Positions 1 through 64,000 of a DNA stretch of 64,000 nucleotides are shown piece after piece. The DNA lies in sequence record OR608733.1; one strand, 5' to 3'. Position 1 is the first letter of the stretch, and every line of letters starts with the position of its first letter. The notes below the pieces were generated by a model. It was not told the origin of the DNA. It was given only the letters and a program-made list of their open reading frames with translations, and searched no databases. Made by a program: the position numbers and the translations under genes.

Positions 1-127
1 TTTATAAGCTATAACTACAATTGTAATCATAATCAATTTTTTCTTCATTGTAAATACCCTATAGTTTTATCACATTTGTGATATACTGTTTAAAATGCTT
101 TAAATACAAAAAATAAAAAAAAGCATA

Positions 128-151
128 ATCCCTCCCAACTAAGGGAGGGAT
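128..151 (-). terminator. Intrinsic terminator after the helicase gene
   Basis: Stem ATCCCTCCC/GGGAGGGAT with a 6-nt loop; A-run to its left gives a U-rich tail on the minus strand. Confidence 0.8.
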
Positions 152-166
152 CATTTATGCCATTTA

Positions 167-1705
167 CTATAAACGCATCATGCGCATACTTTTAGTTTTA
201 CCCATGAAATGATTTTCTTTATTTCTAGCGTATCTGCAATGATGAGGTATGTTATTACAAACCATGAATGTTAACCTTGGTATTACATCAGGCCAGTTCT
301 TCAATGGTCTTAGTCGTCCAAGAATTTGGATGCTGTCCTTTTTAGAGTCAGTTGCTTGTAATAGAATAACTTCCCTTAAATTCCTAATATCAACACCAGT
401 ACCAGATGATTTAATAGTTGATACAGTGATATCATTAGTCATTAATCTATCATACGGACTACCCGAAACATGTCTATTAATCTGAAGATCTGGATATTGT
501 TTCTTAAGATAAGCTGTCAGTACATCGATAAAGTTTACAGTCGCGCATAATAGCAAACATTTCTGACCTTCAATACGATCCTTTATATAAACGCCATCTA
601 CAATACGTTTAACCATCTTTAAATAGAAGTCTAGTCGCCTAGGATTCTTCATCATTACTGTTTCATAACGAGCATGGTTATATGTATTTTTAAATGGAGT
701 TAAATAGTCCTTAGGTTTAATAGTTGGTTCACTATACAACAAGCCAATAACATTGATGTATGAGTCATATGCAGGTAACCTACACTTTGTAGTAGCAGGT
801 AGCATGACATCAATCATTTTAGTAACAAACTGATTACCAGTGTATGGGGTAGCTGATAAATAGATTTGTTTATTGACATTGGTATATAGATCAGTACGAA
901 ATACTAATCCTGGATCTTCTTGAATCTCATCATTGATCTGCCAACCTGCTCCAATAACCTCATGGAATCTAGGTGGTGGTACATTAAATCCAACTACATC
1001 GATTTTTTCACCTAATCGTTCAAAAGTATCGATATATGCACGGTATGTTGTAGAACTAATGAGAATAATTTCAACACCCTCTAAATCATTCTCTAGGCCG
1101 CGATTAATTAGATTCTGTAATTCAGCAGATCCTGATACTTTTAAATATTTTATACCTAGCTGATCTTCATAACCAACAAATGTTTCTTTTAATGCTTTCT
1201 CCCAAATACCGAAATATTTAGGTGGAATCATAACAACACCACGTTCTTTCATTACTGCAACTGAAGCTAAACTAGTTAAGGTTTTACCTTTACCAGTCTG
1301 TAAATCAACACGTGCTGAATGTAAATGTGGTCTTAGAATATCTTCGCGGATGGTTTCCTGATAATCCCTTAGAACATAATGTTCAAATAAAGTATAGTCT
1401 ACTTTAACAGCTGCTGGTACAGGAATATCTACAATTTCAATTCTAGTAGATGGTATATTCTTATCGGCCAGATAATTAATAAGTTCTTGAAGACATTCAC
1501 GATGGATGAATACAGATTTACCATCTTCTGTTTCACCATAATATTTTTTCTTTATTTCCATTATGGTGCGTTGACCAGGTATCTTCTTAGGTTCTTTTAA
1601 AACCAGTTTATTAAGATATCCAGTCATCTTTAAGTATGTTTCCCGATCGTAACCGGATAAACGAACACCATGGGTGTATCGTTCTGCTGTAAGAATCGGT
1701 TTCAT
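167..1705 (-). CDS. SF2 (DExD/H-like) helicase, phiKZ gp75-like
   Basis: Motifs LRDYQ, QTGKGKT (Walker A), NDEIQ (Walker B), SAT, GTGVDI and QILGRLR. ATG 1705 (MKPIL) is preferred because the longer track ORF runs through the 1727-1743 hairpin and overlaps the next gene. Confidence 0.88.
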   Translation of the reverse strand: MKPILTAERYTHGVRLSGYDRETYLKMTGYLNKLVLKEPKKIPGQRTIMEIKKKYYGETEDGKSVFIHRECLQELINYLADKNIPSTRIEIVDIPVPAAVKVDYTLFEHYVLRDYQETIREDILRPHLHSARVDLQTGKGKTLTSLASVAVMKERGVVMIPPKYFGIWEKALKETFVGYEDQLGIKYLKVSGSAELQNLINRGLENDLEGVEIILISSTTYRAYIDTFERLGEKIDVVGFNVPPPRFHEVIGAGWQINDEIQEDPGLVFRTDLYTNVNKQIYLSATPYTGNQFVTKMIDVMLPATTKCRLPAYDSYINVIGLLYSEPTIKPKDYLTPFKNTYNHARYETVMMKNPRRLDFYLKMVKRIVDGVYIKDRIEGQKCLLLCATVNFIDVLTAYLKKQYPDLQINRHVSGSPYDRLMTNDITVSTIKSSGTGVDIRNLREVILLQATDSKKDSIQILGRLRPLKNWPDVIPRLTFMVCNNIPHHCRYARNKENHFMGKTKSMRMMRL

Positions 1706-1726
1706 AAAAAAATCAACGATCGGTAA

Positions 1727-1743
1727 GGGGAGCAGTGCTCCCC
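1727..1743 (-). terminator. Hairpin between the gp74-like gene and the helicase
   Basis: GGGGAGC-AGT-GCTCCCC; the minus-strand U-run lies about 15 nt downstream, so termination may be weak. Confidence 0.5.
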
Positions 1744-1763
1744 AAACCTCACGTCCTCCACGT

Positions 1764-3797
1764 CTATCGCAGTTTACCACCTTTAACTAGTAAGTCATAT
1801 GGATGGTCATTCCTCATCTTGTTAAGGAAACTGCCTGGGTTATTTAGTGGCTCATGCTGCTTTTCGAAAGCCATCGCACCACCTAAACTACGACATTGCA
1901 TTAGTCTATTATATTTTTCAAATTGACCATTAATGCCGGGTTTAGGTAAACGATAGTCTCGATATTGAGCTGAACGGATCATCATAGCGTATATCAAGAT
2001 CTCACAATGGGAAATATTAAGGCTAATCTTTTCATTAGCCATTGTTGCAAATACAGGTAGTGCTTCAATTGGTGACTTGTAGTTTTTAAGATACGTTTTA
2101 GATGTATATCCAACTTTCTCAGTGCTTAGTTTACCTGCCTCGGCTGAGTCACTACCGGAATGTAAGAAACTTTGGAATCGTTTCATTACTTCATACATGT
2201 TTACGTGCTTATTTGGTAGCGTTAAGAATGGTAGGTTAAAATCAAAACCACGAAGACTAATGACGATATTGTCTCGCTGATCTAGTTCCCAACGGACCAT
2301 CTTAATATGCTTTAGCATTTCAATAGATAGACTAGCCCTACGGTTATACAGCGACACAGTCAGAACATCACCACACTCACCATTTACCTCATCATCATAG
2401 ACTAAGGCCAGGCTGGTTAGTTCAGTAGCTGAAGTAGCTGGATATGCAGTAAGGTCATCAATCATTAAAATGTCAGCAAGGTTTTCTGCCTCTGACCGTG
2501 CGATTACTAAACGATAATCCTTCTGAGTAAGTTCTTTCTTTAGATATAGTGTCTCTGGGATTTCACCTGTTCTTAAATAATTACTTTCAATTTTGCCAAG
2601 TTTATATTGTTCTACAGCAGAAGACGCATCGGTGTGTTTAGTAGACAATACTGCTGAAGTAATTTTGTCACCCATCGATACGGCAGCAACCTGACCGATA
2701 TTAGTTCCTTTTGGAATATTGATACCTAGTCGGCCATAACAAGTCATACAGATACCCTGACTATCTGGATGATTACATCCAAATACAGACCTGAATTTCT
2801 GTTTAGTTCCAATTAGGTGTGTTTCATTTCCACGGATCCAGTCTAGTTTACCATCTTCTTTTTGATAATATTTTCCTTTGAATGCTTTTAAAGTTAACTT
2901 AGTTACAGGATACTCAGCTAAGATTGTGGTCTTACAATCACCAGGATGTAGCCTTTGGACATATTGTGCAATAAGCTGAGATTTCCGGTTAAAGTATTCA
3001 GTTACTCGCAGTAGTTCTTTGTTATATAGTAGTGCTTTAGTACCTGAACGAGATTCAATCATATTCTCATACAGATTCCAAATACCATCAATATAACCAG
3101 TTGTTACCGGATATTTAAAGATATCTGAGTTAATGTCAGTTGGAAAGCCCCGCCAAGCAAATGCTTGTAGAAGCTGTTCAGTTTTCTGAGTACCAGAACG
3201 AAGACCTTCAATGATGCTGTTACCAATGAATTGGGTAGGATCATTAAATACTTCTTTGACTTTACCATAACTAATTTTTTCGATACCATAAGTAGTTGGT
3301 TCGATATTATGGTTAGCCTCACGTACCTTGGGATGATTATATACTTCAGCAATATCAAACATCGACAAGGTTGCTAGATATTCAGACAGTTTCACAGTGG
3401 TCTGATTATACAGCCAGTTCTTACCTTCAATAGCCAGTTTAGATAGTACTTCAGGATCTACTGTTTCACCTGACCAATCATAGATGTTCCAAATAGCCTT
3501 ATTTAAATGCTTAACCATGGCCTTAGATGTTACTCGGCCACCTTCAACATTTAGATAATCTTTAGGGTTATCAGTTAAGATGCGATTGAAATCGATATGG
3601 TGATCAGATGGAATTGGGCAATCTTTATAATGTTTAAGAGGATACCAACACAGAACGGATAATTTGGTAATACGGTCAACTGACACAACCGTTTTACCAT
3701 CATCAAATTCGATTAGATGCCATTCTGAAGGGAGTGACCATAAATCATCATAACTTAGATTTAGAAGATCACGTGCTTTATAACGATTAAGATTCAT
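1764..3797 (-). CDS. nvRNAP beta-prime-like subunit, C-terminal part (gp74-like)
   Basis: Zn-binding CNHPDSQGICMTCYG and NIGQVAAVSMGDKITSAVLSTKH (equivalent to beta-prime AVG..AAQSIGEPGTQLT.RTFH); 677 aa; synteny. Confidence 0.92.
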   Translation of the reverse strand: MNLNRYKARDLLNLSYDDLWSLPSEWHLIEFDDGKTVVSVDRITKLSVLCWYPLKHYKDCPIPSDHHIDFNRILTDNPKDYLNVEGGRVTSKAMVKHLNKAIWNIYDWSGETVDPEVLSKLAIEGKNWLYNQTTVKLSEYLATLSMFDIAEVYNHPKVREANHNIEPTTYGIEKISYGKVKEVFNDPTQFIGNSIIEGLRSGTQKTEQLLQAFAWRGFPTDINSDIFKYPVTTGYIDGIWNLYENMIESRSGTKALLYNKELLRVTEYFNRKSQLIAQYVQRLHPGDCKTTILAEYPVTKLTLKAFKGKYYQKEDGKLDWIRGNETHLIGTKQKFRSVFGCNHPDSQGICMTCYGRLGINIPKGTNIGQVAAVSMGDKITSAVLSTKHTDASSAVEQYKLGKIESNYLRTGEIPETLYLKKELTQKDYRLVIARSEAENLADILMIDDLTAYPATSATELTSLALVYDDEVNGECGDVLTVSLYNRRASLSIEMLKHIKMVRWELDQRDNIVISLRGFDFNLPFLTLPNKHVNMYEVMKRFQSFLHSGSDSAEAGKLSTEKVGYTSKTYLKNYKSPIEALPVFATMANEKISLNISHCEILIYAMMIRSAQYRDYRLPKPGINGQFEKYNRLMQCRSLGGAMAFEKQHEPLNNPGSFLNKMRNDHPYDLLVKGGKLR

Positions 3798-3827
3798 TAT
3801 TTACCTCTTGTATTATTAAACCCCTGA

Positions 3828-4751
3828 TCAATGATCAGGGGCATATTCTAATGCAATACCACTACATTCAAGCAGGTGATCAAACATAGCTACTGGGCGA
3901 GATCCACCAAATGGAATCTTTTCACGATCAACTGCAACTGGTACAGATGAAGGTTTTTCTGCTGTTAGCCAAGACTCGATAACCGCAGCATGCGCCAATG
4001 GGTTATTAGTTTGGTCTAAGATTTCAGCAGTCGGACCTGGACCAACTGTACAGTTATATGACCGAGTTTCAGATTCACCGAATGATCGAATAGCTGTTTC
4101 TCGACCAGGAGTACTAGCCCTATCAGCGTTGTTTAACTTAGAAGGTAGACCAAATGGTTGTGTTTTTACAGATGCTGCTGCTGACCAGTCTTCACCAATC
4201 TTTTCTAGTAGCATCATGTAAAGTGGACCCATTAAGACATTGTCTTTAGTTGTTACCCACTTACCAGCTTGATCTCGATAAGATACCTTCCCATAGTGTG
4301 GTCGATACTTATCGCTATTAATTAATTTGTTGACTGCTGCCATTAGATCCACTGGATCATCAACTGGTGCGTAGATATATGGGAATCCATCCATTAGTAC
4401 TGTTTTAACATGTTCTGCTGGATTTGGGTGTTCCATCATTTTACTATGCATTGTTGGAGCAATGATCTCATAGAAACCTAATAGTTCTTTAAATGCATAA
4501 TCAACCCATTGCGTATTACCCATTACACTATTTAGTTGTTGCTGGGTTGGTTTGGCATGTCGATCTAGTCCAGCTTCAACGCGTAGGCGTTGAGCTAGAT
4601 CTCGTGCAGCTGCGCCAAAACCATGTTCATAAATTCGACCATAATTTGAACGACGCATGGTTGAACCACCAAAGATAATTAGATCTGCCCTATTACCATT
4701 TTCGTCAATAGGCATATCTTCATCTTCCATTACCTTACAGATGACGCCCTT
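3828..4751 (-). CDS. nvRNAP beta-like subunit gp71-73, exon 2
   Basis: The frame extends upstream of ATG 4730 as KGVICKV-MEDEDMP..D(L)I, completing beta motif HGxKGV; also RSNYGRIYE and IRSFGESETR. Confidence 0.92.
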   Translation of the reverse strand, partial: KGVICKVMEDEDMPIDENGNRADLIIFGGSTMRRSNYGRIYEHGFGAAARDLAQRLRVEAGLDRHAKPTQQQLNSVMGNTQWVDYAFKELLGFYEIIAPTMHSKMMEHPNPAEHVKTVLMDGFPYIYAPVDDPVDLMAAVNKLINSDKYRPHYGKVSYRDQAGKWVTTKDNVLMGPLYMMLLEKIGEDWSAAASVKTQPFGLPSKLNNADRASTPGRETAIRSFGESETRSYNCTVGPGPTAEILDQTNNPLAHAAVIESWLTAEKPSSVPVAVDREKIPFGGSRPVAMFDHLLECSGIALEYAPDH

Positions 4752-5058
4752 CGTTATGTTCAGGTAAGTTCGCTACGCTTACCCCGCCTCTCGTATTGCA
4801 GGCAGCTGCATGTCACCATGCAGACCAGACTATATCTTAACCTTCACCCTAGGTGGTCAGGTCCCTCCCATTTCCACTCGCTTGAGTGTACTCCGCGTAA
4901 CCGGATAGTCGTTGAACGTTCAATCCATTTCTGGAAAGCTTCGCTGCTGATTGTCTCATTGAGATGTCCCAGCAATTAGAGAGGATTTACTTGACTCTTT
5001 CGAGATCAAGCAGGCAATTTGACAATATCCATTCCTGAGAGATGGATGGATATTAATT
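4752..5058 (-). ncRNA. Group I self-splicing intron, 307 nt, no ORF
   Basis: Core elements P AAUUGCUGGGAC, Q AAUCAGCAG, R GUUCAACGACUA and S AAGAUAUAGUC; exon 1 ends in U (5059) and the intron ends in G (4752); excision restores HGG|KGVICKV in frame. Confidence 0.93.
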
Positions 5059-6237
5059 ACCACCATGAAAATCAGTCATCTTGAAAGCACCAGCAGGCAT
5101 CTTTTGGGCTTTGTAAGTTACTTCGACTCGCCATTCATCTAGTGGGTCTAGTCGATAGAATCGAGATAGTTTACGGACATTATCAGGTTGAGGTAGGAAC
5201 ATCTGTGCAGTTACAATAAGACGTTCAAATTCCTCAGTGATATGTAGATCATCTTTACGACGTGCTAATAGACCACGATAGATCTTTAATAGTTCTCGAT
5301 AATAACTGCTAAGATGAGTATGATATTTAACTAATTGTGCATCCATCCCTGTTGGAGTGGGTGATGGATTTACACGCTCATCTCGCCAGATATCAATATC
5401 AATAACCTTCGCACCAGGTGTGCCAATAACAGCTCTATCGAAAGTTCTATCTAGTGTACGAAGTGCCCTAGGAGTCATCTCGGCAGGAGCTAGATCATCA
5501 TCATGGTCACGGATGGCGAAGATTACGCCATCTGGTCGGATAACATCACCAATGTCTGGGAATGGTTTATAGACCTTATCATCGCCATACATGTTTAAGA
5601 AGAAAGCTTTCCTACCAGCATTAGCTACAGCCGTGCTATAACTAGTTGGCATCATCCTTTTAAGGAAATTCTTATTAGCTACGAATCCATCTTCAATGGT
5701 ACCAGCGGCAGATAGGAATACAACATTAGCATTAACACCCATCCCTAAAGTACCGTCTTTCTTAACTGCACCAGACTGTGCAATCACTGTGTCTTTAGAG
5801 AACATTTCATTTGGGGCAATGGTTTCCCACACTTCTCGATTCTTTACAAGTTCATAACCAAAGTCTTGGTGATGACTCATGTACTCGGGAACATGTAAGA
5901 CACCAATGGTTTTATATTTGTCAAAATAGTTTTCGTAGATAATAGTTGTTACCGGGTTAGATCTAATACTGTCTTTACCAATACCCGTTGGATATTTTCT
6001 AAGAACATGTAGTACACGACAATCCTCAGGAAAACGAACATCATGTGTATACTTGGCATACTCTAATTCAGCACCCGTTAGGAAATAACGCGATTCATTT
6101 CCATTTACTTCTGGTGCCTGGCCAATATGTGTTACAAACATAGCACCCCGTGCAGATGAGGTAGTGCCATACCAAGGATCTAAACCAGTATGCCCTAATA
6201 GGGTTAGATCAATTTCACGTTTACCTAGTTCAGCCAT
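5059..6237 (-). CDS. nvRNAP beta-like subunit gp71-73, exon 1 (spliced product 700 aa from ATG 6237)
   Basis: SARGAMFVTHIGQA, GVNANVVFL..GTIEDGFV and FKMTDFHGG are RNAP beta motifs; the unspliced frame stops 2 codons into the intron. Confidence 0.92.
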
Positions 6238-6343
6238 TTTGTTTATCACCATTAATTAGACAAGATGCAGTACTACTATATTTCTTATTTGCACTGTTTT
6301 TAGATATAGCCTTTTGTAAGACTTCAATGTCTGGTATCACCAA
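6230..6343 (-). CDS. Putative 37-aa leader ORF (below track cutoff)
   Basis: AGGAGG 7 nt before TTG 6343; MVIPDIEVLQKAISKNSANKKYSSTASCLINGDKQNG; its TGA lies inside the first codons of gp71 (ATGGCTGA). Confidence 0.45.
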   Translation of the reverse strand: MVIPDIEVLQKAISKNSANKKYSSTASCLINGDKQNG

Positions 6344-6376
6344 TTACATACCTCCTGTTTACTAATTACAAATCAA

Positions 6377-6400
6377 TGATATAGATCTTAAATAAAATTT
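6377..6400 (-). promoter_or_regulatory. Early (virion RNAP) promoter motif upstream of gp71
   Basis: Minus strand AAATTTTATTTAAGATCTATATCA matches the A-rich..AGATNTATAT(T/C)A motif seen 8 times here; phiKZ early consensus TATATTAC. Confidence 0.7.
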
Positions 6401-6413
6401 ATTGGAATTTGTT

Positions 6414-6776
6414 ATGGCATTCACACTGTTAGCTAATCAGCCAGATTCAGGTGAATCTGTTTATTATGAACCAGGGTTCAGATTAATTATTGAGACTCAT
6501 TTGAATATCTTACGTAATGTCAGATCCACACGTATTCAGATTCCACCTGAACTGTATTATCAGTTCGAAGGAAACTTTTATGGATACATGGCAGAACGCC
6601 GTGTCAATCCTGATATGTGGTGGATTCAAATGCGTGTTAATGGTTTAGTTAGCCCTTATGATTTTGGTAAAGTTCTAAGGGATCCTTCAGCTAATGATTA
6701 CACCAGCTATTTAATCATACCGAATAACGACATGATTCAACACCTCGTTAGCTTATATCAAACTAAAAAGTTTTAA
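6414..6776 (+). CDS. Small conserved protein, possible LysM/T4 gp53-like baseplate wedge protein
   Basis: Clean ORF between a promoter and a terminator; segment FYGYMAERRVNPDMWWIQMRVNGLVSPYDF resembles the WWxIxxxNxIxxP pattern of gp53/LysM proteins (by eye). Confidence 0.55.
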   Translation: MAFTLLANQPDSGESVYYEPGFRLIIETHLNILRNVRSTRIQIPPELYYQFEGNFYGYMAERRVNPDMWWIQMRVNGLVSPYDFGKVLRDPSANDYTSYLIIPNNDMIQHLVSLYQTKKF

Positions 6777-6782
6777 AGCAAG

Positions 6783-6806
6783 CCAGGGGACCCTTAGGCC
6801 CCCTGG
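6783..6806. terminator. Bidirectional terminator at a convergent junction
   Basis: CCAGGGG...CCCCTGG between two convergent stop codons. Confidence 0.75.
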
Positions 6807-6817
6807 TTTATGCCGTG

Positions 6818-8197
6818 TTACAGTAGACGCCCCATCATTTGGTTTCCACCTAGATTCATCATCGCGGTGTTACCATTACCAGCTAGAGCGGGGTTTAGTG
6901 CTTGTGCAAATCCACCACCCATCGGCATTTGATTGCCCATGAGTTGCATCATTTGCGGATGCATATTAGCCATCATTGGTTGCTGTGGCTGCATCATCCC
7001 AGGCATTGCAAAGTTATTGTTCATCATAACAGGTTGTTGCATCATTCCGGGTTGAGCAAATTGGTTTTTCTGCCCAGCGTTTAGAAGATCTTGGATAGAT
7101 GCTTTATTGCTAGTTTGAACTTGTTGTGCGGGACGTTGAGGTGCCTGAGTCATTGCTACAGCTTGACTCATAGATGGATTAACATTCACAGTTGTGCCTA
7201 CTGGTACACGTGTAGAAGTAGTTTGTTCTTTAGCAGTATTACCCACTTTAACTACACTATCCTTTTTCTGGACAGGGATTTGGGCAACTGGGTTTACAGT
7301 TTCAGAAGCTTCTTCTTCTACTTCATTGCTGACTCCTTCATTACCATCAAGAGAGGGGATCTCACGTTGCATCTTTGCAAAATCAGCAATCACCTTCTCA
7401 TCAACTTTTGAATAAGGTTGAATAGCATCATCGAAGATCAGGCGATACTTATCAATAACACTATTTAGTTGAGTAGTGATTTTGTTAAATGCCTGGATAA
7501 GACATACAAAATAAGGTGCTACCCGCTCAACTGTTCCTGCTGAATATTCAGTTGGTGAATCACCAAATGGTACAACTAGTTTAAATAGTTCGATTAGAAC
7601 TGGCCGCTGTTTCTTAGGTACATTTACTCCAAGGATATCATCTTTAGAATAAAGATCCTCTACGATAGGGAACCGAATAACGCAGATACGGTTAACTGTC
7701 TTCCCATCAAATTTACCATTTGCTTTTAGATACACGCTTACAAAACGTGAACGTTTTTCAGCAGCTTTGACAACCTTATTAAACCACTCAATGGTATCTG
7801 GCTTAGCACCGGATAGTTTCTTTAGGAAGTCTGAACATTCTGGTGGAATGTCTTTATGCAGAGTGGAGTCGGCAGCTACTTCTAAAATACGTGAAGTAAG
7901 ATACTTCACAGTAAACATTAGATTAGCCTTAACTTGACGCTGCATATGCTGTAGTACTTGAGAAGTACCTAGCCGAGAGATCTTTTCAGATAGCGGGTGG
8001 AAGGCGATGTAATCATCGCCTAGCCCTTTACGAAGCCAATCTTTAGTAGGTACCACTAGTCGCTTACCATCTACCTTTGCAGGTGCAGGTCGACCAAGTG
8101 GATCGAGAATACTGATCATATCCTCTTCACCTACTTTGTATCGGAAAGCAGGTAATACTTGATCACTATAGAACTTGGAAAGAGAAATCGTAGGCAT
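6818..8197 (-). CDS. Conserved hypothetical protein with Gln/Met/Asn-rich C-terminal low-complexity tail (gp70-like)
   Basis: Long ORF directly downstream of picA; start at MPTIS (8197) or the track start 8209. Confidence 0.85.
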   Translation of the reverse strand: MPTISLSKFYSDQVLPAFRYKVGEEDMISILDPLGRPAPAKVDGKRLVVPTKDWLRKGLGDDYIAFHPLSEKISRLGTSQVLQHMQRQVKANLMFTVKYLTSRILEVAADSTLHKDIPPECSDFLKKLSGAKPDTIEWFNKVVKAAEKRSRFVSVYLKANGKFDGKTVNRICVIRFPIVEDLYSKDDILGVNVPKKQRPVLIELFKLVVPFGDSPTEYSAGTVERVAPYFVCLIQAFNKITTQLNSVIDKYRLIFDDAIQPYSKVDEKVIADFAKMQREIPSLDGNEGVSNEVEEEASETVNPVAQIPVQKKDSVVKVGNTAKEQTTSTRVPVGTTVNVNPSMSQAVAMTQAPQRPAQQVQTSNKASIQDLLNAGQKNQFAQPGMMQQPVMMNNNFAMPGMMQPQQPMMANMHPQMMQLMGNQMPMGGGFAQALNPALAGNGNTAMMNLGGNQMMGRLL

Positions 8198-9839
8198 TGT
8201 TATCACCAAATTTAGGATTGATTTGAGCAGGTTGAGCTACAGGATGTTGATACGGTTGCATGTTAACCGGCTGACCACTACTGTTTAGAATGTTTTGTTG
8301 AGTCTTAGTTGGGATAACATTCTTAACAAGATAGGTAAGGTCATTAGAGATCATAGCCGGTGCAGATGCATCCCGAGTAATGACTGGACTAAACAGACTA
8401 TCAATGAAGGTCGGTGCGATGAATCGTTCTACCGATTCATGATTTAGACTGATATCAATAACAGTATCACCAGCTAAGTCAGAGTGCATGGAGATTTTAA
8501 ACGGAATCTGGTTACCATAAGAGATACTGTTAATCGCATCGGTAATAAGACGACGTTCAAAGTCATTAATCTGTGGAGTCATATCAATTCCATCCATGAT
8601 ACTCCTGGTACCATTTGGATGCATTTCGAATAGATAGTTATTCGCTCCATGTCCATTTGTAATTGCAAAGGAGGTTACCCGGAAATAGTTATCCATCATG
8701 ATTGCTGGAACTACTTGTGCAAGTAGAGATGCTGCAACAGTGTGATGATCTGCACCACCCCAATGCATGGAATGCTCTGCTCGATTAACGAAGCGTTGAG
8801 AATTACCATTATCCATACCAGCTTTAACTACACCATCAACCAGTAGTTCAGGGAATACTCGTTGTAGGTCAGCCAGTGTAACAAAGCCACGTTCCATGTA
8901 ATTGCAGCGTTCTTTTAGAATGCGCATGAACATATTGGAATGGATATCTTGATTTCGAAGTACAGCAGATGCATCGCCTAGCATCACTTCATCAGAGACA
9001 CCTCCAAAGATATTATCGTTATCATTATTAGCCATCTCAGCTTCTTTAACAGAATGCTGCCATGCATTAAGAGTACTAGATAGATAACGAGTAGGAGAAG
9101 TATCACGGCGATTTGAATATTGGAAAGTGCCTGCTTCACCAACACTGGAGCGTTGGTCAATGATCCGGTCAAATACGCCTTGATGTAGTCCAGTTGATTC
9201 AATGCGTTTAGCTACTTGCATCGTTTGCTGAATTTGGAAAACATCTTCTGGTCGTTGGAGATATGATGAAGTTCCAGTATACATGCTAAACCCGTTCTGA
9301 GGGATAGTAATATCACTCATGATATCGACGGGTGCAAGGATCTGGTTAGAACCTAGGATATGTGCTTGTTTGACTACACCGAACTCAGTTGGTCGTTGGC
9401 GCTCTACAATAACAGTTTCACTATTAAAATAGATACGCATGTTAGGATCTAGACTATTGCTAAGCGGACTAATAGAGCAATGGTCAGAGCAACCAAATAG
9501 AATCCGGCAAGTACGGGTATTACCAAAGAAACGGTTATTCTCCCATACTTTCATCATGAACCTAAACCGGCGCTCACCCCAACCATTGACGATAGGGACT
9601 TCACCTTGAGTTTGAGCACGTGGTGCAATCACATCAGCTGCAATTTGCTGCACAGCTGCAACACCTAGATTACGACCATCATTAGTTGCTTCTTTTAAAC
9701 GTTCAATAGAGTTCTCAGTGACCTCTACCGTAAATGGTCGAACATGCTCAGGTTGATAAGTACCAGTCTGTACTAGAATGAATGATTCAATCTGTACTTC
9801 AGTATTACCACCCATTGCTGAATTATTAAAACCTAACAT
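8166..9839 (-). CDS. picA: Phage nuclear import factor PicA/Imp1 (gp69-like)
   Basis: 557 aa, immediately downstream of the gp68 homolog and upstream of gp70, which is the recalled position of phiKZ gp69; no motif-level proof. Confidence 0.78.
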   Translation of the reverse strand: MLGFNNSAMGGNTEVQIESFILVQTGTYQPEHVRPFTVEVTENSIERLKEATNDGRNLGVAAVQQIAADVIAPRAQTQGEVPIVNGWGERRFRFMMKVWENNRFFGNTRTCRILFGCSDHCSISPLSNSLDPNMRIYFNSETVIVERQRPTEFGVVKQAHILGSNQILAPVDIMSDITIPQNGFSMYTGTSSYLQRPEDVFQIQQTMQVAKRIESTGLHQGVFDRIIDQRSSVGEAGTFQYSNRRDTSPTRYLSSTLNAWQHSVKEAEMANNDNDNIFGGVSDEVMLGDASAVLRNQDIHSNMFMRILKERCNYMERGFVTLADLQRVFPELLVDGVVKAGMDNGNSQRFVNRAEHSMHWGGADHHTVAASLLAQVVPAIMMDNYFRVTSFAITNGHGANNYLFEMHPNGTRSIMDGIDMTPQINDFERRLITDAINSISYGNQIPFKISMHSDLAGDTVIDISLNHESVERFIAPTFIDSLFSPVITRDASAPAMISNDLTYLVKNVIPTKTQQNILNSSGQPVNMQPYQHPVAQPAQINPKFGDNNAYDFSFQVL

Positions 9840-9855
9840 AGAACTACCTCAATTA

Positions 9856-11421
9856 TTACTGATTAAGTTTACCCAGATGAATTACCAGTTCGGTGATCAC
9901 AGACTTAATTGTGGCCGGTACAACAAGGACTTTATTCTGAGTTACCTGTTCTGCTTCTTTGAATAAACGATCGGGTCCATGATAGATCCAGTTACTAGAT
10001 CTAATGGATGCATGTGCAGATTGCACAGCAATGCCCGCAATATTTACAGGTGTTACTGGAACACCATTAATAGCTCGCTGTTGTCGTTGATGTGGATAAA
10101 GCTCATCCATTACGTCCTTATATTTAATTTGAATACGTGTACTATTACGTGGTTGAATGGACATTGCATGTTCACCACTATAATACAACTCTACTTGCAT
10201 AAATACAGCAACTTGTTGGAAACCCCAATGCCACATTAGTGACTGAGCTGCTGCCAACAAATGGTTAACTGCATTTTTATTAATGTGGCTGAATGCTCTT
10301 GCAGGGAAAGCTTTGTGCATCACCCATTGTGCAAGTAATATCTGGTGTGGATAGATATCTTTAGTAGCTGTAACTGCAACGCAATCTAGACATTCCTGAA
10401 TTAACTCTACTGGGACAGTGTCATCGATTTTGTGAACCAGTTTAACTACATCAAGAGCATCTAAGTTATAAGCTACGATATCACCAGGAGTAACTCGCTG
10501 TTTAGTTTTATGCGATTCGATAAATGATGTTTTATCATCATCATCAATACCACCTTTATCTGGCCGTTTATCATTAACCCGGTCAGCAGTTGATCGTTCC
10601 GCAGGGTTTAGATTTGACTTAACATATCTAAACATATTTGAAACGATGGAATGTGAGGTGGCATCGTTTAATGGTAGGATGGTTAATCGCCTAACCATAA
10701 CTTTAGCCTGTAAGATATCCGGCACTTCAGCTGAACTCATGCCCCTATAAAGGTTGGCTAAGGTGGGTGCTTCATCTTCTACACAAAACTTAACATATGC
10801 ACTTAGCTTATCATAAGCTGTTTCTACTGGAGTTCCATCGATTGATATTTCATCAACAGGCCAATGGTTAACCTCACAATCCGAGATGAGACTAATTACT
10901 TCACACTCTTTATGCATTTCCTGAGAAGTGCCCTGATCAATAAACTCGCCCCAAATAGGTACTAAAGGACGAAGAGCTAGTGATACAGATGCAAGGTTAA
11001 TATAGTCATGTTTCAGATATGTTTGATCTGGGCGATTATATCGTGAATCATCAGTGATAACTTCTTCAATATCTACTGGAATATAAAGTTTACCAATAGT
11101 TAGTAGCCATCGCCGAAAACTATTCATCGGCATGGCTTTATACATCTCTTTGATGTAATAGGATAGACTCATTGCAATCCTCATCGGATCCATGGCCATA
11201 TCCATGATCTTACGAATTTCTACATAACAATTCCAGATATGTTGTTGTGTCTCAGCACTTAGGCCACTCCAATAATCATTGATTTCTTGGAATACTCGTT
11301 GTTGATCTTGTACACGGATTTTACTATAAGCCGTAGTTGTCCAAGTTAAACGTTTACCATTGTGTTCTGTAGCCACTTCAGTAAAACCAGTACCTTGAAC
11401 TCCTGTAACGATGATTTGCAT
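9856..11421 (-). CDS. nvRNAP promoter-specificity (sigma-like) subunit, gp68-like
   Basis: 521 aa from ATG 11421 (MQIIVTGVQG) with GAGG SD; size and position match recalled phiKZ gp68. Confidence 0.82.
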   Translation of the reverse strand: MQIIVTGVQGTGFTEVATEHNGKRLTWTTTAYSKIRVQDQQRVFQEINDYWSGLSAETQQHIWNCYVEIRKIMDMAMDPMRIAMSLSYYIKEMYKAMPMNSFRRWLLTIGKLYIPVDIEEVITDDSRYNRPDQTYLKHDYINLASVSLALRPLVPIWGEFIDQGTSQEMHKECEVISLISDCEVNHWPVDEISIDGTPVETAYDKLSAYVKFCVEDEAPTLANLYRGMSSAEVPDILQAKVMVRRLTILPLNDATSHSIVSNMFRYVKSNLNPAERSTADRVNDKRPDKGGIDDDDKTSFIESHKTKQRVTPGDIVAYNLDALDVVKLVHKIDDTVPVELIQECLDCVAVTATKDIYPHQILLAQWVMHKAFPARAFSHINKNAVNHLLAAAQSLMWHWGFQQVAVFMQVELYYSGEHAMSIQPRNSTRIQIKYKDVMDELYPHQRQQRAINGVPVTPVNIAGIAVQSAHASIRSSNWIYHGPDRLFKEAEQVTQNKVLVVPATIKSVITELVIHLGKLNQ

Positions 11422-11454
11422 TTTAACCTCTTTTACCAATGTAGATACATTTTA

Positions 11455-11479
11455 GTAATATAAATCTCAAATTTTTTTT
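11455..11479 (-). promoter_or_regulatory. Early promoter for the gp68-picA-gp70 operon
   Basis: Minus strand AAAAAAAATTTGAGATTTATATTAC, containing TATATTAC. Confidence 0.85.
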
Positions 11480-11546
11480 AGTATAACGGCATTTAGTACT
11501 GAGGGCATATCGGTGCCTACTTCGAGAGTAAGCACCGAAATATGTT

Positions 11547-12287
11547 TTAGAAGGAAGGCATATCCTCATCAAAAGCTGAGTCATTATAACTATTATTAGC
11601 CGGCTTAGCATAACTATTATTGCCGCCGTTGTTATAGTTATTGCGCTGACCACCATTATTGTAACCACCGCTATTACCGTTACCCTGATTAAAATTAGCA
11701 GGGTTAGATACACCTTTAGCATCTGGATCGAATTCAGTTACTAGAAGATGCATTACTAGTTTATATGCGGGGTCTAGGAAACCGTATGCATAAGCATCAG
11801 ACATTTCCTTAGGTGATAGCTGACTACCATCTGCTTTACGGATATCATGGAATTGGGACGGGCCAAAGAAGAATTTGATCTTTGGACGATCAGGTTGAGT
11901 GCTTAGCACTGCGATGTAAATTCGACCATCTTGTGCACGGCCAACATGTAGCTTAGAAAGCTCAATAAAATTATCACGCTTCTTACCAGCTACGAAGTTA
12001 TTACGGTAAACAAAGACACGTTCAGTATCTTCGGTTTTACCTTCAATTAAGTCCATTGCAAACTTAATGAAACATGCAAAGGTTGCTAGGTCAGTATTGA
12101 ACTCAATTTTACCATGGTCTTTATCACCAGGTACATTAGTACGAACAGTAACCCGTGGTTGGTTTTTAAACAGACCGAATCGTAGCGTCGGTCGTTTTTG
12201 AGAACCCTCGCATGGTTTGGCATGTAGCCAAGTGTTCATTACGTTAAAAGGGTTAACTACGGGTGCATTAGGCTGCTGTTGTGACAT
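11547..12287 (-). CDS. chmC: ChmC-like nucleus-associated RNA/ssDNA-binding protein (gp67-like)
   Basis: Beta-rich core followed by an Asn/Gly/Tyr-rich tail (NQGNGNSGGYNNGGQRNNYNNGGNNSY) and acidic end DEDMPSF; located two genes upstream of picA. Confidence 0.68.
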   Translation of the reverse strand: MSQQQPNAPVVNPFNVMNTWLHAKPCEGSQKRPTLRFGLFKNQPRVTVRTNVPGDKDHGKIEFNTDLATFACFIKFAMDLIEGKTEDTERVFVYRNNFVAGKKRDNFIELSKLHVGRAQDGRIYIAVLSTQPDRPKIKFFFGPSQFHDIRKADGSQLSPKEMSDAYAYGFLDPAYKLVMHLLVTEFDPDAKGVSNPANFNQGNGNSGGYNNGGQRNNYNNGGNNSYAKPANNSYNDSAFDEDMPSF

Positions 12288-12373
12288 GATGTGATAACTC
12301 CAAATTAAAACTAGATTCTTTTAACTAGATGGGAAATGATTTCTACGTAATATTATCGCAACAAGTATTTCTT

Positions 12374-13204
12374 CTATTTGAATTTCTTGTATGCTTCTTT
12401 TAACTCTTTAGAACCATAAGCAGTAATGTCATGATGAACTTTATCTGGTGTTGTTAATCCTGTCCATTTTCTAGATTGTGCCAATTGTTTTAATTGCGCA
12501 CGAATAGCTTTGTCTTGTGGTTCAAGTAATTGTTTATCGCCAAATATCTGTATAGCAAATGATGTAAAAGGAAATGGAGTATCTTCTTTTAAACCATTTA
12601 GTTTAGTATACCACATGTTGTATGTCTTTATTTTACCCGTATGGGATTCCAATAAAAGAAGTCTATTAAAATGGGGTTTCCATAATAGTTCATGTGGGAA
12701 ATGGGTTAATAGTAAAACAGTACCTTCAACCTTTGGAGGTTTATTAGATATTTCCATTGTAATTAAATCTGTATCTTTTAACTTCTGGTATAGTTCAATT
12801 GATACAAATCGTTCATAAACATCATAAGCTAATTGTTGCGGTGTTCGTGATACTTTAAATGTAGCTTTAGGGAATAACCACTTCACTGCATCTCGACCAG
12901 TAATGTAATATTTTACAGTTGCTTTTATCCCCGATTGCCGTAAAGCAACCGGGATTGTTTGTGCTTCTTGAAATAAAACATCGACTGCTGCAACCAAGTT
13001 AATATTAGTTTGTTGTTCAGACTTCATAGCCTGCCACATATTTCTTGCAAGAGTACGGACATTAATCCATATTTCTTTAATAGACTTAACATCAGTTGGT
13101 TGTCTAGGCTTTTGTGGATGTGTTCCTATAAGCCCTTCGAGAGCAAAAGAAGTTCCAATGCTAATAGGAATATTAGCACCTACATCTCTCTCGATAATAT
13201 CCAT
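12374..13204 (-). CDS. Conserved hypothetical protein (gp66-like), possibly a degenerate 5'-nuclease fold
   Basis: Intact 276-aa ORF; fold guess from IWINVRTLARN, LLTH, LESHTG and FGD segments is weak. Confidence 0.75.
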   Translation of the reverse strand: MDIIERDVGANIPISIGTSFALEGLIGTHPQKPRQPTDVKSIKEIWINVRTLARNMWQAMKSEQQTNINLVAAVDVLFQEAQTIPVALRQSGIKATVKYYITGRDAVKWLFPKATFKVSRTPQQLAYDVYERFVSIELYQKLKDTDLITMEISNKPPKVEGTVLLLTHFPHELLWKPHFNRLLLLESHTGKIKTYNMWYTKLNGLKEDTPFPFTSFAIQIFGDKQLLEPQDKAIRAQLKQLAQSRKWTGLTTPDKVHHDITAYGSKELKEAYKKFK

Positions 13205-13216
13205 TATTATTGCCTT

Positions 13217-14383
13217 TTATTTGAACTCTGTCAATAATCCCAATACCCGTTGGATCTGAGCAGCGTCCGCTGTAAATTTTTCAATATCTGGAATAATTAA
13301 ATCAGAAATACTTTCTGGAGTTATATCCAAAAATTCTGATAAATCAAAATTCTTTAGGCTATCTGACACAGTATTTTTCTTTGTAGTAACTTTTTCAATT
13401 AAGATACTCCATGAAAAATTAGGATATTCATTTTGAAATGTATCGAGATCACCAGTAGCTACATCACCTGGATTACATCTTAACCTAATTGCAGAGTTAG
13501 CTGGTAATGTCTTGATGTGTTCTTTAACAGTGTAATTAAGTTGCTTAGTATCCATTCCATGGACATTCAAAGTATCGTATCTGCGCGCACCCTTATTCTC
13601 AAGAAATGTAGCGGTCCATTCGCCATTTTCTTTTACCACAACATCAAATAATCCTTTTGGAATTTCGTCGTTGTGGCTTAATCGGTCAAATCCACCGGCA
13701 GCTAAAATGCGTTCATAGATAGACATCTCATGAACATGTCCACCATTGATCATATATTTAGTTAATGCTAAATATTCATCTGGATCATGTGTTGGCTCTT
13801 CAACAATACTTGGTAGCTGGTGTTTAAATGCACCATGTAAAATAGTGAAGTCAACTTGAGATATACCTTTCTTATGCATTAAATCTTTTACTTGATTTAA
13901 AGTCTCTGATGTGGATGGATTCCATTTATCAGGGACATAAAGGAAATATGCATCTAGTTTCTCAATATACTCGATATCGAGAATCTTTGAATAATGCAAA
14001 TCAACTTTAATATTAGCATTATTCTTTTGTTCTACGAAAAACTGCATTTGCCCACGATCATGTGATGGGGTCCCTTCAACAATACGGATCATTACATTAT
14101 ACATTTCACATTTATAGAGAAGTATTGTAATAAATCTATCAATTGCGTATGCAGCTGGATCGCCATTGTTTAATTGACGATCAAATAAATCCCCTGTAAT
14201 AATCAACATATCAATATCTTTTAAAATTGTATCAGGGACTGTTTTCCAAAAGTTATTGATGATTAATTCAGTAGGAGTTTGGCGATGCCCCATATGGACA
14301 TCGCCTACTGTTAAATATCGAAATATGCCAGGTTTCTTTGTTTTATCAGTCTTCATATTCGTCACCGTAAACACATTCATCAT
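13217..14383 (-). CDS. SbcD/Mre11-like metallophosphoesterase nuclease (gp65-like)
   Basis: Calcineurin-like motifs GDVHMGH, TGDLFD, GTPSHD, HG and GGHVH. Confidence 0.88.
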   Translation of the reverse strand: MMNVFTVTNMKTDKTKKPGIFRYLTVGDVHMGHRQTPTELIINNFWKTVPDTILKDIDMLIITGDLFDRQLNNGDPAAYAIDRFITILLYKCEMYNVMIRIVEGTPSHDRGQMQFFVEQKNNANIKVDLHYSKILDIEYIEKLDAYFLYVPDKWNPSTSETLNQVKDLMHKKGISQVDFTILHGAFKHQLPSIVEEPTHDPDEYLALTKYMINGGHVHEMSIYERILAAGGFDRLSHNDEIPKGLFDVVVKENGEWTATFLENKGARRYDTLNVHGMDTKQLNYTVKEHIKTLPANSAIRLRCNPGDVATGDLDTFQNEYPNFSWSILIEKVTTKKNTVSDSLKNFDLSEFLDITPESISDLIIPDIEKFTADAAQIQRVLGLLTEFK

Positions 14384-14954
14384 TCTCAGGTGTATCTACT
14401 TGCACACCTCCAGATTTAGATGAAGATGCATTCGGTAACTCATATAACGGAGTACCATCAGTATTTTTTAATACCCGACCATATGCTGCTAAGATTTGGA
14501 TTAACACTTGTAGAAGTTGTTTTTCTAATGGTTCATTATAAATGCACCGCTCTAAGAATTGAGCTGCTTCTTTAGCAAACCCACCACGTGGATTGCGATT
14601 ATGTTCTTTATTATAATAATCCATTACATTAGAAATACTAGCAACATTCTCACCAGATGAGATTGCAACACTTGGTCGAGGATAAAGTGCTGGAACTGTA
14701 AAAAGTACAACTGCTTCTTTGGTATTAACACTTGCTACACGTAATGGATTTGATAGCTCATGAACATATTTACGATATTCATCTAATGCACCAGGTGCCC
14801 ACGGACATTCAAGTAACGGTAATATATTCTTTACAAAAACGTCCTCATAGACAATAGGCATCTCTTTTTGATGAATGCTAACCATGGCTTGCATTGCATC
14901 CATGATCATGTTATCGCTATCTGTAACTCTAGTGTTCGGTTCCGGAGTTGCCAT
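14346..14954 (-). CDS. Conserved hypothetical protein (gp64-like)
   Basis: ORF in the operon; likely start MATPEP. Confidence 0.75.
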   Translation of the reverse strand: MATPEPNTRVTDSDNMIMDAMQAMVSIHQKEMPIVYEDVFVKNILPLLECPWAPGALDEYRKYVHELSNPLRVASVNTKEAVVLFTVPALYPRPSVAISSGENVASISNVMDYYNKEHNRNPRGGFAKEAAQFLERCIYNEPLEKQLLQVLIQILAAYGRVLKNTDGTPLYELPNASSSKSGGVQVDTPENDECVYGDEYED

Positions 14955-15486
14955 CTTCTTTACCCATAACTTGTTCAATCTGTTGTTTAGTCAGAGTAGT
15001 GATGATATTAAAACGAGCTTCTTCTTTGTTTTCCATTAGTTGAGGATTACTATTTAGGTAATCAATCAACGCATCGCAGTTTTCAGTAGTGAACTTATTA
15101 GGTGTTCCAACAGTAGCAAACATATAACCTTTATCACCGCCTTTACGAACAATGACTGATTCCATATGTTCTTTCTGATTAACCCCATCTACTTCAACTA
15201 GTGAGAATACTGGTTCAGTATCACCACTGATAGCTCGCATTGCGTCATCAACTTCATGTCGAATACTTTCACCCATATTGCAAAGAATATCTGCAAGAAC
15301 TCGACTAACGCGAATATTAAATGTTGCAGTTTCTTCAGCTTTAGCTTTTACCAATTGTTGGAAAGCCTCATCTACAACTTTAGCATGTTTTGTTAGATTC
15401 CTAACTGTTACTTCTAGCATATGAATTCGTTTTAATAGCATGGAGTTCATAGCTTCGCTTTCATTTTTCTCAACTTCACTGGTCAT
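14929..15486 (-). CDS. Hypothetical protein with coiled-coil N-terminus
   Basis: 185-aa ORF abutting its neighbours. Confidence 0.75.
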   Translation of the reverse strand: MTSEVEKNESEAMNSMLLKRIHMLEVTVRNLTKHAKVVDEAFQQLVKAKAEETATFNIRVSRVLADILCNMGESIRHEVDDAMRAISGDTEPVFSLVEVDGVNQKEHMESVIVRKGGDKGYMFATVGTPNKFTTENCDALIDYLNSNPQLMENKEEARFNIITTLTKQQIEQVMGKEDGNSGTEH

Positions 15487-15924
<438 letters not shown>

Positions 15925-16002
15925 TTAAGTTAAGATGGGAGCCAGATGGCTCCCTTTATATTACTTGATACATACAGTTAAATACTTACATTAACTAGTA
16001 TA

Positions 16003-16455
16003 CTAATATTTACATGCAATTAATTCAATGTGATACACAATAACAGCACCTTCTTTTTTCTTGAGTGTACTTGTTAAAACGATATCGTGTTCAGTAACAC
16101 ATGCATGTACACTGATGGGTCTGGTAGTAATTTCACTACTTGTCCCTGAAAAATGAGTTGTAGCTACATATAACTGGGTATCATCAATTAACCCATTTGG
16201 ATCCCTACCAACATGTACAAATGGTGGCCTGCTAGACACATTAGGATAGTCGTTTTTAATAACAAGATGACCATCTTCAGATGGGTAAGCGTAGTCATAT
16301 CCAGTCACATAGATACGTAGAGTACCATTCTTAAATGCTTCTTTAAGATAAGAATATTCTTCAAGATTAAAACGAGTTGAATCAACCACAACAGTAGTTA
16401 ATTTAAGGATAGGGTGTAGTGGCTTTGATGAGTTATTATTCTTAATTAATAGCAT
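16003..16455 (-). CDS. Hypothetical protein
   Basis: Likely start MLLIKN overlapping the upstream stop; terminator at about 15936-15957 follows. Confidence 0.7.
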   Translation of the reverse strand: MLLIKNNNSSKPLHPILKLTTVVVDSTRFNLEEYSYLKEAFKNGTLRIYVTGYDYAYPSEDGHLVIKNDYPNVSSRPPFVHVGRDPNGLIDDTQLYVATTHFSGTSSEITTRPISVHACVTEHDIVLTSTLKKKEGAVIVYHIELIACKY

Positions 16456-16777
16456 CAGTATTTTCCTTAATGTAAAAAGCAATATGCGGATGGTTCCACA
16501 ATGGACTCTCATCACAAAAACTATAACTATGTATTTCCTCGCCAGTATCTAATTTAATAGAGACCACTTCACCTTCAATAACTGTGAAAATAAATTTAGC
16601 ATCAGGTGAAACATAATCACCAGTTACATAGTCATTATCAGGAAGATACAATAGTCGTGTTTGATTGTCGTGTTTAAGTTCTATTCCATCTGTACTATTA
16701 AAGTACATATATCCCGTACCATCTGGACTTTTTTGAAACATCTTTAGTTTATTTGGCACGAGTAGATCAATTGACAT
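16442..16777 (-). CDS. Hypothetical protein
   Basis: 111-aa ORF with AGGAG SD. Confidence 0.75.
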   Translation of the reverse strand: MSIDLLVPNKLKMFQKSPDGTGYMYFNSTDGIELKHDNQTRLLYLPDNDYVTGDYVSPDAKFIFTVIEGEVVSIKLDTGEEIHSYSFCDESPLWNHPHIAFYIKENTDAIN

Positions 16778-16828
16778 AGATCTCTCCTAAATGATAGAAG
16801 AGAGTCCCTATATGGGACTCTCATTTAT

Positions 16829-17440
16829 TTAACCTAGAAGATTACCTACGACTGAAGTTGGATCTTCTTCACCTGCGTCTAGATGTCCATCAATAGCATT
16901 CCACATACGGAGGATGTCAACTTTTTCATGCAGGCTAAGTTTACGATCACTCTTGATATCTTCGTGATAGTTTTTATAACCGAATTCTTTCTTATCGGTA
17001 TACATAACTCCATCCATCACGCGACGATAATCAAACTGTCGTTCACCTACCGCATCACCTTGGATGTTATTATAAGAACCACCATATCCATCAACTTCAT
17101 TATTAAGATACATGGTTCTTAGACGCTCATGTGCCATAACCCAACGTTGCATAATCGGACCAGCTGTTTGTAGTTCAGCTAATGTCTCAAGATACACAAT
17201 GTTGTTCGACTGCCATAAGTTATCTTTCTTTGTGGTCAGATTCCGCAGTGCTTGAACAGCAGCTGATTCACTAATCATACTGTACATATTTTGTGCAGTA
17301 TTGAAAAAGCTAGCAGCGGCAGTTGACATAGTTGAACGAAGTGCCTGACTACGCTCACCCAACCATTGAGTTGTTTGCTGTGTAAGATGGCCACCTGCAC
17401 AGATGTCCAAGAGGTCCACACCATGTGCATCTACAATCAT
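16829..17440 (-). CDS. Conserved core protein (gp59-like; recalled as accessory import factor Imp3, unverified)
   Basis: 203-aa ORF with GAGGTG SD and a following terminator; identity from synteny only. Confidence 0.7.
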   Translation of the reverse strand: MIVDAHGVDLLDICAGGHLTQQTTQWLGERSQALRSTMSTAAASFFNTAQNMYSMISESAAVQALRNLTTKKDNLWQSNNIVYLETLAELQTAGPIMQRWVMAHERLRTMYLNNEVDGYGGSYNNIQGDAVGERQFDYRRVMDGVMYTDKKEFGYKNYHEDIKSDRKLSLHEKVDILRMWNAIDGHLDAGEEDPTSVVGNLLG

Positions 17441-17448
17441 TATACACC

Positions 17449-17874
17449 TCAGTTATTGGCCGTATATGACCAGCATAGATTAAACGGATGTTGCATAGGT
17501 AAATTAAATGTGTCTAGTTCCTGACCACACCAATTGACAGCTTTTGTAACACCTTCAACAGTTACAGTTAATTCAACATGGATATCATGTTCAGGTGCAG
17601 TCACCACAATAGTGATTGGATCATCATGTTTAATACGGAATCCAAACTTAGGATGATGGAATCCAGTATATTCACCTTTAGTATTTTCTAGAATACATTC
17701 AAATAGATTAGTTTCTTTATTAAGTTTAAATGTAACCAGTTTATCAGAATCTTTAAGTAAATCATTATCCCCAAATACATTGAACCGATAATGCTTATGG
17801 CAGATACCAAGTGTTTTTGGCATATCGTGGGAATTATCGATTTGCTTAGTACATTCATTGCATTTACTATTCAT
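17449..17874 (-). CDS. Hypothetical protein
   Basis: 141-aa ORF, AAGGA SD, N-terminal CxxC and CxxH. Confidence 0.75.
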   Translation of the reverse strand: MNSKCNECTKQIDNSHDMPKTLGICHKHYRFNVFGDNDLLKDSDKLVTFKLNKETNLFECILENTKGEYTGFHHPKFGFRIKHDDPITIVVTAPEHDIHVELTVTVEGVTKAVNWCGQELDTFNLPMQHPFNLCWSYTANN

Positions 17875-17886
17875 CCTTATTTACCT

Positions 17887-18270
17887 TTAATAAATTTGCT
17901 TATCAAAAGAGCAATTAATTGGGATAGTGATAACTTCATTAGTAACTACATGTTTGCCTGTCTTTTTAAAGAATTGGGCAAATTTTGAAGTAGCTGGAAT
18001 TACAAAGGTATCATCCCGATCATTATTTGACATATTGTACAGAGTAAATTTACCGTCTAAATCAAACCTAATTTGCCATTCAATATCACGTACTTTGAAA
18101 TCTATACCAAACCTTAAGTGATCATCAATTAATTCAGAACCACCGTACTCATAAGCTCCGGTGAAATTCCAATTAATTTCTGCGAATTGGAAAGTTACAG
18201 GATGTTCGCCATGTTCATCTTGTATGTAGTAACCATCATGAGCTTTCCAATAGATGACTAAATCATGCAT
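17887..18270 (-). CDS. Hypothetical protein
   Basis: 127-aa ORF with GAGG SD. Confidence 0.75.
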   Translation of the reverse strand: MHDLVIYWKAHDGYYIQDEHGEHPVTFQFAEINWNFTGAYEYGGSELIDDHLRFGIDFKVRDIEWQIRFDLDGKFTLYNMSNNDRDDTFVIPATSKFAQFFKKTGKHVVTNEVITIPINCSFDKQIY

Positions 18271-18318
18271 GCTACCAGCCTCAAAGAAATAATAGGGGAG
18301 TCTAACTCCCCTATTAAT

Positions 18319-18540
18319 TTATTTTGCTTTTAGCCATTCTTCTAATGGCGGTAAATACTTCTCATGTGCCCAGTTAATAATTGTTTCTACAACAGGACCC
18401 TGTAATTCAAGGTTACCTGAGATTTCATGTGGTTCATCAATAGATAGAACCCATGTATGTGGAGCAATGCGTTCAGTTGCTTTAGTTAAATACACATCAG
18501 GCATTAACGTAAGATTCAATTGATCGCCGTCAAAATCAGC
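18319..18540 (-). CDS. nvRNAP beta-prime-like subunit gp55-56.1, exon 2
   Basis: Begins ADFDGDQLNL; joined to exon 1 (..KAPN) it restores the catalytic NADFDGD motif. Confidence 0.93.
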   Translation of the reverse strand, partial: ADFDGDQLNLTLMPDVYLTKATERIAPHTWVLSIDEPHEISGNLELQGPVVETIINWAHEKYLPPLEEWLKAK

Positions 18541-19916
18541 CGTTATGTTCGGTATCAGTCGTTAATTGATACCCGCACCATTACGTGCAGCTCTAGCTCT
18601 CGCTAGAAGACCAGACTATATCTTCACCCTTCCTCTCGGAGTGGGGTGTCTCCCATTTCGGATCACTTGATCCTACATCCTATTTCTAGGACCGGCGCAC
18701 CTGGTGCCGTAATAGTCGTTGAACGTTCCACATATTACAATTAAGTAATTTAGCGGCTTCGCTGCTGATTGTCTCTACCTAATCATTTTCAAACATTCGC
18801 ACTTACTGTTTCCAGTTATGCTGTAGTTGATTAGTCTAATGAGAGTTTCCAGCAATTAGAGAGAACTCAACCCAATGATTACTCATTGGGGGAACTAGAC
18901 TTGATTAACTTAATAAGGTATTTATCAAGCACCCCATTCTTTTCAAAGATTGCTCTTCGAATAGTATTCGGATGCTTAATACCGACATCTCTTGCAAAGT
19001 GTGGAATACTTGGATACACTTTGGTAGTGTTCAAGATGGTGTCAGTTACTTCAATTGGAGTGCCTTTTCCATTACTAGGTTTTCCAAATGAGGCTTCAAT
19101 TTCTTTCTGAGTATATTTAGGGAAATCTTCAGGATTAGCAGTATATGAGAATACCAGACCATCCATGATTTCCTTACTACCTCTAACTAGATGGTAATAG
19201 GCTTTATTACGTTTAGTACCTAGTGCAAGTTCCATTTCTGCTAAGTTATGAAACACATGTAATGTCTTAGTCTTATAGTCTAAAACATAAACTGTCTTGG
19301 TACTTTCACGATCAGCAATCTTAGTCTCACCGGTAATAAATTCAAATGTGAATCTATTTCTATACGGCTTAGTCTTATGGTCACGTATAATAACCCAAAC
19401 CGTATTTTTATTAACTCCTAATGCCCGAGCAAGTTCATTCATCGAGTAATAAGTAGTCTTTTCACCAGTGGTAACATCAGTTGCAATTACCCGTCTATTT
19501 TCTTTTCTTAATCCATTTTTGTAAGCATGCTCAATGTTTTCACCACGAGTCATCCATTCCAAATTGGATGGTAAGTTATTATGTTTGTTGCCGTCTTTAT
19601 GATTGACTTCATATGTTGGTCCAGGAGATGGACCATGGAATGCAGTACAAATTAGAATATGCGCTCCCTTACTTTTTGATGTCTTTTCATCATTTTTTGC
19701 ACCGATATTGAGATATGTCCCAATTGATGTTTTAGTAAGGAAGAAATTACATATTCTATTTAACCGCTTATGACGAATCGTTCCTAAGTTACTAGCCTCA
19801 TAAGCTGAGTATCCAGGAATATCTCGCCATTCAATTTTAAATGAAGCCGGATCAAAGACGGACACTACTCCGTTTTGTTCCATTGTCTTTTACCTTATTT
19901 GGTTATTCAATTGTCC
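18541..19916 (-). mobile_element. Group I intron (1376 nt) carrying an HNH homing endonuclease
   Basis: P AAUUGCUGGAAAC, Q AAUCAGCAG, R GUUCAACGACUA and S AAGAUAUAGUC at 18600-18860; U at the 5' splice site (19917) and terminal G (18541); inserted between N and A of NADFDGD. Confidence 0.95.
18879..19883 (-). CDS. NUMOD4-HNH-NUMOD1 homing endonuclease (gp56-like)
   Basis: NUMOD4 (EWRDIPGYSAYEASNLGTIR), HNH (HILICTAFHG..VNHKDGNKHNNLPSNLEW) and three NUMOD1-like repeats (e.g. YYSMNELARALGV, VYPSIPHFARDVGI). Confidence 0.93.
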   Translation of the reverse strand: MEQNGVVSVFDPASFKIEWRDIPGYSAYEASNLGTIRHKRLNRICNFFLTKTSIGTYLNIGAKNDEKTSKSKGAHILICTAFHGPSPGPTYEVNHKDGNKHNNLPSNLEWMTRGENIEHAYKNGLRKENRRVIATDVTTGEKTTYYSMNELARALGVNKNTVWVIIRDHKTKPYRNRFTFEFITGETKIADRESTKTVYVLDYKTKTLHVFHNLAEMELALGTKRNKAYYHLVRGSKEIMDGLVFSYTANPEDFPKYTQKEIEASFGKPSNGKGTPIEVTDTILNTTKVYPSIPHFARDVGIKHPNTIRRAIFEKNGVLDKYLIKLIKSSSPNE

Positions 19917-21161
19917 ATTAGGCGCTTTAAGGCATAAAACTGACATGCTGATAGAATTATCATTAATGTCATCTTTTACTTTAGTAATAAAGAACTGCTG
20001 CGTAGATCCACGTTGAAGCGTTGGATTTCGGTGAAAAGTACAACCCATCCCTTTATAAGGGGCTGCTTCTGCAATTAGCTCTTTAAATAGATCTGCAATG
20101 ATTTGGTTATATTGAAGTACATTCTCATATACAAATGAGAATGCTTCACGAGTTGTCATGTTAAACTTTGCTTTTAGCTTGTTAGTTAGATGATACTTTA
20201 ATAATTGACAACCTACTCCCCACGGAATATGTAATTCATCATAATCATGCGGGTCACTAATAGAAGTGATTACTGCACGTGCCGTAGCGTTGAGACGAGC
20301 ACCAAACATGTGACGCCGAGCAAGACCAGGCTTTTGAGCAATTCGTGATTTTGCGTAGATCTCGTAGAACTGGCCATATAGTCTTAGTCCTCGCATAGTC
20401 CTATTCTGAGCTTTAATTGGACTAAGTGGTACAGATGATGCATCAATACTAGCGAAGGTTAAGGTAGCATCAATTGCTGCTTCAATTGGTTTATCTAAGT
20501 AAGTACCAGATGTGGTTGATTCTGCTACGAAACAGAGTTTAGAAGGAACTGGTAAATATTTAGGGAATAACTTATCTTTATTCTGAGCAACGAATTGAGC
20601 GAATTCGGATTTATTATTAGAGATAATATTTGCATCTAGTAGGAATTGGAAGATCTCATTGAAATTATCAATGAAGTGATTTAATCCTCTTTCAAATCCT
20701 CGATGCAGTAGCCTATCTACTTTCCTGCGTGTTTCCTTAGAACCAATAGATTCTACATCGTATCGATAAGAAGTATCAGTTAGATATGCTAAGAAATCGA
20801 ATTCTTTAGTTACTAGATATCCGGTTAGCATAATGATTAAACGTGGGTTAATTAGGCTACGTACGTGTTTTGGTGTACGAACCCACATTGATGGTTCGAT
20901 AGGGCGGCTAGAAGTATTGACAACTGGAGTATTACAAATATCACAGATTACTCCGAGTTTATGTGCGTCTTCGATTGCTCGACAATCACAGCTTACACTA
21001 CTTTCAATTGCTTCTGAATCTTGGAAATGAGAATAGAAATGTCTATCAAATTCTTCTTTCTCATCTGAGTTACTCGTATTGTAATCATTGGCATAAATTC
21101 GTTTACCCGTAAATTGATCATGAACTTCATTATGATCAACAACTTTGGCATAAAGACCCAT
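19917..21161 (-). CDS. nvRNAP beta-prime-like subunit gp55-56.1, exon 1 (spliced product 488 aa)
   Basis: Zn finger (CDC..CDIC), RRHMFGARLNATARAVIT, FHRNPTLQRGS and MSVLCLKAPN. Confidence 0.93.
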
Positions 21162-21185
21162 ACCAAACTCCTATTTATCGATTAA

Positions 21186-21229
21186 CAAAAAAAGGAGATA
21201 TAAGCGGCCCCCGAAGGAGCCGCTATATC
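21186..21229 (-). terminator. Strong intrinsic terminator of the chimallin transcript
   Basis: Minus strand GAUAUAGCGGCUCC-UUCG-GGGGCCGCUUAUAUC followed by UCC and 8 U. Confidence 0.88.
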
Positions 21230-21550
21230 AGTTTTTACAATGGACCACCAACGGAGCCTGGCCCGATCCTAGCGTCATCTACAAAGCTTAACCTCCGCTC
21301 TTCTCTGTAGCATACCGGCACTAGTATCATTTACCATCCATTGTAGTTTTTGATCACACGTTACCTTTTGAGTAACTCCTTTCGGTTAAGTGATCTATCA
21401 TCCTCGTGTAGTGATAGGTCGACCTAGACTAAGTCCACTAGTCGATTACTTCACGGAACCTACTCCTAACCGTTATCACCGAAGTGAACCAGGGTCGCAG
21501 TATTAGAATCGGGATGTTACTTATTTAACATCCCTATCTACCGAGGTATT
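21230..21550 (-). ncRNA. Putative structured ncRNA or long structured 3' UTR downstream of chimallin
   Basis: At least 8 helices, UUCG and GAAA tetraloops, G-U wobbles that work only on the minus strand, and no ORF. Confidence 0.6.
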
Positions 21551-21555
21551 TCCTA

Positions 21556-23436
21556 TTAGTACCAGGTACCCGGTGCATTATAGGAAGGAGCGCCGTAAGT
21601 TTGACCCATGCTGCCAGCCATGCCAACTTGTGCACTACCAGAAACAGCCATGTTACCCATACCGGTGTAACCAGCGAAGCGCTGTTGACCGAAGTTGGTA
21701 ATTAGGTTTTCCATGGTTACAGTTACACCAGCTGCTGCTGCTGCGGCATCCATTGCGGTGATGAATTTCGGGTTAAAGGTTAGACGACGAGCACGACCAG
21801 TATAGGTAACGTTACCTAGGTACATCTTGTCGAAGCCTTTACTGTTATTCATACGACGCACAATGTGGTCATTACCTACCTGAGTAGCATACCAGGTCTT
21901 CCACTCTTGGTCATTACCTTCAGACATGTTCATGGCACCTAGAACGTCAAGATCACGACGGTCGCTTAGTTCGCCATGCTCATCAGTGTAGTGACCGAGG
22001 TCTACTTCATGATGGTTGTCAAAGATAATCGGACCAGCTTCAGCTAGGTTATAGAACTGACGGAAATCAGTGCCGTATAGGTTAGTTAGAGCTTGGAAGA
22101 TCAGGCTAACTGCACGAGCTTGGTTTACGCCACCAGCTGCATCTAGGATGACTTGCTCAATAGCTGAGTTGTCGCCCATTGGATCGATATCGATCTGGAA
22201 TGCAGGGTTCTGGTTAACCATCTTGTTCATTAGCATTACGAAGTTGCTGTCGTCTGCCATGAATGCTTCGGTGCGAGTTTCAATCGCTTTACCTAGCTCT
22301 GAGTAATAACCAAGTGCACCAATATCACGCATCTTGCTAGTAGCGATCTTCGGCATTAGGGTACGAGCCCATGCCTGGGATGCAGTTGCACGATACGCAT
22401 TACCGAGTGTGAACAGCCACATTTCTAGAGTCCATGCTTGGATCCAGGATGCCTTACGAACGTCAGTGATAACGATGTAAGGAGTGAACTGCGGAGGTAG
22501 AGCTGCACCAGGTAGAGTTACGCCAAACATACCTTGTTGCTGGCCAGTGGTCGGAGTCCAATGTAGATCTACGAATAGACTAACTTGGTTTAGCTGGCTA
22601 TCGGTATCATAGAACTCGTTCTCAGGTACGTTGGTTTTCTTACCACGGCTAGTGGAGATGACCATGTCAGAACGGATCGGATTACCACAGCTATCTTTAA
22701 CCGGAATACCATTGTAGTCTAGGTTGCAGGTAAGCTGTTCGTTTTCTGCTTTGATGTGGGTCGCAATAGAGAACGGAGTCTCATTGTTACGACGTGCAAT
22801 AGCATCTTCACAGATATTAACGGATTCAACTAGTAGGTTCTTAACAGCTAGTTCATCTTTGAAGTCGAAGTCAGCATACACTGCACGTGGACCGGCAGAT
22901 AGTACTTCTAGACCAGGGATGTTGTAACGGTTCCGTAGGAACTCGCCGATCTTGCTCCAGTATTGAGCAGTGAATACATCACGCGGTAGTACCTTCTCTT
23001 CAATGATGTCATCAGTTAGACCATTGTTGATTTTGTGGGTACGGGGACGGATGCGAGTACCAGGTAGGTTATCGAGTACTAGAGTACGAACGAATGCCTT
23101 CATGGAACCATTGATATCTTTAGCTAGTTTAACAATGAGTAGACCAGCCATACCCACTTGTTGTGCATCGCGATCGAAACGATGGATATCGAAGTCATCA
23201 GGTAGGTCCTGATGGCGGATTGCTTCTTCTTTTACTTTAGTGAATACTTGTAGGGCATCTGCTGAACGAGCATCAGAGCCATCTAGCCGACCAGAGCGAC
23301 GCATTAGATGGTTAATGCCAGTAGTGGACCCAGGTGCGCCAGCCGGACGTTGAGCTTGACGTTGTGCAGTGGGTTGCGGAGCCGGAGCGGTAGCTTGAGT
23401 TTGAACGGTGCCGATTTCGTTTTCGTTAACAGCCAT
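21556..23436 (-). CDS. chmA: Chimallin, major phage nucleus shell protein (gp54-like)
   Basis: 626 aa with flexible A/Q/P-rich N-terminus and G/A/M-rich C-terminus; directly upstream of gp55; strong early promoter; visibly biased codon use. Confidence 0.9.
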
Positions 23437-23508
23437 TTTAAATACCTTTACGATTATGGTTTCTTGATCAAGAAGAACCTAAGTACTTAGTATACTAGAT
23501 TCAATTTA

Positions 23509-23532
23509 GTAATATAAATCTCAAATTTTTTT
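23509..23532 (-). promoter_or_regulatory. Early promoter of chimallin
   Basis: Minus strand AAAAAAATTTGAGATTTATATTAC, identical to the 11455 copy. Confidence 0.85.
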
Positions 23533-23747
23533 CATTACAACATAGACGCTATAATCTGCTATCAGCAGATCGTAACGAACACTATGTTCACTACATATTA
23601 TTACAATCTGAGTATTATTTATTTTTCATTTTACAATTTCCATATCTTCTTTTTTGAGTTTATGGGTATAAAGTTTGAATCCAGAAACTAATTTACGTCA
23701 GTCCTGTATTAAATAATAACTATCAGTATTTTTATAAAATGCAGTTA

Positions 23748-24113
23748 TCATTTACTTTGCATATATTTACGAACTGTTCCAAAAAGAGAATGATACAGTT
23801 TGTATAGTTTACTAACTGGATCAACTTTATTATTATCAGTTGTATCAAATTTAGCAATAAATGGTGAATGTGCCGAAGCAGATGTTTCATTTACTTTAAC
23901 TACACTACCAAATCGATATGCGACTAATACCTTTATTAATTCCTCATGGAGTTTAGTAGCAGTTGCTAATGGATTGGGATCATTAGGATCTATCTTAATC
24001 CTACGCTCGACATTGAAAAAGTTTACTACAATTTCTTTGCTAGTCATGTATACAGTAAGATCTTTGTTATTACCTAAATATAGTGGCGGATCTTCAACAT
24101 TATTTTTAGCCAT
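23748..24113 (-). CDS. Hypothetical protein (gp53-like)
   Basis: 121-aa ORF, AGGA SD, own promoter motif. Confidence 0.75.
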   Translation of the reverse strand: MAKNNVEDPPLYLGNNKDLTVYMTSKEIVVNFFNVERRIKIDPNDPNPLATATKLHEELIKVLVAYRFGSVVKVNETSASAHSPFIAKFDTTDNNKVDPVSKLYKLYHSLFGTVRKYMQSK

Positions 24114-24155
24114 TGTATATTCCTATTTGTAATTACTACTGTTGTTACCAAACTA

Positions 24156-24179
24156 TGATATAGATCTCAATTAATTTTT
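24156..24179 (-). promoter_or_regulatory. Early promoter motif
   Basis: Minus strand AAAAATTAATTGAGATCTATATCA. Confidence 0.7.
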
Positions 24180-24194
24180 AATCGGATAATAACC

Positions 24195-25286
24195 ATGTAT
24201 AATTTATTTAAGAATGCTCCGTCACGTAAATTGGGGCAGGTGGTTGATCCTAACATCCATTATATCCGACGAATCTACGCTGAGCAAATTAGGGACGTTA
24301 AAAGTTATTATAGACGGGCACCGAAGTATGTTGAATCTAAAAACATATTAGCACAAATGATTCGACATTTTAACGTAGAGTTACTAAGTGATGATGCTAC
24401 TTTTATAAAGAACGTGGACGATCGTTCACGTGCTATTATTCGTTCATTTGGTATTACATCATCTTTAAATAAAGGTAAGGTTCATGTAGGTGGTGTTACA
24501 CTTGGTCCTCAAACTGAAGAAGTTCTAGTATCCACATCAGAGAGCTTTGATCTAAAAGATCTAAATAAAACATGGTATAAACTTTCCCCTGTTACGTATC
24601 TGTATCATACACGTACTGATACTAATTTACCTATCATGAACAATACCACACAGGGTAGAGGCTATGGTGTAACTCTAGTAAATATACCAATGCTTCTTGT
24701 GATGTACCGTTACTGGTATCGATGGCAAGTTGAGAAGAATCCTGATGAAGTAGAAGACACTTATAGGTTTATAGGATCATTTGTATTGCCAAATATGGTT
24801 GACTCTTATTTAGATATTTCTTTCTTTAATAGGTTAGCAAGGAATGCTTTAGATATTAAAAATCCAACATTCCCTATACCGCATCCATTTTACATCACTG
24901 ATATGAATCCACGTATTGATAAACTATGTACAACTATCAATAGAGAATCCATATTAAAAGGTGTAGACATGGAAGGTTTATCATGGATAACACCAGCTAT
25001 CGTACAATCTAATTTGTTCGATATGATGCGGCTCCCACGAGAACCTATTAACAGGAATAATGAATGGGCTTATGTATTGGCTCGCACACCCTTCATTAAG
25101 TATCTTGTAGGGCAGCTTTTAAAGAATACTGGTTATGATCAATCTTCTGTTAACACTGTATTAATTGATCTTATAGAAGCATCTAATGATCAAGCATTTA
25201 AGCAACAAGCAAATAGTGAGTTTGTAAAAGCTCAACAGGCACAAGTTGATTGGATGATAGATGCACTTAAAAGAAAAGAAATGTGA
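24195..25286 (+). CDS. Conserved core protein, probably virion structural (gp52-like)
   Basis: 363-aa ORF on the plus strand like the other structural genes; ends at a terminator. Confidence 0.8.
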   Translation: MYNLFKNAPSRKLGQVVDPNIHYIRRIYAEQIRDVKSYYRRAPKYVESKNILAQMIRHFNVELLSDDATFIKNVDDRSRAIIRSFGITSSLNKGKVHVGGVTLGPQTEEVLVSTSESFDLKDLNKTWYKLSPVTYLYHTRTDTNLPIMNNTTQGRGYGVTLVNIPMLLVMYRYWYRWQVEKNPDEVEDTYRFIGSFVLPNMVDSYLDISFFNRLARNALDIKNPTFPIPHPFYITDMNPRIDKLCTTINRESILKGVDMEGLSWITPAIVQSNLFDMMRLPREPINRNNEWAYVLARTPFIKYLVGQLLKNTGYDQSSVNTVLIDLIEASNDQAFKQQANSEFVKAQQAQVDWMIDALKRKEM

Positions 25287-25287
25287 C

Positions 25288-25322
25288 ATAAACCCCCTCC
25301 TAAATTGGAGGGGGTTATATGC
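25288..25322. terminator. Bidirectional terminator
   Basis: AACCCCCTCC-TAAATT-GGAGGGGGTT at a convergent junction. Confidence 0.8.
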
Positions 25323-25329
25323 CGTTTTA

Positions 25330-26052
25330 TTAGAAATTACCTTTCTTCATTTTAGAAAGTAATTTTCTACGTTCAGCTCGGTTAATTCCTGGGATAGCTG
25401 GTAATAGCATTTTATTACTAAACTTACCTGGCTTGCGGTCATGATTTAGTAATTGATCAACTACAGCTTGGTCACTGCTTTTAACTCCATTATCCATTTC
25501 ATCTAATGGGTCCATAATAGCTTTAGCAGTCAATCTTAGATGAGTAACTAGTTCATCAAATGAACTATCGGTATTAATAAGTTGTTTATCAACACCTTCT
25601 TTAAGAGCTTGTTTAATAGTTACGTCTTTTACCAGGATATTATCACATTCCCAAAGAGTTGTATGATGGGTATTTAACATTAATTCAAGTGAGACATTAT
25701 TGTAATCGTTGTCAGCACTTGAGTGCCAATTGAATTCATCAATATAGTCATTTAGACTCATTAACTTTGGTGGTTCGTTACTAGAGGTAATTAAACCAAT
25801 TGGTTGAACATCATCTAGTGAACTTTTATCACTAGTAATTGCAGTTGTTTCAGTAGTAACATCAACTTCTTTTAATTCGTTGGTATAAGTTACATATACT
25901 AATTCTTCACTACCGTCATCCAAAAGAACATAGGCTGTTGCTTTGGTGGAATCATCAGGTGCTAATCCATGGATCCTAATACGATTATCATTTACTAATT
26001 TACTATAATCATTCCAGGTAATTACGCGGACTTCTTTATTCTCTTTCATCAT
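25330..26052 (-). CDS. Hypothetical protein
   Basis: 240-aa ORF with GAGGT SD. Confidence 0.75.
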   Translation of the reverse strand: MMKENKEVRVITWNDYSKLVNDNRIRIHGLAPDDSTKATAYVLLDDGSEELVYVTYTNELKEVDVTTETTAITSDKSSLDDVQPIGLITSSNEPPKLMSLNDYIDEFNWHSSADNDYNNVSLELMLNTHHTTLWECDNILVKDVTIKQALKEGVDKQLINTDSSFDELVTHLRLTAKAIMDPLDEMDNGVKSSDQAVVDQLLNHDRKPGKFSNKMLLPAIPGINRAERRKLLSKMKKGNF

Positions 26053-26245
26053 TAGTTACCTCTTTTAATTTGTCTTTAATATAACTTCGGATAAATGCTC
26101 GTTTTTCTTCACGAGTTAACCCAGGTGGAGCGGTTGGTAATGTGATAGTACCACTGTTAATTGCCTTCTTCATCCGATCTAAGTCAAAATTAAATTCGGT
26201 ATGATTTGTCATTATATTGAACCATATTAAGTTAGTAATTGGCAA
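26036..26245 (-). CDS. Small hypothetical protein
   Basis: FDLDRMKKAINSGTITLP..GLTREEKRAFI; follows a promoter motif; true start may be MTNHTE. Confidence 0.65.
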   Translation of the reverse strand: MPITNLIWFNIMTNHTEFNFDLDRMKKAINSGTITLPTAPPGLTREEKRAFIRSYIKDKLKEVTNDERE

Positions 26246-26250
26246 TCAGA

Positions 26251-26274
26251 CTATATAAATCTTAATTATTTTTT
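26251..26274 (-). promoter_or_regulatory. Early promoter motif (variant)
   Basis: Minus strand AAAAAATAATTAAGATTTATATAG. Confidence 0.6.
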
Positions 26275-26310
26275 AGTATATAAGCCTCCCACTAGGGGAG
26301 GCTATATTTC

Positions 26311-28506
26311 TTAATAGAAGTCAGAGATGAGTCGATCGTTATTTTTATCAATAAGGAAAATACCTAGGGACTCTAAGGTTAGATAGAATACACCCATAGT
26401 GTTTCCAATGATTGTTCTAACGTCAGCAACACGCGTAATAACTTCTGGAATACGACCAGTTTCTACTACTGTACTAGGAATATGGAAATCACCAATACTG
26501 GTTTTATTTTCTTCAGTAACCCATGCTTGAATACGAGCAGCTAATTTCTTATCTTCGATACCATCAATCCATTCTTTGATCGCAGTTTTATTATTAAGAG
26601 TAACTGAGATCTTTACATGTGAATAAGGTGGATCACCAGCTTCACCAAATGACGGAGCAAATACAGTCTTCCACACCAATCCCTTTTTATGAGTTGAGTT
26701 ATCTTCAGATTTATAAGATTCAGGTCGTTTAGTTTGACCACTTGTAAGATACTCGGCTTTACCACTTCTAACAGACTCAATAATTTCTCTTTCGATATTA
26801 CCGGCTTCTTTTAGAATTGAAGCTAAGTCGATTTTCTCTTCAGCCTTTACCGTCTTAATAATATCTTCCATGAGTTTTTTAGCACGACTATTAATCTTCT
26901 TAGGTACTTTACTATCCCTTAGCCCCACGCCTTTAATCTCCATCCGAGATTCATTAAACATCACCCCTTCTTGGGCATCCTGTGATGCAAAGTAATGTTT
27001 AGAACGAGTAGTTAAGGCCAGTACTGCGAAATAAAATTCGTTCTTCATTGCAAATAGACGAAGCTTATCTTTAGATACACCCATATTAGCGGATTGAATC
27101 GCTAAGATATGCATAACTACTTCAGATACTAGAAACACTAGTGCAAATACTAGTCGTTTAGCTTCATTGCTAAAAGTTACTTTACCAAAGAATTCCTCAA
27201 CCCACCATTGTAATGTAAACATAGTGGAGTCAGTATCTGAAATAACAGCAGCTCGCCTATATACCGTTGGAAAAGCATGAATACTTGATGGTACACATTT
27301 AGTCAAGAAGAAAGCTTCAATCAATAGACGATATTCATTAAGAGTTTCAGCGATATTTCGACCAGTTGCAAAAATTTGATTCAGTGTATCTGGATCAGAT
27401 TCTTTTAGTTTAGCTTTAGATCGACCTTTAACAGTATCAAAGCAAATAAAGCTAGCCAAAAGATCCATATCACCATCATAAGTTGAATATTCTTCTTCAG
27501 TGATGATTTGTTCTTTTGTTCCAACCTGGCTTAATTTAATTAGAAAGCTCTTGATTAATTCTTTATTGTATTTATATAAGTGATATAGATCACCTACATA
27601 CATAACTGCTGCTCGTTCGACTGGTGTCATCCCAGTAGCTAGTTTTAAAATCTGTGCCGTGTAATACTTATTTTGCCAATAGTGTTTAGTTGAATAAAGA
27701 ACCATATCAACTACTTCTTCTGGCGTTGGGCAATGTAGATTAAAATTAGTTACTGCTTTTTGAATTAACTCCATATCAGCTACATTAATAATATTTACTA
27801 AATTAGCTTTTGTGATTTCCGGAGTATAATAATGCCTATTACCCATAATGAATTTTTCATTATTTGAGTTAGCATAAGAGGTACCAGTTCTACAAGTAGA
27901 TGTTAAACTAGAGTGTGTGGACTTATAATAAAGAATAGTGGCAGCAGATACCGTACCTCCTGAATATGAGTTATTGTTAATTTTGAAGTTTTCTTGTTCA
28001 CCTTTACGTACTTGTGCAAGTTCTGTTTTAATTTGTGAATTCTCTTTATCGCCGGCCTGTAGGAAAGCAGCTGCTTCACGTTCAGCCTGCATCTGCTCAC
28101 CTTTAACACGCTTACGGTTTTTCACACCTTCAGCAATATAGATGGAGTGCGTCGACTGTCTAACAGACTCTGGTAAATATGCGGTCATTGATGGAGATAA
28201 TAATAGATTCTGTTTCTTAACACGGTTAAGGAAAGCCATAAATGAAACAGTCTTTAATTCCCTATCACCAAACTTATTTTTATCTAGGATAGTTGCTACT
28301 GGGTTACGAAGTGCATATTCGCCATTTTGACGTAATTGTTCTTTAACAAATTCTTTACATTCTTCTAAACTAATATTTAATTCATCTTTTGTCATTAATT
28401 GAAGATATTTGGCATTATCATCAAGACATGCATTAATGATATCAATATCACGATGGTAATCATTGACATCTTTTAAAAACGGATTTGGTTGGGCAAATGC
28501 GGTCAT
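26311..28506 (-). CDS. Family B DNA polymerase, polymerase-domain half (gp50-like)
   Basis: KINNNSYSG (motif B), VISDTDST (motif C), MKNEF, KHYFA and EIKGVGL; no exonuclease motifs. Confidence 0.88.
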   Translation of the reverse strand: MTAFAQPNPFLKDVNDYHRDIDIINACLDDNAKYLQLMTKDELNISLEECKEFVKEQLRQNGEYALRNPVATILDKNKFGDRELKTVSFMAFLNRVKKQNLLLSPSMTAYLPESVRQSTHSIYIAEGVKNRKRVKGEQMQAEREAAAFLQAGDKENSQIKTELAQVRKGEQENFKINNNSYSGGTVSAATILYYKSTHSSLTSTCRTGTSYANSNNEKFIMGNRHYYTPEITKANLVNIINVADMELIQKAVTNFNLHCPTPEEVVDMVLYSTKHYWQNKYYTAQILKLATGMTPVERAAVMYVGDLYHLYKYNKELIKSFLIKLSQVGTKEQIITEEEYSTYDGDMDLLASFICFDTVKGRSKAKLKESDPDTLNQIFATGRNIAETLNEYRLLIEAFFLTKCVPSSIHAFPTVYRRAAVISDTDSTMFTLQWWVEEFFGKVTFSNEAKRLVFALVFLVSEVVMHILAIQSANMGVSKDKLRLFAMKNEFYFAVLALTTRSKHYFASQDAQEGVMFNESRMEIKGVGLRDSKVPKKINSRAKKLMEDIIKTVKAEEKIDLASILKEAGNIEREIIESVRSGKAEYLTSGQTKRPESYKSEDNSTHKKGLVWKTVFAPSFGEAGDPPYSHVKISVTLNNKTAIKEWIDGIEDKKLAARIQAWVTEENKTSIGDFHIPSTVVETGRIPEVITRVADVRTIIGNTMGVFYLTLESLGIFLIDKNNDRLISDFY

Positions 28507-28706
28507 TTCACATATCTCTCAGTATACTTATTTTTAATTATAGTGAATGATTTCTCTCTCTTTAACTAAAAAAGAAAAGGAAAGAATGGGTACCCTATAC
28601 GGGCACCCTAAATTGAGAGGTAGCACATCAACTTACATTCACATTAGATGATGTAAGCAAGTAAAAATAATACAACATAAAAGGAGCCATAATGGCTCCT
28701 TTATAG

Positions 28707-29132
<426 letters not shown>

Positions 29133-29157
29133 CTAAAATAGTTGGTTACATAGGGTA

Positions 29158-29541
29158 TTACTCATCTAGTAATACAACTACACCAAACAGACCTTTTGTA
29201 TCCATTGGCACTGTAATTAATACATGTCCATTTGGATATTTTTCTTTAAAGCTATTGATAAAGTCGGTACAATATTCAATAACATATCCTTTAGTAGAAT
29301 AATTCTCTAACTCAATATCTTCGTCAGGATCATCAAATGAGTCATGTCCATACATCAGCATATGGATATATATGTCATTATTAAGCGTATCCATATAACT
29401 TAACTTACGTGATTCTTCAAATAAATCAAGTGGTGTTGGACAATCTGGATATATCATTCGTTTTGTATATTCACGAAGCAAATGTTGCGAATATATTTCT
29501 GACTCTTTAGATTTAAATACGATAAATACTCGTTTTTCCAT
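29158..29541 (-). CDS. Hypothetical protein
   Basis: 127-aa ORF with AGGA SD. Confidence 0.75.
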   Translation of the reverse strand: MEKRVFIVFKSKESEIYSQHLLREYTKRMIYPDCPTPLDLFEESRKLSYMDTLNNDIYIHMLMYGHDSFDDPDEDIELENYSTKGYVIEYCTDFINSFKEKYPNGHVLITVPMDTKGLFGVVVLLDE

Positions 29542-29613
29542 ATCGGTTCCTAGTAGGAAGCCTATGTGAACCGATAGGCTTTCCTATTTACGTCAATTGT
29601 TAATATGTGTCAC

Positions 29614-30150
29614 TTAATCCACATCATTGTAGCAGTCCATACCAAAGTCTTCACCTTCTAGAATATAACCTTGATTATGTTGATCAACTGCTATTGATTG
29701 GATTCTTTCTACACCATATCCATTCTGATAAAGATACGCTATTTCAGATTGTAGTTTACTAGCCAGTGTTTTACACACAGCTGCAAACCACATATTAAGA
29801 ATACTCAATGCATATTTATCTTGCATAATCACAGGCGCTACTGATGGAAAGTATTCTTGTAAATAATAGTCAACCCCTATAATTGGTTGAGTAGGCTGTT
29901 GTGCTAGAAATTCAATATATGCATTAATCGCCTGATACCATAACTGTTCTATAGATTGGTGTTCAGTATATGGGTAAGGAGTATTGTAAGACTTATTGAC
30001 AACTACATCAGCCATTTTATTAACAATGGGCCAGATATCACTGATGTTAATAACTACGAAACTCGTCATTCCTTGTTGGCCTGGAGTTATGTTATTAGCA
30101 TCATTTATCCGCTGCATTTCTTGTTGTCTATAAAGAAGTGGATGCATCAT
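29614..30150 (-). CDS. Hypothetical protein
   Basis: 178-aa ORF; ATGA overlap with the upstream gene. Confidence 0.75.
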   Translation of the reverse strand: MMHPLLYRQQEMQRINDANNITPGQQGMTSFVVINISDIWPIVNKMADVVVNKSYNTPYPYTEHQSIEQLWYQAINAYIEFLAQQPTQPIIGVDYYLQEYFPSVAPVIMQDKYALSILNMWFAAVCKTLASKLQSEIAYLYQNGYGVERIQSIAVDQHNQGYILEGEDFGMDCYNDVD

Positions 30151-30581
30151 GTTTGAGACCTCATAACTAATTTAGTTACCATCTTATATTTATCTACTTC
30201 TATACATTTAAGACTAGTAATAAGATTACCTGCTTGAATAACTTGTTTTTGGATTATCTCTAAGAAATCAGTTCCAAATAAATCCAATACCCTTTCGATA
30301 ATCTCAGCAGATCTTAAGTGCCAATTGATAGTATTAGGATTTCCCTGATGATCAAATACCATCATGCTCATCGGTCTATCTGGTTCTATATAGGTATCGC
30401 TTAAGTAATCTTCTAACCATTGCTCTAAAAAGGTAGGCCAATCTAATCTCTGCCAGTGGTTAAAGTATTCTACATATGCTGCTAGAAGTCTATTGATACA
30501 CCACAGTACAAAGTCAGTCGGTTCATCTACACCTAGCTCTTCCGTAAAAGAACGCGGTTTCAAAATTAGCAACAATTGCAT
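30147..30581 (-). CDS. Hypothetical protein
   Basis: 144-aa ORF with GGAG SD. Confidence 0.75.
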   Translation of the reverse strand: MQLLLILKPRSFTEELGVDEPTDFVLWCINRLLAAYVEYFNHWQRLDWPTFLEQWLEDYLSDTYIEPDRPMSMMVFDHQGNPNTINWHLRSAEIIERVLDLFGTDFLEIIQKQVIQAGNLITSLKCIEVDKYKMVTKLVMRSQT

Positions 30582-30981
30582 ATTGACTCCACTCTTTACC
30601 AGTGACTATAGTTAATAGAACAACTTTGTTATCTATTACACTAATGAACTTATAGTCTATTAAATTCTTCGGTGTTCTATGTAGTAATTGGATTCCAGTT
30701 GTATAGAACAAATTAATGAACTCATCCCAATCTGGACCATTTCCTAGTTGTATTGATATATCCACAAAAGGAATAACCGTATTATCCTGTTGTAATTTAG
30801 ACATCATCTTAACAACCCATTGAGTTAATAAGACGATGACTGTAGCTTCATCTTTATTTGTTAGGTAAGTAAATTTCTTTATCAATGTGATTAATTGTGG
30901 GAATACCACTTCGATTGGCAATACATATACCAGACGTTGTACTTCCTCCGATGTACAATCCATCTCGTGCTTCTGTTTCAT
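30523..30981 (-). CDS. Hypothetical protein (start uncertain)
   Basis: Fills the gap in the operon and overlaps both neighbours. Confidence 0.6.
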   Translation of the reverse strand: MKQKHEMDCTSEEVQRLVYVLPIEVVFPQLITLIKKFTYLTNKDEATVIVLLTQWVVKMMSKLQQDNTVIPFVDISIQLGNGPDWDEFINLFYTTGIQLLHRTPKNLIDYKFISVIDNKVVLLTIVTGKEWSQYAIVANFETAFFYGRARCR

Positions 30982-31306
30982 ACCACAGTTCCTTAGTATT
31001 TGTTGGAATGAGGTGCATGATCTGCTCAGCACCCTCATCGAGAAGTTCTATTAGTTTATGCATGAAATGAATGTCTTTAGCATATTCATAGAACATTTCT
31101 TCTTTAACGACCATTTGCATAAGCTTCTGTTCTGCCAATGCAACAAGCAAATGCATTGCTTCGATATAACTAATATCTAAAAAGTCCAATACAAATCTTA
31201 GATAGTTATCATCTTTAATAAGTTTACTTTTAGTCGCTCTTAGTAAAAAACGAGGTTGTGGTGTGGGTAATGGTGACGTATAGATCTTCTGGTTTCTCAG
31301 TATCAT
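30854..31306 (-). CDS. Hypothetical protein
   Basis: 150-aa ORF with AGGG SD. Confidence 0.7.
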   Translation of the reverse strand: MILRNQKIYTSPLPTPQPRFLLRATKSKLIKDDNYLRFVLDFLDISYIEAMHLLVALAEQKLMQMVVKEEMFYEYAKDIHFMHKLIELLDEGAEQIMHLIPTNTKELWYETEARDGLYIGGSTTSGICIANRSGIPTINHIDKEIYLPNK

Positions 31307-31619
31307 AAATAACCCTATTTAACTGGATGTTACCAGCTGATGGTAGAACTACCCGGTTAGAACAATTATACAGATAAGTTGTTAAATCAATATCACAAAT
31401 ATCCCTATAACCCAGCATCTGATTAATTAGTTCTATGACATCATTAGATGTGCTACCCGATGCCCTCTCAGACGCTGCTGCCAATACAATTGTTAATGCA
31501 TATTCTGCACCAATACTATTTTTTATAGATTTCCAAATATCAGAATGTTGATCTTGTACAAAAGATCTTACTTCCATTCTGATACACATTGATGTGTCTT
31601 TATCATTAGATATGTTCAT
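31230..31619 (-). CDS. Hypothetical protein
   Basis: 129-aa ORF with AAGGT SD. Confidence 0.7.
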   Translation of the reverse strand: MNISNDKDTSMCIRMEVRSFVQDQHSDIWKSIKNSIGAEYALTIVLAAASERASGSTSNDVIELINQMLGYRDICDIDLTTYLYNCSNRVVLPSAGNIQLNRVIYDTEKPEDLYVTITHTTTSFFTKSD

Positions 31620-31668
31620 TATAAAAACCTTATAATCGGTATAAAGCCCCCCATAAGGAGGGCTTTAT

Positions 31669-32742
31669 TTAGTATAGATTATTTTCTAAAATGTATCGCT
31701 CAGCTTGCGCTCGCTGATCATCAGGTAAATAATCACCACGTTGATATTCAAATACTAATTTCTCAATAGGATAAGTTGCATTCTTATTCTTGTATACAGA
31801 AATTACATAGCTATGATACTCTAGTTCATACTTAACGTCATGCTCAATTCTGGTTGAAAAATATGCCATGTTAATAGAACTAACTAGAGGGCTAATATAT
31901 TTCTCTTCAAATAGTAATAAATTATCAAGTCCTAAACTTGCAAAGAAATCATGGTTAACCTTAGGTATTAGATAAGATACTTTAATATTACTATATTGTT
32001 TAACAATTACACCAATAAGTAATGCAGTTAACTGTTCTTGAATATATTCTACTGCGATGTTATATGCATGGTTAGTGGTGATGTGGTCTTTATTTAAAGT
32101 ATAGCTACCACCATTAGCAAGAGATAGCTGAGTTTTACGCCTAGATTCGTAGATACTATAACCTAGTGTTTGTAAATTAATTCTGTCAAAGCCATGGAAG
32201 AATGTACGGAGAAATTCACTAAATAAATAGTTTAATGGGTTCAGTAGGTTAAGTGATACCACTGCATGATCATCACCATTATCAATCCCATGGACACGAT
32301 CATATTCCGCGATACGATAATCTTTGCCACTGATTAAAGTTATAACTGAACCAGCTTTAACTACATCCCATTGGATCCATGTACCGCTATCGATATATTT
32401 AGCTACTTGTTTATAGATATCTAGATAGATAGTTTCTAGATAAGGTAGTTTCATTAGATTTTCTACCCAAGCAACTTTATTACTATCTACGTCAGTTACA
32501 GCACAATTAAAAATAGCTGCTGCCATCTTAAGATTGGTGTACTGGTCTTTGGCTGTTTTATATGAAACTAAACTCTCTACTATATTTTCAACCATTAGAT
32601 GTAAAAACTGTTGAGCCACATCTTTACTCAATTTCACCCCAATCGCTTCATCAATTGAAGCTGAAGCTGTAAGCTGACCTAGTAAATCGTATATTGCTTT
32701 TTCTTGGTGGCGCGTATCAAGTACAATGAGCTTATTCGACAT
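31669..32742 (-). CDS. Conserved hypothetical protein (gp42-like), apparently two-domain
   Basis: 357-aa ORF, GGAG SD, terminator at about 31640-31667. Confidence 0.8.
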   Translation of the reverse strand: MSNKLIVLDTRHQEKAIYDLLGQLTASASIDEAIGVKLSKDVAQQFLHLMVENIVESLVSYKTAKDQYTNLKMAAAIFNCAVTDVDSNKVAWVENLMKLPYLETIYLDIYKQVAKYIDSGTWIQWDVVKAGSVITLISGKDYRIAEYDRVHGIDNGDDHAVVSLNLLNPLNYLFSEFLRTFFHGFDRINLQTLGYSIYESRRKTQLSLANGGSYTLNKDHITTNHAYNIAVEYIQEQLTALLIGVIVKQYSNIKVSYLIPKVNHDFFASLGLDNLLLFEEKYISPLVSSINMAYFSTRIEHDVKYELEYHSYVISVYKNKNATYPIEKLVFEYQRGDYLPDDQRAQAERYILENNLY

Positions 32743-32755
32743 TATATTTCTCCAA

Positions 32756-33184
32756 TTAATTTTTTGGAATAGCGATCCAAACTGTGTTCTTTAACCGATA
32801 AAATATTACAAACTTACCTGCATTTACTCTAGGTATAATTTTTAATATATCCCAAAGATCAGATGCGGCCTCATGATTATCATGAAACCATTGGATTTCT
32901 TGAGGGGTGTTATTTATTGGATTATATCCAGTAGTATACATGAATTCAAAAGAGTCAATAGAATATTTAAAGAAGTCATCAATTAAGCTGTCCTCTACTG
33001 ATTTAAATATATGCTCTAATGTACCATAGTCATCTGGATGTATTCCAAAGCTTTGGCACCTAATTGCTAAACGAGCATTTATTAGCTCTTTTGGCGATCT
33101 TGGTACTAACTTGGCTATCACCCTCGTTACATCTATTACATACAGGTCAGCTACTTGGGGAGTAGTCACAGTACAATCTCTCAT
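32756..33184 (-). CDS. Hypothetical protein
   Basis: 142-aa ORF directly after a promoter motif. Confidence 0.75.
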   Translation of the reverse strand: MRDCTVTTPQVADLYVIDVTRVIAKLVPRSPKELINARLAIRCQSFGIHPDDYGTLEHIFKSVEDSLIDDFFKYSIDSFEFMYTTGYNPINNTPQEIQWFHDNHEAASDLWDILKIIPRVNAGKFVIFYRLKNTVWIAIPKN

Positions 33185-33200
33185 TAAATGTTCAGGAACA

Positions 33201-33224
33201 TGATATAGATCTAAAAATATTTTT
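33201..33224 (-). promoter_or_regulatory. Early promoter motif
   Basis: Minus strand AAAAATATTTTTAGATCTATATCA. Confidence 0.7.
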
Positions 33225-33311
33225 AGTCAAATCTGTTCGTGGTAAGCCGATGTATATTATACCTTAGTTGGGTATTATCTCCATCGAAAAAACGCGTACA
33301 GCGCATTATAG

Positions 33312-34121
<810 letters not shown>

Positions 34122-34138
34122 AAAAAAATAAAAAAAAG

Positions 34139-34172
34139 ACATAATGCCCTCCCATTGCGGGAGGGCTTATGC
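34139..34172. terminator. Bidirectional terminator
   Basis: GCCCTCCC-ATTGC-GGGAGGGC at a convergent junction. Confidence 0.82.
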
Positions 34173-34229
34173 CATTAAGATAATATCTAAATAACACTAT
34201 ATTTAAAAACATACTGGTATAACCCATCA

Positions 34230-34535
34230 TCAATTAATACTGTTGAGAATCTTTTTGATGAGATCACCAGGTGCAATACCAATACCTGAACAATACCGTC
34301 TAAAGTTATTACACGGTTGACATGCTTTCTTTTCAACGATATTTAATTCAAAGCAAATATTGCCACGTGAATCTAGAATGGATATAAATGCTTTGTTACC
34401 TGTTACGCGATATGTCTTACCGAATACAACAGTTGTTTTATATGCAAGGCTATTCATGATTATTCCTTTAACATGGATTATTATCATGTTTGTAATATAG
34501 CCTTTAAATGTATTTAAATATTTATTAAACCCCAT
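34230..34535 (-). CDS. Hypothetical protein (true start probably further in, MNSLAY)
   Basis: ORF in the operon; AAAGGA precedes the internal ATG. Confidence 0.6.
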   Translation of the reverse strand: MGFNKYLNTFKGYITNMIIIHVKGIIMNSLAYKTTVVFGKTYRVTGNKAFISILDSRGNICFELNIVEKKACQPCNNFRRYCSGIGIAPGDLIKKILNSIN

Positions 34536-34812
34536 AGCGATGAGCTATATATGTTTTTAATACCTCATATGCCTTATCAGTTGCCATGGAACTATTGACA
34601 AAATCAGAATGATCAATCTTAATAATCTTACCGAATGAATCATAATCGATAGTTGTAACTGCTATTCGATCACTATCACGGATCAATAGTTTATTTTTAT
34701 TTAAAACAAAAATATTCCATTTCTCGCCATCGGCTAAAATAACATCCTCATCTTTAAGATTAAGACGAACAAACTGTTTTACATAAATACTTAACTGAGC
34801 AACTGTTGACAT
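34525..34812 (-). CDS. Hypothetical protein
   Basis: 95-aa ORF in the operon. Confidence 0.7.
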   Translation of the reverse strand: MSTVAQLSIYVKQFVRLNLKDEDVILADGEKWNIFVLNKNKLLIRDSDRIAVTTIDYDSFGKIIKIDHSDFVNSSMATDKAYEVLKTYIAHRYGV

Positions 34813-35123
34813 AATGATTTCTCGATATCTGTTAATGAAATAATCATATCTTGGACATTGATGGTAATAACATTTTTATAAGTTAAATAAGTTGGATATG
34901 AACCCATAAATGTAATAGTCCCACAGATATGATTTTTATATCTAATATCAACACATCCGTCATATCTCCAGATAAAATCAAATGATCCTTTAGTGTGGTG
35001 TTCAAGTGAAAGAATAGAACCACTAACTAATTTAGGATATTGTTCAAATTCAGACATTACATAATCTGCCAGTTCCTTAACCTCAGGATAATCAATCAAT
35101 AATAGCATATACGTAAATCTCAA
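34791..35123 (-). CDS. Hypothetical protein
   Basis: 110-aa ORF overlapping its neighbours. Confidence 0.7.
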   Translation of the reverse strand: MRFTYMLLLIDYPEVKELADYVMSEFEQYPKLVSGSILSLEHHTKGSFDFIWRYDGCVDIRYKNHICGTITFMGSYPTYLTYKNVITINVQDMIISLTDIEKSLCQQLLS

Positions 35124-35593
35124 TTAGTTAATATAACACCCCATCCAGGGTGGACTCTTTCGAAAAATGGTAATGTATTATTTCGTATACTGTCTGCATC
35201 AATATTTGGAATGTGGATGGTACAACAGTGGGGGTTACTGTCAATCTTGAAATAGAAATTATCTTTTAAATCTTCAACCTTGGATGTTTGTAATGGATAT
35301 AAAATACCATTCCCCCAAACATACCAACGTCTATACAGCTTATCGTTTAACCGCTTCTCAATAACCGAATGCGATTTGAAACGAGGAACTCGCAAACGCA
35401 TCCCGTTTACTTCAGCCCATTTGTCTACCCGATCATAGCTAATAATTCCATCCTTAACCATTACAAAGATAAATCCCTCAACTATGTTGGGGAGACGAAC
35501 TACGTGTTTCAGAACCATAGTAAACGGAGATAACGTCAGATCAAGTTCAGCTGCCATTTGCTCGTCGAGCTTTTTAGCAGTGTTCTTTGCCAT
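35120..35593 (-). CDS. Hypothetical protein
   Basis: 157-aa ORF with AGGAG SD. Confidence 0.78.
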   Translation of the reverse strand: MAKNTAKKLDEQMAAELDLTLSPFTMVLKHVVRLPNIVEGFIFVMVKDGIISYDRVDKWAEVNGMRLRVPRFKSHSVIEKRLNDKLYRRWYVWGNGILYPLQTSKVEDLKDNFYFKIDSNPHCCTIHIPNIDADSIRNNTLPFFERVHPGWGVILTN

Positions 35594-35632
35594 CGGTTAT
35601 CTCCTAATATACAGATTATTAATTATCGCTAG

Positions 35633-36115
35633 TTATTTAATATCTGCAAAATTCTGATTTACTTTACCCATAAAAATACCATCGGCTCTATCGTCATAAT
35701 AAAGCTTCCCTGCTTTAGCATTACATAAAACTCCATAAATGTGACCATTGTAACCATCAAAATTAAATAAAGATGGATTATGCGGTACATGAATGAATCC
35801 CATTTTATCGCACAGAAACTTAGCTACAGCAGCCGATCGGCTAATACCTGCCTCACAGTGTACGAATAGGTGTTGACCCTTACCAAGAGCTTCACAGAAG
35901 GAAATAATACGTTGTGCATGCCGATGATCAAATAGATCATAAGAAGAATCAACATAATCCTCAATGTCATCAACATTGATACGTAAATAATTAAGATGTT
36001 TTGCTGAATAAAGTGGGACTCTACCTTTCTCCAGTAGACAGATCATATTTCTAGGGGAATAAAATGATTCAGCTACATGCAAAGGAATATAAGTAACTGT
36101 ATTTACTGGTTTCAT
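35633..36115 (-). CDS. Protein tyrosine/dual-specificity phosphatase
   Basis: Catalytic loop VHCEAGISRSAAVA (HCX5R); GAGGTG SD. Confidence 0.85.
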   Translation of the reverse strand: MKPVNTVTYIPLHVAESFYSPRNMICLLEKGRVPLYSAKHLNYLRINVDDIEDYVDSSYDLFDHRHAQRIISFCEALGKGQHLFVHCEAGISRSAAVAKFLCDKMGFIHVPHNPSLFNFDGYNGHIYGVLCNAKAGKLYYDDRADGIFMGKVNQNFADIK

Positions 36116-36137
36116 ATTACACCTCGTTACAAAAAAA

Positions 36138-36162
36138 ATAAAAGGAGCCCCGAAGGGCTCCA
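36138..36162 (-). terminator. Terminator after phuZ
   Basis: GGAGCCC-CGAA-GGGCTCC (UUCG loop on the minus strand) plus a U-tract. Confidence 0.85.
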
Positions 36163-36169
36163 GTATAAG

Positions 36170-37153
36170 TTAATCGAATACAAGACCACTACTAGTTGCT
36201 TGGTCATCCACATCTAGAGTAGACTGACGCTTACGCATATTAGCTTTGGCTCGATTCATCATTTCACGACGTTCTTCTAATCGCTTACGAATATCTTCAA
36301 TAGATAGGCCATTGATCACAAAATGCATTTGATCGAAATCATATTTTTCAGGATCAGCATAACCAGTAGTACGAGTTAGAACTGTACTAATTGATACATC
36401 GCGATCAGGATCAGTGTATAGTGAAGCAATAGAAATTGGATCCAGAATAGCCTGAGCTTCTTGACGATCGAAACACACGTGTAATTGGACAGTCTGTACA
36501 GGTACATCATGGTGCTTATGGAAGTGTGCCCAGTTAGTGATATCCATTAGATCAAGACTTTGGTGTTCTTGATTAAATAGAATTACTAGTGCATTTAGTA
36601 CTTCAAGAATGTTTTGGTTCACCATTGATTGCGGTATACCTTCAACATTCTCATGATAGTTAATAATCATCGGAACTTTACTAACAGAGGAAACCCCTTC
36701 AAAAGTCTTAAGGCTACCACTGCTATTACGAAGACTAATATCACTGTCGTAAGATCCAATGACCACACTTACAACTACTTCACCTTGTTGTTGTAGATGA
36801 CTAACAAGAGAAGGACCAATGGTTGAACCAGAAGCACCACCCATTGAGTATACCACGATGTTAGTATCCCCTGCTGGGAAATGATGGGCAATGGCAGGAA
36901 TATGTGCAGAGATTAGTTCTGCGGCTGCCTTACGATCTTTACCCATACCGATAGCACGTTTACGTGCAGTCTGGTCAGCTAGCTTAGTATCCGCTTCAAT
37001 AATGATCGTATTATCGTCAGTATTGTGTTTGTGTTTATTCTGTACACTGGTATCAATGTAGCAAACATCCTCATGATAACCATGGAATAGTTCACCAATA
37101 CGGAAACCAGCACCACCACAAAAGTAAATTCGAGTTTTTACTTTAGACATCAT
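36170..37153 (-). CDS. phuZ: PhuZ phage tubulin (gp39-like)
   Basis: FCGGAG, IDTS, GMGKD and SMGGASGSTIG (tubulin signature), DLMD, acidic C-tail ending in LVFD; 327 aa. Confidence 0.96.
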   Translation of the reverse strand: MMSKVKTRIYFCGGAGFRIGELFHGYHEDVCYIDTSVQNKHKHNTDDNTIIIEADTKLADQTARKRAIGMGKDRKAAAELISAHIPAIAHHFPAGDTNIVVYSMGGASGSTIGPSLVSHLQQQGEVVVSVVIGSYDSDISLRNSSGSLKTFEGVSSVSKVPMIINYHENVEGIPQSMVNQNILEVLNALVILFNQEHQSLDLMDITNWAHFHKHHDVPVQTVQLHVCFDRQEAQAILDPISIASLYTDPDRDVSISTVLTRTTGYADPEKYDFDQMHFVINGLSIEDIRKRLEERREMMNRAKANMRKRQSTLDVDDQATSSGLVFD

Positions 37154-37203
37154 TACACCTCATTGTGATTAATATAATTTCATATACCAACTTGTAAATG
37201 GTA

Positions 37204-37716
37204 TCAGTGCTTAAAAGTAACGATCTCTTCATGAGTTCGTTCTTGATGAACAATTAATTCATTAACCACTTTACCAGTATCAGATTTAAATTCGATTACC
37301 ATCTTATCTCGACACATGTATGTTTGCCAAGTACCACCAGACTTAACACAATCAATAATCATGTTAAGTACATTCTTAACTTCAATCTTACTAACTTTAT
37401 AACGATAAACGTTTAGAAGTTCAGTAAGCCATTTCGTTTTTGGGATTTTGGCATTTTTACGTTCTTTTGAAATATCAAAAGGAATTAGTGCAATGATCTC
37501 ACCATCTTTGTTGGTGAATTCAAATACCATTCCTTTTGAGTTAGCTAAAGGACGAATGTTGTAATTGCCTTTAGCACTACATACTTCTTCAGATAACTTA
37601 ACTAACCTATCTAGTTGAACATCAGATGCATGAATGTTATCTTCTTTAAATGCTTTCTTTAGCTCATCATGAGTTAGTGGAGTACGTACTAGAGTGTAAT
37701 CTTTCTGTTCAGACAT
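37204..37716 (-). CDS. Hypothetical protein with an internal two-fold repeat
   Basis: 170 aa; MVFEFTNKDGEII and MVIEFKSDTGKVV look like duplicated units. Confidence 0.78.
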   Translation of the reverse strand: MSEQKDYTLVRTPLTHDELKKAFKEDNIHASDVQLDRLVKLSEEVCSAKGNYNIRPLANSKGMVFEFTNKDGEIIALIPFDISKERKNAKIPKTKWLTELLNVYRYKVSKIEVKNVLNMIIDCVKSGGTWQTYMCRDKMVIEFKSDTGKVVNELIVHQERTHEEIVTFKH

Positions 37717-37963
37717 TTTTCATTTTTTCCAATTTTTCTATTTTCAAATTAAACGGTATTGGCTCTTTATAGCCAATCCCTTATTACTAAAAGTATTAGA
37801 TTCTCGAACTAAGGATAGGTTATACCCCATCTCTAATAATAAGGAATATTATATGGGACCCCCCCAAAGGGTCCCCCCCACATAATATACTATTTATATA
37901 ATTTTCTTTTTAGAAGAAAAGAGATAAATAAGAGAAATACAGTCTATTAAAGTAATGAATTTC

Positions 37964-38803
37964 TCAAAAATTAAATAGTACACCGCCCACAAATTTCGCC
38001 GGAAGGTCCTGCCGGACAACTGTCCGGATGTGCGAGAGTAGTGGGTTTTTCAAAAATACCTGCATTGCAGTTGAATTGAGTGGTTGATTGTAACGTACGA
38101 TCTTAATGGTAAATAGAACTTCCTCAACATCTGGATGGCATCCTTCAAAACTAAAATATACTTCAGTCCGATCAATAAACTGATACATTTCTACAGCTGG
38201 TTCAGCTGGATCTTTAAAGGCCAGCTTATTAGCGAAATAATCAGTATGGGCTAGAATTAATTCTTTTACATTAATTGCATTCTTCTTATCAACAAGGAAT
38301 TCAAACTCTTCAAGGTTATCTGTTTTGAAAATACCTTGATAAGATGACGACTCGATTAGTTCATCACTGATATCATCAACATGAACGCCTGGCATAAATT
38401 CAATGACTGGTAGAATAAGCTTGTTACCTCCTACGCCGTCAGCGATATGAATTCCAATCACATTACCATCACTAATGTATTCGTCATCACCGCAAATAAC
38501 GGCGCCGGCCGCTAGATATAAATTATCAACATATTTCAGATTATCGGCAATAATGCGGGATAGCACATATTCTCGCACCATGGCATCATCTGGACTTGAC
38601 TGCGGTTTAAAAGTATAGTGGGTGTTATGACTACTCATGGTCGCACATGTAACAAAAACTGAAATATCTACTGGATTAAATACCCAATGAACGGAGATAT
38701 CCTCTAATTTATGTGGATGATGTAAACCATCTAGCTTAGATAGGGCTTGGAGTTGTTCTTCCCAGGTAATGTTAAATTGAGTCATTTTTTCTAACCTCTT
38801 CAT
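37964..38803 (-). CDS. dip: Dip, RNA degradosome (RNase E) interacting protein (gp37-like)
   Basis: Sequence recognised as phiKZ Dip (MTQFNITWEEQLQALSKLDGLHHPHKLEDISVHWVFNPVD...); two genes upstream of phuZ. Confidence 0.85.
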   Translation of the reverse strand: MKRLEKMTQFNITWEEQLQALSKLDGLHHPHKLEDISVHWVFNPVDISVFVTCATMSSHNTHYTFKPQSSPDDAMVREYVLSRIIADNLKYVDNLYLAAGAVICGDDEYISDGNVIGIHIADGVGGNKLILPVIEFMPGVHVDDISDELIESSSYQGIFKTDNLEEFEFLVDKKNAINVKELILAHTDYFANKLAFKDPAEPAVEMYQFIDRTEVYFSFEGCHPDVEEVLFTIKIVRYNQPLNSTAMQVFLKNPLLSHIRTVVRQDLPAKFVGGVLFNF

Positions 38804-38821
38804 TTATTAAAAATAATACAC

Positions 38822-39634
38822 TTATTTTACTTTAGCAGTTGATACTTCACATACATTAACTAATTGTTCAAATAACGGTTCGTTATCTGGATCATTAACT
38901 AATTTTGATGTATTAATAATAATACCAGAATACAGCATATCGGTTACGTCTCGATCACTTGTTTTGCTGGTTACACCTTCCCACTTCCATCCATAGTAAA
39001 TTAAATCAAATGATGAACCAATGTTAAAGATTAATTGAATAAATTTGCATGTACCATTTTCTTTTAACCAATCAGGTCTATATGGTTCATTTTTATAAAA
39101 TTCATGCATGAGCACTTTAAAATCAGTTTTAATGTTTTCATGAATAATGCAATCAATAGAATTAAGAGCTTCATCAAGAGCTGATTTAGACTCAATAATG
39201 ATTTCTGATACATTGGCAGATTTTAGTGTAATCATGCCTAGTTCATCTGAGTGTGCTCTTCCGATTTGAAATACATTGAGCTTACCAATTGGTAAGGTGG
39301 CTTTTAATGGCAGATTAGTATAGTGAGATACATCGCTTTTATAACTGTCTTCATATGACTCAATTAAATTAAGCCATGCTCTTTCAATACGTGTATTCTC
39401 AAAATGCTGTTCTTCTTCTAGTAGTCTAGAAATTAGATGATTAATGTATTGAACATTATGGCCAGTACCTGTAATTGAATTATATTTCGTATTACCGGTA
39501 ATTCCCCATTTATTATTTTCTTTATTTATCCAACCGTAGATTACACTGTTTTTAGGATATTTATTTTTAAAATTATCGTATATTTCTTTTAGATGTGGAT
39601 TAGGGGTAAAACTAAAAGTAGTTGATTCAGTCAT
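38822..39634 (-). CDS. Hypothetical protein
   Basis: 270-aa ORF, AGGT SD, early promoter upstream. Confidence 0.78.
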   Translation of the reverse strand: MTESTTFSFTPNPHLKEIYDNFKNKYPKNSVIYGWINKENNKWGITGNTKYNSITGTGHNVQYINHLISRLLEEEQHFENTRIERAWLNLIESYEDSYKSDVSHYTNLPLKATLPIGKLNVFQIGRAHSDELGMITLKSANVSEIIIESKSALDEALNSIDCIIHENIKTDFKVLMHEFYKNEPYRPDWLKENGTCKFIQLIFNIGSSFDLIYYGWKWEGVTSKTSDRDVTDMLYSGIIINTSKLVNDPDNEPLFEQLVNVCEVSTAKVK

Positions 39635-39674
39635 TATAGATACCTATTTGAATATTGTTTATTATTGCAAATAT

Positions 39675-39699
39675 GTAATATAGATCTTAAACTTTTTTT
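39675..39699 (-). promoter_or_regulatory. Early promoter driving gp36 and dip
   Basis: Minus strand AAAAAAAGTTTAAGATCTATATTAC. Confidence 0.82.
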
Positions 39700-39737
39700 A
39701 ACTCAGCATAAAGCCTCCCCTAGGGGAGGCAATATGT

Positions 39738-40553
39738 TCATTTATCTATTTCAGCGTTTGGATCATACCAAGGTAATAAACTTAGTAATGCCGGTTGTTG
39801 TTTCTTCATATCCTCTAAGATTGTTGCTTCACTTGCACCTTCTAACATAGTGGTGAAAGTAATCATGTTCTTAGAGTTATATATCGGACGTAGACCATTA
39901 CCAAAGAATTTTACCTGTTGAACCATTATTTTGAAATCAGGGTTATCGACTACATCTGGGATATAGATAGCAGGTGGCGCACTGAAATAACGTTTAATTA
40001 ACTCAATAGCCCAATACGTTGGTAAATCACCAAACTGTGATTTCACTGTAGCTAGGTTTAATTGGAATGCTTTAGGTTCTTCAGGCGGTGGTTCCACCGG
40101 ATCAACTGGATCAGTGGGTTCTTCAGGGTCAGTAGGTTCAGTTGGCTCTTCAGGATCCTCTGGATCGCCTTCTGTTGGCTTTTCTTCAGATGTGCCACCA
40201 TCAGGGTCACCTGAACCATCATCATCTTCAACGGGCTCCTCAGGCGTTTCTATAGGCTCCTTCGGATCTTCCTGATTCTCCGATAGATCGGGCTCTTCTG
40301 ATTCCCCATCTCCATTTGCTTCAGTAGAAGACGTGTCTTCTGATTCTTCATCTGTTGTCGAGTCAGTTGCGGCTGTGTTTTCTGAATCGGCAGTGGTATT
40401 TTCATTTTCACTTGATTCAGTAGAAACAATTTCAGTAGGAGTGGTTTCAAGTTCATTGACACTATCCTCTGCATTAGTTACTTCATTAGGGATTTCACTA
40501 ATTTCTAATAATGTTACTGGTGCACTTACTGCGCGAGCTTTTCGTTTAGCCAT
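39738..40553 (-). CDS. Highly acidic, Pro-rich low-complexity protein (gp35-like)
   Basis: Basic N-terminus MAKRKAR, a long E/D/S/T/P tract (EEPTEPTDPEEPTDPVDPVEPPPEE) and a folded C-terminal domain. Confidence 0.82.
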   Translation of the reverse strand: MAKRKARAVSAPVTLLEISEIPNEVTNAEDSVNELETTPTEIVSTESSENENTTADSENTAATDSTTDEESEDTSSTEANGDGESEEPDLSENQEDPKEPIETPEEPVEDDDGSGDPDGGTSEEKPTEGDPEDPEEPTEPTDPEEPTDPVDPVEPPPEEPKAFQLNLATVKSQFGDLPTYWAIELIKRYFSAPPAIYIPDVVDNPDFKIMVQQVKFFGNGLRPIYNSKNMITFTTMLEGASEATILEDMKKQQPALLSLLPWYDPNAEIDK

Positions 40554-40562
40554 GGTTGTACC

Positions 40563-41342
<780 letters not shown>

Positions 41343-41428
41343 CTACAATTATATTTGAGTTATTGTACTACAGATGATAAAAGAGAAAATACATCATAAG
41401 CCCTCTCCATAAGGAGAGGGTATTATAT

Positions 41429-41632
41429 TTACATAGTGTTAAAACACGCATTAAATTTAGATAAAGAGCAACCAGTATAAATTAATGATTGCTCTAGTTG
41501 TATGATGACATCGCCATTACTATCAAAATCAGCAGCAACAAAAGTAGATTCAGTTATCTTAAAAGTAGATGGCAACATTTCTAAATAATTAAATATTGCT
41601 TGATTATCGATGTCATGAGGATTTAAATCCAT
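41429..41632 (-). CDS. Small hypothetical protein
   Basis: 67-aa ORF, AGGT SD, terminator follows. Confidence 0.65.
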   Translation of the reverse strand: MDLNPHDIDNQAIFNYLEMLPSTFKITESTFVAADFDSNGDVIIQLEQSLIYTGCSLSKFNACFNTM

Positions 41633-41639
41633 ATGTTAC

Positions 41640-42509
41640 CTATACATAGATAGTTATGGACCAAATATTAACAGGGCTGCATAAGACAATTGTGATTAAA
41701 TCTCCATGAGTTCTCTGATAATGGTTGGAACACATAACTTTGATTAACTTTAATTTTTTAGTTTCTTTATTTTGAATTTCTTTGATAAGTGATTCAATAA
41801 GATCAGTAGTAATAAGTGAATGACCATCAATAAATGGTTTTATACTTACTAGCGAATCTTTGTTAAATAGAATTGCATCATCATATTCACATGTAGATGC
41901 GGTCTTGTATATGGATGCAACTTTATTAACTTTGTCATTAGTGACTATAGAAAAATTAAATTCACTCTTAGTTTTACTCAACGATGTTTCAAATAATTTA
42001 TATTTATCAATAATAGTTTTATTATCAATAAATGATTTCATTCCAATATTTAAATCTATGTCCAGGGTATAAGAGTTATGTATTAATCCAACTGATAGTT
42101 GAGTTTCATTACCACTATTGTTAAACTTAATATTATTAACTGAACATATCTGATTATTAATAAACGATAATAATAGTTTAGAAATAGTTTTAATAACATT
42201 AACTTCATAATCATTATTAGTACAAGCAAGTGCAGTTGTCATGTATCGACTAACTTGACCAACATCTAGTTTCTGATAGGGATTATCACTATCTATCCAT
42301 GGGTCAATAGTTAAATTAATCCTTAGACTAGCTAGAATATCAGAAGATGTTTCAGAATAAATGAAAAACACATTATTGTTAAGATCATCTTTTAGCCAAC
42401 CACTAGTTCTAAGATTTTCTAGATCTTTTTCATTAGATACCGATTGACTTAATTGCTGAATTAAACTAGGGTTAGCTAGGTTTAATAAACTAATCATTTT
42501 ATAAACCAT
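41640..42509 (-). CDS. Hypothetical Asn/Ile/Lys-rich protein
   Basis: 289-aa ORF with GAGGA SD. Confidence 0.75.
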   Translation of the reverse strand: MVYKMISLLNLANPSLIQQLSQSVSNEKDLENLRTSGWLKDDLNNNVFFIYSETSSDILASLRINLTIDPWIDSDNPYQKLDVGQVSRYMTTALACTNNDYEVNVIKTISKLLLSFINNQICSVNNIKFNNSGNETQLSVGLIHNSYTLDIDLNIGMKSFIDNKTIIDKYKLFETSLSKTKSEFNFSIVTNDKVNKVASIYKTASTCEYDDAILFNKDSLVSIKPFIDGHSLITTDLIESLIKEIQNKETKKLKLIKVMCSNHYQRTHGDLITIVLCSPVNIWSITIYV

Positions 42510-42563
42510 TTTATTATCCTCTAATTTATGTAATTACATGGAATAAATAACATAAGTACTTTT

Positions 42564-43838
42564 ATGACTTATGATTTGATTCTCCAGGAGGTTTTCCCAA
42601 TGGCAACTATTAAAGAAGTCCTTGATAGAAATTTTAAGGATGTTCAATTTGATCGCGATTTATGTAAAAGAATTATTGACTTTACTATCAGTTTTATGAA
42701 TAGGAATGCTGATCACTCTGCTTTCTTTGGTGGTGTATTACTAGGTGTACAACAAGTTAAATTCTTCGATACGGATCGTGAGATTTGGTATGATGATGTT
42801 TTACGAATTGATGAAGCGCTGTTAGTCCAAGATTTTAAGTCAGTTGAATTCATTGACCCTAACCATCGTGTAATGTCAGATGTATTCAATCATCTTCCTG
42901 CCTATATTTGTTCTAGGCTTTTAAAAACAACTAATGTTCCTTTGAATATTAGACATGAAGCAATGGTTAGTTGTTTCATGGTGTTGCATTTTAAATATCT
43001 AACATCTTTACTTGTACCACGCTTTAAATATCCTGCACGTAAAGAAGTAGCCGAAGCTGCATTCGCCGCACTCAATTATCGATTTGACATTAAGACAATT
43101 GGGTCATGGGAGAAACTATTTAGGCAACGGGCTGAAGGTATCATTGCACCTGATTCTATTTATGCACCTTTCTTAACTGGTAAAACACAAGAACTGGATT
43201 ATTGGTCTGGTCGTGTGGTATCTGATACTCAAACACGTCTACGTGAATTAATCAACAAGTACTATGATGTTTATATCAGAACACTGCAATCAGGTGGTAA
43301 ATTAGTTATTTCATCGGATATGGCTGTTAATTCTGATGGTGAGCAGATTCTACGCGATAAGTCTACTGGGTATCGCTCATATCTTACTTATATCCATCAA
43401 GTTGCGCAACAAGAACAAAATTTCATTAGACCTGAGCTAGTCGGTATTATTGAAAAGATAATGCCCACAATGCCTCCAGAAATGTTCATGGCAACGCTTA
43501 GACACCTTTCCCGTAACATCGGTCAACCTAGAGCACAAAAGCTTGAGAAACTCGTAGATGAGTGCTTATTGTATGCTTTCGATTATATGCAATCACTCCG
43601 TACAATGGTTGCTAGAAATAATGATCTACAAACATTGCTTGTAAAAATACGAGCAAAGATAATGGCATCTAAAACAGAAAATGCTCAAGTTATTTTCATG
43701 CGTGAAGAAGGTGAGAAGTTAGTTAGGGATGCGACTAATTCTAGGGTACCTGCATATATCGCAGCAACTAGGACTGGGTTGATGTTGTATTTAATTCTAC
43801 GTGCTATGACTAAGAATTACTATACAAAAACAAAATAA
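42564..43838 (+). CDS. Conserved core protein, probably virion structural (gp32-like)
   Basis: 424-aa ORF; AGGAGG before ATG 42600 suggests the true start is MATIKE. Confidence 0.82.
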   Translation: MTYDLILQEVFPMATIKEVLDRNFKDVQFDRDLCKRIIDFTISFMNRNADHSAFFGGVLLGVQQVKFFDTDREIWYDDVLRIDEALLVQDFKSVEFIDPNHRVMSDVFNHLPAYICSRLLKTTNVPLNIRHEAMVSCFMVLHFKYLTSLLVPRFKYPARKEVAEAAFAALNYRFDIKTIGSWEKLFRQRAEGIIAPDSIYAPFLTGKTQELDYWSGRVVSDTQTRLRELINKYYDVYIRTLQSGGKLVISSDMAVNSDGEQILRDKSTGYRSYLTYIHQVAQQEQNFIRPELVGIIEKIMPTMPPEMFMATLRHLSRNIGQPRAQKLEKLVDECLLYAFDYMQSLRTMVARNNDLQTLLVKIRAKIMASKTENAQVIFMREEGEKLVRDATNSRVPAYIAATRTGLMLYLILRAMTKNYYTKTK

Positions 43839-43872
43839 ACATAATGCCCTCCCGCAATGGGAGGGCTTATGC
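43839..43872. terminator. Bidirectional terminator
   Basis: GCCCTCCC-GCAAT-GGGAGGGC at a convergent junction. Confidence 0.82.
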
Positions 43873-43884
43873 TGTTAAGTAACA

Positions 43885-44247
43885 TTAGCTAGATTGATCA
43901 TTACATAAATTTTTCAGAGCATCGTAAATAGCCACATAAGTAAAAATAGTTAAACTATCTTTAATTTCCTTACGCGGGGTACCACTGAATCCACCCCATG
44001 ATACATTTGTATTACTAACGCATACAGTGCTAATAGCTGGCTCATGATAGCCACCATCCACTTTACGCTTTGCATAAACCTTAGCCGTAATTTCTCCACG
44101 TAACTTTTTGAAGAAAACTAGAGCACCCGGAACGACTATACGTTTATTACCAATCTTCGTAATAAATTCTTTACGATTAGTAAAGTGCTCTTTTAATAAA
44201 TCATTAATAATTTTAGTTAAACTATCAATTTCATTCTTCATCGACAC
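43885..44247 (-). CDS. Hypothetical protein
   Basis: 120-aa ORF with AAGGA SD. Confidence 0.72.
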   Translation of the reverse strand: MSMKNEIDSLTKIINDLLKEHFTNRKEFITKIGNKRIVVPGALVFFKKLRGEITAKVYAKRKVDGGYHEPAISTVCVSNTNVSWGGFSGTPRKEIKDSLTIFTYVAIYDALKNLCNDQSS

Positions 44248-45434
44248 GTTGTTAGTTCCTTACAAATAAACTTGATAACGTGATCACTTACAAATTTCAA
44301 TGGACCAGAACAATTAGATTTCTCAATAGCGGTTTCAGTGTATGAAATTATTTGATTTCCACTTAAGGATAATGAATCAAATAATTCATAAGAGTTATTA
44401 TTTTTATTCTTAAAGGATACTGCATATTGACTATTTTCACTATTGATGCAAAATAGGTTAATAGCTGGGATAGATACAGAGTTATCTGAAGTATGGCTAT
44501 TTTCCGTAATATTCCAATTACTGTATACAGTGAAAATATTTGCAGCTAGTAAAAGGTTGGCATTAACCGTTTCTAAACTAACATACTCCACAGAAGTACC
44601 TTTATGCCAATATAGTTCAATTGGATTAACCCAAGTATACCCAATGGTTTTATAGAAGGCATGCATTACATATTCTCGCCAACGTGTGGGTTTCTTATTA
44701 TCAGTTAAAACACACGTAATATTGCCTGACGGATAAATGTGGTGGATGCTACATGCATTAATTTCATCTCTAACATTAGTTGTTTCAGTAATATTAGAAT
44801 GATCCTGTTTGAATAGCCATTTTAAATGACTATTAGTTGTGTCATCACCTTCCCCATTTGCAATGTCATTTTCTAACCACTTTTCAAATGTAGCTTGTCT
44901 ATCAGGTGTTGGCATTCCCCAATAGGTAGCTAAAATGAAACGATAATAGTATCGAATAATATCATCATCGTTAAGAATATTTTTATCCAGTTTCCAGTGA
45001 TGTTGATACTCGTATACTTCGCTTGGAATATTATTTACTTGATACCATGTATTAATTAATACTTGAATTGTTAATTGCCGAATACTCTCACTTGTTAGAG
45101 TGTAATATTCCCTGCTATGCGGCTCTTCAATTGTCACTTCTTGATCAGTATAACCAATGTATTTAGGTTTACCATCGATGAGTGCAAAATTAACATTCCA
45201 TGATGTATCATTACTAAAAGTGATATTAATAAAACCTTGTTCAAAGCTAGGCTTCACTACGAAACTGACATCATCCTTCTGATATGTCATTTGCGTTAGA
45301 ATACCAAAATTAATTTTAGATGTAAATTCTTTATCGAAGTTATGTTTATAAAGTAATCCTAGTAAACAATCAATTTTATTAATAGTGTGGTTTTCTAATA
45401 ATAAATCAGTATTTGTAAGTTCATTAATTTTCAT
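44238..45434 (-). CDS. Hypothetical protein
   Basis: 398-aa ORF, GAGG SD, early promoter upstream. Confidence 0.78.
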   Translation of the reverse strand: MKINELTNTDLLLENHTINKIDCLLGLLYKHNFDKEFTSKINFGILTQMTYQKDDVSFVVKPSFEQGFINITFSNDTSWNVNFALIDGKPKYIGYTDQEVTIEEPHSREYYTLTSESIRQLTIQVLINTWYQVNNIPSEVYEYQHHWKLDKNILNDDDIIRYYYRFILATYWGMPTPDRQATFEKWLENDIANGEGDDTTNSHLKWLFKQDHSNITETTNVRDEINACSIHHIYPSGNITCVLTDNKKPTRWREYVMHAFYKTIGYTWVNPIELYWHKGTSVEYVSLETVNANLLLAANIFTVYSNWNITENSHTSDNSVSIPAINLFCINSENSQYAVSFKNKNNNSYELFDSLSLSGNQIISYTETAIEKSNCSGPLKFVSDHVIKFICKELTTCR

Positions 45435-45487
45435 TTTAACCTCTCTAAAATTTACAATCTAGTTTTACTTATTGAATAAGCAAACAT

Positions 45488-45512
45488 GTAATATATATCT
45501 TAATTATTTTTT
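45488..45512 (-). promoter_or_regulatory. Early promoter
   Basis: Minus strand AAAAAATAATTAAGATATATATTAC. Confidence 0.82.
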
Positions 45513-45561
45513 AGCATAGTTTTTAACAACATAAAGCCTCCCCGAAGGGAGGCGATATGCT

Positions 45562-45743
45562 TTAGCTTTTTTGGTTAGTACCGACAGTCTGCTCATTCTT
45601 TTCAGTTTGAGCATTTCGCCGAAGTTGACTAACCAGACCATTGCCAGCCGCAACTACATCGGGAGAAAAGAATGCATTGATATCAAAGTTCTGATCTTGG
45701 TTGCGAGTCTTCCCAGGTGGGACCATCGGATATACTTTTGCCA

Positions 45744-45744
<1 letters not shown>
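45562..45744 (-). CDS. Small protein translationally coupled to the tail tube gene
   Basis: TAATG stop-start overlap with the tube gene, AGGA SD inside the tube 3' end, terminator at 45530-45558 right after its stop. Confidence 0.65.
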
Positions 45745-46625
<881 letters not shown>

Positions 46626-46656
46626 TTAACTTTTCCTCATTCTGAAAGCCACCCAC

Positions 46657-48795
<2,139 letters not shown>

Positions 48796-48872
48796 CTAAC
48801 AGTCAATCATAGATATTAATCATAGTTGACCATACTAGTTATTTTTTACTATCCATTTAAGGAGTAGCGGTA

Positions 48873-54203
<5,331 letters not shown>

Positions 54204-54342
54204 ATATACTGCCCCCTAGGAACCACCTAGGGGGCTTTATAACGTCTTTTAACACATTATCCATATGAGACTATACTTTACAATTGCCGTTCAATACGGC
54301 TTTATTATGGCACATTAAAATAAGTACCTTAAAGGGCAGTGT

Positions 54343-56496
54343 ATGGACGTTATACTTTTCAATAGTGATTGGGATAAATACTACAGCGCTAGTGTTGATC
54401 TTACTACTAAAAATAAATCTTTTATAAAGTTAGCTTTAACTTATAAAAAGATGGGTATTAAAAATTACAAATTTATACTAGCTATATTGGACCAAGGTTT
54501 AATTGGGGTGGATCCATATGACCCTAATCTTAGCGAAGAAATGAAGTTTCGTATTAACATGGAATGCAAATATAATCCTTGGTATTTTTTTAGGGAAGTG
54601 GCAAGAATCCCCCCTAACTCGGGTAATAATCCAATTCCATTCCAAGCTAACCGTGGTAATATTGCTTTATTCTGGTGTTATTTCAATCACGTAGATTTTG
54701 GTTTATTACAGCCTCGTCAGACAGGTAAGTCCGTATCAACTGACGTGCTCAATACAGGCATGATGTATATCTGGGGTGAGAACACTAAGATTAACCTTAT
54801 TACTAAAGATAACAAACTACGCAATGCTAACATCGAGCGTCTAAAAGTAATGCGTGATTTGTTACCAGAGTATATCCACTATACTGATCCATTAGATGCG
54901 GATAACTCCGAATTGATGACATGTATTAGATTAGGTAATAGGTATCTAACAGCTGTTGGTCGAAATGATGTTAACGCAGCTGATAAATTAGGTCGTGGTC
55001 TTACAGTACCAAATATGCACTTTGACGAACTTGCATATATTAACTTAATTGGTGTTTCACTACCTGTTGCACTTGCATCAGGTTCAGCAGCTCGTGATGA
55101 AGCTCGCCGTGAGAACCAGCCTTATGGTAACATCTATACAACTACAGCTGGTAACATCACTACCCGTGATGGTGAATTTGCATATCACTTCTTAACAGGT
55201 GGCTGCCCATGGTCAGAGGAATTCTTTGATCTACCAGATCAGAAAACTCTACATCGTGTTGTAGAAAAAGGCACTACTGGAAAGAAACCTCTAGTTTATG
55301 GTGCATTTAACCACCGTCAATTAGGACGTACCGATGAGTGGTTATATAACACACTTCGTGAATCAGGTTCATTCGGTGAAATTGCCGATAGGGACTTCTT
55401 CAATATCTGGACAGTTGGTGGTGAAGGTTCACCCTTATCATCAGATGAGAAAGATAAACTTAAAAACAATATGCGTGAGCCAAGCTGGACAGAAATCACG
55501 GATGATGGTTACACACTTCGTTGGTATATACCAAAAGAAGAAGTAGCCTCACGGATGATGAAGGGTAGGTTCGTTATGGGTACCGACCCATCTGAACTTC
55601 TTGGTGAAGATAATGACGCCACCGGCACAGTTGTAGTTGATGTAGAAACACATGAGGTTATGTGTGTTGGTAGATACAATGAATCATCAGTGCCATCAAT
55701 GGGTAATTTCTTTGCAACAATGCTATTGAGATATCCTAATATTCTTTGGATACCAGAACGTAAATCAATAGGTATATCGTTAATTGACCATGTTATCTTG
55801 ATTCTACATACTAAAGGAGTAGATCCATTCCGGCGTATCTTTAACAGAATTGTCAATGAATCATCAGAAAGAGAAAATGATTTCAGAGACATTCAAACTC
55901 CGTTATCAGCAAGACAACCATCGTTCTATGATAGGTTTAAACGTTATTTTGGCTATGCAACGTCAGGTACTGGCGAGTATTCTCGTGATAATCTATTTAA
56001 GGTGGCATTACCATCAGCAATGCATTATGGGGTAAGGACCATCTATGATAAACCACTTAGCACGGAGTTATTAGCACTTACTATCCGTAATGGTAGAATT
56101 GACCATGCTAAGGGAAACCATGATGACTTAGTGGTATCATTATTATTAGCCCATTGGTTATTAATACAAGGTAAGAATTTATCTTATTATGGTATCAATG
56201 TTCCCATCTTAGGTAAATCAAAATTACGTGATAAAGAACCAAGTCAACTTGAAAAATATCATGAAGAGAAAGAACAGCAAGGTCGCAAAGAATTTGAAGA
56301 GATAATTGAGCAGCTTCGCGGTGAAAAGAACCCGATGATTGCAGCTAAATTAGAAATGCGTTTGAAACAATTGTCTAAACGTGTTAATATTGATGATAGC
56401 AGTGGTGTAGGTATTGATGCCATGTTAAATCAAGCTCGTGCAGAGCGTACACGTAGAGTGCGTATTAACAGATATTCTAGAAATAGTTGGTATTAA
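54343..56496 (+). CDS. terL: Terminase large subunit (gp25-like)
   Basis: Walker A LQPRQTGKS, Walker B HFDELAY, coupling motif TTT, nuclease GTDPS and HDDLV. Confidence 0.93.
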   Translation: MDVILFNSDWDKYYSASVDLTTKNKSFIKLALTYKKMGIKNYKFILAILDQGLIGVDPYDPNLSEEMKFRINMECKYNPWYFFREVARIPPNSGNNPIPFQANRGNIALFWCYFNHVDFGLLQPRQTGKSVSTDVLNTGMMYIWGENTKINLITKDNKLRNANIERLKVMRDLLPEYIHYTDPLDADNSELMTCIRLGNRYLTAVGRNDVNAADKLGRGLTVPNMHFDELAYINLIGVSLPVALASGSAARDEARRENQPYGNIYTTTAGNITTRDGEFAYHFLTGGCPWSEEFFDLPDQKTLHRVVEKGTTGKKPLVYGAFNHRQLGRTDEWLYNTLRESGSFGEIADRDFFNIWTVGGEGSPLSSDEKDKLKNNMREPSWTEITDDGYTLRWYIPKEEVASRMMKGRFVMGTDPSELLGEDNDATGTVVVDVETHEVMCVGRYNESSVPSMGNFFATMLLRYPNILWIPERKSIGISLIDHVILILHTKGVDPFRRIFNRIVNESSERENDFRDIQTPLSARQPSFYDRFKRYFGYATSGTGEYSRDNLFKVALPSAMHYGVRTIYDKPLSTELLALTIRNGRIDHAKGNHDDLVVSLLLAHWLLIQGKNLSYYGINVPILGKSKLRDKEPSQLEKYHEEKEQQGRKEFEEIIEQLRGEKNPMIAAKLEMRLKQLSKRVNIDDSSGVGIDAMLNQARAERTRRVRINRYSRNSWY

Positions 56497-56517
56497 ACAA
56501 AAAAAATAATAATACGT

Positions 56518-56542
56518 TACCCTCTTCGCAATGAAGAGGGTA
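56518..56542. terminator. Bidirectional terminator
   Basis: TACCCTCTTC-GCAAT-GAAGAGGGTA at a convergent junction. Confidence 0.8.
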
Positions 56543-56549
56543 TTTGAAG

Positions 56550-56816
56550 TTAAGCAACTCTAGCGAACAAAAGATTACTGGAGTTAGAATTAATATGATA
56601 GTTAGACGATCCGTCAATCCATTTAGCATCAGAAATCTTGTTTACAAGCTGACCATTGCCAATGTAACCTAGGAAAGTTTTATTATCATATACAGCAATT
56701 TTGATTAGCTCATTTCGTCCGTAGACTAGTGGCTTACCATTGAATGCTGTTACTTCTAAACCAGCCATGTATCCATAAATTGGATCAGGTCTGGAACTTG
56801 TTTCAAAGACTTTCAT
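56550..56816 (-). CDS. Hypothetical protein (88 aa from MKVFET)
   Basis: GAGGAG SD 7 nt before ATG 56816. Confidence 0.72.
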   Translation of the reverse strand: MKVFETSSRPDPIYGYMAGLEVTAFNGKPLVYGRNELIKIAVYDNKTFLGYIGNGQLVNKISDAKWIDGSSNYHINSNSSNLLFARVA

Positions 56817-56881
56817 TCGAAGTCTCCTCTGCAAGAAAGCCCATTTTGGGCGAAAATGTCAAGCTTAAACTTGACGACATA

Positions 56882-56909
56882 TAGCCCTCCTGTTGCACCA
56901 GGAGGGCTA
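56882..56909. terminator. Intrinsic terminator
   Basis: TAGCCCTCCTG-TTGCAC-CAGGAGGGCTA, an 11-bp stem. Confidence 0.75.
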
Positions 56910-56919
56910 ATCTTTTTCA

Positions 56920-57075
56920 GAACTTACGGTATTGTTATAATACTGCTAGCGAAAATGCCCACGAGGGGTAAGTAGCTAATCCGCAGTTCTCTTGGATGAC
57001 ACCTACTGACAGTGTAGTCGCGAATGCACTGTTTGGAACCCCATTGGTTTAGCGGCCAATGGGGAATTCCTTTTA
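56920..57075 (-). ncRNA. Putative structured RNA or structured 3' UTR
   Basis: Consecutive hairpins, including CCCCATTGG/CCAATGGGG and ACAGTG/CACTGT; no ORF with an SD; strand not firmly determined. Confidence 0.4.
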
Positions 57076-57094
57076 TGTTGTCTCGACCTTCTTT

Positions 57095-57511
57095 TTAGTA
57101 GGCTTTTTTGTACTTCCATTTGTACAGTTGGTGCAGGATGAAACTCGGAACACCTAAAGCCAGTACACCTGCAATGGCCGTACCGACGATCTCTTGGGGT
57201 GTGATTGCATTGAACTCGGTGCCGAAAACAACCCGAGTAATGATAATGACAATCAAACCGATCAGAGTGGTGATCCAGAGGTGCGGGTGCAAGGAACGGC
57301 TCAGGCGAAGACCTGGAGCAGAAACACGTTCCATCCGAGTTGACCAGGTGTGGTTACGGTAGTACATCATGTCAGTGAAGTAATCACTGTAGATGTGCAA
57401 CAGTTCCCCGCGTTGGTCACCAGTACCATGAGCCAAGCCATGGTAATAGTAAATCCCACCATCCTCTTTGTGGGTGTAAAGTTCAGCATCCTTTTTATGT
57501 TGCATCGCCAT
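57095..57511 (-). CDS. Membrane protein with a DUF1653-like N-terminal domain
   Basis: YTHKEDGGIYYYHGLAHGT..ELLHIY resembles the DUF1653 pattern (by eye); two hydrophobic helices at the C-terminus. Confidence 0.7.
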   Translation of the reverse strand: MAMQHKKDAELYTHKEDGGIYYYHGLAHGTGDQRGELLHIYSDYFTDMMYYRNHTWSTRMERVSAPGLRLSRSLHPHLWITTLIGLIVIIITRVVFGTEFNAITPQEIVGTAIAGVLALGVPSFILHQLYKWKYKKAY

Positions 57512-57514
57512 TAT

Positions 57515-58078
57515 TCATCCCACCCTTTTACTTCGTACCGGAGTCAGTTGTTTGAGAGCATTGATGATACGGTGAACAGTATCACGTGCCAGTTCTCGGG
57601 TATGGAAGTTATTGGATATTTGGTAACGCAGTTCGACTTCTCCATTTTCAGAGTTCCGGTCGAAATCTTTTACGATGTATTCGCTATCCAGAATAGCTTC
57701 CACCATTTCTTTGTTAAGTTCGAACTCAGCGATAGTCGGTGAAACCAAACGACCCTGAAGATTTCTGATTACTTCGTTGCGGAATGCAATGGCGCCTTCT
57801 GCAATCTCCAGTCGCTCTTCTGCGGAGATGAACGGGTTCTTCCAGAGTTCGGTTTCCATGGTAGGTCGAACAGAGGCTTTCTCCCATGCAATGCACCAGT
57901 AGAACCAACGTTCTTGAATTTCTTCGTTGGCTTTATCGAATGCTGTTATCGCGTTTTTATTACGGTGACAATCCAGAGGACGAGTAGCCTTCGGAAGCCA
58001 GGTGTCAGTCTTCTCACAGTAAACGAAACGATCAACACCAGGGGTCACTGCTTGGAATTCCTTCAATTTTTTGTCCAT
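57515..58078 (-). CDS. Hypothetical protein
   Basis: 187-aa ORF with GAGGT SD. Confidence 0.8.
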   Translation of the reverse strand: MDKKLKEFQAVTPGVDRFVYCEKTDTWLPKATRPLDCHRNKNAITAFDKANEEIQERWFYWCIAWEKASVRPTMETELWKNPFISAEERLEIAEGAIAFRNEVIRNLQGRLVSPTIAEFELNKEMVEAILDSEYIVKDFDRNSENGEVELRYQISNNFHTRELARDTVHRIINALKQLTPVRSKRVG

Positions 58079-58085
58079 GATGACC

Positions 58086-58421
58086 TCAGATATTTACCAT
58101 GTTCATAAATTCGGTGTAGTTGTAGCCGGTATTCATATCGAGGTAGTCTTGTTCGACCATGTCGTCATTCAGGTACTTGACGTAAGCCTCGGCGTGAGCA
58201 GTGGCTACCGACTTGGTGAAGAAGTAACGAGCGTGTTGACGGTTCTGTTCGAACCGACGCAGATTAGTAGTGGCCTGACCGCCGAAACCATTGACCTCCA
58301 TTACCCCGTAAACAGTACGATCATCCAGAGTAGTGATCTGTGCAATCACTACACGAGAAGCATTTTCCGAATGGTCGATGAACGTCATACTGTAAATCTC
58401 GATTTCTTTGAAGTCTTCCAT
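58086..58421 (-). CDS. Hypothetical protein
   Basis: 111-aa ORF with AGGA SD. Confidence 0.78.
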   Translation of the reverse strand: MEDFKEIEIYSMTFIDHSENASRVVIAQITTLDDRTVYGVMEVNGFGGQATTNLRRFEQNRQHARYFFTKSVATAHAEAYVKYLNDDMVEQDYLDMNTGYNYTEFMNMVNI

Positions 58422-58482
58422 TAGAATTTCCTGTTAAGAAATGAATAGACAACCCCTACCCGAAGGGAGGGGCCTTATATCG

Positions 58483-58599
58483 TTACTTGCTGTGAAGATT
58501 TTTCTCGCGTACAGCGTCTGTTAACTGACGTGGCGGGTTGAGTTGATCTGACAGGAGCTTCCGGAGGTTATCCAGACCGATTACTTTCTTCTTGGATAT
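58483..58599 (-). CDS. Putative 38-aa protein with ATA start
   Basis: AAAGGA 9 nt before ATA; (M)SKKKVIGLDNLRKLLSDQLNPPRQLTDAVREKNLHSK; the stop is followed by CGATATAA and a terminator, as at 60749. Confidence 0.45.
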   Translation of the reverse strand: MSKKKVIGLDNLRKLLSDQLNPPRQLTDAVREKNLHSK

Positions 58600-58621
58600 T
58601 GAGATTATTCCTTTTGATATA

Positions 58622-58894
58622 TTAAATAGTTTTGATTATTTCGGTGTGAATAAGAGAGTTGAAACGAACATCGAACGTGCCGTACATATCCGATGTTAGT
58701 TCCTCGAAGACTGGACTATCCATGAATAGTTCCAGTGCGCGACGAGCCGCAAGACGCTTATCGCCTTCACCATTAGCACCGGGATAAACCGAATTACCCT
58801 CACCTGGCTTAGCAAAGCCATCAAAGACATGTGACTCGCCTTCACGGTCAGTCACAGTTGCTTTAACGGAATAGCCTGCGTAACGGAGTCCCAT
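58622..58894 (-). CDS. Hypothetical protein
   Basis: 90-aa ORF; stop-start overlap with the upstream gene. Confidence 0.75.
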   Translation of the reverse strand: MGLRYAGYSVKATVTDREGESHVFDGFAKPGEGNSVYPGANGEGDKRLAARRALELFMDSPVFEELTSDMYGTFDVRFNSLIHTEIIKTI

Positions 58895-59127
58895 TATTCA
58901 TCCCATCCTTTTACTTCGTACCAGAGACAGGCACTATTGTATTCAACAATGTAACCGTCTTTACGGAGGATTTTCGCTTGACGATTATTCATCTTCCCTT
59001 CAACTGGCGTATTCTCATTGTTGTAATCGAAGTTTACCACTGAATCACCAGCGAGCGCCCGTTGCTTAATTTTAGCATGGATTGATTCCATTTTATAAAG
59101 AAGTTCACGCAGCTCTTGTAATGTCAT
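58894..59127 (-). CDS. Hypothetical protein
   Basis: 77-aa ORF, ATGA overlap. Confidence 0.72.
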   Translation of the reverse strand: MTLQELRELLYKMESIHAKIKQRALAGDSVVNFDYNNENTPVEGKMNNRQAKILRKDGYIVEYNSACLWYEVKGWDE

Positions 59128-59345
59128 GTAACTACACCTACAATAAAGACTCGACTGATTTCATTAAGGTATGCAAGCATTAGGAGAATACCTGCCCAAA
59201 TAACAATTTTTCGAGTAGTCTGTTTTTCTATTACACCTGGGTGTGATTCATGAATACTACGGTAACAAAATACATAAAACAGACACAGACTCATTGTGAT
59301 GAAAATAATGGTAAACCAACCTAAATAGATCATTTTCTTCACCAA
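59124..59345 (-). CDS. Small two-helix membrane protein
   Basis: Two hydrophobic stretches separated by a polar loop. Confidence 0.68.
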   Translation of the reverse strand: MVKKMIYLGWFTIIFITMSLCLFYVFCYRSIHESHPGVIEKQTTRKIVIWAGILLMLAYLNEISRVFIVGVVT

Positions 59346-59416
59346 TTGGATTTATGTATTTAGGAGGGAGTTAACACAACGTGTCGAAATTGTGTTAACT
59401 CTTTAACCTATGTTAG

Positions 59417-59686
59417 TTAGCTCTGATTACCCACTGCCATGATTTCGACATGGTAGGGCTTATCAGAATTATGCCCAATGCAAGTCTCGCATTTGAAGAT
59501 ACGCCAGAACCCATAAGAAGGGAGTTCACGGTTTTTCACATACATGTAATCATGTGCAGCCGCGAGGTACTTTTGTTGGATAGAGAATTCACAAGTGATA
59601 TAACCTTTCTCACGAATGAACTCTTGAGTCATCTGATCAAAAGTCTTTTTGAGTTCATCAGTAAGATCGACTTGGATTGCGAACAT
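59417..59686 (-). CDS. Hypothetical protein
   Basis: 89-aa ORF with AAGGA SD. Confidence 0.72.
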   Translation of the reverse strand: MFAIQVDLTDELKKTFDQMTQEFIREKGYITCEFSIQQKYLAAAHDYMYVKNRELPSYGFWRIFKCETCIGHNSDKPYHVEIMAVGNQS

Positions 59687-59723
59687 TAAAACATTCCTTT
59701 TAGTATATTGAATAATAATAAAT

Positions 59724-60095
59724 CTATTGTTTTGTCAATAGAAAGATCTCTTTTAAAGCTGCATCAATCTGATGATACGGCCATGAATCAACACGAGGTT
59801 CGTTATCAAGGTATGTCCAAAGTTGGATACCTTGAAGTTTATTGTAGAATACCTTGATTTTGATTCCTTCGTGGCCAACAAGACCTTCAATGTAAGCTAC
59901 ACCATGTACGTATGTAGCCCTAAGTGCGTACTCACTATCTTCACTGTCGCGCTGCATATATCTGGAATAGATGAAACTCTCATGATCAAATGGATCAGCT
60001 TGAACAATGTGGTCAAAAAATTTCTTTAGTTCAGATTTTTCAATATTGGTCATTACATTATCCTCATGATTATTGAAATGATTTATTAAGTCCAC
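59724..60095 (-). CDS. Hypothetical protein
   Basis: 123-aa ORF, GGAGG before GTG 60095. Confidence 0.72.
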   Translation of the reverse strand: MDLINHFNNHEDNVMTNIEKSELKKFFDHIVQADPFDHESFIYSRYMQRDSEDSEYALRATYVHGVAYIEGLVGHEGIKIKVFYNKLQGIQLWTYLDNEPRVDSWPYHQIDAALKEIFLLTKQ

Positions 60096-60127
60096 CTCCT
60101 AGAAGATAGACTTAATACTATTCGATG

Positions 60128-60520
60128 TTATTTTAAGACGCCTGCCTTGTAACCTTTAACAACATTTCTAGCTTCTAACACACTGATCTCGCCAATGTGT
60201 TTACGCAGTGCTGTAATAGCATTGATGGTGGGTTCATTATCTGCGATATGGCGCCAGTTTCCCTTACCCCTAATAAGTTCAACATCCTGGACATATAGAC
60301 CATCTTTAACTAGATCCATTGTTTCCACCAACTTTTCGACTTCTTTAGTTAGATGCGTATGAAGACTGGCGAGGGACATGTCAGTCATTTGATGCACGTC
60401 ATAGAGAAAATCTCTATTATCAGAAGACGATAAAATCTCTTTGGCGAGTTTATTTACAGTGTCGATGTTTGCTGCAATTGAAATTAGCAGCCCGGCATAT
60501 TTCTCTGCGTTATAATTCAT
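60128..60520 (-). CDS. Protein with a C-terminal ribosomal bL12 (L7/L12)-like motif
   Basis: TINAITALRKHIGEISVLEARNVVKGY parallels KIxxIKxxRxxxGxGLKEAKxxVE; coiled-coil N-terminus. Confidence 0.6.
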   Translation of the reverse strand: MNYNAEKYAGLLISIAANIDTVNKLAKEILSSSDNRDFLYDVHQMTDMSLASLHTHLTKEVEKLVETMDLVKDGLYVQDVELIRGKGNWRHIADNEPTINAITALRKHIGEISVLEARNVVKGYKAGVLK

Positions 60521-60548
60521 TAATACATACCCCTATTTAAAATTGGAT

Positions 60549-60692
60549 TTAGTTTAGTGCAGTGATACTACGAATATCCAATTCATGTAAATCAAATTTC
60601 ATTAGGAACTCATTCACCGCTTGCTGAATAGTGTACCCACTCGGAGATTCCCACTGGGTACCATTAAAAGCAATAATACGATAACCTACCAT
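60549..60692 (-). CDS. 47-aa protein (below track cutoff)
   Basis: GAGGA SD, ATG 60692, MVGYRIIAFNGTQWESPSGYTIQQAVNEFLMKFDLHELDIRSITALN; fills the gap between a terminator and the next gene. Confidence 0.68.
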   Translation of the reverse strand: MVGYRIIAFNGTQWESPSGYTIQQAVNEFLMKFDLHELDIRSITALN

Positions 60693-60715
60693 TTTTTATT
60701 CCTCTAATCACAAAA

Positions 60716-60742
60716 TAAAAGCCCTCCCGAAGGAGGGTATTT
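60716..60742 (-). terminator. Intrinsic terminator
   Basis: GCCCTCC-CGAA-GGAGGGT (UUCG loop on the minus strand) plus a U-tract. Confidence 0.8.
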
Positions 60743-60748
60743 ATATCG

Positions 60749-61228
60749 TTACCAACTGATTACCGTGACAAGCTCGAATACCTGACACAATTCTTTATCA
60801 CGGGGGGCATGGTGAAAAGGCTTACCTTCAATACCGCAGTACGGATAAAACAATTTTCGGTGTTCCGTGTCGCCAAACCAGAAGGTGGTGTTATTGGAAT
60901 CAACCACACCATGGATAGCCACATCACGGATGTACTGAAATACATGAACTGCCTTATCAGTGATCACTCGCAGTTCTACACCGTGTTCCTTCATCATAGC
61001 CAGGATGTCGTCCTTGGTGTAATCCACTTGTTCAGCACTGATCATGATCTCGTGAGTCAGAGAACGCTTTTCCTTGTCACCGAAACAGATACAGACCAAT
61101 TGCACCAACTGACCTTCTACCTTGAGACCATTGGTCGGTTTTAGTAGAATGAACTCATCATATTTGTAATCATTGGTGACAATCAGTGCCGACTTATTGC
61201 GAGTGACAATGCCTAGGTTATACGACAT
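60749..61228 (-). CDS. Hypothetical protein
   Basis: 159-aa ORF with GAGGA SD. Confidence 0.78.
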   Translation of the reverse strand: MSYNLGIVTRNKSALIVTNDYKYDEFILLKPTNGLKVEGQLVQLVCICFGDKEKRSLTHEIMISAEQVDYTKDDILAMMKEHGVELRVITDKAVHVFQYIRDVAIHGVVDSNNTTFWFGDTEHRKLFYPYCGIEGKPFHHAPRDKELCQVFELVTVISW

Positions 61229-61240
61229 AATTAATCTTCC

Positions 61241-62242
61241 TCATTTTAGAGTATGTTGAACCTTGTGGATGTCTTCCAGGCTAGTACCCAGACCAGAAGC
61301 CATGTAGATATGTTCCTGGCCTACACGCTTGTGGAAACCAAGCAGAGCATCTACCGGATTTTCAATAGGGAAGTATTCAGTGTTGTTGCAGTCCCAAGCG
61401 AACTCCCATTCTCCATCACGAATTTCTATTTTGTTAGCACTGAGGTAAGTGATATTGATGGTATTTACAGTGGCATTACTACCAATGAGGTAGTACGATC
61501 CTTCATTGCTACGAACATCGATCCTGCCGCCGTCGATAGTATCCTGATAGTAGAAACCACGGTCGAAGAATAACTTCAGCATCGAAGTGAAGTAGCTGTT
61601 CAATACAGCTTGAGCATCTTTCTCTTCGACCATCCATTTTCCATCAACGATGTTATTCAGGTAATTACGATCATGATTGATCCCGACATTATCCACGATG
61701 TCAGCGTAGTTCTTATGGAACTTAGCAATCTCGTACAAACGTTCCAGAGTAGCAAAACGGAAAGGACTGGTGGGATGCAGAGCCAGAATGATCCGACCTA
61801 CGCTCCACAAACCGGTCCCGTTGACCTCGTAACTTTCTTCGAGGTAACCTTTGATACCACAGTTAACTTCAAGTTCATCTGCTGGGAAACCGGTGCGGAG
61901 CCGCCTACGGATAGCCAATAGTACCGATTCGGATTCTTCCGGATCGAACAGGTCTATGCCGAAAGTAATCCAGCTACCACGTACTTTGTGCTGGTATGCC
62001 AGGCGTACAGTATCACCAAATGGAGAAATGAACCAGCGTTCGTCTTCCGATACGACCAAATGGCAACCACATTGCCACAGGGTACTTAGAGGATCGTTAG
62101 AGGCGAGAATGCGCTTGGTGTCGTTCATATCCGACGAAGTAGCATCTGGACTGCCATGTAGGTGTGTCAGAATAAACAGAAGCGATGATTCTGTAGTTTG
62201 AGCACTCAACATTGCGCGAGTGATGGTTGCATTGATGATCAT
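61241..62242 (-). CDS. Hypothetical early protein (gp15-like)
   Basis: 333-aa ORF with AAGGA SD. Confidence 0.8.
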   Translation of the reverse strand: MIINATITRAMLSAQTTESSLLFILTHLHGSPDATSSDMNDTKRILASNDPLSTLWQCGCHLVVSEDERWFISPFGDTVRLAYQHKVRGSWITFGIDLFDPEESESVLLAIRRRLRTGFPADELEVNCGIKGYLEESYEVNGTGLWSVGRIILALHPTSPFRFATLERLYEIAKFHKNYADIVDNVGINHDRNYLNNIVDGKWMVEEKDAQAVLNSYFTSMLKLFFDRGFYYQDTIDGGRIDVRSNEGSYYLIGSNATVNTINITYLSANKIEIRDGEWEFAWDCNNTEYFPIENPVDALLGFHKRVGQEHIYMASGLGTSLEDIHKVQHTLK

Positions 62243-62304
62243 GAGATATCTTCCTTTTTACAGTTTATGAATATATTGCTAAATAAAAAAATATTACGAT
62301 GTAG

Positions 62305-62331
62305 AAAATAAAAGGGAGTCCGAAGACTCCC
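62305..62331 (-). terminator. Intrinsic terminator
   Basis: GGGAGTC-CGAA-GACTCCC plus a U-tract on the minus strand. Confidence 0.82.
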
Positions 62332-62346
62332 ATTATTGCGTGTAAT

Positions 62347-63459
62347 CTATTTGATGATAACCGCTTTAGAAAGAGTTTCCATACTTCCAATAACTAATTT
62401 GGATTTCTCTTCTTCAGGGTTCTCCATTGCTTCACGCAGGAGTTCACCAATAGTTTTGGGTTGAACATCATCACTGATTTCACGCGAGCATGCCGAGTCG
62501 TCGTACATATCAAACACATTCAGATCATCATCATCCAGGGGCGTGCTGTCATTCCATGAATAGCTTGATTCATCCGAGGTATCATCAGACTCACCATACT
62601 GTTCACTGAGGTCACGGTCCAGTTCAGCCTCATACATCTCGCTAATTGCTTTATCGTCTTCTTCTTGCGCCTTACGACGAGAAGTCTTGTAGAACGGAAG
62701 CAGGCGTTGCAGGACTTTATGGAACTTCTTCTTGCTGATCAACCAGCTAACAGAGTAGCGAGACAGCTTTACTTCAGCTGCTTTGATAGTCGGATCGGAG
62801 TACAGCGCCATGACTAGCTTGTCCAGTTTGTGCAGATGATCTTTAAACGAGTTTGCATAAGCAGGATGTTCCCGAAGAGTGAACATCACAAACGAACGCA
62901 TGTCAGTGATATAGTACTGACTGTGATGTTTGTTGATTTCGATGTATACCGGATCTACTGCGCGGTTATAATCGAATTCCTCTGCCCAGGTAAGGCTACG
63001 TACTTTAGTAGGACGAGGACCTTCTGCCCAACGAACAGTCGGATGTTTCTCACGGATGTTCCAACCATGATTGCGATCATACTCGGTTGACTCTTCTTTG
63101 AACCAGGTGAAATTACCTTCACCGCGCGATACAATACCACGGCACCAACTGACGTTGATTGCCTTGTTACGGCTTTCAGTAAGATCACAGGGCATGTCCA
63201 GAATAGCGACATAACTGTTATGACCATTGGCCACAACGCCGAGAACAGTAGCTTCGAATGTCTCGTAGCGCTGTCCAGGATACACACGTTCATTCTCATC
63301 CAGGTAACGAAGGGAGCAGGATTCGAAGATAGCACGAGTACCGGCAGGGAAATGGGCACGACCGAAAGGTTGTTCGGCCTTTCTTTCTTTACGACGGCTG
63401 ATAACCCATTCCAGTTTTTCTTTGGTCAGACGGGTTACGGGTTCACGATATTGTTTCAT
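62347..63459 (-). CDS. Early protein, probable homolog of the ribosome-binding factor phiKZ gp14
   Basis: 370 aa with a basic N-terminus, SH3/KOW-like segment (FEATVLGVVANGHNSYVAILD) and acidic C-tail; identity from size and position as recalled. Confidence 0.58.
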   Translation of the reverse strand: MKQYREPVTRLTKEKLEWVISRRKERKAEQPFGRAHFPAGTRAIFESCSLRYLDENERVYPGQRYETFEATVLGVVANGHNSYVAILDMPCDLTESRNKAINVSWCRGIVSRGEGNFTWFKEESTEYDRNHGWNIREKHPTVRWAEGPRPTKVRSLTWAEEFDYNRAVDPVYIEINKHHSQYYITDMRSFVMFTLREHPAYANSFKDHLHKLDKLVMALYSDPTIKAAEVKLSRYSVSWLISKKKFHKVLQRLLPFYKTSRRKAQEEDDKAISEMYEAELDRDLSEQYGESDDTSDESSYSWNDSTPLDDDDLNVFDMYDDSACSREISDDVQPKTIGELLREAMENPEEEKSKLVIGSMETLSKAVIIK

Positions 63460-63608
63460 GGTGTATTTTCCTTTTTACGATTAATTTGGATTATGTACAT
63501 CCCAATGCATCCTTTCCAAGATACATTGGGATGGAGTCTCCGAAGAGTCCCATCTTTTATTCCTGGGTCAGTTCTTTGACAGTACCCTCGGGCGCTGGTT
63601 TATTCATA

Positions 63609-63983
63609 TCACAGAAGCTGAGAGAGAATTGGTAGCATGAAAGTCTTTATCTTATTGCGATACATATTTACCCATGCATTGGACTCATCCACGTGAGTGG
63701 ATGTGTACTCAGCTACCTTAATATATTCTAAAAAGCCAACAGCATCCGGGCCTTGATCAACATAGACCATCTTGTTGAAAAGACCTATACCAATGAGCGA
63801 GAGACGCTCTGCTTTTATGAAGGCGATAGTATCTTCGATGATAATCTTTACTAGGTCCCTGTACTTAACATGGTCGTTATGGATCAATGCCAACATGTCA
63901 TCAACCTGTACAGTCAACAACATGTCTTCATTACGACGGTTGACCAGTTCATTGGTCTGTTCTTGGGTGAACACATGGTCCAC
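63609..63983 (-). CDS. Hypothetical protein
   Basis: 124-aa ORF; may extend past the window edge (GTG start at 63983). Confidence 0.7.
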   Translation of the reverse strand: MDHVFTQEQTNELVNRRNEDMLLTVQVDDMLALIHNDHVKYRDLVKIIIEDTIAFIKAERLSLIGIGLFNKMVYVDQGPDAVGFLEYIKVAEYTSTHVDESNAWVNMYRNKIKTFMLPILSQLL

Positions 63984-64000
63984 GTTTTGGAAGACTCTCG

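Follow-up and report, generated by a model that had tools for sequence, protein, structure and literature searches.

A compact, nuclease-less group I intron in the non-virion RNA polymerase beta gene of a Phikzvirus, very probably derived by deletion from the phiKZ-type mobile intron

The 64,000 nt-long stretch of sequence record OR608733.1 analysed here (the window) contains a gene for the beta-like subunit of the non-virion RNA polymerase (nvRNAP) that is interrupted by a group I intron without a nuclease gene, which raises the questions of whether such an intron still splices, how it came to be without a nuclease and whether it shields its carrier from the intron nucleases of related phages. 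The source phage is a Phikzvirus; positions 3800-6300 of the window share 100% identity with Pseudomonas phages 124.01, 2PS and 6B, and 97-99% with about 40 others. Rfam located two group I introns on the minus strand of the window, at 4806-5034 and 18591-18916. The former match, to RF00028, reached 84.2 bits (E 6e-20), above the curated gathering threshold of 50, with 253/253 model positions matched, and belongs to a complete group I intron of 307 nt that runs from 5058 to 4752 on the minus strand, begins with AAUUAAUAUCC and has the 3′ end ...AACAUAACG, the terminal G being 4752. The gene is organized as follows.

5059 to 6252, minus strand: exon 1 of the nvRNAP beta-like subunit (phiKZ gp71), ending ...FHGG (ORF list, translation)
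4752 to 5058, minus strand: group I intron, no nuclease gene (Rfam, KEN49 allele, RNA-seq joint)
3828 to 4751, minus strand: exon 2 (phiKZ gp73), starting KGVICKV (translation, Pfam, PDB 7OGP)

The open reading frame of exon 1 comprises 399 codons (6252-5053; the start annotated in phiKZ corresponds to window position 6237) and ends ...FHGG, followed by an asparagine and a stop that lies two codons inside the intron. The 3′ end of exon 1 reads ...TTT CAT GGT GGT at 5059 and the 5′ end of exon 2 reads AAG GGC GTC at 4751, and intron excision restores the reading frame as FHGG/KGVICKV. The essential nvRNAP beta gene (phiKZ gp71/gp73) is interrupted within the sequence HG-x-KGV around FHGG/KGV, which we take to be the conserved motif of RNA polymerase beta subunits. 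In searches made for each exon separately, exon 2 gave a match to Pfam PF00562 (Rpb2 domain 6) of 28.8 bits. The intron limits are confirmed in three independent ways: by phage KEN49 (PP456877.1), a natural intronless allele with one continuous 705-codon CDS whose DNA lacks exactly these 307 nt; by the fused chain C of PDB 7OGP (phiKZ non-virion polymerase, 700 aa, named PHIKZ071), in which exon 2 makes up residues 394-700; and by the RNA-seq joints described below. The coordinates 4752-5058 given in the original prediction, which had described a complete 307-nt intron without an ORF, are thereby exact. On the sense strand of the intron we found no ORF longer than 43 codons, and the listed ORF at 4975-4844 (TTG start) sits within the ribozyme core.

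Logan contigs of RNA-seq runs from three studies contain a joint that skips 307 nt, from 4749 to 5057, which, given two ambiguous letters, equals 4751/5059; one of the joint-bearing contigs is 2201 letters long, with more than 440 letters on either side. At 5095, 5104, 5107, 5152 and elsewhere, the contigs show the exon haplotype of phiKZ, they are without the KEN49 variants adjoining the junction, and the unspliced form is present in the same runs, all of which identifies the joint as spliced RNA and not as intronless DNA. The runs represent the nuclease-bearing phiKZ type, with contigs that have 916 letters between 5032 and 5038. The RNA-seq joint shows splicing of this phiKZ version, which is near-identical to the window intron, and the exact window allele is likely to splice as well because its core differs from that of phiKZ at one position. 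Under the conditions of a long-read transcriptome study, phiKZ was reported to show no evidence of splicing (10.1101/2023.10.13.562163); the short-read contigs show phiKZ splicing that the long-read study did not detect.

The second intron of the window (18541-19905, minus strand; Rfam 85.5 bits at 18591-18916) encodes a 334-aa nuclease with NUMOD4, HNH_3 and three NUMOD1 domains (19883-18879) and splits the beta-prime subunit just before ADFDGD, with exon 2 starting at 18540 and the 5′ splice site probably near 19905. This intron is already known, as chain A of PDB 7OGP (508 aa, ‘PHIKZ055 / PHIKZ056.1’) contains exon 2 of its gene at residues 436-508. RNA contigs of this other intron map to two 21-nt core blocks of the first one (4822-4842 and 4963-4983) with 210 other letters between them, and the loose ends of these contigs match P9 of the 18591-18916 intron; near-identical core segments common to both introns could mislead read mapping.

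The energy fold recovered P1, P2, P3, P4-P6, two extra hairpins, P8, P9, P9.1 and P9.2, and the elements of the ribozyme are arranged as listed here, from the 5′ to the 3′ end of the RNA.

5013 to 5061, minus strand: extended P1, exon GGU (5061-5059) and intron AAUU (5058-5055) paired with AAUUGCC (5019-5013) (energy folds)
5024 to 5054, minus strand: P1a hairpin, 5054-5046 paired with 5032-5024 (9 bp), 13-nt loop at 5045-5033 (fold, motif coordinates)
4990 to 5010, minus strand: P2 hairpin (fold, variant pairing)
4828 to 4985, minus strand: catalytic core, P4-P6 included (Rfam alignment, fold, motif coordinates)
4985-4979 paired with 4869-4862, minus strand: P3, core
4916-4905, minus strand: J6/7 and 5′ strand of P7, core
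4904-4875, minus strand: P7.1/P7.2, two extra hairpins between the 5′ strand of P7 and the 3′ strand of P3 (fold)
4861-4841, minus strand: P8, core
4836-4828, minus strand: 3′ strand of P7, core
4752 to 4823, minus strand: P9 (4823-4806), P9.1 (4803-4786), P9.2 (4783-4763) and the 3′ tail ending in the terminal G (Rfam, fold, motif coordinates)

The two extra hairpins were placed by the energy fold at 4904-4893 and 4888-4875, in a stretch that the Rfam alignment treats as an insertion, and suggest that the intron is of the phage type with P7.1/P7.2 hairpins (IA2-like). P2 begins at intron position 49, in agreement with the approximately 50 nt between the 5′ splice site and P2 noted earlier. 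The energy folds of P1, run on the window and T2P versions, place a U.G wobble at the 5′ splice site (U5059 with G5015) within the pairing of GGU-AAUU with AAUUGCC, and this extended P1 encloses the hairpin P1a and a 4-nt bulge, GUCA. AAUUGCC is conserved in the window, phiKZ, FBPa36 and T2P types of the intron and its GCC also in PhiPA3, and the exon nucleotide at -1 is U in all intron-bearing alleles and G in intronless KEN49. The P1 proposed originally, exon UGGU with intron GUCA beyond a hairpin, stands in part: the 9-bp hairpin is present and the pairing can be drawn here, but as the main pairing it was rejected, since GUCA reads UUCA in phiKZ and UUAA in T2P while GGU-AAUU/AAUUGCC is kept in all variants. 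That the phiKZ transcript is spliced according to RNA-seq, although its bulge reads UUCA, also counts against UGGU/GUCA as P1.

Across the intron variants, pairing is preserved at every variant position that lies in a helix, and the P2 pair 55:64 varies fully compensated between C-G, U.G and U-A; these observations indicate that the ribozyme remained under selection after nuclease loss. By homology, guanosine would attack after U5059, which would be held in P1 (GGU-AAUU with AAUUGCC), and the terminal G4752 would direct the ligation of the exons to yield the 700-705-aa gp71-73 subunit. The intron is probably a working self-splicing ribozyme, for which self-splicing in vitro would be predicted.

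The counterpart in phiKZ (NC_004629), where gp71, gp72 and gp73 are adjacent in this order, shares the gene, the insertion point, the ribozyme and the fused protein with the window. In contrast to the phiKZ intron, the window intron is without a 916-nt gp72 segment in the tip of the P1 hairpin; in blastn comparisons these 916 nt correspond to 5 nt of the window, which are listed here as a feature.

5033 to 5037, minus strand: deletion scar CAGGA (blastn against phiKZ, OMKO1 and FBPa36; junction sequences; RNA contigs)

The 916 nt comprise the ribosome-binding site, the start codon and most of the ORF of gp72, which in phiKZ sits in the tip of P1a and whose frame continues across the 3′ strand of P1 and the whole of P2 until it meets a UAA that directly follows P2 and precedes P3. 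Record order and blastn thus bear out the statement, in the original prediction, that the phiKZ intron holds the HNH gene gp72 whereas that of this phage does not, and the alignment of the gp71-73 locus maps the deletion. Outside the replaced stretch, 3/302 positions differ between the window and the phiKZ intron, namely position 36, in the core beyond the hairpin loop, and positions 22-23, in a remnant of the ribosome-binding region of the nuclease. Position 36, G in the window and U in phiKZ, is the sole difference in the 281 nt past the scar. The Pfam matches of phiKZ gp72 to HNH_3 (24.1 bits, cut-off 24.8) and NUMOD4 (20.2 bits, cut-off 23.4) both stay below the cut-off, and that of the FBPa36 nuclease to NUMOD4 lies above it (24.8 bits). 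No gp72 orthologue was found in the genome of 124.01, which is 100% identical to the window at 3800-6300; the only gp72-related protein there is the nuclease of the other intron, with 28% identity over the N-terminal 165 residues. With no encoded nuclease and the gp72 DNA absent, the intron does not qualify as a mobile (homing) group I intron that encodes its own homing endonuclease. Upstream of gp72 in phiKZ (L003:4466-4489), the ribosome-binding sequence was seen by eye to lie in a small hairpin, CAUCUC-UUGG-GAGAUG, which could keep nuclease synthesis low, as is the case for other nucleases of phage introns.

How widespread this state is within the genus became clear from a survey of the 47 Phikzvirus records in the phage collection, which fall into the following types.

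37 records: window type, identical 58-nt junction (many isolates, PaZh_1 included)
4 records: second nuclease-less type, 313 nt (T2P, U1B, U5, phi9_PA9)
5 records (4 phages): nuclease-bearing (phiKZ twice, OMKO1, fMGyn-Pae01, FBPa36)
1 record: intronless (KEN49)

All three states that had been envisaged for the genus, intron with nuclease, intron only and intronless, therefore exist (5, 41 and 1 of 47), and the window allele is not peculiar to this phage but the majority allele, found with an identical junction in 37/47. Most of the isolates were obtained from sewage as therapy candidates, which makes the sample behind these allele frequencies a biased one. The two nuclease genes are themselves distinct, with the FBPa36 nuclease DNA only 80.5% identical to gp72. 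PaZh_1 (MN871489.1) combines the window-type junction with a 29-nt deletion of P4/P5 in the core, equivalent to window positions 4950-4978, and was rejected as a fourth allele; the record is unannotated and labelled UNVERIFIED_ORG, and the deletion, if real, would disable splicing of an essential gene, which makes an assembly error probable. A scan of IMG/VR with the exon-intron junction returned only one PA7-like contig and no extra alleles or intermediate decay states, and no hit came from scanning metagenomes with a conserved word of exon 1. The number of group I introns per genome also differs within the genus (124.01 and FBPa36, 2 each; phiKZ and KEN49, 3 each; T2P, 4). The three introns of KEN49 cluster at 249.3-251.4 kb, with none in gp71/73, and a phiKZ intron near 186.4-186.7 kb, presumably the gp179 intron, is absent from 124.01.

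The junctions of both nuclease-less types retain traces of the lost gene. In the T2P type, the ribosome-binding hairpin survives complete, together with the ATG and in the same layout as in FBPa36; the last bases of the former ORF follow immediately, and a 4-nt GATG repeat marks the joint. In the window type, only the first half of the gp72 ribosome-binding region is left, and the deletion breakpoints show no clear microhomology. Ribosome-binding remnants without a gene let us read these junctions as deletion scars, and the idea of a degenerate state, raised before this analysis, gains support from them. Furthermore, FBPa36 and T2P share five core variants, of which 100 and 244 are unpaired and 55, 197 and 220 lie in helices with pairing kept, as well as the exon 2 changes at +3/+6 and the L1 5′ sequence, and the window type groups with phiKZ/OMKO1 in core and exon variants. 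As each core lineage has a nuclease-bearing and a nuclease-less member, at least two independent nuclease deletions are indicated.

The nuclease-bearing form appears to have moved recently. Over 1218 nt, the introns of phiKZ and OMKO1 show no difference, yet 42/1174 and 20/924 sites differ in the exons of these phages. The exon 1 of OMKO1 differs from that of intronless KEN49 at 3 sites, two of which, -4 and -1, are the last variable positions before the junction, and in exon 2 both share a common haplotype from +18 to +354, with differences at +6 and +9. The OMKO1 allele thus looks as if the intron had homed into a KEN49-like background and co-converted only a very short tract; the same pattern could also have arisen if an intron was lost precisely, along with a small patch. 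Between OMKO1 and FBPa36 the exons are near-identical (8 and 2 differences), and the nuclease ORFs of the phiKZ/OMKO1 type and FBPa36 differ at 183/951 positions (19%), with 84 synonymous and 58 non-synonymous codon changes between FBPa36 (L002:1775-2725) and phiKZ (L003:4487-5437). In the same comparison, the core beyond the ORF differs at 4/235 positions (1.7%). It appears that the nuclease gene was either exchanged or evolved independently of its intron, and the far stronger divergence of the ORF implies partly separate histories of ORF and ribozyme, which leaves some room for nuclease gain.

Such a gain would be central if the ORF-less intron were ancestral and a free-standing HNH gene had later invaded the P1 loop of the resident intron. 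This scenario could explain why the ORF differs so much more than the core while the OMKO1 and FBPa36 exons are almost identical, and it would fit both the majority status of the ORF-less form in the genus and the ORF-less 450-nt intron at the same site in PhiPA3, a phage of another genus. We nevertheless consider it improbable, as T2P keeps the ribosome-binding hairpin and ATG as in FBPa36 with no gene behind them and each ORF-less type shares variants with one nuclease-bearing type, which would call for two invasions at the same nucleotide. A defunct intron remnant or an error of assembly, with the polymerase subunit made as two proteins, is scarcely conceivable: most GenBank records do annotate two CDSs and no intron, but the junction is identical in 37 independent records, the core is complete with pairing preserved across variants, and the phiKZ enzyme holds one fused 700-aa chain that is split inside a conserved motif. 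We very much favor the interpretation that this is a working intron from which the nuclease of a phiKZ-type mobile ancestor was deleted, and which is now the commonest allele at a late stage of the homing cycle. The ancestor would have been a phiKZ-type mobile intron with the HNH nickase gene gp72 in the tip of the P1 hairpin, and a single 911-nt deletion would have removed gp72 and left the ribozyme intact. Unable to start homing, the resulting intron would spread by descent and ordinary recombination, and would occupy and so split the homing site. With few empty sites left, nothing would maintain the nuclease, and the rise of the deleted allele to the commonest in the genus would be the expected late stage of the cycle. 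The deletion and the allele frequencies can be read directly from the records; the direction of spread we infer.

The name originally proposed for this allele, a possible immunity-only allele, concerns protection of the occupied site. Both junction sequences equal those of phiKZ's own allele (36 nt upstream, 149 nt downstream), so whatever spares phiKZ should spare this phage, and resistance of the window allele to gp72 would be expected. Mobilization by the enzyme at 18879-19883, also put forward at the outset, is unlikely given its 28% identity to gp72 over the N-terminal 165 residues only; a co-infecting phiKZ-type phage could supply gp72 in trans. From here it is a tentative step to propose that selection maintains the nuclease-less intron for the resistance it would confer: by splitting the gp72 target, it would let its carriers survive co-infection with nuclease-bearing phiKZ-type phages without the cost of a nuclease. 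Co-infecting phiKZ is harmed by an HNH nickase from a PhiPA3 intron, which nicks the intronless RNAP gene of phiKZ (PMC11620839). The surroundings of both splice sites match phiKZ's own allele, and the empty site occurs in 1/47 genomes, with differences at its four nearest synonymous positions, all of which is in line with resistance; yet neutral decay after near-fixation of the intron predicts the same pattern, and with only 4 phages in the collection carrying the nuclease, any such pressure looks weak today.

Protection would fail if gp72-type nickases recognized mainly exon 2 and nicked intron-bearing DNA as well, in which case the synonymous differences at +3/+6/+9 of exon 2 would decide. 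I-HmuI and I-HmuII of Bacillus phages are said, after Goodrich-Blair and Shub in 1996, to nick intron-bearing DNA too. Gp72 and its FBPa36 version show the NUMOD4 and HNH_3 layout, the FBPa36 nuclease has a faint match to an I-HmuI NUMOD-like domain, and the start of exon 2 tracks the nuclease, reading AAG GGC in the phiKZ type, AAA GGT in the FBPa36 type and AAG GGA GTT at the empty site. We regard this reading as unlikely, as the Pfam matches are weak, most of them under the curated cut-offs, and the exon variants are possibly just linked markers from co-conversion. A three-allele contest at the gp71/73 site, in which the nuclease-less form would be the selected resistance allele and the two diverged nuclease alleles, each linked to synonymous variants of its own in exon 2, would compete like I-HmuI and I-HmuII, is a speculative and rather doubtful extension by analogy; if true, it would provide a natural system for intron nucleases as weapons among nucleus-forming phages.

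The survey also bears on gp72 itself. Deletion mutants of orf72 in phiKZ are viable according to a transposon study, which blamed polar effects (bioRxiv 10.1101/2025.11.23.690004), whereas an antisense knock-down screen reported a strong PHIKZ072 phenotype and suggested an early role (PMC12571901). The absence of gp72 from 42/47 Phikzvirus genomes is in line with the viable deletions, and together they argue against an essential early role of gp72; interference with the polymerase pre-mRNA is the better explanation for the PHIKZ072 phenotype in the knock-down. In most GenBank records of these therapy-candidate phages the polymerase subunit is annotated as two unrelated proteins, and the exact intron limits lead to a single correct gene model of 700-705 aa. 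Nuclease-bearing, nuclease-less and empty alleles occur in culturable close relatives, which makes protection by an occupied site directly testable. In the literature on phiKZ introns, we found no description of the nuclease-less allele or of the three-state polymorphism; the KTN4 paper states only that the HNH genes differ from phiKZ. The intron was already known, and the polymorphism at this locus is a textbook case of the homing cycle, helpful to annotation and suited as a test system but not surprising in itself.

Beyond the genus, we sampled homologues in 232 jumbo-phage records by tblastn with the natural intronless CDS of KEN49, and matches in two pieces were found only in Phikzvirus records and PhiPA3. 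Locus 065 of PhiPA3 (Miltoncavirus; HQ630627.1 55005-55454; L008:1462-1911) contains, at the identical FHGG/KGV codon boundary of the homologous nvRNAP beta gene, a group I intron of 450 nt (Rfam 79 bits) that likewise has no ORF, and the GCC guide sequence and several core blocks are common to both introns; it differs in its length of 450 nt, in a diverged 5′ half and in a host protein that is only 70% identical. A search of the PhiPA3 intron for a nuclease relic gave no convincing result: apart from the conserved core blocks, it yielded only 13 nt that match the 3′ strand of P1a. The PhiPA3 record annotates the region only as a misc_feature ‘fragment’. Another parallel in this phage is the nickase gp210, for which interference at another RNAP gene was described without mention of gp72 (Birkholz et al. 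2024, PMC11620839). The parallel lies in an HNH nickase whose group I intron likewise interrupts an RNAP gene of a chimallivirus, and it serves as a model for why site occupancy could matter in co-infection, but it concerns the virion RNAP gene, another site and another enzyme, whereas the window allele is without a nuclease.

By weak matches, gp72 seems to have the same broad NUMOD4 and HNH layout as I-HmuI/I-HmuII. These are the diverged nucleases that the Bacillus phages SPO1 and SP82 carry in near-identical introns, and the phiKZ and FBPa36 types likewise present two diverged nuclease alleles in near-identical introns. In T-even phages, introns with lost or truncated nuclease genes are known, for example T4 nrdB / I-TevIII, and in the homing cycle of Goddard and Burt the nuclease decays once targets become rare. 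As in these cases, intron with nuclease, intron only and empty site stand side by side in related phages; what differs here is the clean deletion, its occurrence in two independent versions, and its location in an RNA polymerase gene of a nucleus-forming phage.

Follow-up and report, generated by a model that had tools for sequence, protein, structure and literature searches.

The DNA analyzed here (the window) comprises 64,000 nucleotides of sequence record OR608733.1, and its source is a phiKZ-type Pseudomonas jumbo phage. On the minus strand, the nuclear-shell gene chmA (gp54) is followed by a gap of 394 nt, by gp55, which encodes the N-terminal part of the nvRNAP beta' subunit, by the HNH gene gp56, and by the core of a group I intron. 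ChmA is 99-100% identical to its counterparts in phiKZ-type phages. Phages 6B and 124.01 of Pseudomonas share the region of the element described below at 100% identity, and phiKZ shares it at 99.2%. Of all ORF-free stretches in the 64-kb window, only one is longer than the chmA-gp55 gap; that one and the third in rank hold the two group I introns confirmed by Rfam. The original prediction placed about 325 nt of structured, non-coding sequence between the chmA stop codon and the terminator of that gene, and we found both position and content to be as described. The features of the locus and of related loci are collected in Table 1.

Table 1. Features of the chmA-gp55 region, of nearby introns, and of other chmA 3' UTR RNAs. 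Positions refer to the window unless retrieved-locus numbering is indicated.
Feature	Position	Strand	Detail
chmA (gp54) ORF	23436..21556	-	nuclear-shell gene
chmA stop codon	21556..21558	-	TAA; element begins 11 nt downstream
Domain I, four-way junction	21403..21545	-	RNAalifold; closing helix H1, 21545-21542 with 21406-21403
Arms of domain I	21540-21504; 21502-21461; 21454-21411	-	H2/H3; H4/H5 (UUCG loop); H6/H7
Hairpin D, three-way junction	21352..21395	-	closing stem H8, GAUCAC/GUGAUC
Domain E, multibranch	21238..21343	-	closed by 8-bp long-range H11, 21343-21336 with 21245-21238
Interior of domain E	21328-21265; 21262-21247	-	H12-H14; H15
Intrinsic terminator	21187..21229	-	14-bp stem with UUCG loop (21229-21197), UCC, seven U (21193-21187)
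gp55 start region	21159..21172	-	RBS AGGAG 21172-21168; ATG 21161-21159
gp55 (nvRNAP beta' N-part) ORF	21161..19890	-	
Group I intron	18591-18916	-	RF00028
Group I intron	4806-5034	-	RF00028, 84 bits
B-type motif	phiHQ 538-702; Psa21 4421-4560; RP13 2428-2600		retrieved-locus numbering
Third-type 3' UTR	201phi2-1 4256-4462; Phabio 4250-4530; Viktualia 4259-4500		retrieved-locus numbering

The terminator serves chmA and the element alike. It has the G+C-rich stem-loop and the U-run of an intrinsic terminator, it is conserved at the gene end, and it is homologous in all of the Pseudomonas chimalliviruses examined, including those that lack the element. A simple consensus scan made no call at this site because the U-run begins 3 nt past the extended stem. 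The element thus lies between the chmA stop codon and the chmA intrinsic terminator on the same strand, which is the position that defines a 3' UTR-derived ncRNA. No promoter-like site was found between the terminator and the gp55 start codon. Further, neither a sigma-70-like site nor an early motif of the TATATTAC type occurs within the element or downstream of it; promoter motifs of the nvRNAP are weak in general. Published work assigns one early and one middle promoter to chmA (PMC8244752), reports that chmA and gp55 are co-transcribed (PMC12571901), and describes the gp55 homolog of 201phi2-1 as having no promoter of its own (PMC11512511).

On the minus strand, the gap resolves into three folded parts and the terminator. 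The element, approximately 310 nt long, forms 108 base pairs in 16 helices according to RNAalifold, which was given ten distinct homologous sequences. Two junction strands of domain I are conserved, GGUUCC and UACA. Hairpin D encloses a CC-GAAA-GG mini-hairpin (H9) and the hairpin H10, and is the block best conserved over the three lineages in which the element occurs (the phiKZ group, the PA1C group, and PhiPA3). The multibranch domain E is separated from the terminator stem by a spacing of 8 nt after H11. Each of the three lineages preserves H1-H3, hairpin D, and the terminator, along with the junction strands GUAGGUUCCG and CUACACG. All of the pairings listed in the original prediction were recovered in this consensus, with the exception of a CTATCA/TGATAG hairpin. 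That hairpin is present in the window, conflicts with the covarying helices H1 and H6 as well as with H8, and is broken in HPP-Temi and W10-2; we therefore rejected it.

The single-sequence minimum free energy is -123.6 kcal/mol (z = -4.2) for the minus strand, compared with -100.8 kcal/mol (z = -3.2) for the plus strand. Eleven pairs of the minus-strand fold are G-U, and the RNA strand is therefore the sense strand of chmA. Both the wobble pairs and the energies uphold the co-orientation with chmA that had been proposed. When the terminator is left out, the z-score is an unremarkable -2.3 instead of -4.2; thermodynamics alone are thus insufficient for the claim of a structured RNA.

The evidence that carries this claim is comparative. 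Our alignment holds ten phiKZ-like and PA1C-like sequences, with PhiPA3 counted separately. Among the 108 pairs in ten sequences, 99.5% of the pair cells remain paired. Double-sided changes occur at eight pairs, one each in H1, H2, H3, H6, H7, H10, H11, and H12 (that in H10 occurring in HPP-Temi), five of which fall on the single branch between the phiKZ group and the PA1C group in an alignment that is shallow and spans three lineages. In a control in which the partners were slid by 1-3 columns, only 0-1 double changes were obtained and pairing dropped to 33-42%. The window and PA1C differ at 37 of the 160 unpaired positions; 12 of the 108 pairs are touched, and 11 of these 12 still pair, five through a double change and six via G-U. 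PhiPA3 contributes five further double changes, of which H3 and H8 have two each and H10 has one, and it breaks one pair of H10. H4, H5, H9, and H13-H15 are invariant and are therefore neither supported nor contradicted by covariation. The unpaired junctions and loops are also invariant between genera, for example GGUUCC, CUACACG, and the junction of hairpin D. Conservation and covariation in relatives, on which the original prediction depended, are therefore both found. At the level of sequence comparison, the compensatory evolution and the low rate of stem substitution show a folded RNA under ongoing selection, and it is very probable that a real, conserved structured RNA is carried on the chmA transcript.

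The PhiPA3 form is divergent. It retains H1-H3, and the covariance model R2 detects it with E = 6e-8, which is evidence for domain I; this domain contains large insertions in PhiPA3, and domain E was neither alignable nor recognizable there. Within the PhiPA3 domain I (1600-1775, retrieved-locus numbering), the H6 module "GUAGGUU ... hairpin ... GCGCU-AUC-CUAC" appears to be tandemly duplicated. The covariance model closes domain I on the first copy, and the sequence alignment uses the second.

No known RNA family accounts for the element. Rfam 15 gave no match to it at the gathering score in a scan of the whole window, none at E <= 10 in a scan of 21100-21700, and none at E <= 1 in seven homologous or related loci. 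The same scan detects two group I introns elsewhere in the window at 84-86 bits. In agreement with the original prediction, the element is not itself a group I intron: it has no RF00028 signal, and chmA and gp55 are both complete at the junction, with ChmA aligning to its homologs up to its end and gp55 aligning from residue 1. No covariance model of a riboswitch, a known cis-regulatory RNA, or a ribozyme in Rfam 15 matched; ARAGORN found no cloverleaf indicative of tRNA or tmRNA; and mimicry of rRNA was rejected, given that shared 8-11-mers and local alignments with E. coli 16S and 23S rRNA were no better than those of shuffled sequences. Models R1 and R2 found no second copy in the window (the intron sites included) or in related loci, and there is one copy of the element per genome. 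The element represents a new, narrowly distributed RNA family, and its architecture is more elaborate than that of the phage 3' UTR ncRNAs described so far.

About 50 phiKZ-like phages carry homologs that are 95-100% identical; those of the PA1C/PS119XW group are approximately 85% identical, and PhiPA3 has a diverged form. The range of the family is three genera of P. aeruginosa jumbo phages. Pattern scans followed by covariance-model filtering revealed no homolog outside the P. aeruginosa chimalliviruses in IMG/VR, JGI metagenomes, and one genome per GTDB species. The patterns for hairpin D and H2/H3 found only PA7 and PhiPA3 in IMG/VR, and locus retrieval based on ChmA in that database found PA7 only. 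A further 19 metagenome and 16 genome matches to the patterns were chance matches, all of them rejected by model R1.

The order of chmA followed by the nvRNAP beta' gene is conserved throughout the Chimalliviridae. In D6, Noxifer, RAY, Goslar, and Eowyn, the chmA-gp55 spacer is only about 85-105 nt long and is essentially the terminator. Most chimalliviruses have no more than a terminator of about 90 nt at this site. The element is therefore an accessory insertion, a cassette placed after the stop codon and before the terminator. The history of this cassette differs from that of its flanks. Between phiKZ-type phages and PA1C, the element is 87% identical, compared with 65% for the chmA 3' end and 66% for the gp55 5' end. 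Between PA1C and PhiPA3, the corresponding values are about 71% (with large indels), 72%, and 74%. That is, the flanks of PA1C are nearer to PhiPA3, and its element is nearer to phiKZ. Further, the phiKZ-like phages SL2, PA7, T2P, and W10-2 have an H12 region of the PA1C type. In the window and in phiKZ, a cluster of linked substitutions (21311-21332, minus strand) lies in and just 3' of the 5' strand of H12, reading AUGAUAC...GGUAUG versus AAGGUCC...AGAGCG. It creates the ATG of a spurious 31-codon ORF, allows a possible 4-bp alternative hairpin, and puts an A-G mismatch into H12. That other phiKZ-like phages have the PA1C-type version at this place suggests a recombination patch.

The phage phiHQ provides a further case. 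Its flanks are 99.7% identical to those of PA1C on both sides, and domain I has given way to approximately 310 nt of unrelated structured sequence, which begins just past the stop codon and reaches the base of hairpin D; hairpin D, domain E (183 bits with model R1), and the terminator are retained. phiHQ is thus a natural recombinant. The discordant histories of element and flanks, the PA1C-type H12 regions, and the phiHQ swap thus show, so far as genome comparison can, that RNA modules have been exchanged by recombination among P. aeruginosa jumbo phages that share a host. Two modules are separable: domain I, and hairpin D with domain E. No single module is universally required, since PhiPA3 has no conserved domain E and phiHQ does without domain I. 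At this locus of phiHQ (391-932, retrieved-locus numbering), the replacement begins with structured sequence unrelated to the element and further comprises a hairpin resembling a terminator and the core of another RNA, here called B-type; the whole phiHQ spacer has a z-score of -7.

These distributions bear on two roles that had been offered for the element, namely scaffolding of shell assembly and export of the chmA mRNA. A core role of either kind is unlikely, because many chimalliviruses, such as those with the short spacers, lack the element; half of it, moreover, can be replaced, as in phiHQ. For the same reason, its absence from many nucleus-forming phages, we do not consider it a core component of the phage nucleus.

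Other structured RNAs are found in the same slot. The chmA 3' UTR of Psa21 carries a different long non-coding stretch, the core of which is homologous to the replacement in phiHQ. The unrelated Ralstonia phage RP13 has this B-type core as well, immediately before tRNA-Leu, whose 5' end it abuts. Over the three sequences, the B-type RNA shows covariation at six pairs in two helices, and its UACGGU/ACCGUA pairing, which is invariant, would form a pseudoknot; there is no Rfam match. Part of the B-type sequence resembles a sigma-70 promoter (TTGACC, about 17-19 nt, TATAAA). A pattern search for further B-type RNAs returned a single match, which lies inside an ORF and is attributed to chance. Yet further chmA 3' UTRs, of 170-240 nt, are found in 201phi2-1, Phabio, and Viktualia, with sense-strand z-scores of -3.0 to -4.6. 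This third type opens with a GAAA-capped hairpin (GGGAUC-GAAA-GGUCCC), and its terminator is followed by an extra small ORF and then by the gp55 homolog. In Psa21, positions 4295-4345 (retrieved-locus numbering) hold a putative three-way junction laid out like hairpin D, with a stem, UUAA, a 2-bp GAAA mini-hairpin, and a second hairpin. A model of hairpin D only (R3, with its outer stem off by one column) gave no match in Psa21 or 201phi2-1, a negative result of little weight.

The original prediction stated that the element had not been described, which is not quite true, because a peak had been noticed earlier at the PhiPA3 site. In ChmC-eCLIP of PhiPA3 at 45 min, Enustun et al. 2024 (PMC11077065) observed high coverage peaks in a short unannotated region between chmA and gp54, and they read these as a possible small regulatory RNA, describing neither a structure nor a family. 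This region is the homologous site, and the RNA is therefore expressed late in infection and within reach of ChmC crosslinking. The proposed binding of ChmC thus finds some support in the peak, which reflects coverage and not enrichment, for a protein that binds phage mRNAs with little specificity (PMC11077065). The gp203-gp204 spacer, where PhiPA3 has its other eCLIP peak, bears no relation to the element. In Grad-seq of phiKZ at 10 min, just two other ncRNAs were flagged (PMC8545117); a separately sedimenting species is therefore not obvious early in infection. The element is described neither in the dRNA-seq and Grad-seq reports nor in the main text of the ONT-cappable-seq report, and our literature search found no paper that pairs chmA with a 3' UTR element.

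What, then, might this RNA do? We propose that it would be made as the 3' untranslated tail of chmA mRNAs ending at the common terminator, and also as the spacer of chmA-gp55 transcripts that read through. Probably having no promoter of its own, it would ride on the very strong early and middle promoters of chmA. It could then accumulate as a compact, nuclease-resistant RNA, and its specific fold would act as a protein-binding RNA and not merely as a protective 3' end. The candidate partner is ChmC, the sole one with any experimental hint (the PhiPA3 eCLIP). We infer such a stable, protein-bound RNA of specific fold from the invariant junctions, the multi-way architecture, and the eCLIP peak. 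As a mode of action, a stable RNA that is part of the chmA transcript and is bound by protein is the likeliest of those considered, if still short of probable. The interpretation put forward in the original prediction is, overall, partly supported.

Chief among the rivals is an action purely in cis: the element would tune the stability of the terminated chmA mRNA or the efficiency of the terminator and so set the ratio of ChmA to gp55, much as the lambda sib retroregulator or a 3' stabilizer does. Such a role would fit the placement of the element, with the stop codon on one side and the terminator on the other, and gp55 appears to depend on read-through. Further, the unrelated structured RNAs in the same slot of Psa21, 201phi2-1, Phabio, and Viktualia suggest that the position itself may select for structure. 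However, a terminator hairpin by itself protects a 3' end, and most chimalliviruses have nothing more. The conserved unpaired junctions and the multi-way junctions exceed what a stabilizer needs, and long perfect helices of the RNase III type are absent. We judge a purely cis role to be somewhat unlikely; the remaining alternatives rank lower.

Another possibility is that the element is a selfish or decaying mobile RNA, such as a remnant of an intron or insertion, that is tolerated in a permissive intergenic hotspot and has no function for the phage. The patchy distribution, the cassette-like boundaries, the horizontal exchange, and a neighborhood rich in group I introns and HNH genes are all consistent with such an origin. 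Nevertheless, the compensatory evolution and the scarcity of stem substitutions speak of ongoing selection on the fold, Rfam yields no intron or ribozyme match even at E <= 10, no second copy exists in the window or the genomes, and no gene is interrupted. A functionless remnant is thus quite improbable.

The order of a structured RNA, a strong terminator, and a gene without its own promoter also recalls a riboswitch-like leader or attenuator, or an antitermination RNA like put or EAR, that would control read-through into gp55. The H15 loop, GGCUCC, even copies the 5' arm of the terminator and could pair with the 3' arm. However, this candidate competitor amounts to 6 bp against a stem of 14 bp and is absent from PhiPA3, and no structured domain overlaps the terminator stem, which forms independently in both the MFE and the centroid structures. 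D6 and Noxifer have the same arrangement of terminator and gp55 with no element, and no riboswitch family matches. Attenuation is therefore very unlikely. Finally, that there is no RNA element at all, and that the stretch encodes small proteins or is a DNA-level site (an origin or a protein-binding array), is extremely unlikely: two ORFs of 31 and 38 codons are annotated inside the element in several GenBank records, but the start codon is absent from eight of the ten sequences and stops or frameshifts occur in others, and the many G-U pairs, the strand-asymmetric folding energy, and the retention of pairing through G-U intermediates make sense for RNA alone. The CDSs annotated inside the element are probably spurious; they are automatic "hypothetical protein" calls of 31-62 codons, as in OR608733.1 (155-271 and 331-426 of the retrieved locus) and PP968062.1.

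A broader reading encompasses other nucleus-forming phages of Pseudomonas. In these, the chmA 3' UTR could be a dedicated expression slot that delivers interchangeable, horizontally traded structured RNAs at very high dose from the first minutes of infection, to act in trans; we think this improbable as matters stand. The RNAs so delivered may include the A-type described here, the B-type of Psa21 and phiHQ, and those of 201phi2-1 and Phabio. If this were true, they could be decoys or scaffolds for RNA-binding proteins of the host or the phage, for example in ChmC-dependent RNA handling at the nucleus, in host takeover, or in counter-defense against RNA-targeting immunity.

chmA is the most studied gene of the nucleus-forming phages and is among their most strongly expressed early genes. 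A covariation-supported fold of more than 300 nt on the chmA transcript of phiKZ is therefore a concrete, deletable object. It bears on how these phages handle RNAs and on what the PhiPA3 ChmC eCLIP peak is, and it adds RNA modules to the genes and introns that co-infecting jumbo phages trade with one another. The generality of these points is limited, however, given how narrowly the element is distributed and how many relatives lack it.

Among known systems, the closest in kind are other ncRNAs derived from phage 3' UTRs: 3'UTR_PHIKZ298 of phiKZ, about 100 nt long (Gerovac 2021, PMC8545117), and ncRNA1 and ncRNA2 of PAK_P3 (Putzeys 2024, PMC10914365). Like the element, these lie between a stop codon and the terminator of the same gene and are conserved in their genus, and their expression is inferred from the parent mRNA; they lack a transcription start site of their own, as the element probably does. 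In contrast, the element is 3-4 times longer, has multi-way junctions, is supported by covariation, and is modular and exchanged between genera. GOLLD, ROOL, and HEARO in Rfam are likewise ornate folds on phages or mobile elements whose functions are unknown or recently emerging. The element shares no sequence or structure match with them, is smaller and of very narrow range, and is embedded in a 3' UTR, whereas they are free-standing. In flaviviruses, compact folds of the 3' UTR (xrRNAs) survive the decay of the mRNA, and the resulting sfRNA accumulates and binds proteins. The likeness of the element to these is one of analogy only; there is no homology, and bacterial decay enzymes differ. 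The sib retroregulator of lambda, put of HK022, and EAR of Bacillus are cis-acting RNA structures near terminators that alter the fate of the upstream or downstream cistron. The element differs from sib in having no long helix of the RNase III type, and it bears no similarity to put or EAR; its relatives manage with the terminator alone.

Within the same genome, the group I introns resemble the element in being long, ORF-free, highly structured, and mobile between co-infecting jumbo phages, whereas the element lacks an RF00028 signal and interrupts no gene. The intron at 4806-5034 is probably the one that belongs with the HNH gene gp72 and the nvRNAP gene gp71/gp73. The other lies in the nvRNAP beta' gene gp55 (window 18328-19992, minus strand), a gene divided within its catalytic NADFDGD motif. 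The first exon closes with ...KAPN, after which a short tail outside the region of homology runs to a stop at 19890; the HNH gene gp56 (19883..18879) and the group I core (18916-18591) come next. At about 18540 the reading frame is taken up again, starting from ADFDGDQLNL..., and it continues to 18328; this part is 86% identical to the C-terminus of PhiPA3 gp54. A functional subunit therefore needs splicing. For the predicted introns of phiKZ, Putzeys 2024 (PMC10914365) reports no splicing evidence. The Goslar homolog of gp55 has the same first part of 1272 nt, followed by an annotated group I intron.
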